A stretch of 64,000 bases of DNA from a virus (IMGVR_UViG_2524614843_000001:39279-103278); one strand, 5' to 3'; counted from the first letter of the stretch, positions 1 through 64,000 are shown. Program-made: numbers and translations. Notes: generated from the sequence alone by a model not told the origin.

Positions 1-320
1 ATTTGCAACGCTTTCTGGTCGTTGGTGTCGGACTTGGTGGCTTCGGAGAATTTATCCACGTCCACGTCACCGATCAGAGTTTTCAGGGTCACGGTTACGT
101 CAGTAACGGTGCTGGCCTCTTCCGGTACGGTGTCATTGTACGGGTCGATGAACGCACCTTCCGACAGCACGCCTTCACGGTTGTAAACCCAGGCTTTGCC
201 CTCGATGCGATGGAACGGCAGCAGGGCAAACAGCGCGTCGCGGTCGATTACTTCTTCAACCACACCACGCTCAACAGAAGTTGCCGACAGACGATCGGCA
301 ACGGCTTGCAGCAACGGCAT
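1..320 (-). CDS. Major capsid protein, N-terminal fragment; gene continues beyond window start
   Basis: ATG at 320 (minus) preceded by GGAGTG RBS; translation MPLLQAVADRLS... Lies directly downstream of the scaffold gene in portal-scaffold-capsid order. The listed + ORF 3..362 is its antisense. Confidence 0.5.
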   Translation of the reverse strand, partial: MPLLQAVADRLSATSVERGVVEEVIDRDALFALLPFHRIEGKAWVYNREGVLSEGAFIDPYNDTVPEEASTVTDVTVTLKTLIGDVDVDKFSEATKSDTNDQKALQ

Positions 321-411
321 ATTTCTTCACTCCTTGAATCAAATTCGGTAAGTCCTCGCTGATATAAGTCAGCGGTGACTTACCATAATACCATGAGAAA
401 TGTAGGGCAAA

Positions 412-1275
412 TCAATCGGCAGATTGAGACAAGGCAGCGCTAATGCGAGCCATGCCTTTACCTACCTCGGGTTGTTTGTTGCCTTTATTCAGCTGGCCAT
501 CCGAATTAGAGCCGGCGCCTGGCTTGATTTTCGAGCGCAGCAGAGTGTCCTTATCGGCATCACCCTCGACGATTTTCTTGAGGGCAACGTCAAACGCCAG
601 CGAACTACCGGTGGCGTCAACCAGCGGAGCACGGCCTGCAGCGCCGCGAGGCTTGTCATAGGCAACAATGCTGCCGCTTTCATCCAGATCGAAATGAGCG
701 CCATACAGCGCGCGGGTTTTAGCCGGCGTCAGCACCAATTCGTCACGGATGAAGGCGGAATTGGAGAACGCAGCGCCTACGGTTAGCTCGTTAATCGTGG
801 CTTGAGCGCTCTGCAGCTGCTCAGTCAAGCTGGTGATCTGCTGATCACGCTTGCCGAGCTCTTCCTGATGCGCTTTCACCATGTTGCCCTTGAGCTTGTC
901 GAACTCGCCTGCGGCAGCAAGACGTTCATCTTCGGCTTTGCGCTGATCTTCGAGCATTTTGCGTACCGCTGCGGGGTCAATGCCCTCGAACGCCTTGAGT
1001 TGCTCTTTCAGACCAGAAATTTCGTCCTGAGCCTTTTTCAAGTCGCCCTTCTTCTGCATCACCTCTTGCAGCAGCTTCGCTTCGCTGTCGGTCGGCTTTT
1101 TATCGCTCTTACCGGAAGCATCATCGTTTTTGCCGTCATCAGTCTTGCCACCAGTGTTGTCGTTGGCGTTGCCACCATTGCCACCACCGGAGCCACCGCC
1201 CAAGTCATTCCCGTTACCATCGTTTGCGTCCAGCAGGCGATGCAGACGGAATTGAGCCAACAGTCGTTTATTCAT
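412..1275 (-). CDS. Head scaffolding protein (coiled-coil, G/N/D-rich low-complexity segment)
   Basis: 287 aa, long K/E-rich coiled-coil stretch and Gly/Asn/Asp low-complexity run; sits between portal and capsid genes. Confidence 0.5.
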   Translation of the reverse strand: MNKRLLAQFRLHRLLDANDGNGNDLGGGSGGGNGGNANDNTGGKTDDGKNDDASGKSDKKPTDSEAKLLQEVMQKKGDLKKAQDEISGLKEQLKAFEGIDPAAVRKMLEDQRKAEDERLAAAGEFDKLKGNMVKAHQEELGKRDQQITSLTEQLQSAQATINELTVGAAFSNSAFIRDELVLTPAKTRALYGAHFDLDESGSIVAYDKPRGAAGRAPLVDATGSSLAFDVALKKIVEGDADKDTLLRSKIKPGAGSNSDGQLNKGNKQPEVGKGMARISAALSQSAD

Positions 1276-1341
1276 TGCGTTTTCCTTTGGCCAGTCTCTC
1301 GGCCGATTAAAAGCCAGCAGTTCTCTTAGCTGGGTTGAAGG

Positions 1342-2904
1342 TTAAGAGCCGTTGTTTTCAACGGTCGAACTACCCTGCTGATTCGAGCCCTGACCCAGCG
1401 GGCGAGGGTCAAGGCCGTCAGCAGGCCCACTTTTGCCACCGAAGCCCGGCAGGCTAACCAAGCTTTTTGGCCAGTCCTTTTCGATGGCATCAATGATCTT
1501 TTTGCGCTTCACAACCGATAGCTGCGGATAGAGCTTATCTACCAGGCGCTCCAGTTGATGCCGGCGCAATTCGTCCGGCGCGTCCAGATCTTGCAGGCGA
1601 GTCGCAATATCGAGCTCATCCACCAGACCGCGCGTATCGAAGGTTTCCGGATAGGTCACAAGGTTCTCGCTCACTTCTTTGCTGTGATAAGCGGATACCA
1701 AGCGACAAATTTGGTTTTCAGCCAGCTCAAGCGCATCTGCCTTGGAGACCAGCAGTGCATTCACACGCTCGAAGTCGAAGGCCTTGGCCACGCCCGAGCT
1801 GTTGTCGATGCCCATTGAGTTATCAGATTTGGTGCGCTCACCCGCCAATCCGACAGAGTGGTAGATCTCGTTGATGATCTTGGAGATCACATCGAGAATC
1901 ACATTTGCCTGTTTGGCATCAGGGCTGATGTATTTAGGCTCGCCGCCGTGCTCGCCGTCGTAGGTAAACACGCGCTTGGTGCCGGCATCTACCAGCTTGC
2001 TGTAACCCTCATCACCAGGCAGCAGGCCTTGAGCTGGCATTACCAGCTGGCTAAAGGTCTGGTCCTGAATGATGGCGTCCAGATTCGACAGATAGTTCGC
2101 AACGGCACGGTCGAGATAGGCAATGTCATCAATCAGGCCTGGCGATGAGTACGAGCGCACATGCGAAATCATGTGGTCGAGGAATACCACCGGCACTTTG
2201 CCAATTGAAACTTCACCGCCATCGACAGTGAAGTTGCCAGTTGGCGCCCCTTTGCTATCCAGCTCGGGCTTAATCAGATACCAGTTGTTCTTTGTCCAGA
2301 GGCGGAATCGCTCATGGACGAGGCCGGACGACGTGAAGGGGTCAGCATCATCACGCCCATGCTCACGGAGCAGCACCCAGCTAAGCTCGCCGGCCTCGTC
2401 CCAAGCGAAATCGAGAATATCCTCGACACTCACAAAGTAGGCATACACTGTGTTGCCAAGCTGCTTTTCCTCGGCCAAATTGGCGGGCTTTGGTGTTTCG
2501 GCACCCACTCGGCTATCCACCACAATGGCGACGCGACCACCAATCGAGCTCAGCAGCGAGCCTTGGCGCATAAATTCGTCGATACCCAGGCCTGAGCCAT
2601 TTACGCTCTTCCAAAAGGCCTTCACAAACTCCGGCGCATCAGTAGCGCGCTCAGGTAATTTCTTGAAGAGGTACTTGTTGACCAGATCAGAAACTTCCTT
2701 GGTGTGATTGAAGCGATAGGCACGCGCAATACGCTGCCGAAATTCGTGCTTACCCTCTTTGTGGTAAGTGAAAATGTGCTTCTTAAACCACTCGCGGCCA
2801 CCCTCATAGGTTTCGCGCAGAAAACCCCAATGCTTAATCAGCTTGGCGTATTCCGGATGGCGTCTTTTACTGATGGTTGAAATTTGTTCTTGTGAGTACG
2901 ACAT
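1342..2904 (-). CDS. Portal protein (putative)
   Basis: 520 aa, immediately downstream of large terminase and upstream of scaffold; size and position typical of portal. Confidence 0.55.
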   Translation of the reverse strand: MSYSQEQISTISKRRHPEYAKLIKHWGFLRETYEGGREWFKKHIFTYHKEGKHEFRQRIARAYRFNHTKEVSDLVNKYLFKKLPERATDAPEFVKAFWKSVNGSGLGIDEFMRQGSLLSSIGGRVAIVVDSRVGAETPKPANLAEEKQLGNTVYAYFVSVEDILDFAWDEAGELSWVLLREHGRDDADPFTSSGLVHERFRLWTKNNWYLIKPELDSKGAPTGNFTVDGGEVSIGKVPVVFLDHMISHVRSYSSPGLIDDIAYLDRAVANYLSNLDAIIQDQTFSQLVMPAQGLLPGDEGYSKLVDAGTKRVFTYDGEHGGEPKYISPDAKQANVILDVISKIINEIYHSVGLAGERTKSDNSMGIDNSSGVAKAFDFERVNALLVSKADALELAENQICRLVSAYHSKEVSENLVTYPETFDTRGLVDELDIATRLQDLDAPDELRRHQLERLVDKLYPQLSVVKRKKIIDAIEKDWPKSLVSLPGFGGKSGPADGLDPRPLGQGSNQQGSSTVENNGS

Positions 2905-2932
2905 ATCTGCACCTAAACCTTAACAATATTAA

Positions 2933-2951
2933 ATCACCTGTGACTTATTTA
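2933..2951 (-). promoter_or_regulatory. Class-A intergenic motif copy (aTCAcctgTGACTTATTTA on plus)
   Basis: Between terL stop and portal start; matches consensus GTCA-N4-TGACTTACTTA. Confidence 0.5.
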
Positions 2952-2956
2952 TGCAA

Positions 2957-4213
2957 TCACAAAGAAACGCCCAAAATTTGAACACGGCGCATCGGAAATT
3001 CGAGCTCAATTGGATAGCCAATCGCGTCAGCAATGTGCTCGATACCGGCGCTCTTATCCACTTCGCGCGAACCTTTCTTGTAGAGCACCTGCTCAAATGC
3101 CTTAATCAGATGCTTGCAGCGCTCATCGATGCGCAGAATGACCCGACCGGATGCCGACATAAGCAGTCGATTGACCGCATTGACCCGATCTGCCACTGGA
3201 GGGTGCTTCTTGCGGTACTTAATACGCTTGAAGCCGATCTCTCGCATGATGTCGAGGTCAGACTCACCACGACCATGCTGCCGGCTGGCACCGGCTGGGT
3301 CGGGGTAAAGCGTGATCTGGTTCTTGCCCAGGTAGCGCCAGTAGCGCCGCTCTAACTCGGCGCCCATATCTTCGGTGTTAGAGCTGAACCGCACGCACTC
3401 ATCGACCGCCCACACCTCGCCGTTTGGTTGCGGCTGCAGGATGATTGCGCTCATTGGGTCAATGTTGAAGTCCTGACCAATCCAAATGGGCAAGGCCGGA
3501 TTGAAGTCGTACTTCCCGACATGCACGTTCCGGTCGAAGGTGTAGTACACCCGTCCGCTCATGGTCTCGAACGCCGCGTTGAACTCCTGGTTGAACGTCT
3601 TTTCATCCATATCCGCCTTCGCCGCTTCAATTTCCTCGGGCGGAATAAAGGGCGACATGAGCGTAGGGAACTGCCAGCTCATCCAAGTGCGGCCGTCGCG
3701 CTGCCCCATCATGAAAAGCTTGTGCAAATGGTTGTAGGCCTTTGGCGTTCCGATGATCAGCGCATGACCCAACGTAGAGGCAAGGGTTGGGCGAAGCACC
3801 GTTTCCCACACCTCGGGCTTAATGTCCTGAAACTCGTCCAGCACCACAAAATGCAGACCAACGCCTCGCAAGGTGTCTGGTTTATCCGCACCTTTGAGCT
3901 CGATAATCGTCCCATTGACCAGATGAATGATCATCATGGTTTCATTCATACGTCTGATCAATTTGCGGGGTATAGCGTCGGTAAGCTCGCGCCACATGAT
4001 CTGGCGAGCCATACGGTAGGTAGGCGCCACGTACCAGATCAGCTGCTTAGGCTTAGCCGCATACTTGATGATCGAGATTTTTGAGAGCTGTGTTTTGCCC
4101 CAGCGCCGACCTGCAACCACGACCTTGTAGCGCGCTGGATGCCGATAAACGAGCATCTGGCCGCGATGAAGCTTGAGCGATTGCCGCTTTTTGGCCGTCG
4201 GAACAGTGATCAT
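2957..4213 (-). CDS. terL: Terminase large subunit
   Basis: 418 aa; Walker A VVAGRRWGKT, Walker B-like VVLDEF; C-terminal nuclease-like region; overlaps terS stop. Confidence 0.8.
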   Translation of the reverse strand: MITVPTAKKRQSLKLHRGQMLVYRHPARYKVVVAGRRWGKTQLSKISIIKYAAKPKQLIWYVAPTYRMARQIMWRELTDAIPRKLIRRMNETMMIIHLVNGTIIELKGADKPDTLRGVGLHFVVLDEFQDIKPEVWETVLRPTLASTLGHALIIGTPKAYNHLHKLFMMGQRDGRTWMSWQFPTLMSPFIPPEEIEAAKADMDEKTFNQEFNAAFETMSGRVYYTFDRNVHVGKYDFNPALPIWIGQDFNIDPMSAIILQPQPNGEVWAVDECVRFSSNTEDMGAELERRYWRYLGKNQITLYPDPAGASRQHGRGESDLDIMREIGFKRIKYRKKHPPVADRVNAVNRLLMSASGRVILRIDERCKHLIKAFEQVLYKKGSREVDKSAGIEHIADAIGYPIELEFPMRRVQILGVSL

Positions 4214-4866
4214 TCCGGCACCTCGCTCTCGTCCACCTCGCTCTCGTCATCGACCTCTTCGACTACGCCAGGCTCAAGACCAAACTCTTCCAAATCTTGA
4301 ATTTCCGGCATCGACATGGCTGCGCGCTGCTGGTTGCGGATTTCCTCAACCTCATTGGCCGACAGCTCGGAAATCTCAAAGCCAGGCAACTCCTCTGCGC
4401 CACCCTCTTCTTCTTTGATGCCCAGCAAGATGTACTCTTCGGTGCGCAACTTGCTCATTGCCTCGACACCTAGCTTGATGGTCATCATGGTGTCTTTGAG
4501 GCTATCCATCGAAAAGCCGGCAGGGTTCTCGACGAAGCTCTTTGCAGACAGAGCAGAAATGCTATTGAGCAAGTAGGACAGGCGCTGAGCGGTCTGGATA
4601 TGGCGCTTTTTGGCGTCCTCTTGCAGCTTGAGCTTTTCGTCACGCAGAGCTAGCTCCCGAGCCATGCGCTCTTCGCGCTCTTTCTCTGCCAGCTCGCGGG
4701 CTGCGCGCCCTTTAACCGCACCCAACTCTTTGATCACCCGGGCGATGGTGCCGCGATGCCGATCAAATGCCTTGGCAATCTGCTCGATGCTGGCGTCCAT
4801 CTCGTACATCTCGGCGATTTTCTGTTTTTCCGCCTCGGTCAGACGTGTTTTCGTTTCGCTAGTCAT
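4210..4866 (-). CDS. terS: Terminase small subunit (HTH DNA-binding, acidic C-terminus), putative
   Basis: 218 aa; N-terminal HTH-like segment (IEQIAKAFDRHRGTIARVIKE), coiled-coil, acidic tail; immediately upstream of terL with 4-nt overlap. Confidence 0.5.
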   Translation of the reverse strand: MTSETKTRLTEAEKQKIAEMYEMDASIEQIAKAFDRHRGTIARVIKELGAVKGRAARELAEKEREERMARELALRDEKLKLQEDAKKRHIQTAQRLSYLLNSISALSAKSFVENPAGFSMDSLKDTMMTIKLGVEAMSKLRTEEYILLGIKEEEGGAEELPGFEISELSANEVEEIRNQQRAAMSMPEIQDLEEFGLEPGVVEEVDDESEVDESEVPE

Positions 4867-4879
4867 ACCAATTCAAGTC

Positions 4880-4913
4880 AATAAAAAAAGGGGCAGCGTT
4901 TTACCGCCGCCCC
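4880..4913 (-). terminator. Hairpin plus U-tract (minus-strand sense) 14 nt upstream of terS ATG
   Basis: GGGGCAGCG-ttttac-CGCCGCCCC stem preceded on plus by A8 (U-run on minus transcript). Confidence 0.45.
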
Positions 4914-4988
4914 TTGCACAAACAGGAACCGAACAAGTCTCGCTAAACGCACGACTTGGTTTCATATTACGGCGTTTTAATAACATAA

Positions 4989-5006
4989 GTCAACAGTGAC
5001 TTACTA
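4989..5006 (-). promoter_or_regulatory. Class-A motif copy; its TTGACT half-site plus TAATAT 18 bp downstream form a sigma70-like promoter reading toward terS
   Basis: Minus strand reads TAGTAAGTCACTGTTGACTtatgttattaaaacgccgTAATAT. Confidence 0.45.
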
Positions 5007-5008
5007 TC

Positions 5009-5141
5009 TAATCCGGAGTAGATCGTGGATAGGTAGAAGTTGGGAATTTTTATGCTTTCCAATATTTATTAACTACAGATAGATAGAAAGATAATATCTA
5101 TTGGAGCGTCAAGATTTTCCCAACTCAACCTCTCCGGATTA
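5009..5141. repeat. Nested inverted-repeat element, copy 1 (TAATCCGGAG...GTTGGGAA...CCAATA-[AT-rich core TTAACTACAG + GATAGATAGAAAG]-TATTGG...TTCCCAAC...CTCCGGATTA)
   Basis: Three concentric inverted-repeat pairs around an AT-rich core; second copy at 17699-17860. Confidence 0.7.
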
Positions 5142-5453
5142 CTTCTCCGCGGTAGGCTTTGCAACGAAATTAAGCGCCCCTCGCCGGCTCGCAGCCAAGA
5201 TGCGGAAGGCTTCAAGCGTTGGCTTCCAGAGGTGTCGCTCCTTACCCTCTTCGACGATCACTTCACAGGCGGCAAGACCGTACTGCTGCAGATATGTCAG
5301 AGTGCAGCGCAGCGCACGCGGTGTCGGCGCGTAGCTGAGCATCAAGCGCAGCTCATTCGTCCGGATGGCCTTGCACGCCTCATTCTCATGACAGAGCCTT
5401 GCCAACACCTCCATCTGCTTTACGGTACCGGCGAACTGTTTGACCTTCTTCAT
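5139..5453 (-). CDS. Hypothetical protein (104 aa), last gene of ParB/ABC/GNAT operon
   Basis: GGAGGGA RBS; start overlaps stop of upstream GNAT-like gene. Confidence 0.5.
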   Translation of the reverse strand: MKKVKQFAGTVKQMEVLARLCHENEACKAIRTNELRLMLSYAPTPRALRCTLTYLQQYGLAACEVIVEEGKERHLWKPTLEAFRILAASRRGALNFVAKPTAEK

Positions 5454-6343
5454 GCCAGTCCCTCCAGATTGAGCGGCTCATGCACGCCCTGCCGGTCGAA
5501 TGCGGTCAGCGGAAGCCGGTCGGGCAGTACAAGCCCCACATCGGGGTTGAAGTAGAAGCCCCAGGCTGGCGCCCCGAAAATCAACTGCTGCATTTCCTTG
5601 AGCAAGTGAGCGGCCTCCATCGCCTCAACGCGCGAAGTACCGTTCTTCAAGTTTCCGCCCGTCTTTTCTTTGGCGCTCTCCTTGTAGTACCACTGCTTCA
5701 TGCGGCGCAGCACGCTCTGACGCATCACTTCCGGCATGGCATTGAGCTCGTTCATGATCGCTTCGTGGTCAACAGGGTCGGACTCGAACAGCCCGCGCAG
5801 GAACTTGAGCCCGATCTCGTACTTGGTGCTGGGCTCCGGCTTGGCGAAGCGAAAGCCTGCCCGCTCGGCGAACGGGTTGACCTTGCTCATCGAGCTGCTG
5901 ATCTCGTACAGGCGCAGGCCTTCCAGACGCATCGACAGGTTCAGCATCCGGTACGCCAGCCCGACGCCGCGGAACTGCGTGTCGTTGACCACGCGGGCGG
6001 CAAGCGCGAACTCCCGATTGATGACCTTGCCGCGCATGGTGTTGAGCAACGTGCTGTCTGCGCCTGGCTTGATGCCTGGCAGAACGCGGTGGCGGTTCTT
6101 GTCGAGCAGACGCGGGCGAGTGAACACCACAACACCGATGGTTTTGCCGGCCAGCACGCAGCGCCAGTAGTGGGCGCCGAACATGCTGTTGCTTTCGGTC
6201 TTGTAGTGCAGGGCGTGTAGCTGATGCCAGTCATCAATCGTTCCACGCTCCACGTACATATCGCGCAGCAATGAGAACGTGCGGGAAGCGGGCTGCAAGC
6301 GCATCAGACGCGCGTTTGCAGTGTCGGATAGGATAAGACTCAT
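5450..6343 (-). CDS. GNAT-fold acetyltransferase-like protein with about 120-aa C-terminal extension
   Basis: 297 aa; GNAT motif A-like RVVNDTQFRGVGLAYRML; translationally coupled to the upstream ABC ATPase gene. Confidence 0.5.
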   Translation of the reverse strand: MSLILSDTANARLMRLQPASRTFSLLRDMYVERGTIDDWHQLHALHYKTESNSMFGAHYWRCVLAGKTIGVVVFTRPRLLDKNRHRVLPGIKPGADSTLLNTMRGKVINREFALAARVVNDTQFRGVGLAYRMLNLSMRLEGLRLYEISSSMSKVNPFAERAGFRFAKPEPSTKYEIGLKFLRGLFESDPVDHEAIMNELNAMPEVMRQSVLRRMKQWYYKESAKEKTGGNLKNGTSRVEAMEAAHLLKEMQQLIFGAPAWGFYFNPDVGLVLPDRLPLTAFDRQGVHEPLNLEGLA

Positions 6344-6346
6344 CCT

Positions 6347-7054
6347 TCACTCTCCCGCGCGTTCTGAGCGCGTTTCTGCGTCATTCCGGACGATCTCGAC
6401 TTTCTCCCCGTAATACTTCTCCAGAATCAGGGACGGGTTGAGATCTTCGACCAGATCGCCGTGCGTGGTGGCGACGATCAGAGTCTTGCCGGCGCGGCGT
6501 GCAGCCTGCTGCAGTTGGTACGAGATTGCCTTTGCGGTGTTCCGGTCGAGCACGGCGCCGAACTCGTCGGCAACCCATACATCGGCATCGCTGCTCAGCA
6601 TATAGGCAAGCAATAGACGGTATTTCTGGCCATCCGACAGTTCGCCCGGGCGCCGGATGACGAGGTTTGCGTCATTGATACCGCCAAGAGACAGCAGCCG
6701 GATGGCTTCTTGCATGTCACCATTGGGCGCCAGCTGGTCCACCAGCGGCAGATTCGGGTCGAAAAGCTGACTCAAAACGCCATCTGAGGCCAACCCAATC
6801 GAGCCGACTTTCAAGCCGGCCGTTGCCAGCTGGCGAGCAGTTTCTCGCAGCGCGATGGATTTGCCGGAGCCGGATTCGCCTGTGATGTAGAAAACGTCGC
6901 CCTGCTCGATCTCGAACTGCAGGTTGTCGTAGATGGTGAACTGCTTGTCGTCCAAACCAACGCCAAACATTTCTGCGACCTGGCGCACGCGCTCAGTGCG
7001 CATAACTGACATGGCAAAGGCGACGTTCAGAGTGATGGTGTGTTTCCAGCTCAT
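6347..7054 (-). CDS. Stand-alone ABC-type ATPase (235 aa)
   Basis: Walker A GESGSGKS, ABC signature LSDGQKYRL, Walker B VWVADEF, H-loop TTHGD; ATGA overlap with upstream ParB-like gene. Confidence 0.7.
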   Translation of the reverse strand: MSWKHTITLNVAFAMSVMRTERVRQVAEMFGVGLDDKQFTIYDNLQFEIEQGDVFYITGESGSGKSIALRETARQLATAGLKVGSIGLASDGVLSQLFDPNLPLVDQLAPNGDMQEAIRLLSLGGINDANLVIRRPGELSDGQKYRLLLAYMLSSDADVWVADEFGAVLDRNTAKAISYQLQQAARRAGKTLIVATTHGDLVEDLNPSLILEKYYGEKVEIVRNDAETRSERAGE

Positions 7055-7737
7055 GCCGCGGCTCCTTCAAGATAGCGGCCGGCGAAGTCCATGAATGCGT
7101 CCTTGCCTTCCTTGCCGGTAGCGCCCTCAATCATGGCCATGAAGCGAGTCAGCCGACGTTGCTCTTCCACGGTGACGTGCTTGAAGCCCAGCACCTTGTC
7201 GATATTCACCTTCTCGGCATCGACGGTCTCGATTTTTTCCGCCGTCGAGGTGGCAATCGAGGTGCTTGCAGCAAGTAAGTTATCCACCGTTTCATTGAGG
7301 TCGATTTCATCGATCTTGAAGTCGCGCAGCAGCTTATCGAGCTCGCCGGTGTCGATTGCGGTCAGCTCGGCCAGCTCGGAAACATCGAAAGACAGATCAC
7401 GCAGCTCGGCGGTCAGGAAGTCGAAGTTGGTTTCGCCCAGCTCGCCCATGCGGTTGTCGTTGATGCGGAACAGGCGCTTGTCCTCTTCCGACATGCCGGT
7501 GACAACCAGTACCGGTACCGATTTGAGCTCTAGTTCCAGCGCAGCCAGTCGGCGACCATGACCGGCCATGATGACGAAGTTTTCATCGACGATGATGGGC
7601 GGTCCGGCCCAGCCTCGCTTCATGTTGGCCGCGAGCGCCTTGATCTGGCTCGGTGGGTGATTCTTGGGGTTCCGATCATAGGGAACCAGCTTCTCGATTG
7701 GGAAGTTGTTATGAAGTTCGCGCTTGATGTGTTCCAT
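7051..7737 (-). CDS. ParB N-terminal (ParB/Srx nuclease-like) domain protein 2
   Basis: 228 aa; ParB-box-like GHGRRLAALE; acidic C-terminal half. Confidence 0.6.
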   Translation of the reverse strand: MEHIKRELHNNFPIEKLVPYDRNPKNHPPSQIKALAANMKRGWAGPPIIVDENFVIMAGHGRRLAALELELKSVPVLVVTGMSEEDKRLFRINDNRMGELGETNFDFLTAELRDLSFDVSELAELTAIDTGELDKLLRDFKIDEIDLNETVDNLLAASTSIATSTAEKIETVDAEKVNIDKVLGFKHVTVEEQRRLTRFMAMIEGATGKEGKDAFMDFAGRYLEGAAA

Positions 7738-7740
7738 TAT

Positions 7741-7759
7741 GTCACCTGTGACTTACTTA
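7741..7759 (-). promoter_or_regulatory. Class-A motif copy (GTCAcctgTGACTTACTTA); includes stop codon of ParB-1 and ends 3 nt before ParB-2 ATG
   Basis: Minus reads gcTAAGTAAGTCAcagGTGACataATG. Confidence 0.55.
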
Positions 7760-8427
7760 GCGGTGAAGAGAATGTGAGCGAGAGCGTAGCCGGCATTAGT
7801 CAGCGCATCCTCTTCGGTAAAGCCTTGTTGCTCGCGGACGTTTTCAATCAGCTCGCGGATACGGATGGCGTCTGCCACCGGCACTTTGAAGCGGAGGATT
7901 TCGTGGGTTTTGACCTTTTCGCTCAGCGGCTCAACCACCGGTGCTTCTGGCGTCAGCTCTTCTGGCGCTGAAAAATCAGGAATTTCCAAGGCATCCAGAT
8001 CAATGCTGGTCGCTGCAAACAGATCATTGAGTTCGCGGTCACTAATCGGCATGAAGCTGGTGAGCTCTGGAAGATCAATATTCAGACTGGCAATGACCGC
8101 ATTCAGCGCGTCAATATCGTCGGCGCCGTAGCGCGCGTTATCCAGCAGGCCAATTTCTTTGGCCTCTTCATCGCTAATTGGGCCCAAGTTGAAAATCGGC
8201 ACTTCTGCCAGGCCAATTCGGATGGCTGATTCACATCGATGTTGGCCACCCAAAATTTCCAGAGTTAAACCTTCATTTGAGGGTATTTCGCGCACGATAA
8301 TTGGCTTAAACATGCCTCGGCGCTGAATACTCGCATCCAGTTTTGCCTCGTTATCCGGTGAAACTCGATTCGAGTTCCAAGGGTTAGGTTTTAGAGATCG
8401 CGGGTCAGCTTTTGATTGTCCAGTCAT
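7753..8427 (-). CDS. ParB N-terminal (ParB/Srx nuclease-like) domain protein 1
   Basis: 224 aa; GGQHR motif (EILGGQHRCESA) typical of ParB/DUF262-type domains. Confidence 0.6.
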   Translation of the reverse strand: MTGQSKADPRSLKPNPWNSNRVSPDNEAKLDASIQRRGMFKPIIVREIPSNEGLTLEILGGQHRCESAIRIGLAEVPIFNLGPISDEEAKEIGLLDNARYGADDIDALNAVIASLNIDLPELTSFMPISDRELNDLFAATSIDLDALEIPDFSAPEELTPEAPVVEPLSEKVKTHEILRFKVPVADAIRIRELIENVREQQGFTEEDALTNAGYALAHILFTAK

Positions 8428-8454
8428 TCCCTTATCCGTCCTGCTAAAATGTTA

Positions 8455-8474
8455 GTCATCGATGACTTATCATA
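8455..8474 (-). promoter_or_regulatory. Class-A motif copy (perfect palindrome AGTCATCGATGACT + TATCATA) in divergent region between ParB operon and helicase
   Basis: GTCAtcgaTGACTTATCATA; oriented toward ParB-1. Confidence 0.5.
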
Positions 8475-8489
8475 AGCGCCAAAGGCAAT

Positions 8490-10187
8490 ATGAATCAACC
8501 AACTGTCCAAATCGTACACAACGCAATCACCGCAAAGTTGCTGTGTGAAAACCGAGAGGTTCAGCTGTACGTCGCCAAGCTCATGAGCTACGCGGTTTCG
8601 GGCGCCGAGCACAGCAAGGCGGTCAAAAGCCACGCCTGGGACGGCCGCAGCTCGTTTTTCTCTATGCGCGATCAGACGTTTCCTGCCGGATTCGTCAATA
8701 TGGTGCGCGATTCGCTGACCAAGCTGGGCATCAACTGCGCCGTTCGCGCGAAGCCACTTCCTGAGCCGCTCGGGCCGGAGGACTTTTGGAACGCCGACGG
8801 CATCGGTAACAGCGACGAGCGCTACGACTACCAGCCAGAGACCATCCACCGCCTGCTCAAGCACGGTCGGGGCATTGCGCAGATCGCAACCGGTGGCGGT
8901 AAATCACGCATCTGCCGGCTGGCCTACGCCCGCATCAATCGCCCCACCCTCTTCCTGACAACTCGTTCGGTGCTGATGTACCAGATGAAGAAGAACTTTG
9001 AGGATACCTTTAAAGAGGAAGTCGCTGTTCTGGGCGATGGCGAGTTTGGCATCGAGTACGCCAAGACTGACGGTACCAAAGGGCGCCGGCTGACCAAGTT
9101 CACTGTTGCCATGATTCAAACGCTCGCTTCCAGACTGGAAATGCCGGCTGAGATTGGCGCGCGTGAGCGTCGGCGCGCAAACGAAGTGCTGAACAAGGCC
9201 GCGGAGAAGGCGCGGAAAATGACCGCGGAAGCTGCCGCCAAGTACATTGAGCAAGCAAAGCGCCAGTCCGAAGAAATCATCGCCAGCATTCCAGCCAAGG
9301 AAGAAGCACAGCGCCGTCGGCGTGAGGCAACCATCCAGATTCTCTCGCGCTTCGAGTTCGTGGTGCTGGAGGAAGCGCACGAAGCGTCCGGCAACAGCTA
9401 CTACGAGATCTGCCAGCACTGCACCAATGCGCACTACCGGCTCGCGCTGACCGCCACCCCGTTCATGAAGGGCGACGAGGAAGCGAACATGCGCCTGATG
9501 GCTGTGTCCGGTCAGGTGTTTATCAAGGTCTCCGAGAAGCTGCTGATCGATCGTGGCATCCTTGCCCGCCCCTACTTCAAGTTTATCCGGTTGCTAGAAA
9601 AGCCAAAGGGGCTCAATCGCACGACGGCCTGGCAGAAGGCCTACAAGATGGGCGTGACTGAAAATCCTCACCGGAACAAGGCCATCATCCGTGAGGCGTA
9701 CAAGGCTGCATCAATCGGACTGCCGGTGATGATTCTGGTACAGGCAAAGGTGCATGGCGCGCTGCTCGATGACACCCTGAAAAAGCTCGGTATCCGGTCG
9801 AGCTACATTTTCGGCGACAGCTCGCAGGAAGAGCGCGAGCGTGAGCTCGGCAAGCTCAAGTCGGGCGAAACCCAAGTGCTGATCGGCTCAACGATTCTGG
9901 ATGTGGGTGTGGACGTGCCGGCCGTCGGGATGGTGATTCTGGCTGGTGGCGGGAAGGCGGAAGTTGCCCTTCGCCAGCGTATCGGGCGCGGACTGCGAGC
10001 GAAGAAGGACATGCCAAACGTGTGTCTGGTCGTGGATTTCGACGATCATCACAACAACCATCTGTACGACCATGCGATGACTCGCCAGTACCACATCCGG
10101 AATACGCCAGGCTTCGCGGAAGGGGTGCTGGCGGCAGGGGGCGAATTTGACTATCTCGGTCTTGGGCTCATAAAATCAGCAGCGTAA
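8490..10187 (+). CDS. Superfamily-2 DNA helicase (DEAD/DEAH-box, UvsW/type III res-like) with coiled-coil insertion
   Basis: 565 aa; Walker A IATGGGKS, motif II VLEEAH, motif VI QRIGRGLR; only large plus-strand core gene. Confidence 0.8.
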   Translation: MNQPTVQIVHNAITAKLLCENREVQLYVAKLMSYAVSGAEHSKAVKSHAWDGRSSFFSMRDQTFPAGFVNMVRDSLTKLGINCAVRAKPLPEPLGPEDFWNADGIGNSDERYDYQPETIHRLLKHGRGIAQIATGGGKSRICRLAYARINRPTLFLTTRSVLMYQMKKNFEDTFKEEVAVLGDGEFGIEYAKTDGTKGRRLTKFTVAMIQTLASRLEMPAEIGARERRRANEVLNKAAEKARKMTAEAAAKYIEQAKRQSEEIIASIPAKEEAQRRRREATIQILSRFEFVVLEEAHEASGNSYYEICQHCTNAHYRLALTATPFMKGDEEANMRLMAVSGQVFIKVSEKLLIDRGILARPYFKFIRLLEKPKGLNRTTAWQKAYKMGVTENPHRNKAIIREAYKAASIGLPVMILVQAKVHGALLDDTLKKLGIRSSYIFGDSSQEERERELGKLKSGETQVLIGSTILDVGVDVPAVGMVILAGGGKAEVALRQRIGRGLRAKKDMPNVCLVVDFDDHHNNHLYDHAMTRQYHIRNTPGFAEGVLAAGGEFDYLGLGLIKSAA

Positions 10188-10236
10188 GCCGTTTACTAGA
10201 CATTTTCGGCTTCCTTTTGATATGAGATTCTCTCGT

Positions 10237-10264
10237 TACCCGCTGCAAGGCGGGTATTTTTTTT
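10237..10264 (+). terminator. Rho-independent terminator after helicase
   Basis: CCCGCtgcaagGCGGG followed by T8. Confidence 0.7.
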
Positions 10265-10310
10265 GCCCGCCGATTTTTACAGCTTGCGCTGATCAGATAG
10301 ACAAATGCCC

Positions 10311-10340
10311 GCGGTTAAAGCGGGCATTTTGACTACGAGC
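10311..10340. terminator. Second hairpin (ATGCCCGC-ggttaaa-GCGGGCAT + TTTT) between convergent genes
   Basis: Perfect 8-bp stem, T-run on plus; may serve both strands. Confidence 0.55.
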
Positions 10341-10725
10341 ACTGATCTAGCTTTTTCTCAAGCATCTGAGACCAACGCTCCCGATAATTGTTAGGCCGAT
10401 CATGAACCTTATGAGCTTTCACGTCCGCGGTCGTCTCGTTTTCCGAACCTCGCAGCTCGATAATGCCAATAACCCAATGGCTAGGCCCGCCACCAAAAGC
10501 GGGAGCGTAAATATCGCATGTGGCCTTCTGACCACGCTGAAAACATTGGGCAACGCCAGCTTCACACTTGCGTCCGTTTTGGTAGAAGTTTTCGAGAACC
10601 TCATCGATTGGCGCTTTAATCGTGACGGTTTTGATGTTGAAGTCGCTGTCTTTGAAATCGGCCGGCTTTGAAGCGCAGCCGGCGATCAGAATAGCAGTTA
10701 GGGCAATGGGCAATGCTCTCAGCAT
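10333..10725 (-). CDS. Lipoprotein (signal peptide, lipobox LIAGC)
   Basis: Start taken at internal ATG 10725 (MLRALPIALTAILIAGCAS) with GAGGT RBS; the listed ORF start at 10836 is probably too long. Confidence 0.55.
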   Translation of the reverse strand: MLRALPIALTAILIAGCASKPADFKDSDFNIKTVTIKAPIDEVLENFYQNGRKCEAGVAQCFQRGQKATCDIYAPAFGGGPSHWVIGIIELRGSENETTADVKAHKVHDRPNNYRERWSQMLEKKLDQCS

Positions 10726-10774
10726 CGAATCTAACCTCAGAAGGGATGATGATGCCGGAATGATAACGCCCCGG

Positions 10775-11419
10775 TTAATCCCCGTCTCGCTCAAGTGCCT
10801 CGCGCCAGGTCTTTTTTGCGAGCTCCGGATTGTCATGCGCTAGCTGCAGCATATCCGCCGATGCCTCGGGGCCGAATTTCGCCTTGAGCCCCGCTGACCA
10901 GTCGTGCTGCAGCGCCTCGCGCATCGTCGCGCGCCCGAGCTCCGCCAGATCTTCCGAAACGCCACTGGCCAGCGCAACGATTTGCCACCACTCCCACACG
11001 TACTTCTTCTGGTTATGAGCCGGAATAGCGACGCCAGCCTCTTGCGCCTTTTGCACCGCGGCCTCCATCACGGACACGGCCACCCCGAAGATCTCACTGG
11101 TCTGCGGCTCAGAAGGAGCGCCGAGCAAGCGCACTTTCAGATCTTGGGTCCACTCGACCACGCCTTCGAGCAGACGAACGACCAAGCCGGCATCGATTGG
11201 ATTGATACCCCAGCACTTGCCAATCTTGTCGTCGTAGAGCTCGAACGCCCAGCGCAGCTCGTTGTGGCGCATGAGGTATTCAGTTTCCTCGCGCGCTTCG
11301 GCTTTTTGCTCTTTGGATGCCTGGCCAATCGACACGATACGCACTGTCGGCATCACGCCGTAAATCCCCATTGTGACGATGACTGATTCGGGCAAGGTTG
11401 GTTTAACGTCGGTTGTCAT
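10775..11419 (-). CDS. Hypothetical protein (about 214 aa)
   Basis: Start placed at MTTDVKPT (11419); coding-like codon usage. Confidence 0.45.
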   Translation of the reverse strand: MTTDVKPTLPESVIVTMGIYGVMPTVRIVSIGQASKEQKAEAREETEYLMRHNELRWAFELYDDKIGKCWGINPIDAGLVVRLLEGVVEWTQDLKVRLLGAPSEPQTSEIFGVAVSVMEAAVQKAQEAGVAIPAHNQKKYVWEWWQIVALASGVSEDLAELGRATMREALQHDWSAGLKAKFGPEASADMLQLAHDNPELAKKTWREALERDGD

Positions 11420-11639
11420 GATCGCTTCCGTTTGTGTTGATTTCGACGTACCCGCGCTTGAGGCGCTTTTTCGAGTACGTGTTGGCGAGCGCAGTTGCTT
11501 CTGCCAAGGAGGATACAACTTGGCTTCGCTCTCCGTGAATTTTATTTTTGCGCCCGCCCCAACGACGAATGACCACTAGATCAAATAGGTCACGGTCGAT
11601 CTCAATTCGATACCAACGATCTTCGCTTTGGAAAAGCAT
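11403..11639 (-). CDS. Small protein, possible WGR-domain protein
   Basis: 78 aa; W..Y......D.....RRWGGR...... pattern reminiscent of WGR domain; weak. Confidence 0.35.
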   Translation of the reverse strand: MLFQSEDRWYRIEIDRDLFDLVVIRRWGGRKNKIHGERSQVVSSLAEATALANTYSKKRLKRGYVEINTNGSDHDNRR

Positions 11640-11661
11640 GGCGTTTCTCCGTAGAGGTGAA

Positions 11662-12144
11662 TCAGCCTTTCAAATTTTCAATTTCGTGTGGGTCGAGGTA
11701 TTCAACATCGTCCCAAGTTTCAAAGTTTGAGCGGTATGCTCTGCAGCACGCTGTTTCGATGCCATTTATTAACTCTGCAATGGCAATTTCTGCCATTCCT
11801 GTCCCTCGATCATTAAGAGAGTGTTGATACTTCAACACCGTAGCTACTATCGAGTTGGGTAACACCTCTCTTGCATATGGCAAGTCGAGTGTGGTGTTGA
11901 TAAACAGGTATTTAGAAAGCGGAATCCCACAGACTTTATCTTGCCAACTGAGCAATCGAATCATGTGTTTTATACAAGCCTTGACCCCTTCGTTGTATTC
12001 ATGGCCCGCGCCACACCTTACGCTGCCTACGGCAACTAAAGCGATTTGCGAAGCGAATCGCTTGCCTGCTGGCATCTGTTTATTGGCATGTCCGAAACTG
12101 ATTAAGTCAATGAGTTTTTCTTGTTCCACGGCTTCTTTACTCAT
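11662..12144 (-). CDS. Hypothetical protein
   Basis: About 160 aa; ORF with phage-like codon usage; no recognisable motif. Confidence 0.45.
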   Translation of the reverse strand: MSKEAVEQEKLIDLISFGHANKQMPAGKRFASQIALVAVGSVRCGAGHEYNEGVKACIKHMIRLLSWQDKVCGIPLSKYLFINTTLDLPYAREVLPNSIVATVLKYQHSLNDRGTGMAEIAIAELINGIETACCRAYRSNFETWDDVEYLDPHEIENLKG

Positions 12145-12250
12145 GATAATTTTTAGCTGCAATTATTGGACAATTTTCAAAATTAGACCGTCAATTAAAC
12201 CAAGACTGTTGATAAAAAACATATCGCCAGTCTTGATCTAGGATGCGAAT

Positions 12251-12781
12251 TTAAAAGGCCGTTGTTGTTCGATTGCATCTTTCAACAGCCACCTCATATG
12301 CTGATCGACCAGCGTTAGGTTCTGTTTTTAGCACTGGATATGAACCATTCTCTTTGAAATACTCAATGCCGCGACTCACGCAATCTCCGACGCTAGGCTC
12401 TGATCTTTGCTCTTGCTGATGCTCTCGCTTGTAGTTCTCGCTCTTCACGCTTGCTATGCCGTCGGCCGTGATTTTTTTGTCCTCATCTTTGCAGGCATAA
12501 ATTTGGTACTGCTCTTCTTGCCATTCTTTGATCGGTCTATCGCCGATTACTTTTGACAGGTACTCAGAAAGATCTTTGCTGATGCCTGGCTCTCCGGCCA
12601 ACATTGCACGCTGGCAATCATTGAGATCAAACACATCGATCTGCTCAAGTTTCACCCCGGTGTAATACTTGGCATTCGGGCTAACCGGCTTTGGCGGCTC
12701 TTTCGTTGTCTCGCCGCATCCAGTCATCAGAGTCAAAAGAGTGGCTGCGCAAGCAGCCACGATGTTGGCTTTATGTTTCAT
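12251..12781 (-). CDS. Lipoprotein (signal peptide, lipobox LMTGC)
   Basis: 176 aa; MKHKANIVAACAATLLTLMTGCGE. Confidence 0.6.
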   Translation of the reverse strand: MKHKANIVAACAATLLTLMTGCGETTKEPPKPVSPNAKYYTGVKLEQIDVFDLNDCQRAMLAGEPGISKDLSEYLSKVIGDRPIKEWQEEQYQIYACKDEDKKITADGIASVKSENYKREHQQEQRSEPSVGDCVSRGIEYFKENGSYPVLKTEPNAGRSAYEVAVERCNRTTTAF

Positions 12782-13225
12782 GGTTTCCTTCCTGTCTTAT
12801 CGCTGGTTTTTTATGACGAGCACTGTAACACCGGAGAGGCGCGCGAGGCCATCTTGCGAGGATTTTGTCTACGCATGAACGAAACATTTGCTCGAGGGGA
12901 GGGCGACCTCATGGCGTCGTCCGTGGGTATAGGGGAGGGAAGAGTGCTCGGGGCGTGGGGTTGTGCCGGCAATGGATTCCAGCACTCCGCGTTTTTCTAG
13001 GGCTTCGATTCTGATTTGCTCGCTTTCTCGCTTTTGCTCTCTCGCTTGCTCGCTTGCTTGAATATCGCGCTATTTGACGCACAATCGCGCGCTATTGCGT
13101 TTTCTCTGTCGTGCTAGTATCTGACGCTATTCAATCCGCAAAACGCGCTAGAATCGCTTAAAAACGCTATTGCCTCGCTTGCTTGTTTCGCTTGCTGCTA
13201 CGCTAGCGCACAAAAAGAAAAAGCG

Positions 13226-13256
13226 CGGAATTATCCGCGCTTTCTATTTAATTACT
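13226..13256 (-). terminator. Rho-independent terminator after foreign gene (GCGCGG-ataatt-CCGCGC + TTTTTCTTTTT on minus)
   Basis: Seen on minus strand just 3' of stop at 13260. Confidence 0.6.
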
Positions 13257-13259
13257 TAA

Positions 13260-13889
13260 TTATTCCGCTTTTGCTGCTAATTCAATTCCATACGCTGCGC
13301 ACAATTTTTGTGTTGCTTTGCTTTCTACATTTAGCGCAATTGTCCAGTTTTCCGCGTTTTCTTTTTCCTTGATTGTTGCGATTCCGCATTTAGTTAAAAC
13401 GCTGCGAATTCCATTAGCTTGTCTAAATGTAGCGTGCTGCAATTCGCGTTTGATTGTTACGCTTTGGATTGATTGCATTGATTTTGCTTTCATCCATTCA
13501 AAAACGATGCTTGTGTTAGCGTCAGTCAATGACTTTTTAGAATCGCTTACTGCGACAATTTGCGTATTGTCCAGCAATGCGCGGAAAATCCGTTCCGCTT
13601 TGTCAATTTCATAAACTCCGATTGTTGCGACTTGCTCTAAATCAATTCCAAGCGCAACAAGTTTGCGCAGCTCTTGCTCGCTGAATTTTGCGAGTAATTC
13701 GCAACGATGAGCGCGTGCAATCAGCTTTTGCTCAGCGCGTTTTAATGTGCTGTCTGCTTCTGCTTTGTTTTCTACGTCTTGATTTTCCAATTCCGCGCGC
13801 TGCGCTGCGATTGCTGCGCTTTGTACGCGATTAGTTTCAGCAGCAGACAGAATGTTATTCAGAAATTCTTTAGCGTTAAATTTAGACAT
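13260..13889 (-). CDS. Hypothetical protein encoded in a compositionally foreign (low-GC, A-ending codons) segment
   Basis: 209 aa; codon usage (gca/gaa/caa/aaa/tta) unlike the rest of the window; has own terminator; class-A motif copy immediately upstream. Confidence 0.6.
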   Translation of the reverse strand: MSKFNAKEFLNNILSAAETNRVQSAAIAAQRAELENQDVENKAEADSTLKRAEQKLIARAHRCELLAKFSEQELRKLVALGIDLEQVATIGVYEIDKAERIFRALLDNTQIVAVSDSKKSLTDANTSIVFEWMKAKSMQSIQSVTIKRELQHATFRQANGIRSVLTKCGIATIKEKENAENWTIALNVESKATQKLCAAYGIELAAKAE

Positions 13890-13923
13890 TTTTCGATTCC
13901 TTGTGATTTGATTTAGTTAAACA

Positions 13924-13942
13924 GTCATTGCTGACTTATCTA
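13924..13942 (-). promoter_or_regulatory. Class-A motif copy (GTCAttgcTGACTTATCTA) upstream of foreign gene
   Basis: Motif match. Confidence 0.5.
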
Positions 13943-14518
13943 TCGTTGCGCTTTGTTTTGTGTGTTGCGCTTCGATGAGTTGCATTCTACGCGATACGTT
14001 ATGAACGTCAAGTAATAACGTGCAAGAAAAAGCAAAAAAGTTGATAACTCACTGAAAAACAAAGGAAAAAAATTGATTGTTCCGTCGTTTTTCGCGTGCT
14101 AGTCCAGCGCGTAGCGTTTTGCGTATATAACGCGCGTCAATCCGGCGCGCGCTTGGGCAAATCGCGCTTGCATCTTGTCGCGTCGTGTCGCGTGTTGCAT
14201 CATGCGCAGCAAGCGAAACGCTATGCAAAACGATATATTGTATTTTAATAACCTATTGAAAAATATAATGTTTCCGGACAATCTATCATCCGATAGGTTG
14301 TTCTGCGGCACGTCAATGAGTGCGCCGGCACGCCTTTGAGGCACTCGCCTTATCCCTACGCCACGGCACGACCCTCTCCCATATCCCTAAACCTTGGGCG
14401 CCCGAGTCCGGCAATCCGGAGACTCGCCACTTTACCCGCCCTGCTCTTCCCACGGTTGCCCGCGGCACGCTCGTCCAGCAGAAAAAGCGGCACACCTGCC
14501 GCTCTTCCCTACCTCTGG

Positions 14519-14890
14519 TTACTGCTGGGCAAAGAACTTGCTGTAAAGCTCGATGGGCGCGACGAGCCCTTGTCTGTACTGCTCGACTGTCTCACACAGC
14601 TCGCGCAGCGTTTCGCGCATGGCAAGCGTGCGCTCGACGACGACCCGCGCTTCCCTGTACGGACTTGTCTCTTTGCTTGCGTGCATGAAGTCCTCCAGCG
14701 GTAATGCGCGGTTCTCTTCCGGCTTGTCACCGTAGCGCAGGATGACTTCGGTTTGCGTGCAATACACGTCATGCAGGTGTCCGCGCTGGCAGACGACGTG
14801 GCCCACGAAGTAATACCCGTCATCGTCATGCTGGTAGTGCGGACGGGCGAAGGTGAAAGCGGACGTGGTGGCGTATTGCAGATCGCTCAT
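14519..14890 (-). CDS. Hypothetical protein (123 aa)
   Basis: High-GC3 codon usage typical of this phage; weak RBS. Confidence 0.45.
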   Translation of the reverse strand: MSDLQYATTSAFTFARPHYQHDDDGYYFVGHVVCQRGHLHDVYCTQTEVILRYGDKPEENRALPLEDFMHASKETSPYREARVVVERTLAMRETLRELCETVEQYRQGLVAPIELYSKFFAQQ

Positions 14891-15111
14891 GGTGCTGACT
14901 CGCGTGTGTTGTTGATCGAGTCGTCAGTGTGTGTGCGTAGGCGTGGTGGAGATTGGCGTGGAACTGGAGTGCCGGAGAGTACCGTGGCCAGGCCGAGGGA
15001 AAGTGAAGGCCATGAGCCAGAAAAGGCCAAAGGCCAAGAGACCGTAAAGGCCATGCCGCGGGATACCGTGGCTTTACGTGGAACAAGGCCGGAGCCTTGC
15101 GTGTGCAGTCC

Positions 15112-15375
15112 TTACGCTGCCGGTTCGATTTCAGGTTTGACGATGGTGCGCGCTGCGGTGTCGAACACTTGCTTTGCTTTGGCCAGTGATTTGAATTTCA
15201 GCTCGCGTTTTTGGGTGCTGCTGCGGCCGTCGATGTGTTTAACGACTGCGCTGTGGGTGATGCGGATAAAGTCGTCATCGAATGCTTGCATGGTTAATGA
15301 GTGGATGATCTCGCCAAAGCGAGTTTTGAAGGTGTGATTTTTGTGGTCGATGAAGTCGATAGCGGTTGCAGTCAT
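15112..15375 (-). CDS. Hypothetical protein (87 aa)
   Basis: GGAGTG RBS. Confidence 0.5.
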   Translation of the reverse strand: MTATAIDFIDHKNHTFKTRFGEIIHSLTMQAFDDDFIRITHSAVVKHIDGRSSTQKRELKFKSLAKAKQVFDTAARTIVKPEIEPAA

Positions 15376-15522
15376 TTGATTTCACTCCAGTTTTGCGCTG
15401 TTGCGCTGTTGTCGATGGAGTGATTTTCAGCTGACACCTATGGCGCAGGAGCGGGGCTAATTCGACGCCCTCCAGCGTGCCGTGGCCTGTGAGGCAACGC
15501 CGGCAAATCCGGCGAGATACGC

Positions 15523-15780
15523 CTAGTCCTGAGCGAACCGGCGTGCGAGCAAGCTGATCAGGCCGAACTTGGCCTGGTGCATGGTGTTGTGGACCGAAAT
15601 GACGGCCGCATCAGGTTCGTTTTCCGGCAGGTAAGGCTCTTCGATCACCACGCAAAATCCGTCGGCGGTGACGTAGATGAAAGCGCGCGTCAGGCCGGTA
15701 TCTGCCTCGAGGTATGCGTTATTGAAATCGCTGCGCGCTAATGCCGGATTGTGCTTGATCTGCTCGAGTGAGGCTCGCAT
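15523..15780 (-). CDS. Hypothetical protein (85 aa)
   Basis: AGGAG RBS. Confidence 0.5.
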   Translation of the reverse strand: MRASLEQIKHNPALARSDFNNAYLEADTGLTRAFIYVTADGFCVVIEEPYLPENEPDAAVISVHNTMHQAKFGLISLLARRFAQD

Positions 15781-15842
15781 GTTCTGAACTCCTGATTGCG
15801 TTGTTTGGAGTCCTTATTGTGCAAAGTGCCTTGTGGTGGAGA

Positions 15843-16115
15843 TCAGGCGCTTAAAGCGAGTTGCAGCTCGTCCCGCAGTGCGGTCAGACCGGTGAAGGTA
15901 CGCAGTTTGACGCCGGCTTCGCGTGCCACATGGATGGCGTTGTGATCGATGAAGCGGGTGGCCAGCACGAGGTCAGAGCCGCGGATTTTACGGGCGATCA
16001 TCTTGTCCCCGCCGTCATCCGAGGGGCAACAGTCGATTTTGTGGGGTTTGATTTCAAGGCCTTTGAGGACAATGCTCGCTTGCGCCTTTAACAAGCCTAA
16101 TAACAGGATTTTCAT
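15843..16115 (-). CDS. Hypothetical protein (90 aa)
   Basis: AGGAAA RBS. Confidence 0.5.
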   Translation of the reverse strand: MKILLLGLLKAQASIVLKGLEIKPHKIDCCPSDDGGDKMIARKIRGSDLVLATRFIDHNAIHVAREAGVKLRTFTGLTALRDELQLALSA

Positions 16116-16252
16116 GGTTGGATTTCCTTCGCGTGTTGTTGATGAAGCGAAGTGTTCCAGAGCCCTTTTGGGACATACACGGGGTGTTTAATCCGTCCCT
16201 TGGTGTGCCGTGGCCTGATGATGATTGGCCAGCAAAGCACTGGCCATTGAAC

Positions 16253-16597
16253 TCAAGCGATCAGCATTTTGACGCGGCGGGAGATCTCATTGAATACAGA
16301 ATTGCCAAGCGTGGCCACTTTCACGCCATTGCGCGCCACAATATCAATCGTGCGGATTTGCAGCGGGTCGATGTAGCCGGAAACTGGCATACCGACAGGG
16401 AGTGGAATATCTGTTTTTTGCGGACCATTATTGCGTGTCGTGATGGGAATAACGATCGCATAGTTGGTCGCTTTGAATTCAGGTATGGAAATAATCAGGA
16501 CTTTGCGCGCGTTCTTGTAGTCCATTTCGCGGCCTAATGAACCAGCATCAGGATGTTGCAGCTCGACAATATCGCCAGGATTGAATGAATGGGACAT
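16253..16597 (-). CDS. mazF: MazF/PemK-family endoribonuclease toxin
   Basis: 114 aa; GDIV...PITTR...I.IVAR pattern of MazF/PemK/CcdB fold. Confidence 0.7.
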   Translation of the reverse strand: MSHSFNPGDIVELQHPDAGSLGREMDYKNARKVLIISIPEFKATNYAIVIPITTRNNGPQKTDIPLPVGMPVSGYIDPLQIRTIDIVARNGVKVATLGNSVFNEISRRVKMLIA

Positions 16598-16664
16598 TCC
16601 GGTATTCCTCGTCTTGATGACGATGTTATTATGCGCGCTCCATTGCGGGGCGCGCAGGGGTTGA

Positions 16665-17048
16665 TCAAATCACCACTTCCTCGCCTACAGGTCCGCCAAA
16701 GTCAGCGAGCGTGTAGTCAGCCGAGAGTTGGGACAGGCCGGCGAGAAAATCGTCTTGCGCGATACTGGGCAGATTAAAGTTGATGATCGGCGTATTGTCG
16801 GCGCCTTGCAGTACCCGAGCCTCACCTTGATCGACCTGCTTGCGGACCAGGAAGAAGGTTTCGCCTTCGATTTCAACCTCATGCCACTCGACCGCATCAC
16901 CGCGCTCCAGATGCAGGCGTTTACGCACCGGCGCACTGACGATGGCCGAGAGTGAGTTGCCGACGGCGGCGATTTTAGTGGTAGCGAAGGCTGCGGCTTC
17001 GCCGCTCACGATTTGGTGGCCGAGCTCTTCGAGTGTGGCGGTTTGCAT
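16665..17048 (-). CDS. mazE: MazE/AbrB-family antitoxin (swapped-hairpin domain) with C-terminal extension
   Basis: 127 aa; VGNSLSAIVSAPVRKRLHLERGDAVEWHEV matches MazE/AbrB looped-hinge helix; 67 nt upstream of toxin. Confidence 0.6.
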   Translation of the reverse strand: MQTATLEELGHQIVSGEAAAFATTKIAAVGNSLSAIVSAPVRKRLHLERGDAVEWHEVEIEGETFFLVRKQVDQGEARVLQGADNTPIINFNLPSIAQDDFLAGLSQLSADYTLADFGGPVGEEVVI

Positions 17049-17090
17049 GTTCGTGTCCTCAGTACGTTATAACGTGATGTTATCACATAA
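17049..17090 (-). promoter_or_regulatory. Putative autoregulated TA promoter/operator (palindromes ACGTTATAACGT and GTGATgttATCAC)
   Basis: Palindromes immediately upstream of antitoxin start. Confidence 0.4.
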
Positions 17091-17524
17091 ATTTACGCAC
17101 GCAAGATGGCACTCTGATACAGCCCTGCACCCGCGGCCAGCAGCACGCTAACCGATTATGCTGCCCCGAGCTGAAAAGACAATAGCGATTCCCGACGCAG
17201 AAACCCATCAAATTTCGATTTTCTACCCCTCGGGTATATCACGACTCATCTGAGACGGGAAAATCGCTTAAATCGGGTTTATGCGGATTTCTCGGGCAGG
17301 CGGTCCAAATTGAGCACCACGGCACCCCTACACAACCACCTCTGCCCTCTCCCTCGACCAGTGACCCGCGCGGCGCATCCCACGGCCAAGCCAACCTCCT
17401 GCCTGGGAGTGGACTGCGCGCGCCGGTACCCTATATTGGCCGCCCGCCCCGAAATTTCCGGACAGCCTGGGCGCTGATATTGGCCACCCCGAGCCACCCG
17501 CAGTCAGCCTTGGTCAACCACGGC

Positions 17525-17552
17525 GAGACTGATCTGCCGAGAGTGAGGATGA
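17525..17552 (+). repeat. 28-bp direct repeat (iteron-like) copy 1: GAGACTGatcTGCCgAGAGTGAGGATGa
   Basis: One of 4 same-orientation copies. Confidence 0.7.
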
Positions 17553-17594
17553 CCAGGCTGCGGGACAGGCCGGATACCCGAGGGCGAGTACCGG

Positions 17595-17622
17595 AGAGAC
17601 TGGCGTGCCTAGAGTGGGGATG
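17595..17622 (+). repeat. Iteron-like repeat copy 2
   Basis: GAGACTGGCGTGCCTAGAGTGGGGATGG. Confidence 0.7.
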
Positions 17623-17698
17623 GCTCGTTCCTGAGCCGTGGGTGGCCGCGGCCAGGCTTTCACTCCCAATCCGGAAGTGGCGGACTGCCTGCGGCTCG

Positions 17699-17860
17699 TA
17701 ATCCGGAGGGTGGAGCAACTCGTCTGCTGAGTGGTTGGGAAGTTGGGAAGGTCAGAGTTGGGAAAAAGTGCTCGTCCCAATAGTTTTTATATTAACTACA
17801 GTGGATATATTAAATATTGGTGTGAGGAAAAATTCCCAACTTTTAGGCTCTCTCCGGATT
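17699..17860. repeat. Nested inverted-repeat element, copy 2 (TAATCCGGAG...GTTGGGAA x3...CCAATA-[AT core TTAACTACAG]-TATTGG...TTCCCAAC...CTCCGGATTA)
   Basis: Same architecture and orientation as copy 1 at 5009-5141; flanked by iteron-like repeats. Confidence 0.7.
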
Positions 17861-17881
17861 ACTCAAGAAAATCAATGGTTT

Positions 17882-17909
17882 GAGACTGGTTTGCCTAGAG
17901 TGAGGATGA
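17882..17909 (+). repeat. Iteron-like repeat copy 3
   Basis: GAGACTGGTTTGCCTAGAGTGAGGATGA. Confidence 0.7.
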
Positions 17910-18030
17910 GGCACTCCGGAAGTGCGTCAAACTGCCATTTTCCCAACTCCAAGGCGCCTCATTCCCAACTGCCTCTGTCATACCCTTCCGACCCATACAC
18001 GCGCACAGGCCGGGACTCGGGAAAGGCCTT

Positions 18031-18363
18031 TTAGTGGATGCTGTACTGCCACTGCAGCACGCGCGTCTGGTCCATCAGATCGCCAATCAGTCCGCGCGAC
18101 GCATTCTTCGCCGGAGACTTCCAAGACGCTGCCTTCCACAAGGTCAGGTCAGACAAACGCACAAACCCCCAAGCGGAACGCGAGTAGATATTGCCGGTCT
18201 CACGATCACGACGCACCATCACCAGGCGGGCATAGACCTTGCCATACTCCGCTTCGATGGTCAGCTCTTCATGCTTGTGCAGGCTCGGGTATTCCTTGGC
18301 CATGCGCTCACGCAAGATCTCAGTGGCACGAGTGATGGCATTCTGGATGGCTGTTGATGACAT
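18031..18363 (-). CDS. Hypothetical protein (110 aa)
   Basis: Start at MSSTAIQN with GGAGGA RBS; lies inside the non-coding repeat region. Confidence 0.45.
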   Translation of the reverse strand: MSSTAIQNAITRATEILRERMAKEYPSLHKHEELTIEAEYGKVYARLVMVRRDRETGNIYSRSAWGFVRLSDLTLWKAASWKSPAKNASRGLIGDLMDQTRVLQWQYSIH

Positions 18364-18448
18364 GAGGCATTCCTCCGTGTTGTTGACGGACTCATGTTCA
18401 TGTCTGCCTAGTGGCGCGTGCGCGGTAATCCGGAGTAGCCCGCGGCGA

Positions 18449-18476
18449 GAGACTGGTGTGACCAGAGTGAGGATGG
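18449..18476 (+). repeat. Iteron-like repeat copy 4 (preceded by TAATCCGGAGTAG half-site)
   Basis: GAGACTGGTGTGACCAGAGTGAGGATGG. Confidence 0.7.
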
Positions 18477-18526
18477 GCAGGACGTGCCAAGGTAGGGAGA
18501 GGAAAGGCACAGCCGAGGGAGCCGGC

Positions 18527-18715
18527 CCCACTCCCCGCCTCCTGTCCTTCGCCTCTGCGTCCTGTCGCTTGATCTATCTTCCTTACCTGTGTCCTACCCT
18601 TAGCCCCTACGTGTCCTACTACTTGCGCCCCTATACCCTACCTGCGCGTCTACTTACCCCTCTCTACCTAACCCTACTCTCTCTCGTACCTGTCTGATCT
18701 GTCTCTACCCTATCC
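18527..18715 (+). repeat. About 190-bp polypyrimidine (C/T >85%) tract
   Basis: Strongly strand-asymmetric composition, non-coding. Confidence 0.6.
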
Positions 18716-18728
18716 GGAGTGTCTGTGT

Positions 18729-18965
18729 TTACGGGCGATGCTTGTTAGATGAGGTGGTTGCTAGAGGTGTGTATTTGCCTTGTCGTAAATCCATTTTAGA
18801 GAGCAGTTCGAGTAGCTCTGGTGTGACTTGGATGACGTACCACACTCCCCCGATGAGCAGATAGCAATTAGGGTATTGCAGATCGTAGGCATCAATCTGT
18901 GTGTCGGAAGTGATGGTGATTTCTTCTGTTGAGTTTGGGTCTGTTGATTTGGCGATGAGGGGCAT
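18729..18965 (-). CDS. Hypothetical small protein (78 aa)
   Basis: ORF only; low support. Confidence 0.3.
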   Translation of the reverse strand: MPLIAKSTDPNSTEEITITSDTQIDAYDLQYPNCYLLIGGVWYVIQVTPELLELLSKMDLRQGKYTPLATTSSNKHRP

Positions 18966-19548
18966 GGATAGGTTCTCTTTGTGAAAATGGATGGCGTACC
19001 TCAGTCTGGATGAGGCCTGTCTGTGTGGAAGTATTCTGCCTGAATTGGATGGCGTTTTCTGGTTTGGCCTGTCTCTCTGTCTGTTTCTCTTCCTATCTAT
19101 CTATCGCTCTATCTCTCTGTCTAGCGGGAATGACGTTTCCCTGCGCTCTGCTGCGTTTTCGTGTGTCCGGATGAGTCGTGATATGTCCGGAGCTTGCCCG
19201 CGCGCTCTGTGTGCGATTGTGCGGATTTGTCTGGATGGATGACGAATGTGAGGGAGGATGAATTACCGGAGCAGGCTGATCATGTGTTTTTTGCTGCATT
19301 GATGCTGCATTTCTTCGCGAAGGCTTGAAATTATTGGCATTTTGAATAGGCGGAAATCGAAAGCCTATTTGCATTAAACCATTGTGAATACGACATACGA
19401 GCGTTGATTTGCGGCAGGATTGCGTCACTTTTACAGCAAACAGCGCTGGTTGAATCTTGGAATGCAGATATATTTGGAGGCATGAATAATTAGGTCTTAC
19501 CATATTGCCCATATACACACTTAATCATCTACCATTTGGGAGAATCTC

Positions 19549-20190
19549 ATGCGTGGTTTATTGGCAACCCTGGTATTTACGCTCCTGACCGGCTGCGGCA
19601 CTTTTGTCCGCACTAATGTATCGGTGTTTCACGAGCTGGACTCATCGCTATCTGGTGTCACTTACACGATTGTCCCTTCCAATGAGCAAAAAGAAAGCCT
19701 CGAGTTCCGGTCATACGCCAAGCTGATTAAAAACCAGCTGCAAACACGCGGCATGTCGGAGGTTCCATACAAAGAGGCCAAATACGCCATCTTGATGCAG
19801 TATGGAATCGATAATGGCCAAGAGGTTGTATCGACCTATCCTATTTTTGGCCAGACAGGGGTTAGCAGCACCTACACAACCGGTTCCGTGAACGTGTACG
19901 GCAATACTGCCACCTATAACGAGAGCACCTATGTCACTCCGACCTTCGGAGTTGTTGGTACCGGAACCTCATCAGACACGGTGTTTACCCGCTACTTGAA
20001 CCTAGACATTGTGGACATTGCGAATTCTGGCGATGGAAAGGTGAGAAAGGTCTACGAAGGCAAGGCGATCAGTAAAGGCTCTAGCAGCCAGCTCGCTCCA
20101 GTGATGCCATATATGGTGAAGAGCGTCTTTGAGGACTTCCCTGGCACTAGCGGTTCAACCAAGACGATTGAGTTGCCATTGCAAAAATAA
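19549..20190 (+). CDS. Lipoprotein (plus-strand moron; signal peptide, lipobox LLTGC)
   Basis: 213 aa; GGGAGA RBS; AT-rich promoter-like upstream region and own terminator. Confidence 0.65.
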   Translation: MRGLLATLVFTLLTGCGTFVRTNVSVFHELDSSLSGVTYTIVPSNEQKESLEFRSYAKLIKNQLQTRGMSEVPYKEAKYAILMQYGIDNGQEVVSTYPIFGQTGVSSTYTTGSVNVYGNTATYNESTYVTPTFGVVGTGTSSDTVFTRYLNLDIVDIANSGDGKVRKVYEGKAISKGSSSQLAPVMPYMVKSVFEDFPGTSGSTKTIELPLQK

Positions 20191-20195
20191 GCTGA

Positions 20196-20237
20196 CGTAA
20201 AATTTAGCCAAATAATAAAGGGTGGATTTTCCACCCT
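20196..20237. terminator. Rho-independent terminator (GGGTGG-atttt-CCACCC + TTTATTTT), A-rich on 5' side so potentially bidirectional
   Basis: Hairpin plus T-run after lipoprotein gene. Confidence 0.7.
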
Positions 20238-20250
20238 TTTATTTTGAGGT

Positions 20251-21591
20251 TTAGCAGTAGGCAAGCAGCTCGATGAGTGAGTTTGCGATTGCCTCATCTT
20301 CAAGCTGCCAACATTCTTTGGCGAGATTAGTGACGATACTTGCCAACTTGAAGTTATCAGGCGATCGCTCCTTGAGCAGTTGAGGCTGTGTGTAAAAGAG
20401 CACCAACGCCCAGCGATACAATCCTGCGCTCTTGAGCAAGTGGTTAATCTTGCGCTCTTCTTGAGGCACAGCTGCTGCAGAACAGACGATTTCCTTATAG
20501 GGCGCCGTCAGAGGATTAGGCCATGCGCGCTCTTCCGCCACTTTCCACTTGCAAGCATTACCCCAATAGAGCGCGGTAAACACATGATTCGCGCAGCTCA
20601 GCGGTCGGCTTTTTGAGTAGGGCTGATAAGGCACTTTGGTCAGCAAGGCAACAATTGCATCACGGTTGACGAGTCCTGCCTCAAATGCACTCACTAGCCT
20701 GGCCGTATGATCATCATTTGCTTGATCGGGGAAGAGCGAGCTGATCGTATCGCCGGTCTCTATGAGATAACCCATGTCACACATGCCAAGCTCAGCGAGC
20801 TTTTGCATTACATACATGCCGTTTTCGGCGTAATTGCACAGGTAGATACCCATAGCTCGCTTGAGAGAATAGCGAGTTTTTTGGCATCGATAGTCAAACA
20901 GCGCAGCCTGCTCTGCCGATAGTTGATACCGGCAATCCTCAAAGAAAACCTCCATGTAATGCCGGAATGCTTGGAAAAGCTGGGCATTTGTCCAATTGGA
21001 TTGGACAGCGCCGCTGGCCATGAAATCAACCATCTTGGCGTCAAAGACGTAATCAATGCAGCCATAGTCGAGCTCTTCGGCAGACAGCACATTGCCTTTG
21101 AGCAGGTTCTCACGCATCGAGTTATGAGTGGTTTCAATGTAATGCCAGGCACTCCCCGGCGATTGCTTAATTGGCCATTCGGTTTCGCCTGCAAACCCTT
21201 CCATCTTCATCTGCTGAGCAAAGTCAGTCATGCCATCAGGTGAAAAGAGTCCCGCATTCAGATAGTCAAAAATGATGCGTAGCTTTCCGAGCCTTCTGTA
21301 ATGGCTGGGGTAAAAAGGGGCGACCGAGTGCGGATTATTGAAAGGGCTGGAGCCATTTTTGATACTGGCGCTCAAGTGCTGCACGATGGCTTTTCCGTTG
21401 GGCGCCACTTTCCAAAGATACTCGTTAGCAAGGGTCGTGAATTGTTTTTCTAGCTTTTGAGCTCTCCCCTTTGTCGTACCCAAAAGCTTAGCGATTTCTT
21501 CGATGCTAATTTCAGAGTCTTTCGCCGCGACAGCGCGAGCCGCGTCAAAGTAGGATTTGAAGGTGATGTGATCGTTTGTAGAAGCGGCCAT
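20251..21591 (-). CDS. Large hypothetical protein, paralog A (N-terminal HTH resembling sigma-70 region 4)
   Basis: 446 aa; about 40-45% identical over long stretches to 21932..23356 (e.g. EYLWKVAPNGK, GSAWHY, FMASG.VQS.W). Confidence 0.6.
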   Translation of the reverse strand: MAASTNDHITFKSYFDAARAVAAKDSEISIEEIAKLLGTTKGRAQKLEKQFTTLANEYLWKVAPNGKAIVQHLSASIKNGSSPFNNPHSVAPFYPSHYRRLGKLRIIFDYLNAGLFSPDGMTDFAQQMKMEGFAGETEWPIKQSPGSAWHYIETTHNSMRENLLKGNVLSAEELDYGCIDYVFDAKMVDFMASGAVQSNWTNAQLFQAFRHYMEVFFEDCRYQLSAEQAALFDYRCQKTRYSLKRAMGIYLCNYAENGMYVMQKLAELGMCDMGYLIETGDTISSLFPDQANDDHTARLVSAFEAGLVNRDAIVALLTKVPYQPYSKSRPLSCANHVFTALYWGNACKWKVAEERAWPNPLTAPYKEIVCSAAAVPQEERKINHLLKSAGLYRWALVLFYTQPQLLKERSPDNFKLASIVTNLAKECWQLEDEAIANSLIELLAYC

Positions 21592-21624
21592 ATCGGTCTA
21601 CCTAAAGTCATACGAGATTTAAGG

Positions 21625-21921
21625 TTATTCAGCTAGCTGCAGATCTTCGGCAAAAGCCGTCATCGAGTCGATGATGTCGCCATTGGCATCAACCAGGTCG
21701 GTGATCACGCCTTCACTGGTGTAATTCACGCAGGTTGAGCCCCAATCTTTCCGGCCGACTACAACACGGTCGTCGTGATTGGGCGCGATCTCGATGTTGA
21801 CATTCTCGCCGTAGCGAATGGCGACCGGTTCGATGATGCGCTGGCGCAGGATTTCGATGATCATCTCGACCTTTTCGGCCAGTTTTTCGTTTTGCTCTTG
21901 TATGAGTGTTTCGCGGTTCAT
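21625..21921 (-). CDS. Hypothetical protein (98 aa) between the two paralogs
   Basis: ORF with plausible codon usage. Confidence 0.45.
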   Translation of the reverse strand: MNRETLIQEQNEKLAEKVEMIIEILRQRIIEPVAIRYGENVNIEIAPNHDDRVVVGRKDWGSTCVNYTSEGVITDLVDANGDIIDSMTAFAEDLQLAE

Positions 21922-21931
21922 TGTTGAATCC

Positions 21932-23356
21932 TTATCGGTAGTACATCAGTGCTGCCAGCTTGTCGGCGATTTCACAGTCATCCATTTTCCAATGCTCGCT
22001 CAGGATTTCCTTGACCAAAGCAGCCAGCTTAAAGTTTTCCGGTGATTGCTTTTCGAGGAACTCGGGCTCGGCGCAGTAAAGCGTCAGCGCCCACTGATGC
22101 AATCCGGTGCGAGATAGCAGCTCGGAAATGGTGCGATCTTCTCCTTCCAACTCGAGGGCGAGCTTGATCATTTCCGACTTAGGTGTATTGAGCGGCTCAG
22201 GCCAGTTCAGCGGCTTCTGAATCTCCCAGTCGCTATAGTTCGCCCAGTAATGCGCTCTAAAAACAAGTGCGGCGCAATCCAGAGGTCGCTCGATACTCAC
22301 ATGCTCACTGCATTCTTCGGCGATGGCCATTTTGATCATGTTTTCGCGGTCAATGAGTCCGGCTGTGAAAACATCGGCGAGTCGTGCGAGTGCGCCTTCT
22401 TTTTTCAAATTGGTAAACAGAGACGTTTGCGGATTGCCATATCGCGGCAGCAAATCAGCGTCGCATAGACCAAGTTCAATCAGCGTTTCCATAACCTTCG
22501 TGCCACCGGCTTTGTAATGGCAAAGGAATCTAGCCATTCGCTCTTTGAGGTCGATCAGGGTGGCGTAGCAGCGTTGAGATAGGGCTCGGAGCTCCTCTTC
22601 TGGCAGCTCATATTGGCATTTTTCATAAAAATCGATCATGTACTGGCGGAAGCTCTCAGTCAGCTTGTCATCGTGCCAAGAGCTTTGAACGAGACCGCTC
22701 GCCATAAAGTCGATGACCTTTGCCTCAAAGGTATAGCGATTGTGAGCAAAGGCGGCTTCATCGGCAGAAAGAACAGCACCTTTGAGCAGATGATCGCGTA
22801 TCGAGCTGTTCATGCTATCCAAGTAATGCCAGGCGCTCCCTTCATGTTTCTCGATTGGCCATTCTTCTTCACCATCAAAACCGTCACACCTTATTTGTTC
22901 CGCGAAATCGAGCATCAGGTCGTGCGAAAACAGACCGGCATCCAGATATTCAAAAATCGTCCGTAACTTAGTCAGCCGATTATTTTTGGGGTAGGGCAAC
23001 GAAGAAATCCAATGCCTTTTGAAAAAATCAGCTCGAGGCTTTTTGAGGATGCTCAGCAGATGTTCAATAATCTCTTTGCCATTTGGTGCCACTTTCCACA
23101 GGTACTCGCCAGCTAGGAAGATGAATTGCTTTTCTTTCTTTTTGGCGCGTCTGACTGTGGTACCCATGATCGCGGCAATTTCATCGATGCTGATATTCTG
23201 GTCTTTGGCCGCGACAGTTCGAGCGGCATCAAAGTAGTCTTGGTAGCTCAAACCTTTGCTGCCGATACCGATTCGATTTAGTGCATGTATCGCCTTCTCT
23301 TCATTCAAACCAGATTCGATAAGGATTTTCAAAGATTGCTCGTATCGAGTTCCCAT
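21932..23356 (-). CDS. Large hypothetical protein, paralog B
   Basis: 474 aa; paralogous to 20251..21591. Confidence 0.6.
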   Translation of the reverse strand: MGTRYEQSLKILIESGLNEEKAIHALNRIGIGSKGLSYQDYFDAARTVAAKDQNISIDEIAAIMGTTVRRAKKKEKQFIFLAGEYLWKVAPNGKEIIEHLLSILKKPRADFFKRHWISSLPYPKNNRLTKLRTIFEYLDAGLFSHDLMLDFAEQIRCDGFDGEEEWPIEKHEGSAWHYLDSMNSSIRDHLLKGAVLSADEAAFAHNRYTFEAKVIDFMASGLVQSSWHDDKLTESFRQYMIDFYEKCQYELPEEELRALSQRCYATLIDLKERMARFLCHYKAGGTKVMETLIELGLCDADLLPRYGNPQTSLFTNLKKEGALARLADVFTAGLIDRENMIKMAIAEECSEHVSIERPLDCAALVFRAHYWANYSDWEIQKPLNWPEPLNTPKSEMIKLALELEGEDRTISELLSRTGLHQWALTLYCAEPEFLEKQSPENFKLAALVKEILSEHWKMDDCEIADKLAALMYYR

Positions 23357-23369
23357 TTTTCTCTCCTAT

Positions 23370-23894
23370 TCAACGCATTTGAGGCTTTCTAGCGCTCTCG
23401 ACAGAATTATTTTGCTGCACTTGATCTGGCATATTCAGGCGCTCTTGCTCGATCTGCTGGATTCCCGCATCGACCAGGCCGATCAGCTCTTCCTCAGTGG
23501 CGCCACACTCAAATCCATCCAGAAGCCGGCAGATTAGGCTGGCCAGCTTTGGACTGCGGGCGGTACCGGTGGTGTGACCAATTAGCGCTCGCCAGCGCAT
23601 TGCATCGGCAGCAAGGTCGCTCACCTTCGGGTCACGCTCTACCTGTAAATGCCAGTCCAGCAATTGAGACACGGCCTCACGCGGCGAGCTGAACGAGTCG
23701 GCTGTTGCACCAATTGTCACCAGCTGCTCGTCAACCGCATTGCGCCAGGCGTCCTCTTGGCAGTGTGCGCATTGGAATGGCTCGTACCAGCGCTTGATTG
23801 ACGGCGACTGCGCCTCGTATTGCTGCTGGGTCATGAATCGCTTGAGGCCTGTCACGCCGATGGTGCGCCAGGCTATTTTGTTTTCAGATGCCAT
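23370..23894 (-). CDS. Hypothetical protein (174 aa)
   Basis: ORF. Confidence 0.45.
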   Translation of the reverse strand: MASENKIAWRTIGVTGLKRFMTQQQYEAQSPSIKRWYEPFQCAHCQEDAWRNAVDEQLVTIGATADSFSSPREAVSQLLDWHLQVERDPKVSDLAADAMRWRALIGHTTGTARSPKLASLICRLLDGFECGATEEELIGLVDAGIQQIEQERLNMPDQVQQNNSVESARKPQMR

Positions 23895-24128
23895 ATTTCG
23901 CTTTCGCCCTCATCATGCTTGAGAAATCGACGTAGCTTTGCCAGCTGTCGTACCAGAATCGCCACCGGTTATAAGCGTGTGAGGTGTAGGTCCAAGGTTG
24001 AACTTCTGGATTTTCCACCTCGATGTAGCGCTTGCTTGGAGGCAGAAAGTCACCGCCAAACTCATTCAGTGGTTTCCTTCTGCGCTCCATTTCAGCAGGG
24101 TCTCGGCCAGTCAGATGCAACCCCATAC

Positions 24129-24536
24129 TCACACCTCCCGGGCGATGACCTGATATGCCTGCCAGCACTGCTCGCGCATATCCGGCGTAACCAACATCCG
24201 GTCGAGGGTCTGCAGGTATTCTTCCTGTGTTGCGAACTTCGCCGGTCGGAGATCTTCGCGGCCACTGCAGAAGCCCAGCCAGTCGAGCACATGAGCCTTC
24301 AAATTGGGCTTATGGACACGCCAGTTTTTCAGGTCGTACCGACCAACATAGGGCTCGGCCTCTGTGAAGCCAGCCTGCTCATGCACGATCTTAAAATCGC
24401 ACTTGTCGTAGCCGCCGTGCTCGGGTGCGGTACGGCTCCAGCTGGAAAGTAGCTCATCGGCGTGGCCAAAAGTATTGAACTCAGCCGGCTTGGTTGGGGC
24501 GCCCTGCCCTTCTGCTCTGATTAAGGTGATTTTCAT
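24129..24536 (-). CDS. Hypothetical protein (135 aa)
   Basis: Start at MKITLIRAEG with AAGGAG RBS. Confidence 0.5.
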   Translation of the reverse strand: MKITLIRAEGQGAPTKPAEFNTFGHADELLSSWSRTAPEHGGYDKCDFKIVHEQAGFTEAEPYVGRYDLKNWRVHKPNLKAHVLDWLGFCSGREDLRPAKFATQEEYLQTLDRMLVTPDMREQCWQAYQVIAREV

Positions 24537-24671
24537 GGCGTCACTCCTTCGTTTCGATGGAGTAATTGTCACGCTCGCCTACTGGTGCGTGATTGGTGAG
24601 TTTGAGCTGGCCTTGGGATTTTCTGGCGCTAAAAATACCCACATTGCTGCGGGTATCTCTGGCGCTATCGC

Positions 24672-25514
24672 TTATGCTTCGGACGCGGATTTACTCACGC
24701 GATTAAGCAGATCTTCGGCAATACGCTCTGCCGACTCCACACCGCGCTGTTCAACGATTCCGATGCGATTTGTGTCATTCAGCAAATCAGCCACCTTTTC
24801 CGACCATTCGCGCGTTACCGCAGCCATTTGATCAACAAAGGCGTTCTTGTCAATTTTGCCTTCTGAGGTCGTCTGAGCAATGCAGGCGTCGCGGAAAGTG
24901 GCCAGATGCGCTTCAAACATATTCATCAGGCCAATGCACGGCGTCGGTGCGTCGGCATACTCAGCGCTAATACCGTACTGCTCTAGCACCTGAGTTTCAT
25001 CAGTAATGGTGATGCCGGTCATCGCGCAAGACAGGATGCTCAGTTTTGGGCCAGCAATCCATTTCTGGATTTCGCTCAAGATTTCCGCCAGCTCAGCCAA
25101 TTCATCAATTGCCTGCTTGTTTTCAGGGTCGATGTTCTTGCGGGCGTTGATTAGCAGCTTGTCACATTCAGCCTTGAATTCATCTTCGACAGCGAGGATG
25201 GGGTCGTATTCGGTGGCCAGCGAACTATTTGCAAGGGTCAGACGTGCGTACATTGTGACCGAGCCAAGCATGTCTCCATACGTGGCCTTGTTCATTGCGC
25301 CCAAGAAACCTTTGGCGATCGCTTCCGGCAGCTCATTTGCTTTCGCTTTCAAGCCTTCGATCATATCCGCCTTTTGGTTTTGCTCACGAATCGCCAGGAA
25401 TAACGAACCGAAAGCCGCACTCATATTGGCGTTCATGAGATCGGGAACGTGATGCAAGGCGCGCGATACGCTTTTTTGCTGTTTCATGATTTGATCAGGT
25501 GTGAAGGTAGACAT
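24672..25514 (-). CDS. Hypothetical protein (280 aa)
   Basis: ORF. Confidence 0.5.
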   Translation of the reverse strand: MSTFTPDQIMKQQKSVSRALHHVPDLMNANMSAAFGSLFLAIREQNQKADMIEGLKAKANELPEAIAKGFLGAMNKATYGDMLGSVTMYARLTLANSSLATEYDPILAVEDEFKAECDKLLINARKNIDPENKQAIDELAELAEILSEIQKWIAGPKLSILSCAMTGITITDETQVLEQYGISAEYADAPTPCIGLMNMFEAHLATFRDACIAQTTSEGKIDKNAFVDQMAAVTREWSEKVADLLNDTNRIGIVEQRGVESAERIAEDLLNRVSKSASEA

Positions 25515-25532
25515 TTTTATTCCTTTTGAGGT

Positions 25533-26072
25533 TTACCAGGTGGCGTAACCTGTATCGGTTACTGCCGATTGAGACGAGAAACGGAAGTTCCGAATTTCGC
25601 CAAATGACTCGGCCTCTTTTGGGCGCGGGTCAAATTCTTTTACTGAGCCGAAGTACCACTCGGAAGTCTGATACTCGTAGCGCTTCTCTTTGTGGTTCAT
25701 GAAAGGCGTGAGCTCATACAGACCGATCTCGATCTCCGGCTCTTCTCGATCACTAACCGCAGGCTTTAGCTGAATGTGCAGCTTCATGGTCATCGCCTCC
25801 GCACCGGTCGATAAGCCAACGGAGCAATCCGCTGGCAGCTCGATCTGTTTGATCAGCCAAAAGATCGCTTGGTCATCCGACTGAACGAACAAATCGTCCG
25901 GTAGGTCATTCATTTCGATCTTGCTCAGCCCGCCATCTTCGTTGCGGTACCGTGTGACAAACAAATCACTAACCGACTCGCAAATGGCAAAGAGATCGCC
26001 GGCTACTTGCAGTGTTACGGGGTGATCGCCAACTGCGATGCTGAGATCAACCAAATGCGCGTTTTCATTCAT
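25533..26072 (-). CDS. Hypothetical protein (179 aa)
   Basis: ORF. Confidence 0.5.
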   Translation of the reverse strand: MNENAHLVDLSIAVGDHPVTLQVAGDLFAICESVSDLFVTRYRNEDGGLSKIEMNDLPDDLFVQSDDQAIFWLIKQIELPADCSVGLSTGAEAMTMKLHIQLKPAVSDREEPEIEIGLYELTPFMNHKEKRYEYQTSEWYFGSVKEFDPRPKEAESFGEIRNFRFSSQSAVTDTGYATW

Positions 26073-26213
26073 GACTGGTTACTTCGCGTGAAACTCGATG
26101 CGTGTATTGTGCAACTCAATTCGCGGCAAATAATAAGTCAGCGCGGACTGATTAACAAGCCCCAATTTATGCCCTTGGCACTAGGAAAAACCTGAATAAA
26201 TAGAAAGGCAGAA

Positions 26214-26250
26214 AGAAAGATAGATAGATAAATGGATAGATAGAAAGAAG
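26214..26250. repeat. Class-B motif, tandem copies (AGAAAGATAGATAGATAAATGGATAGATAGAAAGAAG)
   Basis: GATA-repeat family. Confidence 0.6.
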
Positions 26251-26251
26251 G

Positions 26252-26286
26252 CTAAAAAGATAGGCTGGAGCTATCTATCTCCAGCC
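26252..26286 (-). terminator. Terminator hairpin GGCTGGAG-ctatctat-CTCCAGCC followed on minus by TATCTTTTT
   Basis: After stop of 26303..27100. Confidence 0.6.
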
Positions 26287-26302
26287 TTCCTTGTTTCAGG
26301 CA

Positions 26303-27100
26303 TTACGCGGTTTCTTTCTTGTATTTCGCTACGATGGTTGAGTTTTCGAGCAGACGCAAACCACTACGACCGGAACGCTCAGCGATTTTCATTGCAGGGA
26401 ATAACTGCATAATCTGACCAGTCTGAGAGTTGATTGTGCCTGACTTATAGCCTGCAGCTTCCATTGCGGAACGGATAACGCTTGAATCGCATTCGCCGGT
26501 TGCAACCAACTTATCCAGCGCAATCTTGGTATAAACCGAGATAGCCACATCGTCTTGCAGGTAAGCAAAGAGGTTCTTAGCCTTCTCTTTCACCTTGACC
26601 GCGAGTTGATCGATGATCGCTGCAGTTTCAGTTGGTCCCTCGCCAGCACTGAGCTCGACAGTGGCAGCGACTTCACGCGCAGCCCGACCCTTACCCGCTG
26701 TCGCTTTTGGCGCTTCTTCGTTTGCACTTGCCTTCTTACCGGCAGCGCGGCTGCGAGTGCTGGCTTTCTCGGATGGTGTGGCAGAGGCCTTCTCTTCATC
26801 CGGAGCGGCCGACTCTTGCTCGGCGTAGATTTTTTCCCGAGCCTCAATCGAATTGATCACCGCCTCTTCATCTTCGATGGAGACTGACGCAGCAACCGCT
26901 TCGGCTTCCGGCTCAACTTCGACTTCACGCTCGTCACTGGCGCTCAGCGCTGTTGGTTCAAGACTGCCGATCAGCGCATCGAGCTCGGCATCAGAAACGA
27001 TTTGGTTTTCGCCGGCTGCAGCGGTAACTGATGATTCATCCAGACCTTGCAGCAGAGCGTCCAGATCGGCAGAGGTAGCTTGGTTGATTTCTTGACTCAT
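26303..27100 (-). CDS. Hypothetical protein with highly acidic N-terminal half
   Basis: 265 aa; D/E-rich first about 100 aa. Confidence 0.5.
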   Translation of the reverse strand: MSQEINQATSADLDALLQGLDESSVTAAAGENQIVSDAELDALIGSLEPTALSASDEREVEVEPEAEAVAASVSIEDEEAVINSIEAREKIYAEQESAAPDEEKASATPSEKASTRSRAAGKKASANEEAPKATAGKGRAAREVAATVELSAGEGPTETAAIIDQLAVKVKEKAKNLFAYLQDDVAISVYTKIALDKLVATGECDSSVIRSAMEAAGYKSGTINSQTGQIMQLFPAMKIAERSGRSGLRLLENSTIVAKYKKETA

Positions 27101-27161
27101 GATTTCATTCCTTGTCGGTTCGTTTTGATGTGTTGTCGCTATCGACAGGACGAATCATCAG

Positions 27162-27539
27162 TCATGACCTGTGGGAGAGGTCAGGCGCTTTTTCTTGCCC
27201 CAAAGCCTCGCCCTTCGCTTCCGCCCGCGCTGCAATTTGGGCTTTTAGCTCTTCGATGTACTTTAAAACCGCGCGCTGGGTGCCCTCCATTGCTTCGGCC
27301 ATATAGGGTTTGCCAGCCTTGCGGTATGCAGCAATTCTGGCGCCGATGCGCTGGTAATCTAGCTCCACGATTTCCAGCTGGATGGCGAGCGGTCGGTTGT
27401 ACCAAATGTTGGGTACCAGGTAATACTCGCCAGTGGCAGGGTCGTGATACCGCAAATGAGGATAAAGCCGCGTGTCCGGCGTGAGCAGTACCAGATCATC
27501 TGCCGGCTTTGGCAGTGTTTGGCGGAACTCGGGGTTCAT
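27162..27539 (-). CDS. Hypothetical protein
   Basis: ORF. Confidence 0.45.
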   Translation of the reverse strand: MNPEFRQTLPKPADDLVLLTPDTRLYPHLRYHDPATGEYYLVPNIWYNRPLAIQLEIVELDYQRIGARIAAYRKAGKPYMAEAMEGTQRAVLKYIEELKAQIAARAEAKGEALGQEKAPDLSHRS

Positions 27540-27668
27540 GCACGTCACCATGTTTCATACCCCTGTTTGTTGTGGAGACTGACCATTACCTTCACGTCGC
27601 CATCAGTCTTGAATTCAACCAGCTGCGCGATCGCCTTGAGCATCGGTAGCATGGCCAGCGCGCCCGCC

Positions 27669-28079
27669 TCACCGTTGTTGCGAATGAACAGATCGAGCTG
27701 CTCTTTGGCCTGCCGCGCGACGGCTGGAAATTCTTGGTTTGTGATCATTGCGCAGTAATTCCTCTGAATCTTGTTTGGTCATGAAGATATGCTCGATGCC
27801 ACTCCAGACCATGAAGTAGCACGGCACACCCATAAACTTGCCCTTGTGATAGGTCACGCACCGGTCTTGCAGCAGGTGAAGGCCTTTTGCGTGCCGGCCG
27901 AATGCGTACCCGAGCATGGAAGAGACCATCTTTAGCGACACCTTCCGGAAGAAGGTCTTGGCCGATATGCCTCTGGCGTTGTCCGTCATGCTGTCGAGCG
28001 CCTCGATAGCCCACCACCGCGTAGGCAGATCGCAACAGCGGGTATGCAATACGAGCCTCATTTGCGCTTCTCCCGACAT
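27669..28079 (-). CDS. Hypothetical protein (Cys/Trp-rich)
   Basis: ORF; start uncertain, overlaps small ORF 27545..27748. Confidence 0.35.
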   Translation of the reverse strand: MSGEAQMRLVLHTRCCDLPTRWWAIEALDSMTDNARGISAKTFFRKVSLKMVSSMLGYAFGRHAKGLHLLQDRCVTYHKGKFMGVPCYFMVWSGIEHIFMTKQDSEELLRNDHKPRISSRRAAGQRAARSVHSQQR

Positions 28080-28357
28080 GATGTGCAGTAGCCGTCGTAC
28101 TCACTGGCGTAACCCTTGCCGCAGCGACAAATCAAGCTGCCTGTGCGTGTGCTGCGCACAATTCGACGCCGATCTGCAGGCGGCACAATTCGATCGCCAG
28201 TTCGATCTGAGTACCGCTTGGCCTGCATTTCGTCCTCGAACAGTATTGAGCTCGCCATCCGGCCAGGCTTATCCGAGACGCACTTCCACTTGTAGGGATG
28301 CGGCACCCATAAGTCATTCAGCGATGACTGATTTTGCTGTTGATGCCAAGTGCTCAT
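28058..28357 (-). CDS. Hypothetical protein with C-terminal Cys4 zinc-ribbon
   Basis: CRCG...CTSC. Confidence 0.45.
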   Translation of the reverse strand: MSTWHQQQNQSSLNDLWVPHPYKWKCVSDKPGRMASSILFEDEMQAKRYSDRTGDRIVPPADRRRIVRSTRTGSLICRCGKGYASEYDGYCTSCREKRK

Positions 28358-28743
28358 TCATGCACCCCCACTACCACCTCAGTCGCGGGCTGGCCGGTCA
28401 CTTCATAACCGTGCAGATTGCCCAGCTCGTACAGCTGATCGTCACTGCCCTCTCCCCAAATGTGAGAGCGGCCGCCGTCGCTCATGTAGACCGTCACTGG
28501 CTTGATCGGGTTGAGCATGAAGAACCAGCACGTCCAGCCTGATTCGTCACGCTGGCGCATGATCTGCCGGCCAACGTCCGAGCGCGTGAACTTGTAATCA
28601 CTGTGCCGGAAGCCTTGATAGTGAGCTCGGGTCACGCCAACGTCGGCTTCCTCGATCTCGAAAACCTGCTCGGTGCCTGGTCGCCCGTCATAGTGGGGAA
28701 CCAAGCTGCCGAGCCGAACCTTCTTCTCTCTCAGCAGCTTCAT
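28354..28743 (-). CDS. Hypothetical protein
   Basis: Start at MKLLREKK adjacent to upstream stop. Confidence 0.45.
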   Translation of the reverse strand: MKLLREKKVRLGSLVPHYDGRPGTEQVFEIEEADVGVTRAHYQGFRHSDYKFTRSDVGRQIMRQRDESGWTCWFFMLNPIKPVTVYMSDGGRSHIWGEGSDDQLYELGNLHGYEVTGQPATEVVVGVHE

Positions 28744-28745
28744 GG

Positions 28746-29171
28746 TCAGTCCTCGATCTGGCGCGATTCGGATTCTTCGGACGTGTGCGGCGAAATGTGG
28801 CGTGCGCCGCAGCTCGGGCAATCGTCATCCACCTGGCAGCTCCATTCGTCCTGCCATTTGTGGCCGCAGCTCGGGCAATGGTAGTGGTTGATGAACCACG
28901 ATTCGTCGCTGTCGTTGTGCCAGAGCACGTCCGGCGTCTCGGCGGTGTGCGGCACTTCGGTCATGACGTATTGCATCCGGTTTACCCAATGCAGACCAGG
29001 CGTGATGATCATGTTGCCGTCGTTGTCGAGCAGCGTCCAAAGCCGGTTCTCGCGCAGCGCAGCCTCATAGTCGTCAGAGGCAGGGTGAATCTCGCGGAGC
29101 GTGCCGTCGTCACGCAGCGCCGGCCGGAAGTTGGCCAAAAATTCATCATCGGTCATCATCTTTACGGTCAT
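28746..29171 (-). CDS. Hypothetical zinc-ribbon protein (CPSCG...CPSCG)
   Basis: ORF with paired CxxC. Confidence 0.5.
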   Translation of the reverse strand: MTVKMMTDDEFLANFRPALRDDGTLREIHPASDDYEAALRENRLWTLLDNDGNMIITPGLHWVNRMQYVMTEVPHTAETPDVLWHNDSDESWFINHYHCPSCGHKWQDEWSCQVDDDCPSCGARHISPHTSEESESRQIED

Positions 29172-29174
29172 GGC

Positions 29175-29627
29175 TCAATCCTCTGTGTGGTCCATAACAG
29201 TCAAAACAGGCTCGAGGTTATCGCCCGGGCCACACACCATTTTCAGCACGGTGCCGGCCAGCTTTTGCTGCTCGACCCATTCCCAGGTGCGGCCGACATG
29301 CACCTTATAATCGCCGTTCTCTTCGCGCTCGAGACGGTAATACAGCGTGGTCTCATCACCGGTTGCAGTCTTTTTCGATTCGACGATGCCGTTGCGCAAG
29401 GCGATGGCCAAGCAAATCATGTTGCGGTTCTTCTCGCTCTCGCTCAGTTGCGGGTCGTATGCGGCAAAGCCAGGCTTCACGCCGTCGATAAACTCGCTCC
29501 AAACGGATGGCGTTACAGCCAAAGGCATGTTGAAGCCGATGTAGCCAGCAATGTGAGAGAGATCTAACAAAACACCATCTTCGATCGCCTGCTTGCGGCT
29601 GTATCCATAAACTTCTTCATCGAACAT
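29175..29627 (-). CDS. Hypothetical protein (150 aa)
   Basis: ORF. Confidence 0.5.
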   Translation of the reverse strand: MFDEEVYGYSRKQAIEDGVLLDLSHIAGYIGFNMPLAVTPSVWSEFIDGVKPGFAAYDPQLSESEKNRNMICLAIALRNGIVESKKTATGDETTLYYRLEREENGDYKVHVGRTWEWVEQQKLAGTVLKMVCGPGDNLEPVLTVMDHTED

Positions 29628-29691
29628 TGCGGTTCCTCCTGTTGTGTTCGTGAGTTGATTTTGCGTGCTCGCCTACGGGGAAATCTGGCGC

Positions 29692-29955
29692 TCAGTGAAC
29701 GACCGCATAAGCTTTCCGGACGGCCATGATTTGCCCTTTGCAGGCGGATACGATCAGGTCATCACCAATCAAGACGCTCATGCCTTCGTATTCGTTGGCG
29801 ATCTCTCGCGCATAGTCTTGGTCGGCAGCCTCAAGGGTCTTGTCCGGCGAGGATTCCATCAGATCAACGATCTTGAGCCGGAACATGACTTCGCGGCTCT
29901 TAGCCGGGTCATGTGGCAGGACGTAGGTTCCATATTTCAGGGTGTCGAATTTCAT
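29692..29955 (-). CDS. Hypothetical protein (87 aa)
   Basis: ORF. Confidence 0.45.
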   Translation of the reverse strand: MKFDTLKYGTYVLPHDPAKSREVMFRLKIVDLMESSPDKTLEAADQDYAREIANEYEGMSVLIGDDLIVSACKGQIMAVRKAYAVVH

Positions 29956-30001
29956 GGTTTATTCCTTGTTCTTTTCGATGATTCAGTGTCCATCGAGCCA
30001 T

Positions 30002-30035
30002 AAGGGCGTGCATTCATTGTGAGAAGCACGCCCTT
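30002..30035. other. Strong hairpin AAGGGCGTGC-N14-GCACGCCCTT (no U-tract) followed by class-B motif at 30054-30070
   Basis: 10-bp perfect stem. Confidence 0.5.
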
Positions 30036-30092
30036 ATCTGGCTTTCTTGCTGTCTTTCTATCTATCTATCGCTCTTTCTAGTAAGCGATCTA

Positions 30093-30467
30093 TCAAGGGG
30101 TGGATTTCACCGTTACAACTGCCGCGAAGGTCACTCTCTGCTCGCAGCTATCCTCCGGAAGCACAGCGGGCAGGCCGTTGAGGTCATAGCCTTTGTGGTA
30201 GTGGTCGTTGAGATCGATGCCGGTGATCATCTGATACAGGTCTCGCACATCGTCCTCGGTGCCGTCGAAGAAGGCCTGCGCAATACCCTCTTCATCCACG
30301 CCGTACAGCGTCCAGAAGGTTGAGAGGTATCCATCCAGCAGATGCGGGTCGGCGAGCACCGTTTTGTCGTCGGCATAGAGCGCCAGCGGCTCGACAAAAG
30401 GCTCTTGGTTTTCATCGAGCAGCTCAACGCAACGGCGAATGTCATAACTGGTGAAGCGCTTAGTCAT
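30093..30467 (-). CDS. Hypothetical acidic protein (124 aa)
   Basis: Start at MTKRFTSY. Confidence 0.5.
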   Translation of the reverse strand: MTKRFTSYDIRRCVELLDENQEPFVEPLALYADDKTVLADPHLLDGYLSTFWTLYGVDEEGIAQAFFDGTEDDVRDLYQMITGIDLNDHYHKGYDLNGLPAVLPEDSCEQRVTFAAVVTVKSTP

Positions 30468-30603
30468 GATCGTTCGTCTCCGCGGGCAACCAGGCATTTG
30501 GGTTAGTGACGGTTTGCCACCAGCTGACCCACGCATAAAGTGCTAGCTGGCCATAAAGCGGGACACCCCAAGCAGAATGAGGAAATAGGAACATAGCTAT
30601 CTA

Positions 30604-30620
30604 CCTTTCTATCTATCTAT
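30604..30620. repeat. Class-B motif copy CTTTCTATCTATCTATC
   Basis: GATA-repeat family. Confidence 0.6.
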
Positions 30621-30631
30621 CAATCTGGTTA

Positions 30632-31129
30632 TCAATCGATGGTGTAGCTGGTACTAGAATCGCCAAAGCTGTACTCAACACCGCCAGCAGATCGCGTAGG
30701 CTCGTCATGCGCGCTGCTAGAACTCCAGGCGCTTGAGGCAACGGTAGGGCTGGGAGAGAGCCCGCTTAATACGTGCCGGTCTGTGGTTTCACGCTCTGAC
30801 GAGCGATCAAGGGCATCGGTCTTGTCGAGCAGATCAATTGCCGCTGCGATGGCTGTGAAAGTCACTGCCGGTTCGTCGGTATCCGGCTTGGTCTGGGCAA
30901 ACCCAAATGAGGTTGATCGACTCGAAACTGTCGGCCGCGGAGTAGGCCGATCAAGGATTTCCAGTAACGCTTTATGCTCGGCATCCGAATCGACCAGTGC
31001 TCGGGTTGTGGCTACAGCCGGTTGGCTAGGTCGAGGTGTGGTCGCACGCTTGGGCGGCTGGGTGGCGATCGGCAAATCTGCTTTACGACGGAACAGCCGC
31101 TTGAAGAACGCTTTGATTGACAGTCTCAT
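30632..31129 (-). CDS. Hypothetical low-complexity (P/T/S-rich) protein
   Basis: ATGA overlap with upstream gene. Confidence 0.4.
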   Translation of the reverse strand: MRLSIKAFFKRLFRRKADLPIATQPPKRATTPRPSQPAVATTRALVDSDAEHKALLEILDRPTPRPTVSSRSTSFGFAQTKPDTDEPAVTFTAIAAAIDLLDKTDALDRSSERETTDRHVLSGLSPSPTVASSAWSSSSAHDEPTRSAGGVEYSFGDSSTSYTID

Positions 31130-31437
31130 GCCGCCACCCCGCTCACTGAGTCAGGCACCCGCATCCAGCATTGAATCCAGACCGCATCATGGGCTTCACT
31201 CACAACGGCATCGTCATCGACGGCGATATGATCTTCTGCCATCAAACGACCGATTTTGATTTCCTTCTCGGTAGCCTGGCGCCGGCCAACTTGGGCGTTG
31301 TGTATCTTCACGATATGAATTGCATCGTCGAGGTCCATCGGGCCAGCAACAAGACAACCTTCTTCATCCAGCACAACGCCACGCTTGAAGGGCTCGCCGG
31401 TTTTGATTTCGTCATAAGACCAACGTGATTCGTTCAT
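31126..31437 (-). CDS. Hypothetical protein (103 aa)
   Basis: ORF. Confidence 0.5.
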   Translation of the reverse strand: MNESRWSYDEIKTGEPFKRGVVLDEEGCLVAGPMDLDDAIHIVKIHNAQVGRRQATEKEIKIGRLMAEDHIAVDDDAVVSEAHDAVWIQCWMRVPDSVSGVAA

Positions 31438-31488
31438 AACTCACCTATTACTAACTTTGGTTAATGGGAAATAGGGCGATATTGGCTG

Positions 31489-31566
31489 TCTATCTATCTA
31501 TCGCTCTATCTGTGATTGATATTCTCTAGCTGCTTTTCTGGCTATCGATGGGAGATAGATAGAAAG
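31489..31566. repeat. Two class-B motif arms in inverted orientation (TCTATCTATCTATC ... GAGATAGATAGAAAG) flanking a 50-bp spacer
   Basis: Palindromic arrangement. Confidence 0.6.
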
Positions 31567-31585
31567 CCATGCCTATCACCAAGCC

Positions 31586-31613
31586 AAAAAGAGAGGCTGG
31601 GGAACAGCCTCTT
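31586..31613 (-). terminator. Rho-independent terminator (AGAGGCTG-gggaa-CAGCCTCT + CTTTTTGG on minus) after membrane protein gene
   Basis: Hairpin plus T-run. Confidence 0.65.
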
Positions 31614-31644
31614 AAATCACCACAAGGAAAAATGGTTTGGGCGC

Positions 31645-31953
31645 TTAATTGCGCAGAGAAAGATGGCCAAATAGGCCGAGCACCGGCAAGAACACAGTGA
31701 CGGTGACTATGCCGAGTAAGGCACGATATATGCCGTAGCCAAGCAAAGCTGCGCCACCCAAGATTTCACGATGCTGGATAGCGAGCGCAAAGCTCAACAG
31801 GCCTGCGGCCACATTCAAAATGACCAGGCGATACAAAGACTCTGGCAAATAGACCAGGTTGAGAAAAATGCCGATGTGCAAACTGCGCGGCCAATTTGTC
31901 CGATTGCGCTCCCGATAGGACAGGAATCGGATACGAGACACAAATGGGGTCAT
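31645..31953 (-). CDS. Small membrane protein (2-3 TM helices)
   Basis: Hydrophobic stretches; ATGA coupling to dnaQ-like gene. Confidence 0.5.
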   Translation of the reverse strand: MTPFVSRIRFLSYRERNRTNWPRSLHIGIFLNLVYLPESLYRLVILNVAAGLLSFALAIQHREILGGAALLGYGIYRALLGIVTVTVFLPVLGLFGHLSLRN

Positions 31954-32507
31954 ACCTTCTTCTCCAAACGAAATGCACCAAGATCAATGCCCTTAAAGAA
32001 AGCCTGCATCATCACTTCCACGTCATAGAGCGCGGAGTGGGCCTTGCTCGGGTCATAATCCACGTTCAGGGCATAGCAGAGCTCGCCCAAGTTCGGGTTC
32101 TTGCCGGTGGGTGTCGCCCAGCGACCGTTTTCCATCGTGCAGAACACCTCAATGTCCGGCTTGATCGATTGCCCCACACGCAGCAACTCATGCGCGAGGA
32201 AGGGCGCATCGAAGTTGGCGTTGTGGATGATTAGCCAGTCGCAGGCGTTGACGATCTTCCCGATCTTTGGCGCCACATCCTCCCAAACCGGCTTGTCGCG
32301 CAGGTCATCCAGGCTGATGCCATGAACGCGCTGAGCGTCGGCATCAATGTTGCGCATCGGGTTGATGCGCTGGACGAAGTGACCGCGCGCCTTGCGAGTG
32401 TTCGCCACAGGGTCAACGTCATAGAGTAGGGCGGCCACTTCAATGATGCGGTGGCCTTTTTCGTAATCGAGACCGGTGGTTTCGGTATCCAGTCCAGCGA
32501 TGATCAT
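31950..32507 (-). CDS. dnaQ: DnaQ-like 3'-5' exonuclease (DEDDh, Pol III epsilon-like)
   Basis: Exo I GLDTETTG, Exo II HNANFDAPFL, Exo III HSALYDVEV. Confidence 0.8.
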   Translation of the reverse strand: MIIAGLDTETTGLDYEKGHRIIEVAALLYDVDPVANTRKARGHFVQRINPMRNIDADAQRVHGISLDDLRDKPVWEDVAPKIGKIVNACDWLIIHNANFDAPFLAHELLRVGQSIKPDIEVFCTMENGRWATPTGKNPNLGELCYALNVDYDPSKAHSALYDVEVMMQAFFKGIDLGAFRLEKKV

Positions 32508-32509
32508 GG

Positions 32510-32986
32510 TCAGATCTCCTTGTAACCAGACTCTTTCAGCCGATTGCAGACGCTATCGAATTTGGTTTTGGCGGCTGCGGCCGGCGCCGAGTCACTCGAG
32601 GTATCCAGCTGCTTGACGTTTGCCCATTCACCTTCTTTCAGGCCGGTGCAAACCGATACGACGGGCTCGCCGTAATTCCAGCGCACACAGACCAGCGAGT
32701 TGTCAGGCTTGGAGAAGAAGCGCACGATTTTCTCGGGCGGGCGCTTGGAGCCGGACTGATCTTGAACCGCCTTAGTCAGCTCATCGATCTTGTCGGCAAC
32801 CGACATAGGAACGATGCCGCAGATTACGCGAAAGAGCGCCTGTAATGCGGCATAGGTTTGGGCGTCACCGCGATGAGCGCTGTCATACAGCGTGGCGATT
32901 TCGATTAAGGCCTGCTCGGTCTTTTCAAGCAGCTGCTCATAAACCTCATTTACTTCCGGATTTGCGGCTTCTGATTGGGTACTCAT
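32510..32986 (-). CDS. Hypothetical protein (158 aa)
   Basis: ORF. Confidence 0.5.
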   Translation of the reverse strand: MSTQSEAANPEVNEVYEQLLEKTEQALIEIATLYDSAHRGDAQTYAALQALFRVICGIVPMSVADKIDELTKAVQDQSGSKRPPEKIVRFFSKPDNSLVCVRWNYGEPVVSVCTGLKEGEWANVKQLDTSSDSAPAAAAKTKFDSVCNRLKESGYKEI

Positions 32987-33022
32987 TGTTCGGCATCCTG
33001 TTTGTGTTGCGACAGAAAGAGC

Positions 33023-33670
33023 TTAATGAAGCTGCAGCGGGGTGCTGTCGGCGCTGTTGAGCATTGCCTGCTCATCCAGCCGGTAGATGAGGCTGCGAAC
33101 CAGCTGCACGCGCTCATTCAAATCAACCACGTCGGCAGGAATAACGACGCAACGCGGGCCATAGGAATGGGAGTGCCGCAAGGACGCCATCAAACCGTGC
33201 AGGATGAGGGTCATGTGATTCATGAACAGCGGGTTGTAGGCCGCAGAGCCTTCGGCTTCCGAATATGGAATGCCCGGCTGCACCAAAAAGCCCAGCGTGA
33301 AGTAGCGTCTGAAAACTTCCACGCACTCACTCAGGTACGCTTGTGTTTTGCTCTGCAGCTCATGGGATTGCGCTGTCTCGCGCTGAATATCTGCAATTGT
33401 GTATGCGTACAAATCCAAAGGGGTGCGATCTACCAGACAATCTGAGCGGCTCGATACCGGCAGGCTGTCATACAGTTGAATCAGATAGGCCAAGATGTGC
33501 TGCTGAACCAGTAGGCGCTGGTCAAACGTCAGCTCTTCCTTTGGAGAAACGCCGAGGTCTTTGAATACTGACGAAACATCGGTCTTGATGAATTTGAAGC
33601 CATGCCGCTCCGCAAGGGTGCTGGCCAGAGTCGTTTTGCCTACGCGCTGTGCGCCGCAAAAGCCAATCAT
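33023..33670 (-). CDS. P-loop nucleotide/deoxynucleotide kinase-like protein
   Basis: Start at MIGFCGAQRVGKTT (Walker A) with CAGGAGAG RBS; DRTPLDLYAY motif reminiscent of dNK/dNMP kinases. Confidence 0.55.
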   Translation of the reverse strand: MIGFCGAQRVGKTTLASTLAERHGFKFIKTDVSSVFKDLGVSPKEELTFDQRLLVQQHILAYLIQLYDSLPVSSRSDCLVDRTPLDLYAYTIADIQRETAQSHELQSKTQAYLSECVEVFRRYFTLGFLVQPGIPYSEAEGSAAYNPLFMNHMTLILHGLMASLRHSHSYGPRCVVIPADVVDLNERVQLVRSLIYRLDEQAMLNSADSTPLQLH

Positions 33671-33753
33671 GTTGCTCTCCTGTTTGTGAGTCTTTCGATG
33701 ATGTGAGAGGAACAAAGGGGCGACGAGCGCCCCTTCTTCATTGACGCGGGGCG

Positions 33754-34545
33754 TTACTTGGCCGGTACGTTGACCATGCCTTTAAAATCAGCCGGCAGGA
33801 TGATCACGGACGAGCCATCCTTGCGCTCGGCGAACTTATTCAGTGCCTTCACGTATTCCATCTGCAGCAGGTTCGGGGTCAGGGACTTCGCCAGCTGCTC
33901 GTTGGCCAGCGCTTGCTCGCGGGCAATATCGACGCGCTTCTGAGCCAGTTCGAGGTCTTTCTGCGCAGCTACAGCTTTGCGGTTCGCGTCCTCGATGGAT
34001 TGGTCAGTCAGCATGGTGCTGATGACGATTTCCTTGATCTGGAAGGTGTCGGGGTCGCGGGCATTCAGCTCAGCCTGCAGCTTCTCCTGAATGGCTTTGC
34101 GGATTTCGTCACGCTTTTGATGTGCGGTCAGCGAGTCGAAGCGCGAAACCACATCCATCGCAGCGGTGCTGGCCAGTCGAGCAACCAGTTTTGAGCCAGG
34201 GATGCACTCGCCATCCACGCAGTCATATTGGTTGCGGTACTTCACCTTGAGCTCGGCAATCGTCTCCGGCTTCACCGAGTAGATCACGGCAATGTCGAAG
34301 TCCTTGAAGGCCAGCTTGTCGCTACCCTGCACCTTGAGGTCAGGCAGTTCGAGGGTCACGTCCTTCGCCGTGAACTTCTCCACGTCATTGAACGGCTCGA
34401 AGTACATGCCGACCGGCATTTCAGCCATGACGACGTTACCGTTGAAGGAGTTGGTTTTTACACCGACCTCACCGGTCGAGATCTTGCCGCAGGCCGTTAA
34501 GGCAACTGCGAAGCAGATGGTGAGCAAGCTGGTGATGATGCGTTT
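33754..34545 (-). CDS. SPFH/Band-7 (prohibitin/flotillin-like) lipoprotein
   Basis: Lipobox LTACG, SPFH core followed by A/Q/E-rich coiled coil. Confidence 0.65.
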   Translation of the reverse strand, partial: KRIITSLLTICFAVALTACGKISTGEVGVKTNSFNGNVVMAEMPVGMYFEPFNDVEKFTAKDVTLELPDLKVQGSDKLAFKDFDIAVIYSVKPETIAELKVKYRNQYDCVDGECIPGSKLVARLASTAAMDVVSRFDSLTAHQKRDEIRKAIQEKLQAELNARDPDTFQIKEIVISTMLTDQSIEDANRKAVAAQKDLELAQKRVDIAREQALANEQLAKSLTPNLLQMEYVKALNKFAERKDGSSVIILPADFKGMVNVPAK

Positions 34546-34550
34546 CATAC

Positions 34551-34751
34551 TTAAAGTACCCATGTGAAGGTTTTGAACAAATCGATAGCGACAATGAGCG
34601 CTATCACTACAGCGGCAGTCGCCAGTAGAGCCAGAGCTAGGTTTTTCAGGACACTCAGGCTCTTATTGGCCACGCCTTTGCGCTTAAAGCTGCTGGCGAC
34701 AATCCAGCCCAGGCTCAAAAGCACAATGAGAACGAGGAAGCCTCTAATCAT
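34551..34751 (-). CDS. Small 2-TM membrane protein immediately upstream of SPFH gene (NfeD-like partner?)
   Basis: 66 aa, two hydrophobic helices; ATG lies inside class-A motif. Confidence 0.45.
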   Translation of the reverse strand: MIRGFLVLIVLLSLGWIVASSFKRKGVANKSLSVLKNLALALLATAAVVIALIVAIDLFKTFTWVL

Positions 34752-34760
34752 GTCATCACT
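34742..34760 (-). promoter_or_regulatory. Class-A motif copy (GTCAtcacTGACTTACTTA); contains stop of upstream gene and start ATG of downstream gene
   Basis: Minus reads gcaTAAGTAAGTCAgtgaTGACATGatt. Confidence 0.55.
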
Positions 34761-34767
34761 GACTTAC

Positions 34768-35049
34768 TTATGCGGCGATGCTTTCAGACTTCTTTTTCGG
34801 GCCGCGCGGCGCACCAAAAGTCACTTTCAGCGCTTCCTGCAGCTCGTCGCCAATGGCAGCGAGACGAGTGGCCAACACTTCCGGAGTGATTGCGCCTGTG
34901 TCAGAGTCGGCAAACACCTTTTCAGCCAGTAGGCCTTGCAGGTTTTCAGTGCGCTTCACCTTCTTGCTGTGCTTCACAGCTTCGGCATGTGATGGGTGGT
35001 GTGAGCCATCGATGGCTTTGAACATTTGAACTTTAGCGATACCGGTCAT
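34768..35049 (-). CDS. Hypothetical protein (93 aa)
   Basis: TGGAGT RBS. Confidence 0.5.
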   Translation of the reverse strand: MTGIAKVQMFKAIDGSHHPSHAEAVKHSKKVKRTENLQGLLAEKVFADSDTGAITPEVLATRLAAIGDELQEALKVTFGAPRGPKKKSESIAA

Positions 35050-35100
35050 GGTTTACTCCATAGGTTGATAAAGCCGGCCGAAGCCGGCGACAGGTTGAAA

Positions 35101-35751
35101 TCAAGCAGGCTGAGCCAGCTTGGAAAAGAAATCTGTTACTTCTGCAGGTTTGATGGCGGGCAGGTTGGATACTGCAACCACTTCTTTTGGCACGTACTTG
35201 AGAACGTCCGGCCAGAGTTCCGCGGCACGCTCGACCGTTGGCATGGCCAGTACGGAATGCAACATTTCATGTGTTTCCGCCCATAGCGTGATCAAGCCTT
35301 CCTCGCGGGCGTACAGATCGCCATAGAGCGCCAGCTCTTCGTCGCTGATTGGGTTGTCGCTGATTGCAACGCTGTGGTGCGGGATGTAGGCAGTGCTGCA
35401 CTCGCAGCGAATCAGGCTGGTACCGGCTTCAACGTGCTCGGCGTTGCGTTTGCCGCTGAATGTGTCGTAGGACGACCAGTTCTTCGGAGTGACGAAGGTT
35501 AGGCCGCAGAGGTTGGTCAGCGATTGGCCGTCGTACCCCTTGCAAAAGCCGGTGCGGTAGCAAGTCTGGAAATACTTGGCGTGACCGTTCTTGTAGAGCG
35601 ACAGAATCTCAGCCGGCAGGTGAGATTCGTGAATTTTGAGGTTCAAGGCCAATCGTTCTTCGATCAACGCATTCAGTTTCGGTAACAGCAATTGCACCAA
35701 AACATTCTTGCGAGTTTCAGCAGCGACGCCTTTAGTGAGTTTGCGAGCCAT
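35101..35751 (-). CDS. Hypothetical protein (216 aa)
   Basis: ORF. Confidence 0.5.
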   Translation of the reverse strand: MARKLTKGVAAETRKNVLVQLLLPKLNALIEERLALNLKIHESHLPAEILSLYKNGHAKYFQTCYRTGFCKGYDGQSLTNLCGLTFVTPKNWSSYDTFSGKRNAEHVEAGTSLIRCECSTAYIPHHSVAISDNPISDEELALYGDLYAREEGLITLWAETHEMLHSVLAMPTVERAAELWPDVLKYVPKEVVAVSNLPAIKPAEVTDFFSKLAQPA

Positions 35752-35813
35752 CTTTTCAGTTCCTTGTTTGAGTTAGTCAGTAATTAGATGATGCGTTTTA
35801 TTGTCCGGCGTAT

Positions 35814-35832
35814 GTCATCTATGACTTACTTA
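35814..35832 (-). promoter_or_regulatory. Class-A motif copy (GTCAtctaTGACTTACTTA)
   Basis: Motif match; preceded by 12-bp-stem hairpin 35839-35876 and another copy at 35882-35899. Confidence 0.55.
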
Positions 35833-35881
35833 TTGACGGGCTACCATGCAGCCAGCCATAACTTGATCGGCTGCATGGTAA

Positions 35882-35899
35882 TTCAGTTATGACTTACTA
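35882..35899 (-). promoter_or_regulatory. Class-A motif copy (tTCAgttaTGACTTACTA) abutting thyX stop
   Basis: Motif match. Confidence 0.45.
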
Positions 35900-36823
35900 T
35901 CAAGAGGCAAATAAAAGCGCATCGATAATTTCTTTGCGCTCGCGTTTGCCCAAGCCATTGTCGGCCAATCGAGCCTCGAGCATTTCGTAAAGGTCGTTCT
36001 CGGCCAAAATTTCGTGCAGGGTATTCCGCGCGGTACGCGACAGCTGAATCGAGTGCAGGCGGTATTCCTCGAAGGCCGCATAGGTCTCCGGTACCCACAG
36101 CTTCACGAAGTCGGCAATGGCGTTCGCATAGACGCGCACCTCGTATTGAGCGTGCGAGTGCATCCGGAGGCGCAGGAAGTGCAGCAGGTTGTGCAGATCG
36201 CACTTCCAGTACCATTCCGTGTAAATGTTGATTGGCAGAACGGTACGAGCCAATTCACGCGCCACGCCGTCGGCAAGCGTTTTCTCATAAGCCTGGTAGG
36301 CCTCGTCGCTCAGGTGCGCCGCAACTTGCAGGAACTCGTGCGCCTTTTCCAGCGGCAGGCTGTCACCGCGACCCTGCTTGTTGTCGGTGGACTGCAGGCA
36401 GATCTGCTCCGGCTCGGGCAGGTAGAACTCGTCACGCAGGACGGAGTAGCGGGCGCTGTATTCATTCAGGCTGGCAGTGCGATGCCGGATGACCTGGCGT
36501 GCAACGAAGATCGGCAGCTTCATGTGCAGCTTGATTTCGCAGCCCTCGAAAGGCGAGGTGTGGGCATGGCGCATCAGGTAGCGCAGCAAGTTCCGGTCGT
36601 CATTCACAGCTTTCGTGCCTTCACCGTAACTGGTCCGCGCCATCTGGACGACAGAGGCATCGTTACCCATGTAGTCGATCACGCGCACGAAGCCTTTATC
36701 GAGGCACCGCGTCGGCGTCAGCAGTACGTCCTCCAGCGCCGGCACGGTCGGGCGAAGCGTCGGTGATGTGGGGGCTTGGCGAGCTGCAAGGATTTGAGCA
36801 GTCTGTTCGGGAGTCATAAACAT
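35900..36823 (-). CDS. thyX: FAD-dependent thymidylate synthase ThyX
   Basis: ThyX signature RHRTASLNEYS (RHRxxxxxxxS). Confidence 0.85.
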   Translation of the reverse strand: MFMTPEQTAQILAARQAPTSPTLRPTVPALEDVLLTPTRCLDKGFVRVIDYMGNDASVVQMARTSYGEGTKAVNDDRNLLRYLMRHAHTSPFEGCEIKLHMKLPIFVARQVIRHRTASLNEYSARYSVLRDEFYLPEPEQICLQSTDNKQGRGDSLPLEKAHEFLQVAAHLSDEAYQAYEKTLADGVARELARTVLPINIYTEWYWKCDLHNLLHFLRLRMHSHAQYEVRVYANAIADFVKLWVPETYAAFEEYRLHSIQLSRTARNTLHEILAENDLYEMLEARLADNGLGKRERKEIIDALLFAS

Positions 36824-36903
36824 GATGAGGTTCTCGATGGTTGAATAAAAAGGGCGACCTAAGCCGCCCCGTATGAAAGTGCAGAAAGCACTTTGGCCAG
36901 AAA

Positions 36904-37176
36904 TTAAGCAGGCAGCTTCTTGATCGAAGGCACTGGCTTAAATTTGAAGGCGCGGTGAGCTGGAATGTTCACATTTTCACCATTCGCAGGATTGCGCTTC
37001 ACAGCTGCCGCCTTATCAACCGCTTGGAAAGTACCGAAGTCAGCGATAGTCACTTTATCGCCGGCTTTGACCTGGGCAGCGATGGTATCGAACAGGTCTT
37101 TGACGATCTGTTCTGCTAAGGCTTTGGTGATGTTATGGTCAGCTGCGATCTTTGCAGCCAGCTCTTTACGAGTCAT
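36904..37176 (-). CDS. HU/IHF-family DNA-binding protein
   Basis: 90 aa; GDKVTIADFGTF...RNP.NGE....P motif typical of HU. Confidence 0.8.
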   Translation of the reverse strand: MTRKELAAKIAADHNITKALAEQIVKDLFDTIAAQVKAGDKVTIADFGTFQAVDKAAAVKRNPANGENVNIPAHRAFKFKPVPSIKKLPA

Positions 37177-37385
37177 ACGACAAGCTCCTTTTTAGAGGTT
37201 GAATTGTGAGACGTTGGTGCTTTTGCGCCGGTCTCGGAATTGATTTCTGCAAGCACTTCGCCTGCCAGTACATGCCCAATCATCGCTACCATATCTGCTG
37301 CCCCAAGATAGCCAGCAGCACGAAGCTCTGCTGAGAATTTTGAGGCGATGCGCATGGATAACTCTTCTGCCGATAAGATGCTCAT
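37173..37385 (-). CDS. Hypothetical protein (70 aa)
   Basis: AAGGAG RBS; ATGA overlap with HU gene. Confidence 0.5.
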   Translation of the reverse strand: MSILSAEELSMRIASKFSAELRAAGYLGAADMVAMIGHVLAGEVLAEINSETGAKAPTSHNSTSKKELVV

Positions 37386-37440
37386 ATCTGCTCCTTGATT
37401 GATAACACTGACAGGATAAAGCGCATTCAGTGGGCATTAT

Positions 37441-37459
37441 GTCAGCCGTGACTTAATAA
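37441..37459 (-). promoter_or_regulatory. Class-A motif copy (GTCAgccgTGACTTAATAA)
   Basis: About 45 nt upstream of RBS of 37173..37385. Confidence 0.5.
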
Positions 37460-37486
37460 CACAATGCCCACAAAATTGCCCAATGA

Positions 37487-37825
37487 TTAGCCGATAGCGT
37501 CGAAAATGGCGTCACGTACTAGCTGCCCCAACTGAGGCGCCGCAACGATGCCCGTCCGGCGTTCGGTCTCTTGGCCGTCGGCATAAATGATCAGCGCAGG
37601 CACATTGCGCACACCGGCCATTTCAGTGATTGGCTCGGGCAGGGTATCTACCTCAACCTCGCCAAAACGCACCGAACCATCTTCGCGCGCCAGCTCTGCC
37701 GCTACTTGGTCAAAGATCGGCTTGAACTGCTTGCAGGGGCCGCAGAAGGTGGCAGAAACCTTGAGTACGGCAACGCCAGCGGTTTTTGCGAACTGATCGA
37801 AGTCCGCCTGATTCTTGATTTGCAT
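37487..37825 (-). CDS. trx: Thioredoxin
   Basis: Active site FCGPCKQF (CGPC). Confidence 0.85.
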   Translation of the reverse strand: MQIKNQADFDQFAKTAGVAVLKVSATFCGPCKQFKPIFDQVAAELAREDGSVRFGEVEVDTLPEPITEMAGVRNVPALIIYADGQETERRTGIVAAPQLGQLVRDAIFDAIG

Positions 37826-37844
37826 GGGTTTTCCTTCTTTCTCG

Positions 37845-37861
37845 CTTTCTATCTATCTATC
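37845..37861. repeat. Class-B motif copy CTTTCTATCTATCTATC in trx 5' leader
   Basis: Minus reads GATAGATAGATAGAAAG cg AGAAAGAAGGAAAAccc ATG. Confidence 0.6.
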
Positions 37862-37878
37862 TTGCTATTTAGCTAGCC

Positions 37879-38889
37879 TTAATCATCATCGCCCCAATCC
37901 AGCGCACCGCTCTTATACGAAACCACTTTGGTCTCGAAGAAGTTACGCAGGTTGCCGTTGATGGAGCTGTAATCCAAGAACCAAGGAATCGGATTGCTCA
38001 CCATATAGATTGGCTCCATACCAAGCATTACCGCACGGTCATCAACCAGCCACTTCACAAAGTCGGTAATGATGGCCGGCGTCAGGCCCATTACACCCTT
38101 CTCGACGATGTGGCAGCCCCAGGTGATTTCCAGATTGCCGGCGTTGATCAGAAGTTGGCGAGCGTCGCGCCAGAAGTCGGCATCAAAGATCTCGGGGTTC
38201 TCTTCGCGCAGTGTCCGGAACATCGACAGGAAGAGCGCCAAATGCGACTCCTCGTCCCTCTGTATGAGCTTAATTCCTTCGGCAGTACCAGGCATCTTGG
38301 AATTGCGCGCCAGCGCGTAGAAGGTGGCAAAGGCCGAGTAGAAGTAGATGCCCTCCAGCGCGATATTCGAGACCACTGCGAGCGCGAAATTGCGCGGGCT
38401 ATAGTCGTTACCCAAGATCGCGGACTGCGCCAGAATGTGCTCGTTCTTGGCTGCGAGAATGTCGTCGCGCATGAACAGGGTGTAAATGCTGCTCGGGTCG
38501 TCGGTGATCGCTTCGATGATGGTTGAGTAGGCCTTCACATGCAGCGCTTCTTCCCAAGTCTGCCGGCTGATGGCCATGCGGACTTCCGGACTGGTGATGT
38601 AGGGCGCAATGTTGTCCGCTAGGTTGTGGAACTGGATACCGTCGAGATTGGATACGAAGGCTAGTGCGCTGTCGAAAGCGTGACGCTCACCGGTGGTCAG
38701 ATCACCACCCTTGTACTGCATAACGTCGCGGCCAAGTGCCATCTCCTTGACCGTCCAGTTATTGCTTTCCATTGTTTCGATTAACTCCCAAGCCCATTTG
38801 TGCTTGAGTGGTGATACGCACATCAGACGATCGTGGGAGCCGCCGATGAGCCGGCGATTGTTGACTGATTCGATGATGGCTTGTTGCAT
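37879..38889 (-). CDS. nrdB: Ribonucleotide reductase class I small (beta) subunit
   Basis: 336 aa; di-iron ligand motifs incl. DEESHLALF. Confidence 0.85.
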   Translation of the reverse strand: MQQAIIESVNNRRLIGGSHDRLMCVSPLKHKWAWELIETMESNNWTVKEMALGRDVMQYKGGDLTTGERHAFDSALAFVSNLDGIQFHNLADNIAPYITSPEVRMAISRQTWEEALHVKAYSTIIEAITDDPSSIYTLFMRDDILAAKNEHILAQSAILGNDYSPRNFALAVVSNIALEGIYFYSAFATFYALARNSKMPGTAEGIKLIQRDEESHLALFLSMFRTLREENPEIFDADFWRDARQLLINAGNLEITWGCHIVEKGVMGLTPAIITDFVKWLVDDRAVMLGMEPIYMVSNPIPWFLDYSSINGNLRNFFETKVVSYKSGALDWGDDD

Positions 38890-38910
38890 GTTGTGTTTTC
38901 CTCTACGTTA

Positions 38911-38930
38911 GTCATCGATGACTGACTAAT
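38911..38930 (-). promoter_or_regulatory. Class-A motif copy (GTCAtcgaTGACTgACTAAT)
   Basis: Palindromic core AGTCATCGATGACT identical to copy at 8455. Confidence 0.5.
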
Positions 38931-39046
38931 GATAACGGAAACTTAATGGCGCGTCTGTCGTCTGTAGAGTGTCACCGGTAGTATTTTATTGCTGGTATGA
39001 TGCAAAATGCCGACAATAGACTGGCATTTTGCAAATGGAGGTTCTG

Positions 39047-39835
39047 ATGAATGTGAAATCGCTATTTTGGTCTCGTAGAAGGGTCAAAGAGCGCAATGCC
39101 AGGGCGCTTTCTCTACAGCCAAGCAGGAATCAGTCCGACACTTTGGTTGTGAATGTGATTGCCGATCTGTCACAGGCTGATCTTTGCGGTCAAAATATTG
39201 CTCAGCAGGATTCGACAAGTAAAGCGCCAAAAAGATTGCACATGTCTAGGGTTATTGGAAAAAGAGGCGATGGTCGTCAGCGCAGCTCAGTTGTAAATAA
39301 ATTGAGCTATGCCTCTCCCTTTGATGCTACAAGCTTTTCGGTAGAGCTGGATTCAAACGGCGAGCTGAAAATATACCATCCAAAGAAAGCGCATCCGGTA
39401 CGTCCTTCAAACGATGAACTCTTGTACTACAAGGGGCGCCCAATCTCATTAGACCATGCAGGCGACATCAAGCAGAGCATCGCTTTTGCCAAGATGATTG
39501 AAGAAGGGCTCGACACGAAAACCATAAGGGCTCTTTTGGATGTAGGATTTACGCAGACTGAGCTCGATGTGGTCATACCTGCACGCACTCTGAAACGCAG
39601 GCTTGTATCTGATCAACAGCTGACCCGTGAAGAGTCGGCAAAATTGGTGCGATACGTTCGCACCTTCTCATCGGCTCTTGAGATCTTTGGCGATAAGGAA
39701 AAAGCGCTGGCATGGTTAAGAGCCCCCAAGAAGAAGCTGGATGGCAAAACGCCGCTCGATCTTCTGTCAAACGAAATAGCGGCTCAAGTAGTTGAGGATT
39801 ACCTTGGACAAATTCAGTCAGGGTACTTCGCATGA
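39047..39835 (+). CDS. Xre/MbcA/ParS-type antitoxin (C-terminal HTH + DUF2384 domain) with unusual about 110-aa N-terminal extension
   Basis: C-terminal ...GKTPLDLLSNEIAAQVVEDYLGQIQSGYFA typical of RES-partner antitoxins; GGAGG RBS; lower GC than surroundings; start uncertain. Confidence 0.55.
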   Translation: MNVKSLFWSRRRVKERNARALSLQPSRNQSDTLVVNVIADLSQADLCGQNIAQQDSTSKAPKRLHMSRVIGKRGDGRQRSSVVNKLSYASPFDATSFSVELDSNGELKIYHPKKAHPVRPSNDELLYYKGRPISLDHAGDIKQSIAFAKMIEEGLDTKTIRALLDVGFTQTELDVVIPARTLKRRLVSDQQLTREESAKLVRYVRTFSSALEIFGDKEKALAWLRAPKKKLDGKTPLDLLSNEIAAQVVEDYLGQIQSGYFA

Positions 39836-40266
39836 AGCTATATCGCATCAGTAATTATGCCGATTTGCAAGGGGAGGGAGGCCGGCGTTTTTCTGCTCGG
39901 TGGCATCACAAAGGCGAGCCGATTGTTTATCTTGGTGAGTCTGTGACTGGCTGTATGCTTGAGGTGATGGTTCACATAGAGGCGGATGTACCGGATACCT
40001 TCAAGCTAAGTACCGTAGAAACGAACGATGCGTCCGTACAAGCGCTCGACGTTTCCTCACTGCCAACAAACTGGCGGGACGATCAGGGTGTAACCAAGCA
40101 GATTGGAACGGAGTGGCTGGCCGATCAGTCCTCGGCCTTGCTGAGAGTGCCTAGCGCTATCGCGCCTGAAACATGGAACTACCTACTCAATCCAAAGCAT
40201 CCGGATGCGGCCAAGTGTGAGATTGTGGACGTGGATGATTACCCTTGGGACAAGCGCCTATTTTAA
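39832..40266 (+). CDS. RES-domain toxin (NAD+-targeting, MbcT/ParT-like)
   Basis: 144 aa; R..E..S motifs GGRRFSARW...YLGES...EVMVH; overlaps antitoxin stop. Confidence 0.7.
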   Translation: MKLYRISNYADLQGEGGRRFSARWHHKGEPIVYLGESVTGCMLEVMVHIEADVPDTFKLSTVETNDASVQALDVSSLPTNWRDDQGVTKQIGTEWLADQSSALLRVPSAIAPETWNYLLNPKHPDAAKCEIVDVDDYPWDKRLF

Positions 40267-40296
40267 ACCCGGCTTTCGCCGGGTTTATTTTTACTA
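40267..40296 (+). terminator. Rho-independent terminator (AAACCCGGC-tttc-GCCGGGTTT + ATTTTT)
   Basis: Hairpin plus T-run after RES gene. Confidence 0.7.
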
Positions 40297-40518
40297 CTGA
40301 CTAAAGACGACCTCCGCCACCGCCTCTCGGTGCTCGCCATTAAGCCTGTACGCTACTGCACCTTTAGCCCTTCCCGCGATGTAGTAGCCTATCGCTGGAT
40401 TGTCCGACTTGCCTTCTGGAAAGACAATGAGCGGTTTGATGTGTGTGGCGCCCGATGGCAAGCCTGTGACCTTAAATGGCGTATCTGATGTTGCGTTGAT
40501 GATAATTTGAACTGGCAT
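40294..40518 (-). CDS. Hypothetical small protein (74 aa)
   Basis: Start at MPVQIIINAT with AGGAGG RBS. Confidence 0.4.
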   Translation of the reverse strand: MPVQIIINATSDTPFKVTGLPSGATHIKPLIVFPEGKSDNPAIGYYIAGRAKGAVAYRLNGEHREAVAEVVFSQ

Positions 40519-40650
40519 ATTGGAATCCTCCTGTATTGTGCCTTGTGGATAGAGCAGAGAAGCAAACCGATGCTTCAAGCTCGTCATAGTTATTTATTGC
40601 CGCAGAAAAAAAACAGCCCAAAATGGGCTGTTTTTCTGCTCTGCAAGGCC

Positions 40651-42975
40651 TTACTGGCAGGATTCGCAGTCTGGATTATCCACTGCGCACATTTTGCCAA
40701 GCTCGGGCGCTGGCGATTCGGCCTTTGCCTTCACTTCGCTAGATGGAGTGCGCAAGTAGTAGGTGGTCTTGCAGCCCAACTCCCAAGCCAGTTCGTACCA
40801 GCCGGACAGTGTTGGGCCATCGATGCCGCCGTCCTTGTCAACGAAAATGTTGAGGGACTGCGACTGGTCAATCCACTTGCCGCGGACTGCAGCCGCCTTG
40901 ATCAGCCAGGTCTGCGCAATTTCAAACGCAGTCTTGATGATCTTGCGGCCGTAGCGCAGAGTCGGGTCAATCACGCGATAGTCGCCGCCCAAGTTGGATG
41001 CGGTGTATTCGCGCTGATAAACCGGCTCGATGCAAGGCGTGGTACCGACGATATTGCTGATCGTTGCCGTTGGCGCAATGGCCATGCAGTTAGAGTTGCG
41101 CATACCGAAGGTCATCACCAGTTCACGAACACCTTCCCAATCGCACGTAGACCACTCGCCATCATGCAGTGCGGCTACTGCATCCTTATTGATCACAGTG
41201 TCGATCGGTAGAATGCCCTTCGACCACTTCGAGCCGGCAAAGCTAGGATACGCACCGCGCTCCTGCGCCAGCTCGCATGAGGCGATGATTGCGCAATAGC
41301 TGACCCATTCCATCATGCGGTCAGCGGCCTCTAAATGCTCGCGGCTATCCCATTCGTAGCCGGCAGCGGCCAGCCACTCGGTATAGCCCATGATGCCTAA
41401 ACCAACAGGGCGATGACGCAGATTGGATGCGCGCGCTCGCTCAGATGGGTAGAAGTTAATGTCGATCACGTTGTCGAGCATACGCATTGCCGTTGATACC
41501 GTGCGCTTGAGCTTGGCTGAGTCCAGCGTGATGTACTTCTCGCCGTTCTCTTCCACTTCGATCAAGTGGCGCGACAGGTTTACCGAGCCCAGGTTGCAGA
41601 CTGCCGTTTCGTCATCGCTGGTGTTCAGCGTGATCTCGGTGCAGAGGTTGGAGTTATGCACCACGCCAACGTGATCTTGCGGGCTGCGCAGATTGCAAGC
41701 GTCTTTGAAGTTCACCCAAGGATGACCGGTCTCGAACAGCATGGTCAGCATTTTGCGCCACAGCTTGCGTGCCGGCATTTGGCTGTGAATCTTCTCAGGC
41801 TCATTTTCGACGATTTCGTTGTAGCGCTTGCTGAACGCCTCGCCATACAGATCGTGCAGCTCTGGTGCCACGCTCGGGTCGATGAAGAACCACTCAGCCT
41901 TCGCCTTGACGCGCTTCATGAACTCGTCCGGAATCCAGCTGGCAGGGAAAATGTCGTGCGCGCGGCGGCGCTCGTCACCAGTGTTTTTCTTGAGCTCGCA
42001 GAAGGCAGGGAAGTCCGGATGCCAGGGCTCCATGTATGCAGCGAATGCGCCATTGCGCTTGCCGCCCTGATTAACCGCTACCGCAGTATCGTTGAACACT
42101 TTGAGATAAGGAATGGTGCCGGCCGATTTGCCTTGTGTACCCTTGATCAACGCACCTTCACCACGAACGCGAGTCCAGTCAGTACCGATACCACCGGCCC
42201 ACTTCGACAGCATGGCGCACTCTTCAATCGTGCCGTAAATAGAGGCATGGCGCGCATTGATCGGGTCGTCCGAAGTCAGCGTATCGGCTACCGTGTTCAG
42301 ATAACAGCTCGACAATTGGCTGCGCGGCGTGCCGGCGTTGAACAGGGTAGGGGTGCTGCTCATGAAGTCGAAGGTCGAGAGCACATTGTAAAATTCGATG
42401 GCGCGCAGAGTCGGGTGCGGCTCATTGATTGCCAGGCCCATCGCAACACGCATAAAGAAATGCTGCGGCATTTCGATGATCTTGCCCTTGCGCTCTTTAC
42501 CTACGGGGTCAAGACGAATCAGGTAGCGATCAGCAACCGCACTGATGCCTTGATAATCGAACAACAAGTCACGGCTTGGGTCGATGGCATCATTGAGCTG
42601 CTTGAAATTGAATAGGCCAGAATCCAACACTGGATTGAGTCGGCCAATCTTTACGCCTTTGGCGATATAGCTTTCCAATGAAGGGTATTCAACATCACCA
42701 CCGGTCACTTCCTTGATGATGCGCTGATACATCAGACGCGCAGCAAAGAAACGGTAGTCCTGTTTATCCAACGCAATAAAGCCAGCGGCCGTCCGAATCG
42801 CCGCCTCTTGGATTTCGTGTGTGCTAATGCCCTCATACAGTTGCGGAATTACTGCATCAAGAACCAGCTTAGCGTCAACATCAAGCCCCTTTCCGGCAAT
42901 AACAAGGGCATTAAGTAGTTTGTCGCTATTAAATTGAACTTGAGAACCGGAGCGTTTTTGTACGTTTTTCAGCAT
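40651..42975 (-). CDS. nrdA: Ribonucleotide reductase class I large (alpha) subunit with N-terminal ATP-cone
   Basis: 774 aa; ATP-cone, catalytic Cys motifs, C-terminal CxxC-like tail (CAVDNPDCESCQ). Confidence 0.9.
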   Translation of the reverse strand: MLKNVQKRSGSQVQFNSDKLLNALVIAGKGLDVDAKLVLDAVIPQLYEGISTHEIQEAAIRTAAGFIALDKQDYRFFAARLMYQRIIKEVTGGDVEYPSLESYIAKGVKIGRLNPVLDSGLFNFKQLNDAIDPSRDLLFDYQGISAVADRYLIRLDPVGKERKGKIIEMPQHFFMRVAMGLAINEPHPTLRAIEFYNVLSTFDFMSSTPTLFNAGTPRSQLSSCYLNTVADTLTSDDPINARHASIYGTIEECAMLSKWAGGIGTDWTRVRGEGALIKGTQGKSAGTIPYLKVFNDTAVAVNQGGKRNGAFAAYMEPWHPDFPAFCELKKNTGDERRRAHDIFPASWIPDEFMKRVKAKAEWFFIDPSVAPELHDLYGEAFSKRYNEIVENEPEKIHSQMPARKLWRKMLTMLFETGHPWVNFKDACNLRSPQDHVGVVHNSNLCTEITLNTSDDETAVCNLGSVNLSRHLIEVEENGEKYITLDSAKLKRTVSTAMRMLDNVIDINFYPSERARASNLRHRPVGLGIMGYTEWLAAAGYEWDSREHLEAADRMMEWVSYCAIIASCELAQERGAYPSFAGSKWSKGILPIDTVINKDAVAALHDGEWSTCDWEGVRELVMTFGMRNSNCMAIAPTATISNIVGTTPCIEPVYQREYTASNLGGDYRVIDPTLRYGRKIIKTAFEIAQTWLIKAAAVRGKWIDQSQSLNIFVDKDGGIDGPTLSGWYELAWELGCKTTYYLRTPSSEVKAKAESPAPELGKMCAVDNPDCESCQ

Positions 42976-43013
42976 AAATAACAGCCTTTCTTATTAAATA
43001 ACGTGTGACTTAC

Positions 43014-43598
43014 CTACTTTTTATTAAAAAAAGAGGTAGCCATCGCCGTTGCGCTCTTGAACTGTTCGGTTATAACACCTGCGTTAATAACCCCCACCGA
43101 ATCGGCCAAATGCTCGTTTTTGCCGAGCAATTCGATCTGCCCCTTGTACTTCCGCGTGAGCCAGGGAAGCGAAGGGTACCGATCAACGGCCCAATCGATG
43201 ATCTCCTTTTTCGTTGCGTTTCGTTTTCCAACCGTGACCATTTTGACCTCTTCCTCTTTCACTTCGATTAGAGGCAAATCTAGTCCGGCCAGAATGCCGA
43301 CCACAATCCCGAATGACTTGGCAGCAGACGCGCTTTGCCCTCCGGTTGGCACTTCTGCGATCAGCATTGACGCTTGGGTGTGTTGAATGTACTGACGCAC
43401 ACCCTGCACAATCTCCCGAGCGCACCGCAAATCATCGCTATTACGGCGCACCTTTTTGCTGTTATCACGCTCGGTTTCAATCAAGCGTAGATCATGTAAT
43501 GTAAGTTGCCCGTTACTTAGGTCGTAACTGGCATGACTCAATCCTACATTGCGAAAAGCTGCATCGATTCCAACGATGCTTAACTGGTGATGAAACAT
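43014..43598 (-). CDS. RuvC-like Holliday-junction resolvase
   Basis: IVGIDAAFRNVGL (RuvC motif I), IAEVP, ADSVGVINAG; start placed at MFHHQ. Confidence 0.6.
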   Translation of the reverse strand: MFHHQLSIVGIDAAFRNVGLSHASYDLSNGQLTLHDLRLIETERDNSKKVRRNSDDLRCAREIVQGVRQYIQHTQASMLIAEVPTGGQSASAAKSFGIVVGILAGLDLPLIEVKEEEVKMVTVGKRNATKKEIIDWAVDRYPSLPWLTRKYKGQIELLGKNEHLADSVGVINAGVITEQFKSATAMATSFFNKK

Positions 43599-43653
43599 GG
43601 CGATATTATTCTGTAACAATCAAATGTAAGCAAACCTGCCTGGCAAATATTAT

Positions 43654-43672
43654 GTCATTGATGACTTACTTA
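43654..43672 (-). promoter_or_regulatory. Class-A motif copy (GTCAttgaTGACTTACTTA)
   Basis: In 370-bp AT-rich gap upstream of resolvase gene. Confidence 0.55.
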
Positions 43673-43986
43673 TGCAGGCAAAGATTTGAAGTCAATAGTA
43701 AAAGTAAACAACAAAGAGCAGGCGGGCCGGTCAGGTGACGCTTCACTTCATTCATTTTTAACCTCCAGTTTAACTGCCAGCTGATGTTCTCTAAGCTGGC
43801 TTTTGATTGAAAATAAAAGAGATTTCTCTTTCATTTCATATTGTTATGTCATTGTTACGGGTCAGCAACAATCACTATTTGAGGCCAGCAGGGGATGTAA
43901 TATGGTTGCCAAAGTCATAAATTCAATCCCTAAGAAAGTGGCCTCAAGTTAAATCAAACGTATGACCAAAAGCCGACGAACGGTAG

Positions 43987-44640
43987 CTACCAAGAGCCGT
44001 ATCCTGCCTCAAAACGTTGCTCTTTGAGCACTGCCTTTTGGCGAAAACTTTCAAGTAACTTCTGGCATTCTTGATCAATTGCGTCAGCAACAATCCAATA
44101 CTCACCCTGATCGAGCCGAACAAGGCTAAGCTCGGAAGTCACGGCATAAGTCTTGTCGGCGTCGAGCTCCGGAATCACAAAGTTGAAGGTATTTGTGCAA
44201 GAGCCAAATTGGCCAATTTTCGTATCCGCATTGATCAAGCGAGCAGTGGAGCCACTCGTGACCAAGTAGCTGTTGACCTTATCAATCACTCTGTTGATCA
44301 AATTGCTAGGGTCATATTCTTTTTCGATCAATGCGCCTCTGAACTTGTCCATGATTTTCTCAGCCACACTCTCCGGCGTAATTGGCTCTGATATAAGCAT
44401 CGAATCCGCATAGCTTAGGGACAGTCTTAGGCACAATTGATGACCCTCTATGTCCGCCACAATCCTAAAAACAGATGACTCATTAGGCACATCGTCGTAA
44501 CAGTCGAGCTTGAACTCTTCCGGCTTCAAGCCATAGGTTGTCATCCGGAGAATCAAGCTGTCGTTTACCAGCTTGGTAAATTCCGATGAGCCAATTTTTG
44601 GCGCCTCTTTAGGTCTTTTCATAAACTTAAACATCACCAA
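43987..44640 (-). CDS. Hypothetical protein ending in ...AGYGSW
   Basis: 217 aa. Confidence 0.5.
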   Translation of the reverse strand: MVMFKFMKRPKEAPKIGSSEFTKLVNDSLILRMTTYGLKPEEFKLDCYDDVPNESSVFRIVADIEGHQLCLRLSLSYADSMLISEPITPESVAEKIMDKFRGALIEKEYDPSNLINRVIDKVNSYLVTSGSTARLINADTKIGQFGSCTNTFNFVIPELDADKTYAVTSELSLVRLDQGEYWIVADAIDQECQKLLESFRQKAVLKEQRFEAGYGSW

Positions 44641-45146
44641 CTCCCATACCCTAGATCGTTACGCTCTGCTTGAAGCGCGGCTTTCGCTTCTTTTTCCTTC
44701 CTTAATGCTTCCAGCTGAGCGCGCGCAGCTTGAGGGGTAACGACGGAACTGATCACCCAAGCGATCAACTCTTCCAGCGTCCTAGCGCTTCCGAATTGAT
44801 CTTTGGGGCGACCGGTCACAATCCATCGTCCGAAGTTGACCACAATGCGGCCAAGCTCCAGCTCATCAGTGGCGGTATTGCGGACGAAATTACCCTTCTC
44901 GTCGCGCATAGCCACATGAAAATGCAGATCACGGCCTGAATTGACCGCCTCAACGCTGAGCACCTCCCACTCGCTGTCAGGCTTTGCAACCCTTGATTGG
45001 ATGCCGCCAACCGAATAGATCGTTTCGCCTGGTGCGATGGGACTTAGAACGAGCCGCTCGGCGCCGCTCGTTCTTTCGCTGATGATGCCGTTGAGTGCGA
45101 TTTCAACCTGACGATTCAGGCTGGCAACGTCAGCAAGTCCAGCCAT
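44634..45146 (-). CDS. Hypothetical protein ending in ...LGYGSW
   Basis: 170 aa; shares C-terminal GYGSW tail with the adjacent gene. Confidence 0.5.
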   Translation of the reverse strand: MAGLADVASLNRQVEIALNGIISERTSGAERLVLSPIAPGETIYSVGGIQSRVAKPDSEWEVLSVEAVNSGRDLHFHVAMRDEKGNFVRNTATDELELGRIVVNFGRWIVTGRPKDQFGSARTLEELIAWVISSVVTPQAARAQLEALRKEKEAKAALQAERNDLGYGSW

Positions 45147-45149
45147 GAT

Positions 45150-47189
45150 TTAGACCTCCACTCGACTAATGCCGCCTTCTTTGACGACGGTAACGTGCTG
45201 ATCAACCCATGCGTTCAGATCGTTATGGCTAATCACGATGACTGAGCCGCGCTCGCGTGCTTTCTCTTCCAGCAGAACCATCAAACGCTCAAGACCGGAG
45301 GTGTCCAGCGCGTGATCGACCTCATCGGCAATGAAGAGATCGACCGGCTTGGTCGCACGGCTGGCAACCAGGTCTTGCAGCGCCATTGCGCACGCCAGTC
45401 GCACCTTCCGCTTCTCGCCGCCCGACAGACCGGCGAAGTTGGCCGCACCCTTCTCATTGGTGACGTGGATTGTGAATTTCTCGCGCAGCTCGCCCTTGCT
45501 GGTAGTCGAGAGCGTGCTCCATTGCGCCGTGATGTTGCCGTCAGACAAGCCGCCCAAGTAGTGCGAAGTACGGTCGTTCAGATAGGGCGTAACCGTGTCC
45601 AGAATGTGCGCCCGCACGCCAGCCGGCGAATAAACACGCTTCACTTCTTCCGCCACTTCCAACTCGACGGTCGCTTTCTCGATCTCGGCAATCACAATGG
45701 CGATTGTCTCTTCGAGCTCCCCGCGTCGCTCTTCGGCAGCAGCCATACGCGGAACAACTGGATTGGCGGCGTGACGCTCTCGGTCGAGCTCGGCTTGCAG
45801 TCGCTTGAGCTCAGCTTCTTTGTTAGCCAGGTCATTGATCAACGTGCGCAAGGTCGTGACCCCAGCATTGAGCTTGCCAAGACGCTCCAGCAGCTCGGTC
45901 GGCTTCACAACAGCCGCTTTCTCGGCCGCAATGGTCGCCTCTAGCGCTGCGCGCTTCGATTCGTGCGCAGCAATCGCATCAGCCTGTCGCTGCTTGGCTG
46001 CATTCAAATCGGTCGTCAGTACGGCCAACTCGTTCTTGATGGTCGTCGCCTCGCCTGCAGTGGCTTTGGTCTTTTCCAGCAGATGCGACTTGAGCGTTTC
46101 CAGCTCTTCCGGCGTGTGGGGCTTGCCGCATTCCGTGCAAGGCTTGGCCAACTCCGCTTCCGCATTGTCATAGCGGCTCTTGAGTGACTTAGCCTCACTC
46201 ACCTTGCGGTCCATATCGGCCTGTTTAATTGCAATCTGCCGATTCAGACGGTCGATTTCCGGCTGGTCTGCCGCGCTCGGATTGATCTTGCGCAGCTCGG
46301 CGAGCTCCGTTTCCGCTTTCACCAGTGCGGCGCCCGGGCGGCTCGCATCCTCGATAGCCTTATTGACTCGCTCGATCTCGCCATTGAGTTTGGCCAAGCT
46401 CCCATGCGCGTCCTTCGCTTTAAGCGCATCCACTTCGCCGGATAGCTCTTTCTCTCGCTCTTCCAGCCGTTTGATTGTCGCAGCGCTGTTGTCCAGCCAC
46501 AGCTTGCTTTGCTCTTCCAGTTCGCCCTCTAGCTGCTTGCAGCCGTCGAGCTCGATGCCCAGCTTGGACTGACGCACCTGCAGCGCAGAAAGCGCCTCTT
46601 TCCGATCTTGCACGCAGCCGCTCGCGCGCTTGTAGGCTTCTTCCAGACGAGTAATGCCGGCAGCTTCCTCAACCAGCAGTTTGAGCTGCTTGTCCGTCAT
46701 GCTAGGCAGATCTGGCATCGCTTCCTGTCCGGAGTACACCGCGGACTTGAACACCTCATACGGGCAGCCCAAAACACGCTCGATTTCAGCCTGAGTTTCG
46801 CGCTCTGTGCCGCGCGTTAGGTCAAGGATGACTGTTACCCCGTCCGCCTGCACTTGCTCGAAATACAGGGCGTTTTTGTGCTCTTTCGACTTGCGATAGC
46901 GGCGCACACGGTAGATCTCACCACCTGGCTCGGAAAAGTGAACAGAGCCGAAGCATTCCTTCTTGGCGCGGTTGTTGATCACATCATCACCGGTCACGCC
47001 CTTCGCAGTCGTGCCATACACGACCCATGACAAGCCTTCGAGCAGCGAGGATTTGCCGGCGCCGTTGGAATCGGTCGAGGAATCGTCGCGGTTTTCGCCC
47101 TGTACTAGCAGCAGTCCGCGATCAGCTAGCGAGATTTCTGCCTCACCCAGCGTCATGAAGTTTTGCAGGAACAGTTTGCCGAATTTCAT
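45150..47189 (-). CDS. sbcC: SbcC/Rad50-like recombination ATPase
   Basis: 679 aa; Walker A GAGKSS, long coiled coils with CxxC zinc hook (CTECGKPH), C-terminal Walker B/D-loop LFIADEVDHALD. Confidence 0.8.
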   Translation of the reverse strand: MKFGKLFLQNFMTLGEAEISLADRGLLLVQGENRDDSSTDSNGAGKSSLLEGLSWVVYGTTAKGVTGDDVINNRAKKECFGSVHFSEPGGEIYRVRRYRKSKEHKNALYFEQVQADGVTVILDLTRGTERETQAEIERVLGCPYEVFKSAVYSGQEAMPDLPSMTDKQLKLLVEEAAGITRLEEAYKRASGCVQDRKEALSALQVRQSKLGIELDGCKQLEGELEEQSKLWLDNSAATIKRLEEREKELSGEVDALKAKDAHGSLAKLNGEIERVNKAIEDASRPGAALVKAETELAELRKINPSAADQPEIDRLNRQIAIKQADMDRKVSEAKSLKSRYDNAEAELAKPCTECGKPHTPEELETLKSHLLEKTKATAGEATTIKNELAVLTTDLNAAKQRQADAIAAHESKRAALEATIAAEKAAVVKPTELLERLGKLNAGVTTLRTLINDLANKEAELKRLQAELDRERHAANPVVPRMAAAEERRGELEETIAIVIAEIEKATVELEVAEEVKRVYSPAGVRAHILDTVTPYLNDRTSHYLGGLSDGNITAQWSTLSTTSKGELREKFTIHVTNEKGAANFAGLSGGEKRKVRLACAMALQDLVASRATKPVDLFIADEVDHALDTSGLERLMVLLEEKARERGSVIVISHNDLNAWVDQHVTVVKEGGISRVEV

Positions 47190-48250
47190 TTTGCGGTCTC
47201 CACCAGCATGTCAGCTGCAAGACGCTGTACCGCCTCCTGCAGATCAGGTTTCACAGTCTTGGTCACGTAGTCGCCAATGGTCGCTTCAAGCGTGGCGCCA
47301 GTTTTGACGGTCGCTCCAGTGCGCGAGACTGCGGCGGACTTCTTGATCGGATGCACGACAACGCCAGCGGCACCGGAATCCATCAGAAAACGCCGGATTT
47401 CCTGCACTTCGGCGTCGTTCTCGAACTCGGCTTTCACGCGGACATAGTTGCCATCGACCACCAGTGGGACTTCCTCTTCGGATAGGGATACGTCCAAATC
47501 CATGAATGAAGGGGCGTTGCTTGCGCGGTAGGTAACACCGCTATCGGAGACCAGCAGAAAGCCGGCCGATGAGCCTACGTCGCTCCAGCTGTGATGCGTC
47601 AGCGCGCCCACCGAGATCACATTCCCCTCGAAGCGTTTGTGATGGTGGTAGTGGCCCGAGAACACGTACCGGAAGCCAAGCTCGGCAAGGAATTCAGGGG
47701 TGACGCCGTGATCGGGTAGCCCTTTGATTACGCCGTCGATAGGCGCGTGAATGAACAGATCGCAGTCTGGTGCAGCGTGCTTGTCAGCCAGCTCGATGAG
47801 CTTTTCTTTCAGCTCTGCAACCGACTCAAACCAGGGAATCATGACGCACTTATGGTCGCCAAAGTCATAGAAGCCTGACTCGCTGGCGATGATCACGCCA
47901 GGCATACGCAGCGCTTCGACTGCAGACCCGAGCCGGATGGCTGTCTTGAACTCCAGATCATGATTGCCAGGCAGGATGACGATTTCCATGCCGTTGCCAG
48001 CTGTCTCGTGCTCGACCGCATCACGTACCGGATTAAGTACCGATGGAGCAATCTGGCCGCGAACGTGGAACACATCGCCGGTCACATAGACGCGATTGCC
48101 ACCAATCTCGCGCAGCTCCGTGCAAAGACGGTGAAATTCTTCGATTTGATTGTGCAGTCGGCTGTTGATGCCATGCTCGTTGACCGACGAGAATGCCGAC
48201 CAGTTGTGCATGTGCATGTCAGAGCCGATGCCAAATGGCTTGAAACTCAC
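47186..48250 (-). CDS. sbcD: SbcD/Mre11-like nuclease
   Basis: Calcineurin-like phosphoesterase motifs GSDMHMH, GDVFH, GNHD. Confidence 0.8.
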   Translation of the reverse strand: MSFKPFGIGSDMHMHNWSAFSSVNEHGINSRLHNQIEEFHRLCTELREIGGNRVYVTGDVFHVRGQIAPSVLNPVRDAVEHETAGNGMEIVILPGNHDLEFKTAIRLGSAVEALRMPGVIIASESGFYDFGDHKCVMIPWFESVAELKEKLIELADKHAAPDCDLFIHAPIDGVIKGLPDHGVTPEFLAELGFRYVFSGHYHHHKRFEGNVISVGALTHHSWSDVGSSAGFLLVSDSGVTYRASNAPSFMDLDVSLSEEEVPLVVDGNYVRVKAEFENDAEVQEIRRFLMDSGAAGVVVHPIKKSAAVSRTGATVKTGATLEATIGDYVTKTVKPDLQEAVQRLAADMLVETAK

Positions 48251-48252
48251 AA

Positions 48253-48672
48253 TTAGCTCTCCTTGTTACGGGTTTCGGTTTGTGCGTAGAAGATATGTCG
48301 CCCAATGCGGGCGGTGGGTCTGAATGCGTGGCGCCATTCAGGGCTGACATACGTTGCGTGGTAGAAGCGAGCTCCACCCGTCACGTCCAGCATGTACGGA
48401 GCTAATGAAGCAACGAGTTTCGCGGTCATCCAAGCTTCTTTTTCTCGGGGGATTGGGGCGAAGAAGGCATCGCCGGAAGCGTGCTTGATTACCCCTGTCG
48501 TCCACGAAAACTGATTGGGGCGCTTCACTTCTTGGCATACAGAAGTGCCGTTGTCGCGCGCCCGATTGAGGGTAACTTGGGCAACTGCCAGCTGGCCTGC
48601 AAACGGCTCGCTGCGCGCCTCGTTGTAGACGTTCAGCGCAAGACACATGGCTAAGGTTTTTGCGATGATCAT
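48253..48672 (-). CDS. SleB-like cell-wall hydrolase (Hydrolase_2 family), candidate endolysin
   Basis: NEARSEPFAGQLAVAQVTLNRA matches SleB catalytic region. Confidence 0.65.
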   Translation of the reverse strand: MIIAKTLAMCLALNVYNEARSEPFAGQLAVAQVTLNRARDNGTSVCQEVKRPNQFSWTTGVIKHASGDAFFAPIPREKEAWMTAKLVASLAPYMLDVTGGARFYHATYVSPEWRHAFRPTARIGRHIFYAQTETRNKES

Positions 48673-48678
48673 TAGTCA

Positions 48679-48698
48679 GTCAGTCCTGAGTTAATAAC
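48679..48698 (-). promoter_or_regulatory. Degenerate class-A motif copy (GTCAgtccTGAgTTAATAAC), 7 nt upstream of hydrolase ATG
   Basis: 17/20 identical to copy at 37441. Confidence 0.35.
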
Positions 48699-48758
48699 GG
48701 AGTCAGTATCACGCTCAATGACAGGGGTGTTACTGACTCCGGAAGGGCTACCAGACGG

Positions 48759-48926
48759 TTAAGAAATGCCGAAAATCAGGCGTAGCGCGCTGGGCGCAAA
48801 GTGCTGCTCATAGAGCCAGCTGAAAACATCCACCATCAGGTAGGTGTAAAAGCCAATCCATAGACCGACCCAAGCCGTACTCGGCAAACGGCCATATTGG
48901 CGCTCAAGCTTGCTTTGCAGTTTCAT
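48759..48926 (-). CDS. Small membrane protein (1 TM)
   Basis: Start at MKLQSK with GGAGG RBS. Confidence 0.4.
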   Translation of the reverse strand: MKLQSKLERQYGRLPSTAWVGLWIGFYTYLMVDVFSWLYEQHFAPSALRLIFGIS

Positions 48927-49515
48927 GGATACCTGCCTCCAGAGTGGCGCGCTCAGCTTGGAGATTCCGCTCGATGGCGGCTTCACTGGTAAACCGGTCT
49001 GGATAGCGCTGTTTGAGCTTGTTAATTACGGTAGTGCGAATTTGCTCTTCACTCAGGCCGGTGGCATCGTGGAAGATGGCCTTGTACCAATCAATGTCGC
49101 CGATCTCTTCGGCCACATTCACCACATCAAGGGACTGCTTGCGCTCAACAACGCCAAGCACTGCATCGGCCAGCTCTCCGGCCTCCGTTGCAATCCCGAT
49201 CATGGCGTGGAACACACGCGGGTCGATGTTGATCTTCGCTTTGCGCTCAATCTGACCCTCACGATCAATGCCGTGCTCTTCTCCATCGATGACTTTCTCC
49301 GCATACATCAGATGGCCCCAGGCATCGTTCAGCTTGATGGCTAAATCGCCCGATTTCACCGGCTTACCGTAGTAGATGTTCTTCTTGATGGCGTCGAGCA
49401 GCTCAGCGCCGGCAGAGAACAAGGTTAGTGCGGCAATCAGCAGCTCCTCATTGGTGGCGGGCAAGCCCTCCAGTCGAGATTCGGTACGTACCGCATCGGT
49501 AATGAAGCTATTCAT
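48904..49515 (-). CDS. mazG: MazG-like nucleoside triphosphate pyrophosphohydrolase
   Basis: EEIGDIDWY and E.GELADA motifs. Confidence 0.7.
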   Translation of the reverse strand: MNSFITDAVRTESRLEGLPATNEELLIAALTLFSAGAELLDAIKKNIYYGKPVKSGDLAIKLNDAWGHLMYAEKVIDGEEHGIDREGQIERKAKINIDPRVFHAMIGIATEAGELADAVLGVVERKQSLDVVNVAEEIGDIDWYKAIFHDATGLSEEQIRTTVINKLKQRYPDRFTSEAAIERNLQAERATLEAGIHETAKQA

Positions 49516-49610
49516 GTGAGGCTCCTAAGTTGGTTGAGTAAGAAGTCCCAATCAAGGGAGAAGAAGAGGGCGAGCCCCAGCCCGCCCATAACTTTGAAGA
49601 GGGCGCACAT

Positions 49611-49913
49611 TTAGAAACGCGCCTTGATCAGCTTGATCTCGGTAGCAATGCGCTCAAAAGGATGAATGTCATCGGTGGCGCGATCGATCGCCTGCCAGAT
49701 CTCCACGATGACAACGGCGCCAATCAGCAGGACTGCGCTGGCCCATTCTGTTTTCAGCCAATCATTGAGGAAGGTGAGGTGTAGACCGGTACCGAGTGCC
49801 GAGACCAGTACATAGAGGGCGATGGTCGTGGCCAGCGCCGGCAAAATGCTGAACAGAATCAGTACCACTGAGATCAGCAGTAAACGGCCAATTTCGACTA
49901 AATGTGATTTCAT
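49611..49913 (-). CDS. Membrane protein, 3 TM (holin candidate)
   Basis: 100 aa hydrophobic; adjacent to lysozyme gene. Confidence 0.4.
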   Translation of the reverse strand: MKSHLVEIGRLLLISVVLILFSILPALATTIALYVLVSALGTGLHLTFLNDWLKTEWASAVLLIGAVVIVEIWQAIDRATDDIHPFERIATEIKLIKARF

Positions 49914-49930
49914 GGTTCTCTCCTTTGCTA

Positions 49931-49949
49931 ATTCACCACTTACTTACTT
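49931..49949 (-). promoter_or_regulatory. Degenerate class-A motif copy (TTCAccacTTACTTACTTA)
   Basis: Between lysozyme stop and membrane protein start. Confidence 0.4.
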
Positions 49950-50436
49950 AAACGGGCAATAAAAATAGCTGACGCTCGGCGGTACGACGGCGCACCAGTC
50001 CAGGCTGACGCTTACCCATTGCAAAAACCCACTTGTTAAACTCCTCCGCGGCCTTGTAGTAGTTACCGGAATTGAGGTGACGGAGCAGGGTGCTATCGCC
50101 CAATCCTTCCGCGATGTTGTCCTGATCAATATCCGGACCCACATTGAAGGTGAAGGATACGATGGCGTCGAACTGGTTCTGATTCAGAGGAACGCGAACC
50201 AGCTTGAGTACCGCCTTCTCAATTCTCAACAAGTCCTTGTCGAAGATTTCTTCGGCTTGAGCGGCGGTTATCCCTTTCATCATCCACTCGTCGCCAGCTT
50301 CAATCTTGTGGCCCCAGCCTATCGTCCAGTATCCGGCCGGACACTTATAAGGCTTTAAGGCCACCTGATCGGATTGCTCAAATTTCTTAATGATCGCTCG
50401 GCCGCGCTGACCGGTTCTCATCGCAGTGCTTGCCAT
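49948..50436 (-). CDS. Glycoside hydrolase family 24 lysozyme (T4/lambda-type endolysin)
   Basis: Start at MASTAM with AGGAGG RBS; FEQ...YKCPAGYWTIGWGH, GL..RR..E..LF motifs. Confidence 0.75.
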   Translation of the reverse strand: MASTAMRTGQRGRAIIKKFEQSDQVALKPYKCPAGYWTIGWGHKIEAGDEWMMKGITAAQAEEIFDKDLLRIEKAVLKLVRVPLNQNQFDAIVSFTFNVGPDIDQDNIAEGLGDSTLLRHLNSGNYYKAAEEFNKWVFAMGKRQPGLVRRRTAERQLFLLPV

Positions 50437-50458
50437 TAAATCCTCCTGCTTATCTATA

Positions 50459-50478
50459 GTCACTGATGACTTACTTTA
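50459..50478 (-). promoter_or_regulatory. Class-A motif copy (GTCActgaTGACTTACTTTA)
   Basis: Upstream of lysozyme. Confidence 0.55.
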
Positions 50479-50496
50479 ACAGGGGAATAATATCAG

Positions 50497-50931
50497 CTAT
50501 GCGGCTTTTTTGGGACGTTCCGCCTTCTGCTTTGCTCGCTCGATCATGATGTTAGTCGTCACCTGCTCGATCTGGAGCGGACTCGCCTTTGTGAAGGCCT
50601 CTTCCGCAAGAACCAGTCCGCGATGGACGTTGAACACGGTGGTTTCGGTGATGGTCACGACGCGCTCCATAGCAACAGTCATATCCATGAGCCGGACTGC
50701 TTCATCGTAAGCTTTCTTTAATGCCGGAGGCACTTTTCCTTCCCGAAGCTCAGCCAGGCGCATTCCAATGCAAAGGGTGGCGTAGAGCTGACCAAGCATC
50801 GTTGCGTTCCCTGTACCGGTACTCAGGCATTCGAGAGCAATGCGTCCCTTGATGACGCGATTGACGACCTCTGCTCGGGAGAGCGTTCTTAGGTTCTCCA
50901 TTCGTTTGATGAGTGATAGGGCGTGTTTCAT
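50497..50931 (-). CDS. Hypothetical protein (144 aa)
   Basis: ORF. Confidence 0.5.
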   Translation of the reverse strand: MKHALSLIKRMENLRTLSRAEVVNRVIKGRIALECLSTGTGNATMLGQLYATLCIGMRLAELREGKVPPALKKAYDEAVRLMDMTVAMERVVTITETTVFNVHRGLVLAEEAFTKASPLQIEQVTTNIMIERAKQKAERPKKAA

Positions 50932-51292
50932 GATTTCACCAATTTAACCTTGAGCCTGGCGCGGCGGAACTCGGAGACCGGCAGCATCCGTTGCAACTGA
51001 TAGCCGGCGTGTTTTGCTCGACGATAAATCGAGGGGTCAAGCGCCTTTGCGAGCTGAGTGAGGTGCAGTTCATTCTCGGTCTTGTCCCAGACGCCAAGTA
51101 GCGTCGCGCCTTTCCGTTCTGCCTTGTAGATGAGGTCCTGATCGAAGCCCCACATGGCGTCGCCGGACCGCAGTGCTTCACTGATCGAGCTCAGACCATT
51201 GGTGTAAATGTGCGCGGTTTTCTTGTAGGAAATGAAAGCCAGGTTCTCTCCTATGAGATAGAAGGCTCCTAATTGCTTCCTTCCCTTGCGCA
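50928..51292 (-). CDS. Hypothetical protein (GTG start, AGGAGG RBS)
   Basis: Shorter than listed ORF; class-A copy at 51342-51360 upstream. Confidence 0.4.
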
Positions 51293-51341
51293 CGACTTCA
51301 ATTTTCTCCACACATACCTCCTGCAAGGGCGCAAATAATAT

Positions 51342-51360
51342 GTCAGCGCTGACTATTAAA
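51342..51360 (-). promoter_or_regulatory. Class-A motif copy (GTCAgcgcTGACTATTAAA)
   Basis: Perfect palindrome core. Confidence 0.45.
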
Positions 51361-51641
51361 CAAGCCTCTGTTTGTATTTGCTGACAGAACATATTTTATT
51401 GAAGGAAATAAGGTGTGAAACGGTAGAAACTTGATTACAAAAACAAAACGGACATGGCTGGAAAATTTGCGTCGTTTTGTAGACACCACTCGGTAAAAAT
51501 CACTTGCTCTTGCGAAAGTCCCGTAAATGGCTCAAGATGATACATATACGCTACATAAGCGCCCCCCACTGTTACTTTTACGCCTCTATGCTCGCTCGAC
51601 ACAGGACTACCCATCCGTTCATGCTTATGAGGTGACTAATT

Positions 51642-51872
51642 ATGGCCATCACAACCCTGAAAAAAATACCTCGGCAGTTTATGTACGCCGGTGTGAATCG
51701 TTCTTGCGCTTCTGATAGAATGTTCCTCGTCTCCCGAGAGGACTTTGATCGTTTGATCGGGCCAAATCACGAGCGTCTCTCCCAAGATAGAGTTAGGGAG
51801 ATCGCTACATTCATGGTTCGTAAGATCAATAGTCGCGGCAAAATAAATGGAAGAATCAAAAAAGTCGGTTAG
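51642..51872 (+). CDS. DUF1778/TacA-like antitoxin (short; C-terminal toxin-binding region conserved)
   Basis: 76 aa; DRMFLVSREDFDRLIGPN resembles DUF1778 C-terminal segment; GAGGTGA RBS. Confidence 0.45.
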   Translation: MAITTLKKIPRQFMYAGVNRSCASDRMFLVSREDFDRLIGPNHERLSQDRVREIATFMVRKINSRGKINGRIKKVG

Positions 51873-52521
51873 TGAAGAACCAAACTTTGATGCCGACGAG
51901 ATCGGCCCATTGAAGCCTGAACATGATTGTTCGGGCTTCGTTGTTTCTGCGCCCGCAGACGCGAGCGGCGACGAGCAGATTCGCTTTGCCGATCTGCAAA
52001 ACTACCTAACCTCCGGTCAGGCACTCGCAGAGCACACTGCAGGCTATACCAAAGTCACCGTCGTCTACAACGGTAAAACGCAAGAAGTTCACGGCTACTA
52101 TACCTGCAACGTCACTACGCTCAACGTGATGGATAGCCGTAGCACCGTATGCCCCGGCGCAACCGATCACTTCGACGTTCAAGTGCCGACTTACGGAGTG
52201 CCGGCGCTCATGCTTAGCAGGCTTGCCGTTCGCTCGGATGTGCAAGGTTTCGGCTATGGTAGTGAGATGATGCAAGACCTCTTCCAGCATTTTGAAGAGG
52301 TCGCACAAGTGACGCCATTGACCGGCATTGCTCTGGACTATCTCGACGCCAAAGCCATGAGTTTTTATGGCAAATTCGGCTTCTCGGCATTCAACAACAA
52401 GAACACCAAGCACCGCATGTTCCTTTCGAGAGCAGACGTGATCGCGCTGAATGCCACCGTTGTCGATGAAATCGCCGATGCCGAAGAGGCGCTCGACGAA
52501 GCGACGGACAAGACTAGCTGA
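51847..52521 (+). CDS. GNAT-family toxin (TacT/KacT-like aminoacyl-tRNA acetyltransferase)
   Basis: 224 aa; PLKPEHD.SGF.....GYYTCNVTTL and ALMLSRLAVRSDVQGFGYGSEMM follow the TacT pattern. Confidence 0.6.
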   Translation: MEESKKSVSEEPNFDADEIGPLKPEHDCSGFVVSAPADASGDEQIRFADLQNYLTSGQALAEHTAGYTKVTVVYNGKTQEVHGYYTCNVTTLNVMDSRSTVCPGATDHFDVQVPTYGVPALMLSRLAVRSDVQGFGYGSEMMQDLFQHFEEVAQVTPLTGIALDYLDAKAMSFYGKFGFSAFNNKNTKHRMFLSRADVIALNATVVDEIADAEEALDEATDKTS

Positions 52522-53026
52522 CCCGCTTCATGTAGATGGCCGTGGCGTATTTGTTCTGCATCGCCAGGTTGCCGTAGCAGTTCCGCAGGACGCGCCAGAT
52601 CGCCTTGCCTGGCTCGTCTACTTCCTTGCCGAGCAGGGTGTGATTGTCAGCGCCAAAGTTGTCACACACATCCTGCAGCTCGCCGGCATAGACCGCATCC
52701 ACCTCGCCATACCCGAAGATCTGACCGGTCTTTGTGCTGACCAGACCAACCCGAGTACCGATCTTCACACGTTCCGCCCAGGCTTTCCCCACTCGAATCG
52801 TATTAAAGCGCGCCGTCATACCGGCATCTGACTGGAAGGCAATGACAGGCAGGAAGTCGCTACATTCCGTGATGCGCTGTGCGCTGGAGTACGGAGCAAG
52901 CACGGCACGCTCGCACGCCAGCTGATTGCCGCAGTGCGCGCAAAGTGACTTGTCCGCTTGCTTGGAAGTCGTGATGTAGCCGGCAGGAGTGAGCCGGACG
53001 TACCGATAGTTGGTGTCCAAAGTCAT
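52514..53026 (-). CDS. Hypothetical protein (PUA/ASCH-like?)
   Basis: Start at MTLDTNYRY; CxxC pair; convergent 8-nt overlap with GNAT toxin gene. Confidence 0.4.
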   Translation of the reverse strand: MTLDTNYRYVRLTPAGYITTSKQADKSLCAHCGNQLACERAVLAPYSSAQRITECSDFLPVIAFQSDAGMTARFNTIRVGKAWAERVKIGTRVGLVSTKTGQIFGYGEVDAVYAGELQDVCDNFGADNHTLLGKEVDEPGKAIWRVLRNCYGNLAMQNKYATAIYMKRVS

Positions 53027-53087
53027 GAGGTTCGGGTTCCTGTTCTTGTTTTGCTGGAATCCTAGCGCCCCTTGCTTTGGATAGCAA

Positions 53088-53108
53088 GAAAGATAGATAG
53101 ATAGAAAG
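53088..53108. repeat. Class-B motif copy AGAAAGATAGATAGATAGAAAG
   Basis: GATA-repeat family. Confidence 0.6.
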
Positions 53109-53114
53109 ACAGAG

Positions 53115-53141
53115 CAACAGAAAACCCCGCGCAGGGCGGGG
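53115..53141 (-). terminator. Terminator after recA-like gene (CCCCGC-gcagg-GCGGGG + TTTTCTGTT on minus)
   Basis: Hairpin plus T-rich tail. Confidence 0.6.
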
Positions 53142-53154
53142 TTCTTGGTTAGGC

Positions 53155-54150
53155 TTAGAGCATGGCGAAGAGCAGTTCTTCCTGCTTTTCTTCCTCGATG
53201 GTCTTGATCGCCTGGTTGAAGGTCAGCATCTTGCCTTGCCAGTTGATGCGCTTCTTGTCGGCACTGATTTCCAGCTTGCCCAGCGACTTGAGGTGTTCCA
53301 GCGTGGAGCCGATGGTGTCGAAGTAGGCGAGGCCATTGTCTGCGAACTTCAAATCCCAATCGACGGTCTGGAACGGACGAGTCACCCTGTTTTTCACGGT
53401 CTTGGCACTGATCGTCTGCCCAAGGAAAGTCTTGGTCGCTTTATCTACCAGCTTCGTGCGAGAGATCGAGAGCCGTACTGTCGCGTAGAACTCCATCGCT
53501 TGACCGCCTGGCGTGGTAGAAGCATCGCCGTAGAGAACACCTGGCTTCAATCTAATTTGATTAAGGTACAGGACGGTCAGCTTGAGCTTAGCCACCGTCT
53601 TTTCGATGGATTGCATGGTCTGTGAGATTGCTCGCGCCTGCGCCGTGTAGTCGTTCATCGTGTACTCGGTCAGCTTCTTGTCCATCTTCGACTGCGGCAT
53701 CATAGCTGCAATTGAATCGAACACCAGTACGATCGGTGGCTCGAAGCCCACAATTGAGCGCATCTTGTCCGCAATCTCGAACGCCTCATCGTGCGAGGAC
53801 TCCCACGTTTCCGGCTGCAGATAGGTCAGCAGCGGCGAATCTGTGTTTACCCCGAGCGAACGGGCGTGATTGAGGTTGAAGCTGCGCTCATGGTCCATGA
53901 ACATTGCCAAGCCGTCATTCTGCTGCGCGGCCTTCATGACTGCGGTTGCAATTGTGGTCTTGCCGCATGAGCTCGGGCCAAAGATTTCGACGATCTGGCC
54001 TTCTGGAACGCCGCCATTGTGATAGTCGCCGGACATGATGAAGTTCAGCGGCTTGAAGCCGGTGTCCAGATAGCGCCGGATTTCCAGCTGATCTTGGTTT
54101 TTTGAGACGCCCTTGAGAGCGCCTTCCAGTGCTTTGAGATCGAGAGGCAT
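53155..54150 (-). CDS. RecA/UvsX-family recombinase
   Basis: Walker A EIFGPSSCGKTT, RecA core. Confidence 0.8.
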   Translation of the reverse strand: MPLDLKALEGALKGVSKNQDQLEIRRYLDTGFKPLNFIMSGDYHNGGVPEGQIVEIFGPSSCGKTTIATAVMKAAQQNDGLAMFMDHERSFNLNHARSLGVNTDSPLLTYLQPETWESSHDEAFEIADKMRSIVGFEPPIVLVFDSIAAMMPQSKMDKKLTEYTMNDYTAQARAISQTMQSIEKTVAKLKLTVLYLNQIRLKPGVLYGDASTTPGGQAMEFYATVRLSISRTKLVDKATKTFLGQTISAKTVKNRVTRPFQTVDWDLKFADNGLAYFDTIGSTLEHLKSLGKLEISADKKRINWQGKMLTFNQAIKTIEEEKQEELLFAML

Positions 54151-54160
54151 GGTGAACTCC

Positions 54161-55075
54161 TTAGACCGCGCTCAGGCGGGCAAATGGCTGGGTGTACTCA
54201 GCCAGCTTGGAAAGAATGGACATGAAGAGGTGGTCTTGGCAGAAGCGCGCAAACTGGTCGTAGTCGTATGCGCCCTGCGTTGTAACGCGCTCGGCAAGCA
54301 GCTCGCGCGGGTACTTGCGCAAATCCATCAGCTTGAGGTTGCGGAAGTAGTCGGCGCGGTTATCCATGAGTGCCTGCAGACGCTTGCCAGGCTTCTTGAT
54401 CTCGCCGGCATCCAGTGCAGACAGCAGCGCATCGACCGAGCCGTATTCAGCAAGCAGCTTCGAGGCGGTACCGGCACCAATGCCTTCGATGCCCTCGATG
54501 TTGTCGGAGGTATCGCCGACCAGTGCCTTACCCTGCAGGAACGCGGCGGGTGACTCGTAACCGGTGAAGTCGAGGAAGTTGGTCAGGTTGCAGTGACGGT
54601 CACGGATTGGGTCGAACCATTCGACCTGTTCGCCAACCAGCTGCAGCCAGTCCTTGTCGGCACTGACCAACTGAACGTGCATACCGCGCGCAACAGCGCT
54701 CTCGGTGAGCAGTCCGGCCAGGTCGTCGGCCTCGCCATGCAGCGGCTTGATCTGGTAGACGCCCAAGTGCTGAACAACCTCTTGGATGCGCGGCAGCTGG
54801 AGCTTGAAGTCAGCCTCGTCCTTCTCCTTCTCGGGGGTCGAGTCCTTGTCGCGGTTCGCCTTGTAAAGCGGGTATTCGTCGTAGCGCCATTGCGCACGGC
54901 CGTCCCACAGAATCATTGGCTTCGAGTGCGGAAAGCGACTTACCGCCGTCGAGAGCATCTGCAGGAAGTGATAAATTGCCTGCGTCGGAAAGCCCCCGAC
55001 ACTTAATGGCGTACCGGCGTGATGTGATGCGCGGGCAAGGTTATTGCCATCAATAAACATCATGCTTTTCATCAT
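54161..55075 (-). CDS. 5'-3' exonuclease / flap endonuclease (PIN + H3TH)
   Basis: FIDGNNLA, HGEADD, GDTSDNIEGIEGIG. Confidence 0.85.
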   Translation of the reverse strand: MMKSMMFIDGNNLARASHHAGTPLSVGGFPTQAIYHFLQMLSTAVSRFPHSKPMILWDGRAQWRYDEYPLYKANRDKDSTPEKEKDEADFKLQLPRIQEVVQHLGVYQIKPLHGEADDLAGLLTESAVARGMHVQLVSADKDWLQLVGEQVEWFDPIRDRHCNLTNFLDFTGYESPAAFLQGKALVGDTSDNIEGIEGIGAGTASKLLAEYGSVDALLSALDAGEIKKPGKRLQALMDNRADYFRNLKLMDLRKYPRELLAERVTTQGAYDYDQFARFCQDHLFMSILSKLAEYTQPFARLSAV

Positions 55076-55097
55076 GGGAAAATCCTCTTGAGAGAAA

Positions 55098-55120
55098 AGT
55101 GCCGGCGCTTGGCCGGCACT
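55098..55120 (-). other. Perfect hairpin GTGCCGGC-caagc-GCCGGCAC + TTTTCTCT between class-A motif and RBS
   Basis: Either a terminator or a 5'-terminal mRNA stem-loop. Confidence 0.5.
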
Positions 55121-55122
55121 AT

Positions 55123-55146
55123 GTCACCTATGACTTACTTACTTAA
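55123..55146 (-). promoter_or_regulatory. Class-A motif copy, extended (GTCAcctaTGACTTACTTACTTAA); supplies TAA stop of SSB gene
   Basis: Best consensus match. Confidence 0.6.
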
Positions 55147-56096
55147 CCCAAAGCAGCAAGCAGGGCATCCACATCCTCATCAGAAGGAATGGCAGTTGCA
55201 GCTGGAGCTGCGGTAGCCGTTACAGCTGGAGTCGGAGTTGCCGCTGGTGCGGTCTCTACCGCAGCGGGTGCGGGTGGAGTCGCTTCAATCTCTTTCGTAC
55301 CGCCGTCTTGAAACGCCGCCTCAAGCGCTGCCAGCTCTGCGTCTTGCTCAGCATCGAGCGCATCGTTGTGCGCCAGCAGACCCGCGTTGCTAGTGCCACC
55401 CAAGCGAGCAATGCCGCCTGTTGCGCCGCCAGTGATCTGCGACAGCAGCATCATCGATTTGCTGCGGCCTTGATCGTTGGCGCCTTCCAGCTTCACCCAT
55501 TCGTCGATATTGACGACCTTCTGCATCAACTCAGCCGGCAGGGGTTTGGCAGGTACCGGAATCACCACAGCGCGATACTCGGTATTCTTGCCGGTACCCG
55601 ACTTCTCGATCTCAATCTCGAAGCCTTTATCCAGAGAGGCCAGGTCGAGCCCGTTCTCAATGTAGGTAATCATGGTCGGCAGAATGTCGTTCTCGAAGAG
55701 ACCCTTCGGCAGCTCAAACAGCTTCGGACGACGCTCACTTTCCGGTGCGTCCACCTGAATCATGTTCATCAGGACGCGACCACTGGAACGAGCTTCCTCC
55801 AGCAGCTTTTTGGTATCTTCATTGCCCGCAGCTGCAAATAGGCCAGCTGCGATTGCCTCGCAGACCTCGCAGTGCTCGCCGTAAGTCTTGGCACGGCACA
55901 GATAAGCACCGGTTTGGCCAGCGTGCTTAACGTAGTGCATACCAAAATCGTGGAAGTTCACGTCAGTCGAATCAGGACGCCAAGTAGGCAAGATGCGATA
56001 CTTGTGTTTGCCATCGGCCAGCTTTGCGGTTTTGTCGCGCTTGCTCGCGTCGGCTTGTTGTTTGCGTTGTTGCAGTTTTTCCAGAAGTGATGCCAT
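55143..56096 (-). CDS. gp32-like single-stranded DNA-binding protein with acidic C-terminal tail
   Basis: Zn-binding pattern H..(x)..C...C..C (HYVKH...YLCRAKTYGEHCEVCEA), A/P/T-rich linker, acidic end DEDVDALLAALG. Confidence 0.6.
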   Translation of the reverse strand: MASLLEKLQQRKQQADASKRDKTAKLADGKHKYRILPTWRPDSTDVNFHDFGMHYVKHAGQTGAYLCRAKTYGEHCEVCEAIAAGLFAAAGNEDTKKLLEEARSSGRVLMNMIQVDAPESERRPKLFELPKGLFENDILPTMITYIENGLDLASLDKGFEIEIEKSGTGKNTEYRAVVIPVPAKPLPAELMQKVVNIDEWVKLEGANDQGRSKSMMLLSQITGGATGGIARLGGTSNAGLLAHNDALDAEQDAELAALEAAFQDGGTKEIEATPPAPAAVETAPAATPTPAVTATAAPAATAIPSDEDVDALLAALG

Positions 56097-56171
56097 TTTC
56101 AGATTCTCCGATTTAAAAAGTGCGCTATGCGCAAAGGTTTAAAAGTGTGATTGCTCACGTTTAAATTATAA

Positions 56172-56190
56172 GTCACCTGTTACTTATTTT
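56172..56190 (-). promoter_or_regulatory. Class-A motif copy (GTCAcctgTtACTTATTTT); minus strand continues TGACTTATAAT (TATAAT)
   Basis: Motif match. Confidence 0.5.
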
Positions 56191-56758
56191 GTGCGGGCAA
56201 AAACGTATCCCCGTCGATTTCCCGCTGCGCATCTTCCCGCACCTGGGCAGCAGCCATCGCTGCGGAATACGCGCTTGCAGACCCACCCGCGCCACCGGTA
56301 AACGCTAGGTTTCTCTGCATTTCCGTGATCTTCTGGCGAGCCAGAACATCCAGAAGGCTTCGTCGTCCTTGGAAGGTAAAGGCAGACGACTTGATCATTT
56401 CCGCGGCCGTTTCCGCGTCATTGAAGAGCTTGCGCGCCAAGATGACCTTCGCATCGAGGCTCACTTCTGATTCGATGCGCTTGTCGGTCGGCTTCTCGCC
56501 CCGAGCGATGATGCCGGCGCGGATTTCGCGGTAAGCGCGCGCTTCGACCAGTTCGAGGTTGTGCTTTGCGGCTCGGGCGATCTGGTCGCCATCCCTCGCT
56601 AATGAGAAGAAGTAAATGGTGTCGGCGGTGTGTGATGTGATCACATCGTTCAGCCGCACCTCGTCAATGACGGCTCGCGCCTCCATTTCCTTGACCTTGC
56701 CGATCAGCTCGGTGAGCTTTTCGCGCAGGACGGTTTCGAGTGATTTGGGTTCAGACAT
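56180..56758 (-). CDS. Hypothetical protein (192 aa)
   Basis: ORF. Confidence 0.5.
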   Translation of the reverse strand: MSEPKSLETVLREKLTELIGKVKEMEARAVIDEVRLNDVITSHTADTIYFFSLARDGDQIARAAKHNLELVEARAYREIRAGIIARGEKPTDKRIESEVSLDAKVILARKLFNDAETAAEMIKSSAFTFQGRRSLLDVLARQKITEMQRNLAFTGGAGGSASAYSAAMAAAQVREDAQREIDGDTFLPAQNK

Positions 56759-56766
56759 GGCTCTTC

Positions 56767-58002
56767 CTAGTTCACAGCTTCCGCCACACGGCGGAATACT
56801 TCATTGAGCGTGGCTTGCTTGCTGTCATCGAACAGCACTTGACCAGGCGAAATGCCGACGATGATCGTGGCGTTGTACTTGGCCGAGAAAATGGCGGTAC
56901 CAGGCTCGGGCTTGCGCGCATCCGGCAGGAAGTAGCGGGTCGCGGCAGAGCCCAGCGTGACGATCACTGGCGGCGCCAGAATCTCGATCTCCCGCTCGAT
57001 GTACTGCGAGCAGGCGGCGATCTGTGCGTCGGCAAGGAACTTCTCGTCCTTCGGCTTGGGCGACTTCACCAGCGCAGTCCAATACCCGTTATCGAAGGTC
57101 AGATAGTTCACGCCCAGCGCGGTGCGGGTTACATCCTCCATCGAGTCGGTCAGCACCTTGCCATTGCGCTCGTCACGGAAGCTTGGCGCGTCGATCACTG
57201 CCATGAACTTCGGCTGCCGACCGATGCGGGGCGACGGATGCACACCGCCCGCCAGTGAGCAGGCGGTGCATTGCTTGGCGTCGCGCAGAGTGATCATCAG
57301 CTTTTCCTTCACGAACTTGCCGGCTTCGATGTTGCGATCAGCCTTCACCACGCCGGAGATCAGGCCAGGCAACAGCTCGATCTGATCTTTCAGGCGCTCG
57401 TTGTGAAGTGCTGGAAGCTGTGAGGGTTCGATGCCGGCAAAGGCGCCGACACGATCAAGGCAGTCGCGCACTTTGACGTTGACCTTCGACTTGTTCACGC
57501 GCGCCTCGAAGTTCTCTTTCGAGGTGAATGGGCCAGCAGGCAACGCCTCGCATACCAGATTGCCCTTCTTGTCGAACTCTTCGACCTTTGCCGAATTGCG
57601 CGCCTGCACGATCAGCTCTGCAGTGGTGGTCGAGATACCCTTCACGCGATTGAAGGGCATAACCAGCGTGACTTTGCTGCGCGCCACGTCATAGCCGATC
57701 TCGAAGCGGTCAGCGCTGGAGAGGTTCACATCGGGCGGAACCAGCAGCAGACCGGCGTTCTCAGCGTCACGCACCAGACCAGGCAGCTTGTCCTCGTCCA
57801 GAACAGACAGACAGGCAGCGTAGAACTCAGCCGGATAGTTCACTTTCAGCCACATGGACTGATAGCTGATCAGCGAGTAGGCAACGGCATGACTTTTGTT
57901 AAAACCATAGGCGCCGAAGGCCATAATCTGACTCCAGAGAGCCTCTGCGTCCGCTTTGCTCATGCCGTTTTCGAGTACGCGGCTTGATACGATCTTGGCC
58001 AT
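56767..58002 (-). CDS. dnaE: DNA polymerase III alpha (DnaE) C-terminal fragment fused to a degenerate family-4 UDG-like domain
   Basis: GAYGFNKSHAVAYSLISYQ (DnaE fingers hallmark); C-terminal about 180 aa align to family-4 uracil-DNA glycosylase (CTACSL, VIVTLGSAATRYFL) but GEGPG motif is IDAPS and catalytic His replaced. Confidence 0.75.
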   Translation of the reverse strand: MAKIVSSRVLENGMSKADAEALWSQIMAFGAYGFNKSHAVAYSLISYQSMWLKVNYPAEFYAACLSVLDEDKLPGLVRDAENAGLLLVPPDVNLSSADRFEIGYDVARSKVTLVMPFNRVKGISTTTAELIVQARNSAKVEEFDKKGNLVCEALPAGPFTSKENFEARVNKSKVNVKVRDCLDRVGAFAGIEPSQLPALHNERLKDQIELLPGLISGVVKADRNIEAGKFVKEKLMITLRDAKQCTACSLAGGVHPSPRIGRQPKFMAVIDAPSFRDERNGKVLTDSMEDVTRTALGVNYLTFDNGYWTALVKSPKPKDEKFLADAQIAACSQYIEREIEILAPPVIVTLGSAATRYFLPDARKPEPGTAIFSAKYNATIIVGISPGQVLFDDSKQATLNEVFRRVAEAVN

Positions 58003-58004
58003 AG

Positions 58005-58175
58005 TCAGTTACTCCACCAGCCCTCGCGTTCGAGCGTCTCTTTGGCAATCTTGAGTGCTTCGGTGCGGGTCATTGTTGGATTCTCGCGCTGCAGCTGATT
58101 AGCCAATCGGGCTTCTTCCTGAATGACAGCTTCGCTGCGGCGGTTCAGTTTGTTGGTAAAGGTGTCCGTGTTCAT
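58005..58175 (-). CDS. Small ORF (56 aa) lying between the two dnaE pieces
   Basis: AAGGAAA RBS; stop 2 nt before DnaE-C ATG. Confidence 0.4.
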   Translation of the reverse strand: MNTDTFTNKLNRRSEAVIQEEARLANQLQRENPTMTRTEALKIAKETLEREGWWSN

Positions 58176-58235
58176 CGTGCGTTTCCTTTGTTTTCCTGAT
58201 TCTCACTTGGAATACTCGGGTCGCTGCGGGGCGTT

Positions 58236-58254
58236 AGTATGCGCTGACTTACTT
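58236..58254 (-). promoter_or_regulatory. Class-A motif copy, half-site degenerate (GTATgcgcTGACTTACTTT) inside the dnaE split
   Basis: Motif match. Confidence 0.4.
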
Positions 58255-58289
58255 TCAAGAGCAAGACCAAACGCCCGCAGGGCGTCCAG

Positions 58290-60656
58290 TTACAGGGCGA
58301 GCTCAACCCCGCGCGCAATCGCTTCCTCGACAGTCAGCAGTTCATCGCTATCCACCGCCTTGTACCGCGTTGCACGATGGACTGTGAGCGTCCTGCCGTC
58401 ATCGAGCGTGACTTCAATCTGACCGAGTTCAGCGCCGGAAATGAATGACGCGCCAATCTTGGCCATCTTGTCCATATCCTTCTTACCTATGGCCTTGCGG
58501 AGCCCGTCTGCGCCCGCCATCGTGAAGCCGCACAGATCTCGGGCGACCTGCATGACTTCCTCTTGGTACACGATGACGCCATAGGTATCCTTGAGCGCGT
58601 CCTCGCAGAGCGGGTGCGGATAGCTGACCGGCTCCAACCCTTGCTTGCGGGCGACAAACTGATCGAGCAGACCGGAATCCAGCGGGCCAGGACGATAAAG
58701 CGCCGTCGCTGCCGCAATATCCTCGAAGGTCAGCGCCTCGTAGCTCGCCAGATCTTTGAGCAGCTTCATCATGCCGCCCGACTCGAACTGGAACACGCCG
58801 ATGGTCTTGCCTTGCCCGAAGCCCTCCAGCGTGATCGTGTCATCGAGGGGCAGATCGAGCAGATCGGGCGTTTTGCCGTGCCGCTCCTTGATGTAGTCCA
58901 GAACCAGCGAAGTCAGATCGAGCGTGGTCAGCCCGAGAATATCCATCTTCACCAAGCCCATGTCCTCGACGGTGCGCTTGTCCCAATTCGTTGTCGGTTG
59001 GCCAGAGCGCATTTCCACGACCGCGCGCTCGTTGATCGGTACGCCGGCAATCACAATGCCTGCAGCGTGACGACCCAGCGACCGGTTGTGATCTTCCAGC
59101 GCCAGGGAATGCTGCCAGAGCTCCGGATAGCGCTCGGAATAGGTCTTAATTGCCCCGACTTGCTCAGCGGCTTCTGCCATCGGGGCGACCATGCCATGCT
59201 CTTTCGGGTAGAGCTTCGTGCATTCCAGATCGCCATTTGGTACCTCGAACACGCGACCCACATCACGGATTGCAGAGGCGCCGGCCAGCGTCGTGAAGTT
59301 GGAGATGCCCGCCACGTAATCAGCACCGAATTTCTCGGTAATGTGGTTGATGACGAGCTCGCGGCGAGTGGCCTGAAAATCCAAGTCCGCGTCAGGCAAG
59401 TCCAGACGTTCTGGATTGATGAAGCGCTCGAAAATCAGACCGTGCCGGATAGGGTCAACATCCGTGATACCGAGCAGGAAAGCGACCAGAGAACCACCCA
59501 CGGAACCCCGACCTGGCCCGACAGCGACGCCGTTTTGTTTCGCCCAGCGGGTGATGTAGCGCGCCAGCAGGAAGTAGCCGCAGAAGCCCAGCTTGGACAG
59601 CACGCCAAGCTCGTATTTGAGCCGCTCCATGTAATGCGGGAGATCTGCCTTGCTCGGCTTGTAGCCGAAGGAGGAGCCCTCAACCAGACGCTCGACAAAG
59701 GCGCGCTTACATAGCTCAACCAGCGCCAACTCTTCCTTCTCGACGAGTTTGGGTAATGACACTGGCCATTTTGACCAGGTGTAATCACACATACTCTCGA
59801 CAACCGCCATGTTCCTGATTGCACCCTTGAGCCGCTCCATATCAAGCGCCTCATCGAACAGCTTGAGATAGGTCTCGCCAAAGGCTTTGCATTCCGCGGC
59901 GAACTCCGCAGGACTGAGGATGCTCAGGTTGCCGGAGATCTGCGAAGGCGCAATCCGCCAGCCATCCTTCATCTTGTTGTTGCTGCACACAGCCGCGTAC
60001 ACATCGAGGGAGTTACTTTGTGACGGGTCTGCTAGCAGCGCAGGGCGCGTCGCTACGACCGGTATACCCGTTGCGTGGGCATATCCGAGCACATCGCGGC
60101 CAATGCGCGCAAACAGCGGATTATTGACGACAGGAAGCTCAATAAAGAGCGCGTGGGGCTGCGCAGCCCGCAGTTTGTCCAGACGCTCATAAGCTGTCGC
60201 TTGATCGACTTTGTAGAGCGCGCCCAGCAGATCACCAGTCATCACGACCAGACCATCCGGTGCAGACGCGATATGCTCCAGCACCTCGTCGAAACTGAGG
60301 CGCGGGAAGTAGTAGAAGTGGCTTTCCGAGTTAGCGAGGCTCAGCAGCTTGAAGATCGCCTTGAGCCCGCTTTCGTTACGTACCAACAACCGCAAAGTGA
60401 ATGAGCGCGGACGCTTCACCTCTGCAGATTTCTCGGTCGGGTCACACAGCACGACCTCAACTGTCACGCCGATGATTGGCTTGATGCCGGCGTCCTTCGC
60501 TGCAGTCATCAGCGCCGGCATTCCTGAGACGGTCATCTTGTCCGTAATGGCAATGGCCGTCAGTCCCTTCTCGACCGCCTGCGCCACCGCTTTCTTTACT
60601 GATAGCAGTGAGCCGCCAATCGTGAAGTCACTACGCACACCAAGAGCAACTTTCAT
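58290..60656 (-). CDS. dnaE: DNA polymerase III alpha (DnaE) N-terminal fragment (PHP, palm, thumb, part of fingers)
   Basis: 788 aa; PHP domain start MKVALGVRSDF, palm motifs; homology ends about 40 aa before stop. Confidence 0.8.
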   Translation of the reverse strand: MKVALGVRSDFTIGGSLLSVKKAVAQAVEKGLTAIAITDKMTVSGMPALMTAAKDAGIKPIIGVTVEVVLCDPTEKSAEVKRPRSFTLRLLVRNESGLKAIFKLLSLANSESHFYYFPRLSFDEVLEHIASAPDGLVVMTGDLLGALYKVDQATAYERLDKLRAAQPHALFIELPVVNNPLFARIGRDVLGYAHATGIPVVATRPALLADPSQSNSLDVYAAVCSNNKMKDGWRIAPSQISGNLSILSPAEFAAECKAFGETYLKLFDEALDMERLKGAIRNMAVVESMCDYTWSKWPVSLPKLVEKEELALVELCKRAFVERLVEGSSFGYKPSKADLPHYMERLKYELGVLSKLGFCGYFLLARYITRWAKQNGVAVGPGRGSVGGSLVAFLLGITDVDPIRHGLIFERFINPERLDLPDADLDFQATRRELVINHITEKFGADYVAGISNFTTLAGASAIRDVGRVFEVPNGDLECTKLYPKEHGMVAPMAEAAEQVGAIKTYSERYPELWQHSLALEDHNRSLGRHAAGIVIAGVPINERAVVEMRSGQPTTNWDKRTVEDMGLVKMDILGLTTLDLTSLVLDYIKERHGKTPDLLDLPLDDTITLEGFGQGKTIGVFQFESGGMMKLLKDLASYEALTFEDIAAATALYRPGPLDSGLLDQFVARKQGLEPVSYPHPLCEDALKDTYGVIVYQEEVMQVARDLCGFTMAGADGLRKAIGKKDMDKMAKIGASFISGAELGQIEVTLDDGRTLTVHRATRYKAVDSDELLTVEEAIARGVELAL

Positions 60657-61255
60657 CGCAGATAAATCCCATTTTTTTGTTTGATACCGAAGAAACGCAG
60701 CAAGGCACAGGCAATACTTGCACTCGATTTCGCCGAGTTTTCTGTCATGCCCTGCTGAATGAGTGCCTGATTGAGTTCGGCCTGGCGGAAGCCGCCATTG
60801 CCGATCAGTAATGCGCAGGCGATACGCATAAATTTCGGACCTTCACCCTCAAAAGGGTTTTTTGACTGTGACAAGTCACCTATTACGTCAATACCGCGTC
60901 GCAGGATGGCTCGAGCTTCACGCTGAGCCTTGACCGGTAATGAGCTAATCAAGCGCTCTTCCTCAATGGTGAGCTTGTAGTCAAAACGAAGCGGCATCTG
61001 TCCGGCCGCACGAATTTCCGGCACATGCACCGCGCCCAGCTCTCCAGATGACTCAGGCCGCATTGGCGCAAAACCCTCTCTGCGATGCGACTTGTTGGCT
61101 CGATCAATCAACGCTTGGACAGGCGCACCTTCGAGCACAATCTTGCTACCCACCTCTAATGCAATGCCGGCGCATTCAGCCCGCAGAGCGCAGCTTTGAC
61201 AGCGAGCACCCTGCGGGTCATAGGTGACAATCGAACCAAAACAACCTGGCTTCAT
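60653..61255 (-). CDS. Hypothetical protein with N-terminal Cys4 zinc finger
   Basis: CFGS...CQSCALRAEC; ATGA overlap with dnaE. Confidence 0.5.
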   Translation of the reverse strand: MKPGCFGSIVTYDPQGARCQSCALRAECAGIALEVGSKIVLEGAPVQALIDRANKSHRREGFAPMRPESSGELGAVHVPEIRAAGQMPLRFDYKLTIEEERLISSLPVKAQREARAILRRGIDVIGDLSQSKNPFEGEGPKFMRIACALLIGNGGFRQAELNQALIQQGMTENSAKSSASIACALLRFFGIKQKNGIYLR

Positions 61256-61264
61256 TATTACTAG

Positions 61265-61284
61265 CTCACCTATGACTTACTTAC
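61265..61284 (-). promoter_or_regulatory. Class-A motif copy (cTCAcctaTGACTTACTTAC); contains stop codon of AAA+ gene
   Basis: Motif match. Confidence 0.55.
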
Positions 61285-62549
61285 TCACCGAAATAGCGCT
61301 GAGCAACAGCAGTTGCAACCTCAGAATCAACGCCACCCAAGCGGTTGATGTACGTCTGACGCGCAGCAAGCATGAATGAACCGCGCTTTTTGCCAATGTC
61401 GGCAAGCTCTTGAACTACCCGCGTTGAGATTGGGGCGCCAATTTTGCCCTTCGTGTATGAGTCACGAATATCGTTGGCGAAATCCACGATCTTGGTTGCA
61501 TCTTCTTTGGTTACGCCGATGCGTGACACCACCAGCGCAACTTCGGCCTGCTTCTCCATATACGGCACATTTTCGACGATAGCAAAGCGCTCCATACTGG
61601 CTGCGTTCTGAATCTTCGTGCCGGCATACAGACCAGACTCATCGCCAGAGCCGTTGGTGTTGCCAGTAGCAACAAAGCGGAAATTTGGATGAGGGCGAAC
61701 AACACGCCAACCGGAAGTCTCAGGCGCTTCCTTGATGATCAGAGGTTTGCCCTCGAGCACTGCCTGGTACGTGGCGATAATGTCGGACTGCGCAAAGTCA
61801 TACTCGTCGGCGCAGTAAACCCAACCGTGCTTCATCGCCAACGGCAAGAGGCCTGGCTCAAAGTAGGTTCCGCTTTCGTTAGCGAGCAGCTGACCGACAA
61901 TCGCAGCAGACTCGGTATCGCCAGCGTGCTGCACGCGAATGTAGGGGCGATTGGTGCGAGCGCAGACTTGCTCGTATAGGGATGACTTGCCGACGCCCGA
62001 GTGGCCCCACAAGTAAATGCGCTTGTTGTTTTCCAGCGCGAAGAGCACCGTTTTCAGCAGGTCAATTGAGTACACGTAGTCGTGGTCAATGAAAGGGATG
62101 TGCTCTTCATATTCGGCCTGGCGAGCCTGCACAGTCACCTTGATAGGTTCGCCCCGTCCATTCATTGCGGCCTTTACACGCCCCAACTCAAACAACTCAT
62201 GCAGATTCGCGGTAGTCTCCCGACCAAATGGCAAGACTTTCGCTGAGCTCTTTTCGACCGCTGCACCTGCCATTTCAACGCTGAGTGGCGCTGCAGCGGG
62301 TTTTGATGATTCGGTCGAGGCCGCAGCTGGAGCAGCACGACGAGCAAGCGCTTCTTTTGCCATTTCGGACAGCGTTGGCGCGTCCGGATAGGCAGAGGTA
62401 TACGCTGCTTCTGCCGCGACAGTATCGCCACCGACGATCTTGTGAGCATCCATTGCAGTTTGATCGCCAGCTTTTGCAATTTCGCGCAGGTGCAAACGGA
62501 TAGAGTGAACTTCTGCGCCGCATACGCGGCAGGTGATTTTGTCAGACAT
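61281..62549 (-). CDS. AAA+ ATPase, MoxR/CobS-like
   Basis: Walker A LWGHSGVGKSSL, Walker B YCADEYDF; N-terminal CxxC. Confidence 0.75.
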   Translation of the reverse strand: MSDKITCRVCGAEVHSIRLHLREIAKAGDQTAMDAHKIVGGDTVAAEAAYTSAYPDAPTLSEMAKEALARRAAPAAASTESSKPAAAPLSVEMAGAAVEKSSAKVLPFGRETTANLHELFELGRVKAAMNGRGEPIKVTVQARQAEYEEHIPFIDHDYVYSIDLLKTVLFALENNKRIYLWGHSGVGKSSLYEQVCARTNRPYIRVQHAGDTESAAIVGQLLANESGTYFEPGLLPLAMKHGWVYCADEYDFAQSDIIATYQAVLEGKPLIIKEAPETSGWRVVRPHPNFRFVATGNTNGSGDESGLYAGTKIQNAASMERFAIVENVPYMEKQAEVALVVSRIGVTKEDATKIVDFANDIRDSYTKGKIGAPISTRVVQELADIGKKRGSFMLAARQTYINRLGGVDSEVATAVAQRYFGE

Positions 62550-62572
62550 AGCGGTTCCTTGTGCGTGATTGA

Positions 62573-62590
62573 TAGTAAGTCATAACTGAC
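62573..62590 (+). promoter_or_regulatory. Class-A motif copy in inverted orientation (TAGTAAGTCAtaacTGAC on plus)
   Basis: Only copy whose TAAGTA flank is on the plus strand. Confidence 0.45.
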
Positions 62591-62656
62591 TTTTGCGAAT
62601 GATAAGAGATTGGAGCAGGGAAAGTCGAGGGGTCGATCGCTAACCCCTCGAAGCAT

Positions 62657-64000
62657 TTAGTCTTTCAGTAGCAGCTGGGACAGCTCGCTCACGACGCGCT
62701 CGGGCAGCTCTTCCAGCTTGTTCACAACCACGCTTCGGTTGTAGAACCGCTGCACGGCATTACTCATGATGCCGATGCCGATCACTTCCACGAATTTTTC
62801 GATTTCCTGCACCTTAGATGCCAGATGCGCATTCGCCACCGCATACTTGCAAGAAGGGATATGAAATGCTGGCGCCCCGTCAGACAGCACGATCAAGATG
62901 TGTCGGGTCGCTTTTTGCCGCACCAAACGTCGCGCGCCAATCATGACCGATTCCCCATCGATGTTATTGAGCAGCGGAATGTCATGACTGGCCGCCGCGA
63001 TCATGTTGATCTTGTGCTCACGGTTGAAGCGCTCATCAAAGGTCTTGAAGATTGGCATGTTGATCGGCTCAATCCGGTCGAAGTAATCTTTATTTGGCTC
63101 CGCATCCCAGCCTTCAACCAACTCTTTAGGCAGTTCGCTCGTTGTAAAGCCGATAACCTCATTCGGAATCCGAAGGCGATCAAGCGTCTCAGCCAATGCC
63201 CACGCGGCCTGCATTGCCAGCAAGACTTTGGAGCCACTCATTGAGCCCGACATATCAACCATGAGCTGCACAGCCACAGAGCGCGCTGTAGCCTGCACCT
63301 TCTCGCGGAATACCCGCGTATCACCGGTTTTCAGACGATGGAGTGCTGCGCCATGAATGCGCCCTTTCTTCTGTCCTCCATACCAAAACACCTGATCGCG
63401 CGCCGACACTGCCCGTTCAAGACGCTTTTGCATTTGACCGGCCATGTGCCTGATCTGCTCTTCCATGCCATGAATTTCATTTTCGGCCGACTCTGCCGCA
63501 CGACTACTGATGCGGACGGGCTCAATGCGGTCATACTCCGTACTAAACACCTGGTACGGCGAATCTTTGATTTCATCTAGCGCCATCGAGCCGATCAGAT
63601 TAGCCATTGACTCGTCGAACTCGGGAATTTCCTCTTTGCTCATGTCCAGATCGCGGGGCAGACCGACCTTTGAAGAACGATCTTCCTCTTCTTCGGTCTC
63701 TGTCGGTGTCGGCACAGTCGCGTTTTCATCTTCGGACTCTTCTGGCGCCTCGCTCGGTTCTGGAGCCGGTTCTTCTGAGCCTGTGAAATCGCCCTCTCCT
63801 GATTCTGGCGCGGACTCGTTTGGCTCAGGCTCTTCTGGCGATTCGGGCTCAAGATCTCCCTCCGATGATTCTGGCTCCTCCGGATGCGGTTCTTCGCTCT
63901 CAGGTTCCGGTTCCGCCTCTGGTTCAACCTCAGACTCCGGTTCGGAAGGCTGTTCTTCGGACTCGGGTTCGGACTCGGGTTCGGACTCGGGTTCGGACTC
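62657..64000 (-). CDS. von Willebrand factor A (CobT-like) protein with N-terminal acidic (ESEP)n repeat region; 5' end beyond window
   Basis: MIDAS motif DMSGSMSG; frame stays open upstream of the listed GTG at 63715 through a Glu/Ser/Pro tandem repeat to the window end. Confidence 0.7.
   Translation of the reverse strand, partial: ESEPESEPESEPESEEQPSEPESEVEPEAEPEPESEEPHPEEPESSEGDLEPESPEEPEPNESAPESGEGDFTGSEEPAPEPSEAPEESEDENATVPTPTETEEEEDRSSKVGLPRDLDMSKEEIPEFDESMANLIGSMALDEIKDSPYQVFSTEYDRIEPVRISSRAAESAENEIHGMEEQIRHMAGQMQKRLERAVSARDQVFWYGGQKKGRIHGAALHRLKTGDTRVFREKVQATARSVAVQLMVDMSGSMSGSKVLLAMQAAWALAETLDRLRIPNEVIGFTTSELPKELVEGWDAEPNKDYFDRIEPINMPIFKTFDERFNREHKINMIAAASHDIPLLNNIDGESVMIGARRLVRQKATRHILIVLSDGAPAFHIPSCKYAVANAHLASKVQEIEKFVEVIGIGIMSNAVQRFYNRSVVVNKLEELPERVVSELSQLLLKD

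Follow-up and report, generated by a model that had tools for sequence, protein, structure and literature searches.

A dnaE gene in two pieces, with a probable split-intein remnant at the break, in an SSU5-like phage-plasmid

The gene for the DNA polymerase III alpha subunit, dnaE, is genuinely in two pieces in a viral DNA of 64 000 nucleotides, the stretch analysed here and referred to as the window. This arrangement is probably that of a fractured gene, carried by an SSU5-like phage-plasmid from Chitinibacter tainanensis, whose products are held together by a vestigial split intein that has lost splicing. The proposed mechanism is as follows. (i) The polymerase would be made as two polypeptides, with the break in the fingers domain. 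(ii) At the break would lie the split-intein vestige, comprising about 43 residues at the C-terminus of the N-piece (the tail) and 12 residues at the N-terminus of the C-piece (the head). (iii) Since all catalytic splicing elements are missing, the halves would not be ligated. (iv) Each half of the remnant would still capture its partner, folding with it into a small beta/alpha module. (v) Once folded, the remnant would keep the two pieces assembled, through non-covalent contacts, into one active polymerase. (vi) The space between the pieces would serve as an ordinary intergenic slot, filled in the window by a hairpin, half of a promoter-like motif and a small gene, ORF56, to which translation of the C-piece may be coupled. 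In evolutionary terms, we infer that a split intein came first, that splicing was then lost and that the pieces were occasionally re-fused.

Three adjacent open reading frames on the minus strand make up the locus, in agreement with the original prediction of a DnaE split into two. The N-piece is one 788-residue frame (58290-60656 including the stop codon), the C-piece comprises 411 residues (56767-58002), and the 56-residue ORF56 (58005-58175) lies between them. From the stop codon of the N-piece to the start of the C-piece is 287 nt, close to the predicted spacer of about 290 bp carrying a 56-residue gene. The stop codon of ORF56 is followed after 2 nt by the ATG of the C-piece, upstream of which stands GGTGGAG. 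Assembly error had been named as something to exclude. The Logan assembly of SRR896346 matches the window at 100% identity across 10 kb, and in a separate sample, SRR29904083, N-piece, an identical 56-residue frame and C-piece again follow one another. A duplicated junction had also been proposed; about 20 further 11-mers match the window by chance just as well as the 11 nt shared there, ATGGCCAAGAT.

Across the two pieces the polymerase looks intact, as judged from its Pfam domains and catalytic motif. Residues 1-745 of the N-piece (58422..60656, minus strand), aligned with the continuous DnaE proteins of RHph_N1_15, nickie, SSU5 and ANB28, contain the PHP domain, the palm with the catalytic motif PDADLD, the thumb and most of the fingers; the Pfam domains found are PHP, DNA_pol3_alpha and DNA_pol3_finger. 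Residues 13-224 of the C-piece (57331..57966, minus strand) supply the end of the fingers, with the motif GFNKSH, and the helix-hairpin-helix and beta-binding region (Pfam HHH_6; PHROG 405 positions 766-1171). The break thus falls within the fingers, 26 residues ahead of GFNKSH. Membership in the DnaE family is indicated by the presence, over both pieces together, of PHP, palm with catalytic aspartates, fingers and helix-hairpin-helix. The predicted structure of a relative matches 2hpi, 4iqj and 5fkv (Foldseek E 1e-16).

The tail and the head are the key to the break. The tail, QIEVTLDDGRTLTVHRATRYKAVDSDELLTVEEAIARGVELAL (N-piece residues 746-788; 58293..58421, minus strand), had been described as 43 non-homologous residues. 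It proves to be a conserved module, present in all split relatives and carried in frame in the continuous DnaE of SSU5. Likewise, the start of the C-piece, MAKIVSSRVLEN (residues 1-12; 57967..58002, minus strand), was thought to repeat a DnaE segment; it is homologous instead to the conserved heads of the relatives' stand-alone C-pieces, MKIKSIKVLNDG and similar, and to the start of a C-intein. A profile of the module searched against the PDB with hmmsearch recovers the Npu and Ssp DnaE inteins over residues 62-102 (E 4e-5), and DnaE split inteins are its only significant matches. In the fused Npu intein 4kl6 the alignment runs over the split point (residues 63-109). Comparison of the module with the intein by hhalign gives 94.6% and E 7e-8 over columns 57-111 of 136. 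The significance of these matches comes from a profile of 10 sequences, the window module by itself reaching only E 1.7. The module escapes the Pfam intein models, and no relative was found with a complete intein at exactly this dnaE site. By profile, the module is homologous to the centre of the HINT fold and corresponds to about residues 56-102 of the N-intein (IntN) followed by the first strand of the C-intein (IntC). The tail would thus be a remnant of the C-terminal 47 or so residues of an N-intein, covering the block B/N4 region and ending at the natural split point of inteins, and the head would be the first beta-strand of the C-intein. The original prediction saw no intein blocks here; a truncated split-intein remnant is present, detectable by profile only.

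Two further properties are in keeping with this reading. AlphaFold2 models of the fused module, as found in SSU5-type and P0056-type DnaE, show a confident strand-strand-helix-strand arrangement (pLDDT 86-92). An acidic tail facing a neutral-to-basic head is typical of natural split inteins; the tails of this family are mostly acidic and the heads neutral to basic, with weak complementarity in several lineages. The partner-facing segments are conserved while the C-pieces of the polymerases share only 38-60% identity, which suggests selection for association rather than ligation. From these sequence patterns, non-covalent assembly of the halves via the intein remnant seems probable.

The original prediction implied that the split is rare. 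Among SSU5-like phage-plasmids the same split is common, its gap usually housing an HNH homing endonuclease, and the window is an ordinary member of this larger pattern. Split relatives occur on contigs of about 100 kb (L086, L087, L088, L090, L091, L092, L094 and L097). Stand-alone C-pieces form a family of their own, PHROG 4335, which the window C-piece matches end to end (E 1e-108). In PLSDB, the Klebsiella-type gap endonuclease has counterparts of at least 90% identity in no fewer than 240 Klebsiella and Enterobacter plasmids; in the one such region inspected, it directly follows a 787-residue dnaE N-piece. An Acinetobacter plasmid is annotated with dnaE, a NUMOD4 endonuclease and a 'uracil-DNA glycosylase family protein' in succession. 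Between the dnaE halves an endonuclease is found in L086, L090, L092, L094, L097 and L098, and over all relatives the gap measures 25 to 736 nt and holds an HNH endonuclease from one of two families, what is left of such a gene after decay, or 25 nt alone. The dnaE of L098 is in three pieces: its second site has a complete split intein with an endonuclease, and its window-type site has the vestige with an endonuclease. In SSU5-type and P0056-type DnaE the module is fused in frame, a sign that splicing is not needed.

This distribution raises the possibility that the whole unit is mobile, from the tail and its stop codon through promoter and endonuclease or cargo to the start codon and head. 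The endonuclease would cut an intact dnaE and repair would copy the cassette in, bringing with it the intein-derived 'Velcro'; in the window copy the endonuclease would have been replaced by ORF56. Such a reading, which refines the main explanation and does not contradict it, is put forward tentatively. In a tree of the C-region (simple neighbour-joining on about 360 deep-branching columns, which tempers its weight), module-bearing dnaE genes are monophyletic in 0 of 200 bootstraps. The split L098 groups with the module-less L019 (100%) and L091 with L005 (80%). SSU5 and L086 are 96% identical over the C-region yet have very different module alleles, nucleotide identity being 50-68% over the module and 98-100% just downstream. 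The occupation of the same gap by two unrelated HNH families also favours mobility. Against it, the patchiness could equally stem from repeated precise loss through recombination with intact alleles, and the window copy has no endonuclease. That tail, gap and head constitute a previously unrecognized mobile element, namely a split intein without splicing whose remnant halves act as a non-covalent clamp, allowing an essential polymerase to endure the cut, and which may still be homing, is plausible but somewhat doubtful.

The gap of the window has contents of its own. A terminator-like hairpin of 11 pairs (58266..58290, minus strand), putatively identified by a consensus scan and RNA folding, begins at the stop codon of the N-piece. 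The class-A motif predicted in the gap is a recurrent promoter-like intergenic motif with the consensus WAGTAAGTCA-N4-TGA(CATAAT). The window contains 16 full copies where 0.05 would be expected, and 14 of these lie on the coding (minus) strand. A copy does exist in the gap, as predicted, but only as the half-site AAGTAAGTCA (58254-58245, minus strand) with a degenerate second half. Similar motifs follow the N-piece stop codon in L087, L088 and L098. A Shine-Dalgarno-like AAGGAAA of its own precedes ORF56, a member of a conserved family of small phage proteins of 52-74 residues (ten cluster representatives at E < 1e-3) with the core EEARxANxLQRxxPxxTRTEALKxAK; ORF56 has no Pfam match, and its PHROG matches lie only at E >= 0.025. 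One homologue, P0242, is encoded outside dnaE, in a cluster of small genes on a 113-kb contig. ORF56 was considered as a remnant of a homing endonuclease and rejected, as it has no similarity to the gap endonucleases of the relatives. Its relationships point to cargo. The window gap contains no homing endonuclease, as the original prediction had noted.

Alternatively, dnaE might be a pseudogene, knocked out by an insertion while a cryptic element decays, with replication left to the host polymerase III; both the missing endonuclease and the terminator-like hairpin after the N-piece would be in keeping with it. We consider this very unlikely. Both pieces are full length, with domains and catalytic motif intact. 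The C-piece starts at an ATG preceded by a Shine-Dalgarno-like sequence, at a coupling distance of 2 nt from ORF56, and very divergent lineages, as well as hundreds of plasmids, have retained the break together with its conserved tail and head.

Less probable again is that the two pieces are joined, whether through an unusually small intein acting in trans, through a self-splicing intron or through ribosomes bypassing the 290-nt spacer. The ends are indeed intein-derived, and taking out exactly 290 nt would bring the two pieces back into one frame. The module, however, has lost the residues on which splicing depends. The first 55 or so residues of an intein are missing, and with them the N-terminal Cys/Ser nucleophile of block A; the tail begins (Q/F/W)-(I/V)-E-V, immediately following GAxxG of the extein. 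Aligned with Npu residues 62-102, the module lacks the TxxH of block B: where Thr is expected, the window, SSU5 and most relatives have His, and where His is expected the residue varies (A/E/S/M). Blocks F and G, the conserved terminal Asn and the +1 nucleophile are likewise absent, the head of 11-13 residues passing straight into the extein sequence G(M/L)xE, so that +1 is Gly. With Cys1, the block-B His, blocks F/G and the +1 nucleophile lost, the module should be unable to splice, and in sequence terms it is an intein-derived fragment, not a functional member of the HINT family. It totals 55 residues; to our knowledge, every working HINT domain is far larger. An intron had been discounted in the original prediction, and correctly so: nothing in Rfam scores below E ~7, and shuffled versions of the 290-nt spacer fold equally well (z = 0.07). 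The spacer also encodes a conserved protein, and the corresponding gaps of relatives range from 25 to 736 nt. An assembly or sequencing error, in which a frameshift or chimeric join mimicked the split, has little beyond general possibility in its favour and is scarcely credible, given the second sample, the conserved gene within the additional 290 nt and the recurrence of the same break point in many independent assemblies, complete plasmids included.

The nearest described arrangement is that of fractured genes, in which split intein halves flank a free-standing homing endonuclease gene and among which three metagenomic DnaE loci are counted (Dassa et al. 2009, PMC2677866). As in those genes, an essential replication gene occupies adjacent reading frames on the same strand, with intein-derived flanks at the break. 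In the relatives only, the likeness extends to a free-standing HNH endonuclease in the gap with its own promoter-like signal, and the second dnaE site of L098 has the canonical fractured form. In described fractured genes none of the six HINT motifs or of the five active-site residues is missing (PMC2677866); the window halves, by contrast, are cut to about 43 and 12 residues with no catalytic residue, and the gap holds an unrelated small gene in place of an endonuclease. The module matches no sequence better than the cyanobacterial Npu/Ssp DnaE split intein, which resides in the same host protein. This intein, too, breaks DnaE in that region, and its C-extein, about 400 residues long, starts near GFNKSH. 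Its insertion point, between Y and CFNKSH, lies 26 residues downstream of the window break, and the window insertion is therefore not the same intein allele. Unlike the window module, the cyanobacterial intein is complete and trans-splicing, and the DnaE-n and DnaE-c genes lie at separate loci with no endonuclease between them (Dassa et al. 2009, PMC2677866).

Phage replication enzymes split at homing-endonuclease sites and presumed to work as two associated polypeptides offer a second parallel. The nrdA gene of Aeromonas phage Aeh1 is reportedly split by mobE, and the halves of its product, like those of the split gp43 polymerases of T4-related phages, are said to form a non-covalent complex. 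We know of no intein-derived sequence at the break in either case, whereas the window break is flanked by a conserved intein remnant. Closer to the window, SSU5, RHEph10-like and nickie-like phages share its synteny (AAA_5/CobS-like gene, small open reading frame and dnaE, then further on a gp32-like single-stranded DNA-binding protein, 5'-3' exonuclease and RecA) and its DnaE architecture, including the UDG-like end described below. The RHEph10-like and nickie-like dnaE genes have neither module nor break, and that of SSU5 is continuous with the module fused in frame.

The fractured genes and split inteins known so far were described with a full splicing machinery; the gene studied here remains in two pieces with its splicing residues gone. 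SSU5-like phage-plasmids are common in clinical Klebsiella, Enterobacter and Acinetobacter. If the remnant does act as a clamp, a replicative polymerase gene would have settled into a stably split state that no longer relies on splicing, and this in a large group of phage-plasmids common in the clinic. Tail and head would then make up a natural minimal heterodimerization pair of about 43 and 12 residues; such a pair, descended from the quickly associating portion of a DnaE intein, could serve protein engineers. Annotation pipelines call the C-piece a 'uracil-DNA glycosylase family protein', a name that hides its identity as half a polymerase.

The source of that name is the C-terminal domain (C-piece residues 225-411; 56770..57330, minus strand), where a degenerate family-4 uracil-DNA glycosylase (UDG) fold takes the place of the OB/tau-binding end; the C-piece gives no match to the OB fold (PF01336). 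As originally predicted, the likeness to family 4 is clear. The C-piece scores 35 bits against Pfam UDG PF03167 (cut-off 24.3), phmmer matches it to solved family-4 enzymes (4zbx, E 1e-8; 1ui0, E 2e-7; also 1vk2 and 1l9g), and the model of P0056, a 35%-identical relative, superposes on 4zbx with a TM score of 0.80 (Foldseek). Replacement of motif A and of the catalytic His was also borne out: IDAPS aligns where GEAPG/GEGPG is expected (phmmer alignment), and at the motif-B position, which was picked by eye, the window has ISP and relatives FNP or INP against the expected His-Pro. Conserved cysteines of family-4 UDGs are Fe-S ligands. The two CxxC cysteines of CTAC and the Cys of AACS align with them, and the Cys position of VKCRPP is Ser in the window C-piece. 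The special status given to this end did not hold up, as it is present in all relatives, split or continuous. The separate DnaQ-like 3'-5' exonuclease that had been predicted at 31950..32507 (minus strand) is confirmed by a match to Pfam RNase_T (E 1e-27) and is a candidate proofreading subunit.

The dnaE locus of the window consists of three open reading frames (ORFs) arranged head to tail on the minus strand. The N-piece (58290-60656, 788 aa) carries the Pfam domains PHP, DNA_pol3_alpha and DNA_pol3_finger, and the C-piece (56767-58002, 411 aa) carries HHH_6 and UDG. Between them lies ORF56 (58005-58175, 56 aa), which has no Pfam match. The N-piece stop is separated from ORF56 by 114 nt; the C-piece ATG lies 2 nt past the ORF56 TGA and has GGTGGAG upstream. 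Both ORF56 and the C-piece are identical to NCBI proteins named Chitinibacter tainanensis, from a contig of about 103 kb. The original prediction of a dnaE gene divided around a 56-aa gene is borne out by these coordinates and by a second sample, SRR29904083, in which the gene order is the same and ORF56 is identical. A pseudogene, in which dnaE would be non-functional, is unlikely because the domains are intact, the start of the C-piece is coupled and the conservation is wide. Joining of the pieces by splicing, an intron or bypass is excluded as far as sequence allows. An intron at the split is ruled out by an Rfam search of 57700-58700, which gave only noise at E up to 10, and by the RNA fold of the spacer (z = 0.07), so that the expected lack of a group I intron there holds. 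Assembly error is excluded, because the Logan assembly SRR896346 matches 10 kb of the window without a difference and SRR29904083 shares the layout; a Klebsiella region and an Acinetobacter plasmid are also split.

Both pieces were aligned with continuous DnaE proteins. The continuous protein of most relatives runs from …KFVxGxxxxxG directly into GMxExxAxxLFxxIExFAGYGFNKSH, and the uninterrupted …KFVxGxxxxxG/GMxExx run is also present in 30 of 31 IMG/VR loci. The DnaE of SSU5, a phage-plasmid already known in the literature, has a 51-residue in-frame insertion at exactly the break point. The end of the N-piece (the tail, residues 746-788) aligns with the first 40 residues of this insertion, and MAKIVSSRVLEN, at the start of the C-piece (the head), aligns with its last 11 residues (MAAVRVTGSQP). 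This shows tail and head to be the two halves of a single module. The 43-aa tail had been called non-homologous, and the C-piece had been thought to re-cover a DnaE segment at its start; neither view survives this alignment. Nor does the supposed duplicated junction: the 11-mer shared by the two sides, ATGGCCAAGAT, is no better than some 20 other chance 11-mer matches.

The origin of the module was traced by profile comparison. An alignment of ten tail-plus-head modules, run as a profile against all PDB sequences, gave significant matches only to cyanobacterial DnaE split inteins. These comprise the Npu structures 2keq, 4kl5, 4lx3, 4qfq and 4kl6 together with 7qil, a related 'DnaE intein' (E 4e-5 to 3e-4); Ssp DnaE inteins such as 1zd7 and 1zde follow at E about 3e-3. 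Module positions 6-46 align with Npu residues 62-102 and so reach the end of the N-intein, which has 102 residues; with the fused construct 4kl6 the match extends to residue 109, into the C-intein. When compared independently by hhalign with an intein alignment (the complete split intein of the related locus L098, relatives' C-inteins, and Npu and Ssp sequences that agree with the HMMER output over Npu 62-102), the module scored 94.6% probability (E 7e-8), with its columns 3-55 on intein columns 57-111/136. The isolated module matched no intein family in Pfam at E up to 10, and the window module alone retrieved from the PDB only an Ssp DnaE intein at a non-significant E of 1.7. The earlier statement that no intein blocks are visible is thus overturned by the profile matches of tail and head. 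The elements needed for splicing are missing: the N-terminal nucleophile, the block-B His, blocks F/G and the conserved terminal Asn. Residue +1 after the module is Gly. At 55 residues, the module is far too small for a working HINT domain. It is the vestige of a split intein. No complete intein at exactly this dnaE site was found among the retrieved proteins.

Loci L098 (2092-7552) and L099 carry dnaE in three pieces. The first ends in a complete N-intein (CLTGDS…) and is followed by an HNH gene. In the second, a complete C-intein (…IVVHN|SG) stands at the start and the vestigial tail at the end, with another HNH gene behind it; the third opens with the head. Of the two break sites in L098, FQF(E)S|GGM thus has a complete split intein with HNH, and the one that corresponds to the break in the window has the module with the second HNH. 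Dassa et al. 2009 (PMC2677866) described free-standing endonucleases together with complete split inteins at three metagenomic DnaE loci. The first L098 site has this 'fractured gene' arrangement; the second has it too, but with a decayed intein. The L098/L099 context agrees with the reading of the module as a vestigial intein. Genes fractured at homing-endonuclease sites are an already known kind of system; what appears to be undescribed is the form seen here, in which a replicative polymerase stays broken and the break carries a conserved split-intein remnant that does not splice. Literature searches for SSU5 or phage-plasmids with an intein, HNH or DnaE–UDG fusion gave nothing relevant; no paper was found linking SSU5-like phage-plasmids with inteins or split dnaE, which is not proof of absence.

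In fused forms (SSU5-type and P0056-type, the latter named for a relative's protein) the mature protein still contains the module, which means that splicing is not needed. AlphaFold2 (AF2) folds the fused module as strand, strand, helix, strand with pLDDT 86-92, presumably the order expected for the matching part of the HINT fold. Split inteins associate through the C-terminal half of IntN and the N-terminal region of IntC, the segments kept in the module. The tails are mostly acidic (net charge 0 to -7) and the heads neutral to basic (0 to +4). From the retained association segments, the folded fused module and the charge pattern, we infer that the remnant would serve as a non-covalent clamp, holding the two halves together and so reconstituting the polymerase.

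The split is widespread. A search of 5.8 billion proteins with the C-piece yielded many C-pieces that stand alone (378-425 aa, contigs of about 100 kb), each starting with a head such as MKIKSIKVLNDG. The matches listed were confined to proteins below about 1.7 times the query length, so full-length DnaE is absent and split or partial genes are over-represented; a split-to-unsplit ratio is for that reason not derivable from them. PHROG 4335 (function unknown) is the stand-alone C-piece, matched end to end at E 1e-108, and PHROG 21652 spans the N-piece through the tail. In the ten split loci examined, a complete N-piece has 785-791 aa (that of L091 is cut by the contig end, that of L098 is itself split), and the conserved tail is at its end. 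The gap between the pieces holds a NUMOD4-type HNH_3 endonuclease in L086, L092, L094 and L097. The gap of L090, the window's closest relative (C-piece identity about 55-60%), holds an HNH of another kind, with repeats that by eye resemble NUMOD3. L088 has an internally deleted endonuclease of 57 aa, L087 a NUMOD3-like remnant (by eye) and L091 only 25 nt. Scanning IMG/VR by pattern brought in further loci: 40 are fused and SSU5-type, 10 are split and have a 191-aa endonuclease, and two near-identical ones have this endonuclease cut to 63 aa. Compared with the near-identical Acinetobacter-type locus L141, L143 and L144 have an internal deletion that turns the 191-aa NUMOD4 endonuclease into a 63-aa ORF, a direct snapshot of endonuclease decay in the dnaE gap. 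The Klebsiella-type gap endonuclease occurs at ≥90% identity in at least 240 PLSDB plasmids; in the one Klebsiella region inspected, it directly follows a 787-aa dnaE N-piece. The Acinetobacter plasmid is annotated with dnaE, a NUMOD4 protein and a 'uracil-DNA glycosylase family protein'.

The window is one ordinary member of this pattern with atypical gap cargo. ORF56 is a real gene. Its family has ten cluster representatives (E < 1e-3) with the conserved core EEARxANxLQRxxPxxTRTEALKxAK, and a 60%-identical homologue lies outside dnaE, in a small-gene block on the 113-kb contig of a related element. By BLASTP and tblastn, neither ORF56 nor the whole gap matched any of four gap HNH proteins or the remnant from L088 at E below ~0.4. 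The reading of ORF56 as the remains of a homing endonuclease is rejected, given its own small family, the homologue elsewhere and the lack of HNH similarity; it looks like cargo that replaced an endonuclease. A terminator-like hairpin begins at the N-piece stop. Past it lies an exact half-copy of a recurrent motif, WAGTAAGTCA-N4-TGA, often continuing CATAAT. The full motif has 16 copies in the window against 0.05 expected, 14 of them coding-strand and intergenic (for example 55124-55140, 61266-61282 and 50460-50476, all minus). GTCA-N4-TGAC forms an inverted repeat within it, and its end resembles a -10 element; similar motifs stand after the N-piece stop of L087, L088 and L098. The motif is plausibly a promoter, and may be the element's promoter or operator. 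A gene for a sigma-70-family factor lies just upstream of dnaE in the related elements L087, L088 and L097.

In a neighbour-joining tree of the dnaE C-region, module-bearing genes were monophyletic in none of 200 bootstraps. Split L098 pairs with module-less L019 (100%), and L091 with L005 (80%). The C-region of the fused SSU5 gene is 96% identical to that of L086, which is split and has an endonuclease, but their module alleles are very different; nucleotide identity is 50-68% across the module and 98-100% just downstream. This mosaic is equally compatible with whole-cassette homing and with repeated loss and exchange by recombination. Because fused forms nest among split ones, fusion is taken, with moderate confidence, as the derived state.

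The UDG-like domain of the C-piece (56770-57330, minus strand) was correctly predicted to align with family-4 uracil-DNA glycosylases: phmmer matches the solved enzymes 4zbx (E 1e-8) and 1ui0 (E 2e-7). The fold was checked on an AF2 model of the relative P0056, which matches 4zbx at a target TM-score of 0.80; the top 50 Foldseek matches of this 544-aa model are Pol III alpha and UDGs, a ranking in which the much shorter 55-residue module would not show. As also foreseen, IDAPS stands in the phmmer alignment where family-4 UDGs have GEAPG/GEGPG (motif A). At the presumed motif B, a position picked by eye, the window has ISP and relatives FNP/INP, against an expected His-Pro. The CxxC pair and the AACS Cys align with conserved family-4 Cys, and the VKCRPP Cys is Ser in the window; these positions are the Fe-S ligands of family-4 UDGs. 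The domain is degenerate: three of the cysteines are kept, while the fourth is replaced and the catalytic motifs are lost. No OB fold was found. All RHEph10/RHph, nickie, ANB28 and SSU5 relatives cover the C-piece over 95-100%, including the last 180 residues, so the UDG-like end is a trait of the whole phage family. The C-terminal polymerase half is automatically annotated 'uracil-DNA glycosylase family protein' in the RefSeq record NZ_CP096743.1 (22251-23516) and in the Chitinibacter protein P0002, a misleading name for the C-piece.

The genes around dnaE correspond to the replication module of RHEph10/RHph, nickie, ANB28 and SSU5, phages of ~110 kb: an AAA_5/CbbQ_C (CobS-like) ATPase, a 200-aa ORF, dnaE and a gp32-like SSB, with a 5'-3' exonuclease and RecA further downstream in the Logan copy of the contig. 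The separate DnaQ-like exonuclease gene expected in the window is confirmed. The ORFs flanking dnaE (56180-56758 and 60653-61255, minus) lack Pfam matches and match PHROGs of unknown function (phrog_1069/2058 and phrog_3616); their position beside dnaE is conserved in relatives. In a related phage-plasmid (L088 8843-10260 and L089 4623-6040), RecA is interrupted by an intein that contains a LAGLIDADG endonuclease, the Pfam domains Intein_splicing and LAGLIDADG_2 lying inside RecA_N; the replication/recombination module of this phage family is on this account heavily colonised by homing elements.
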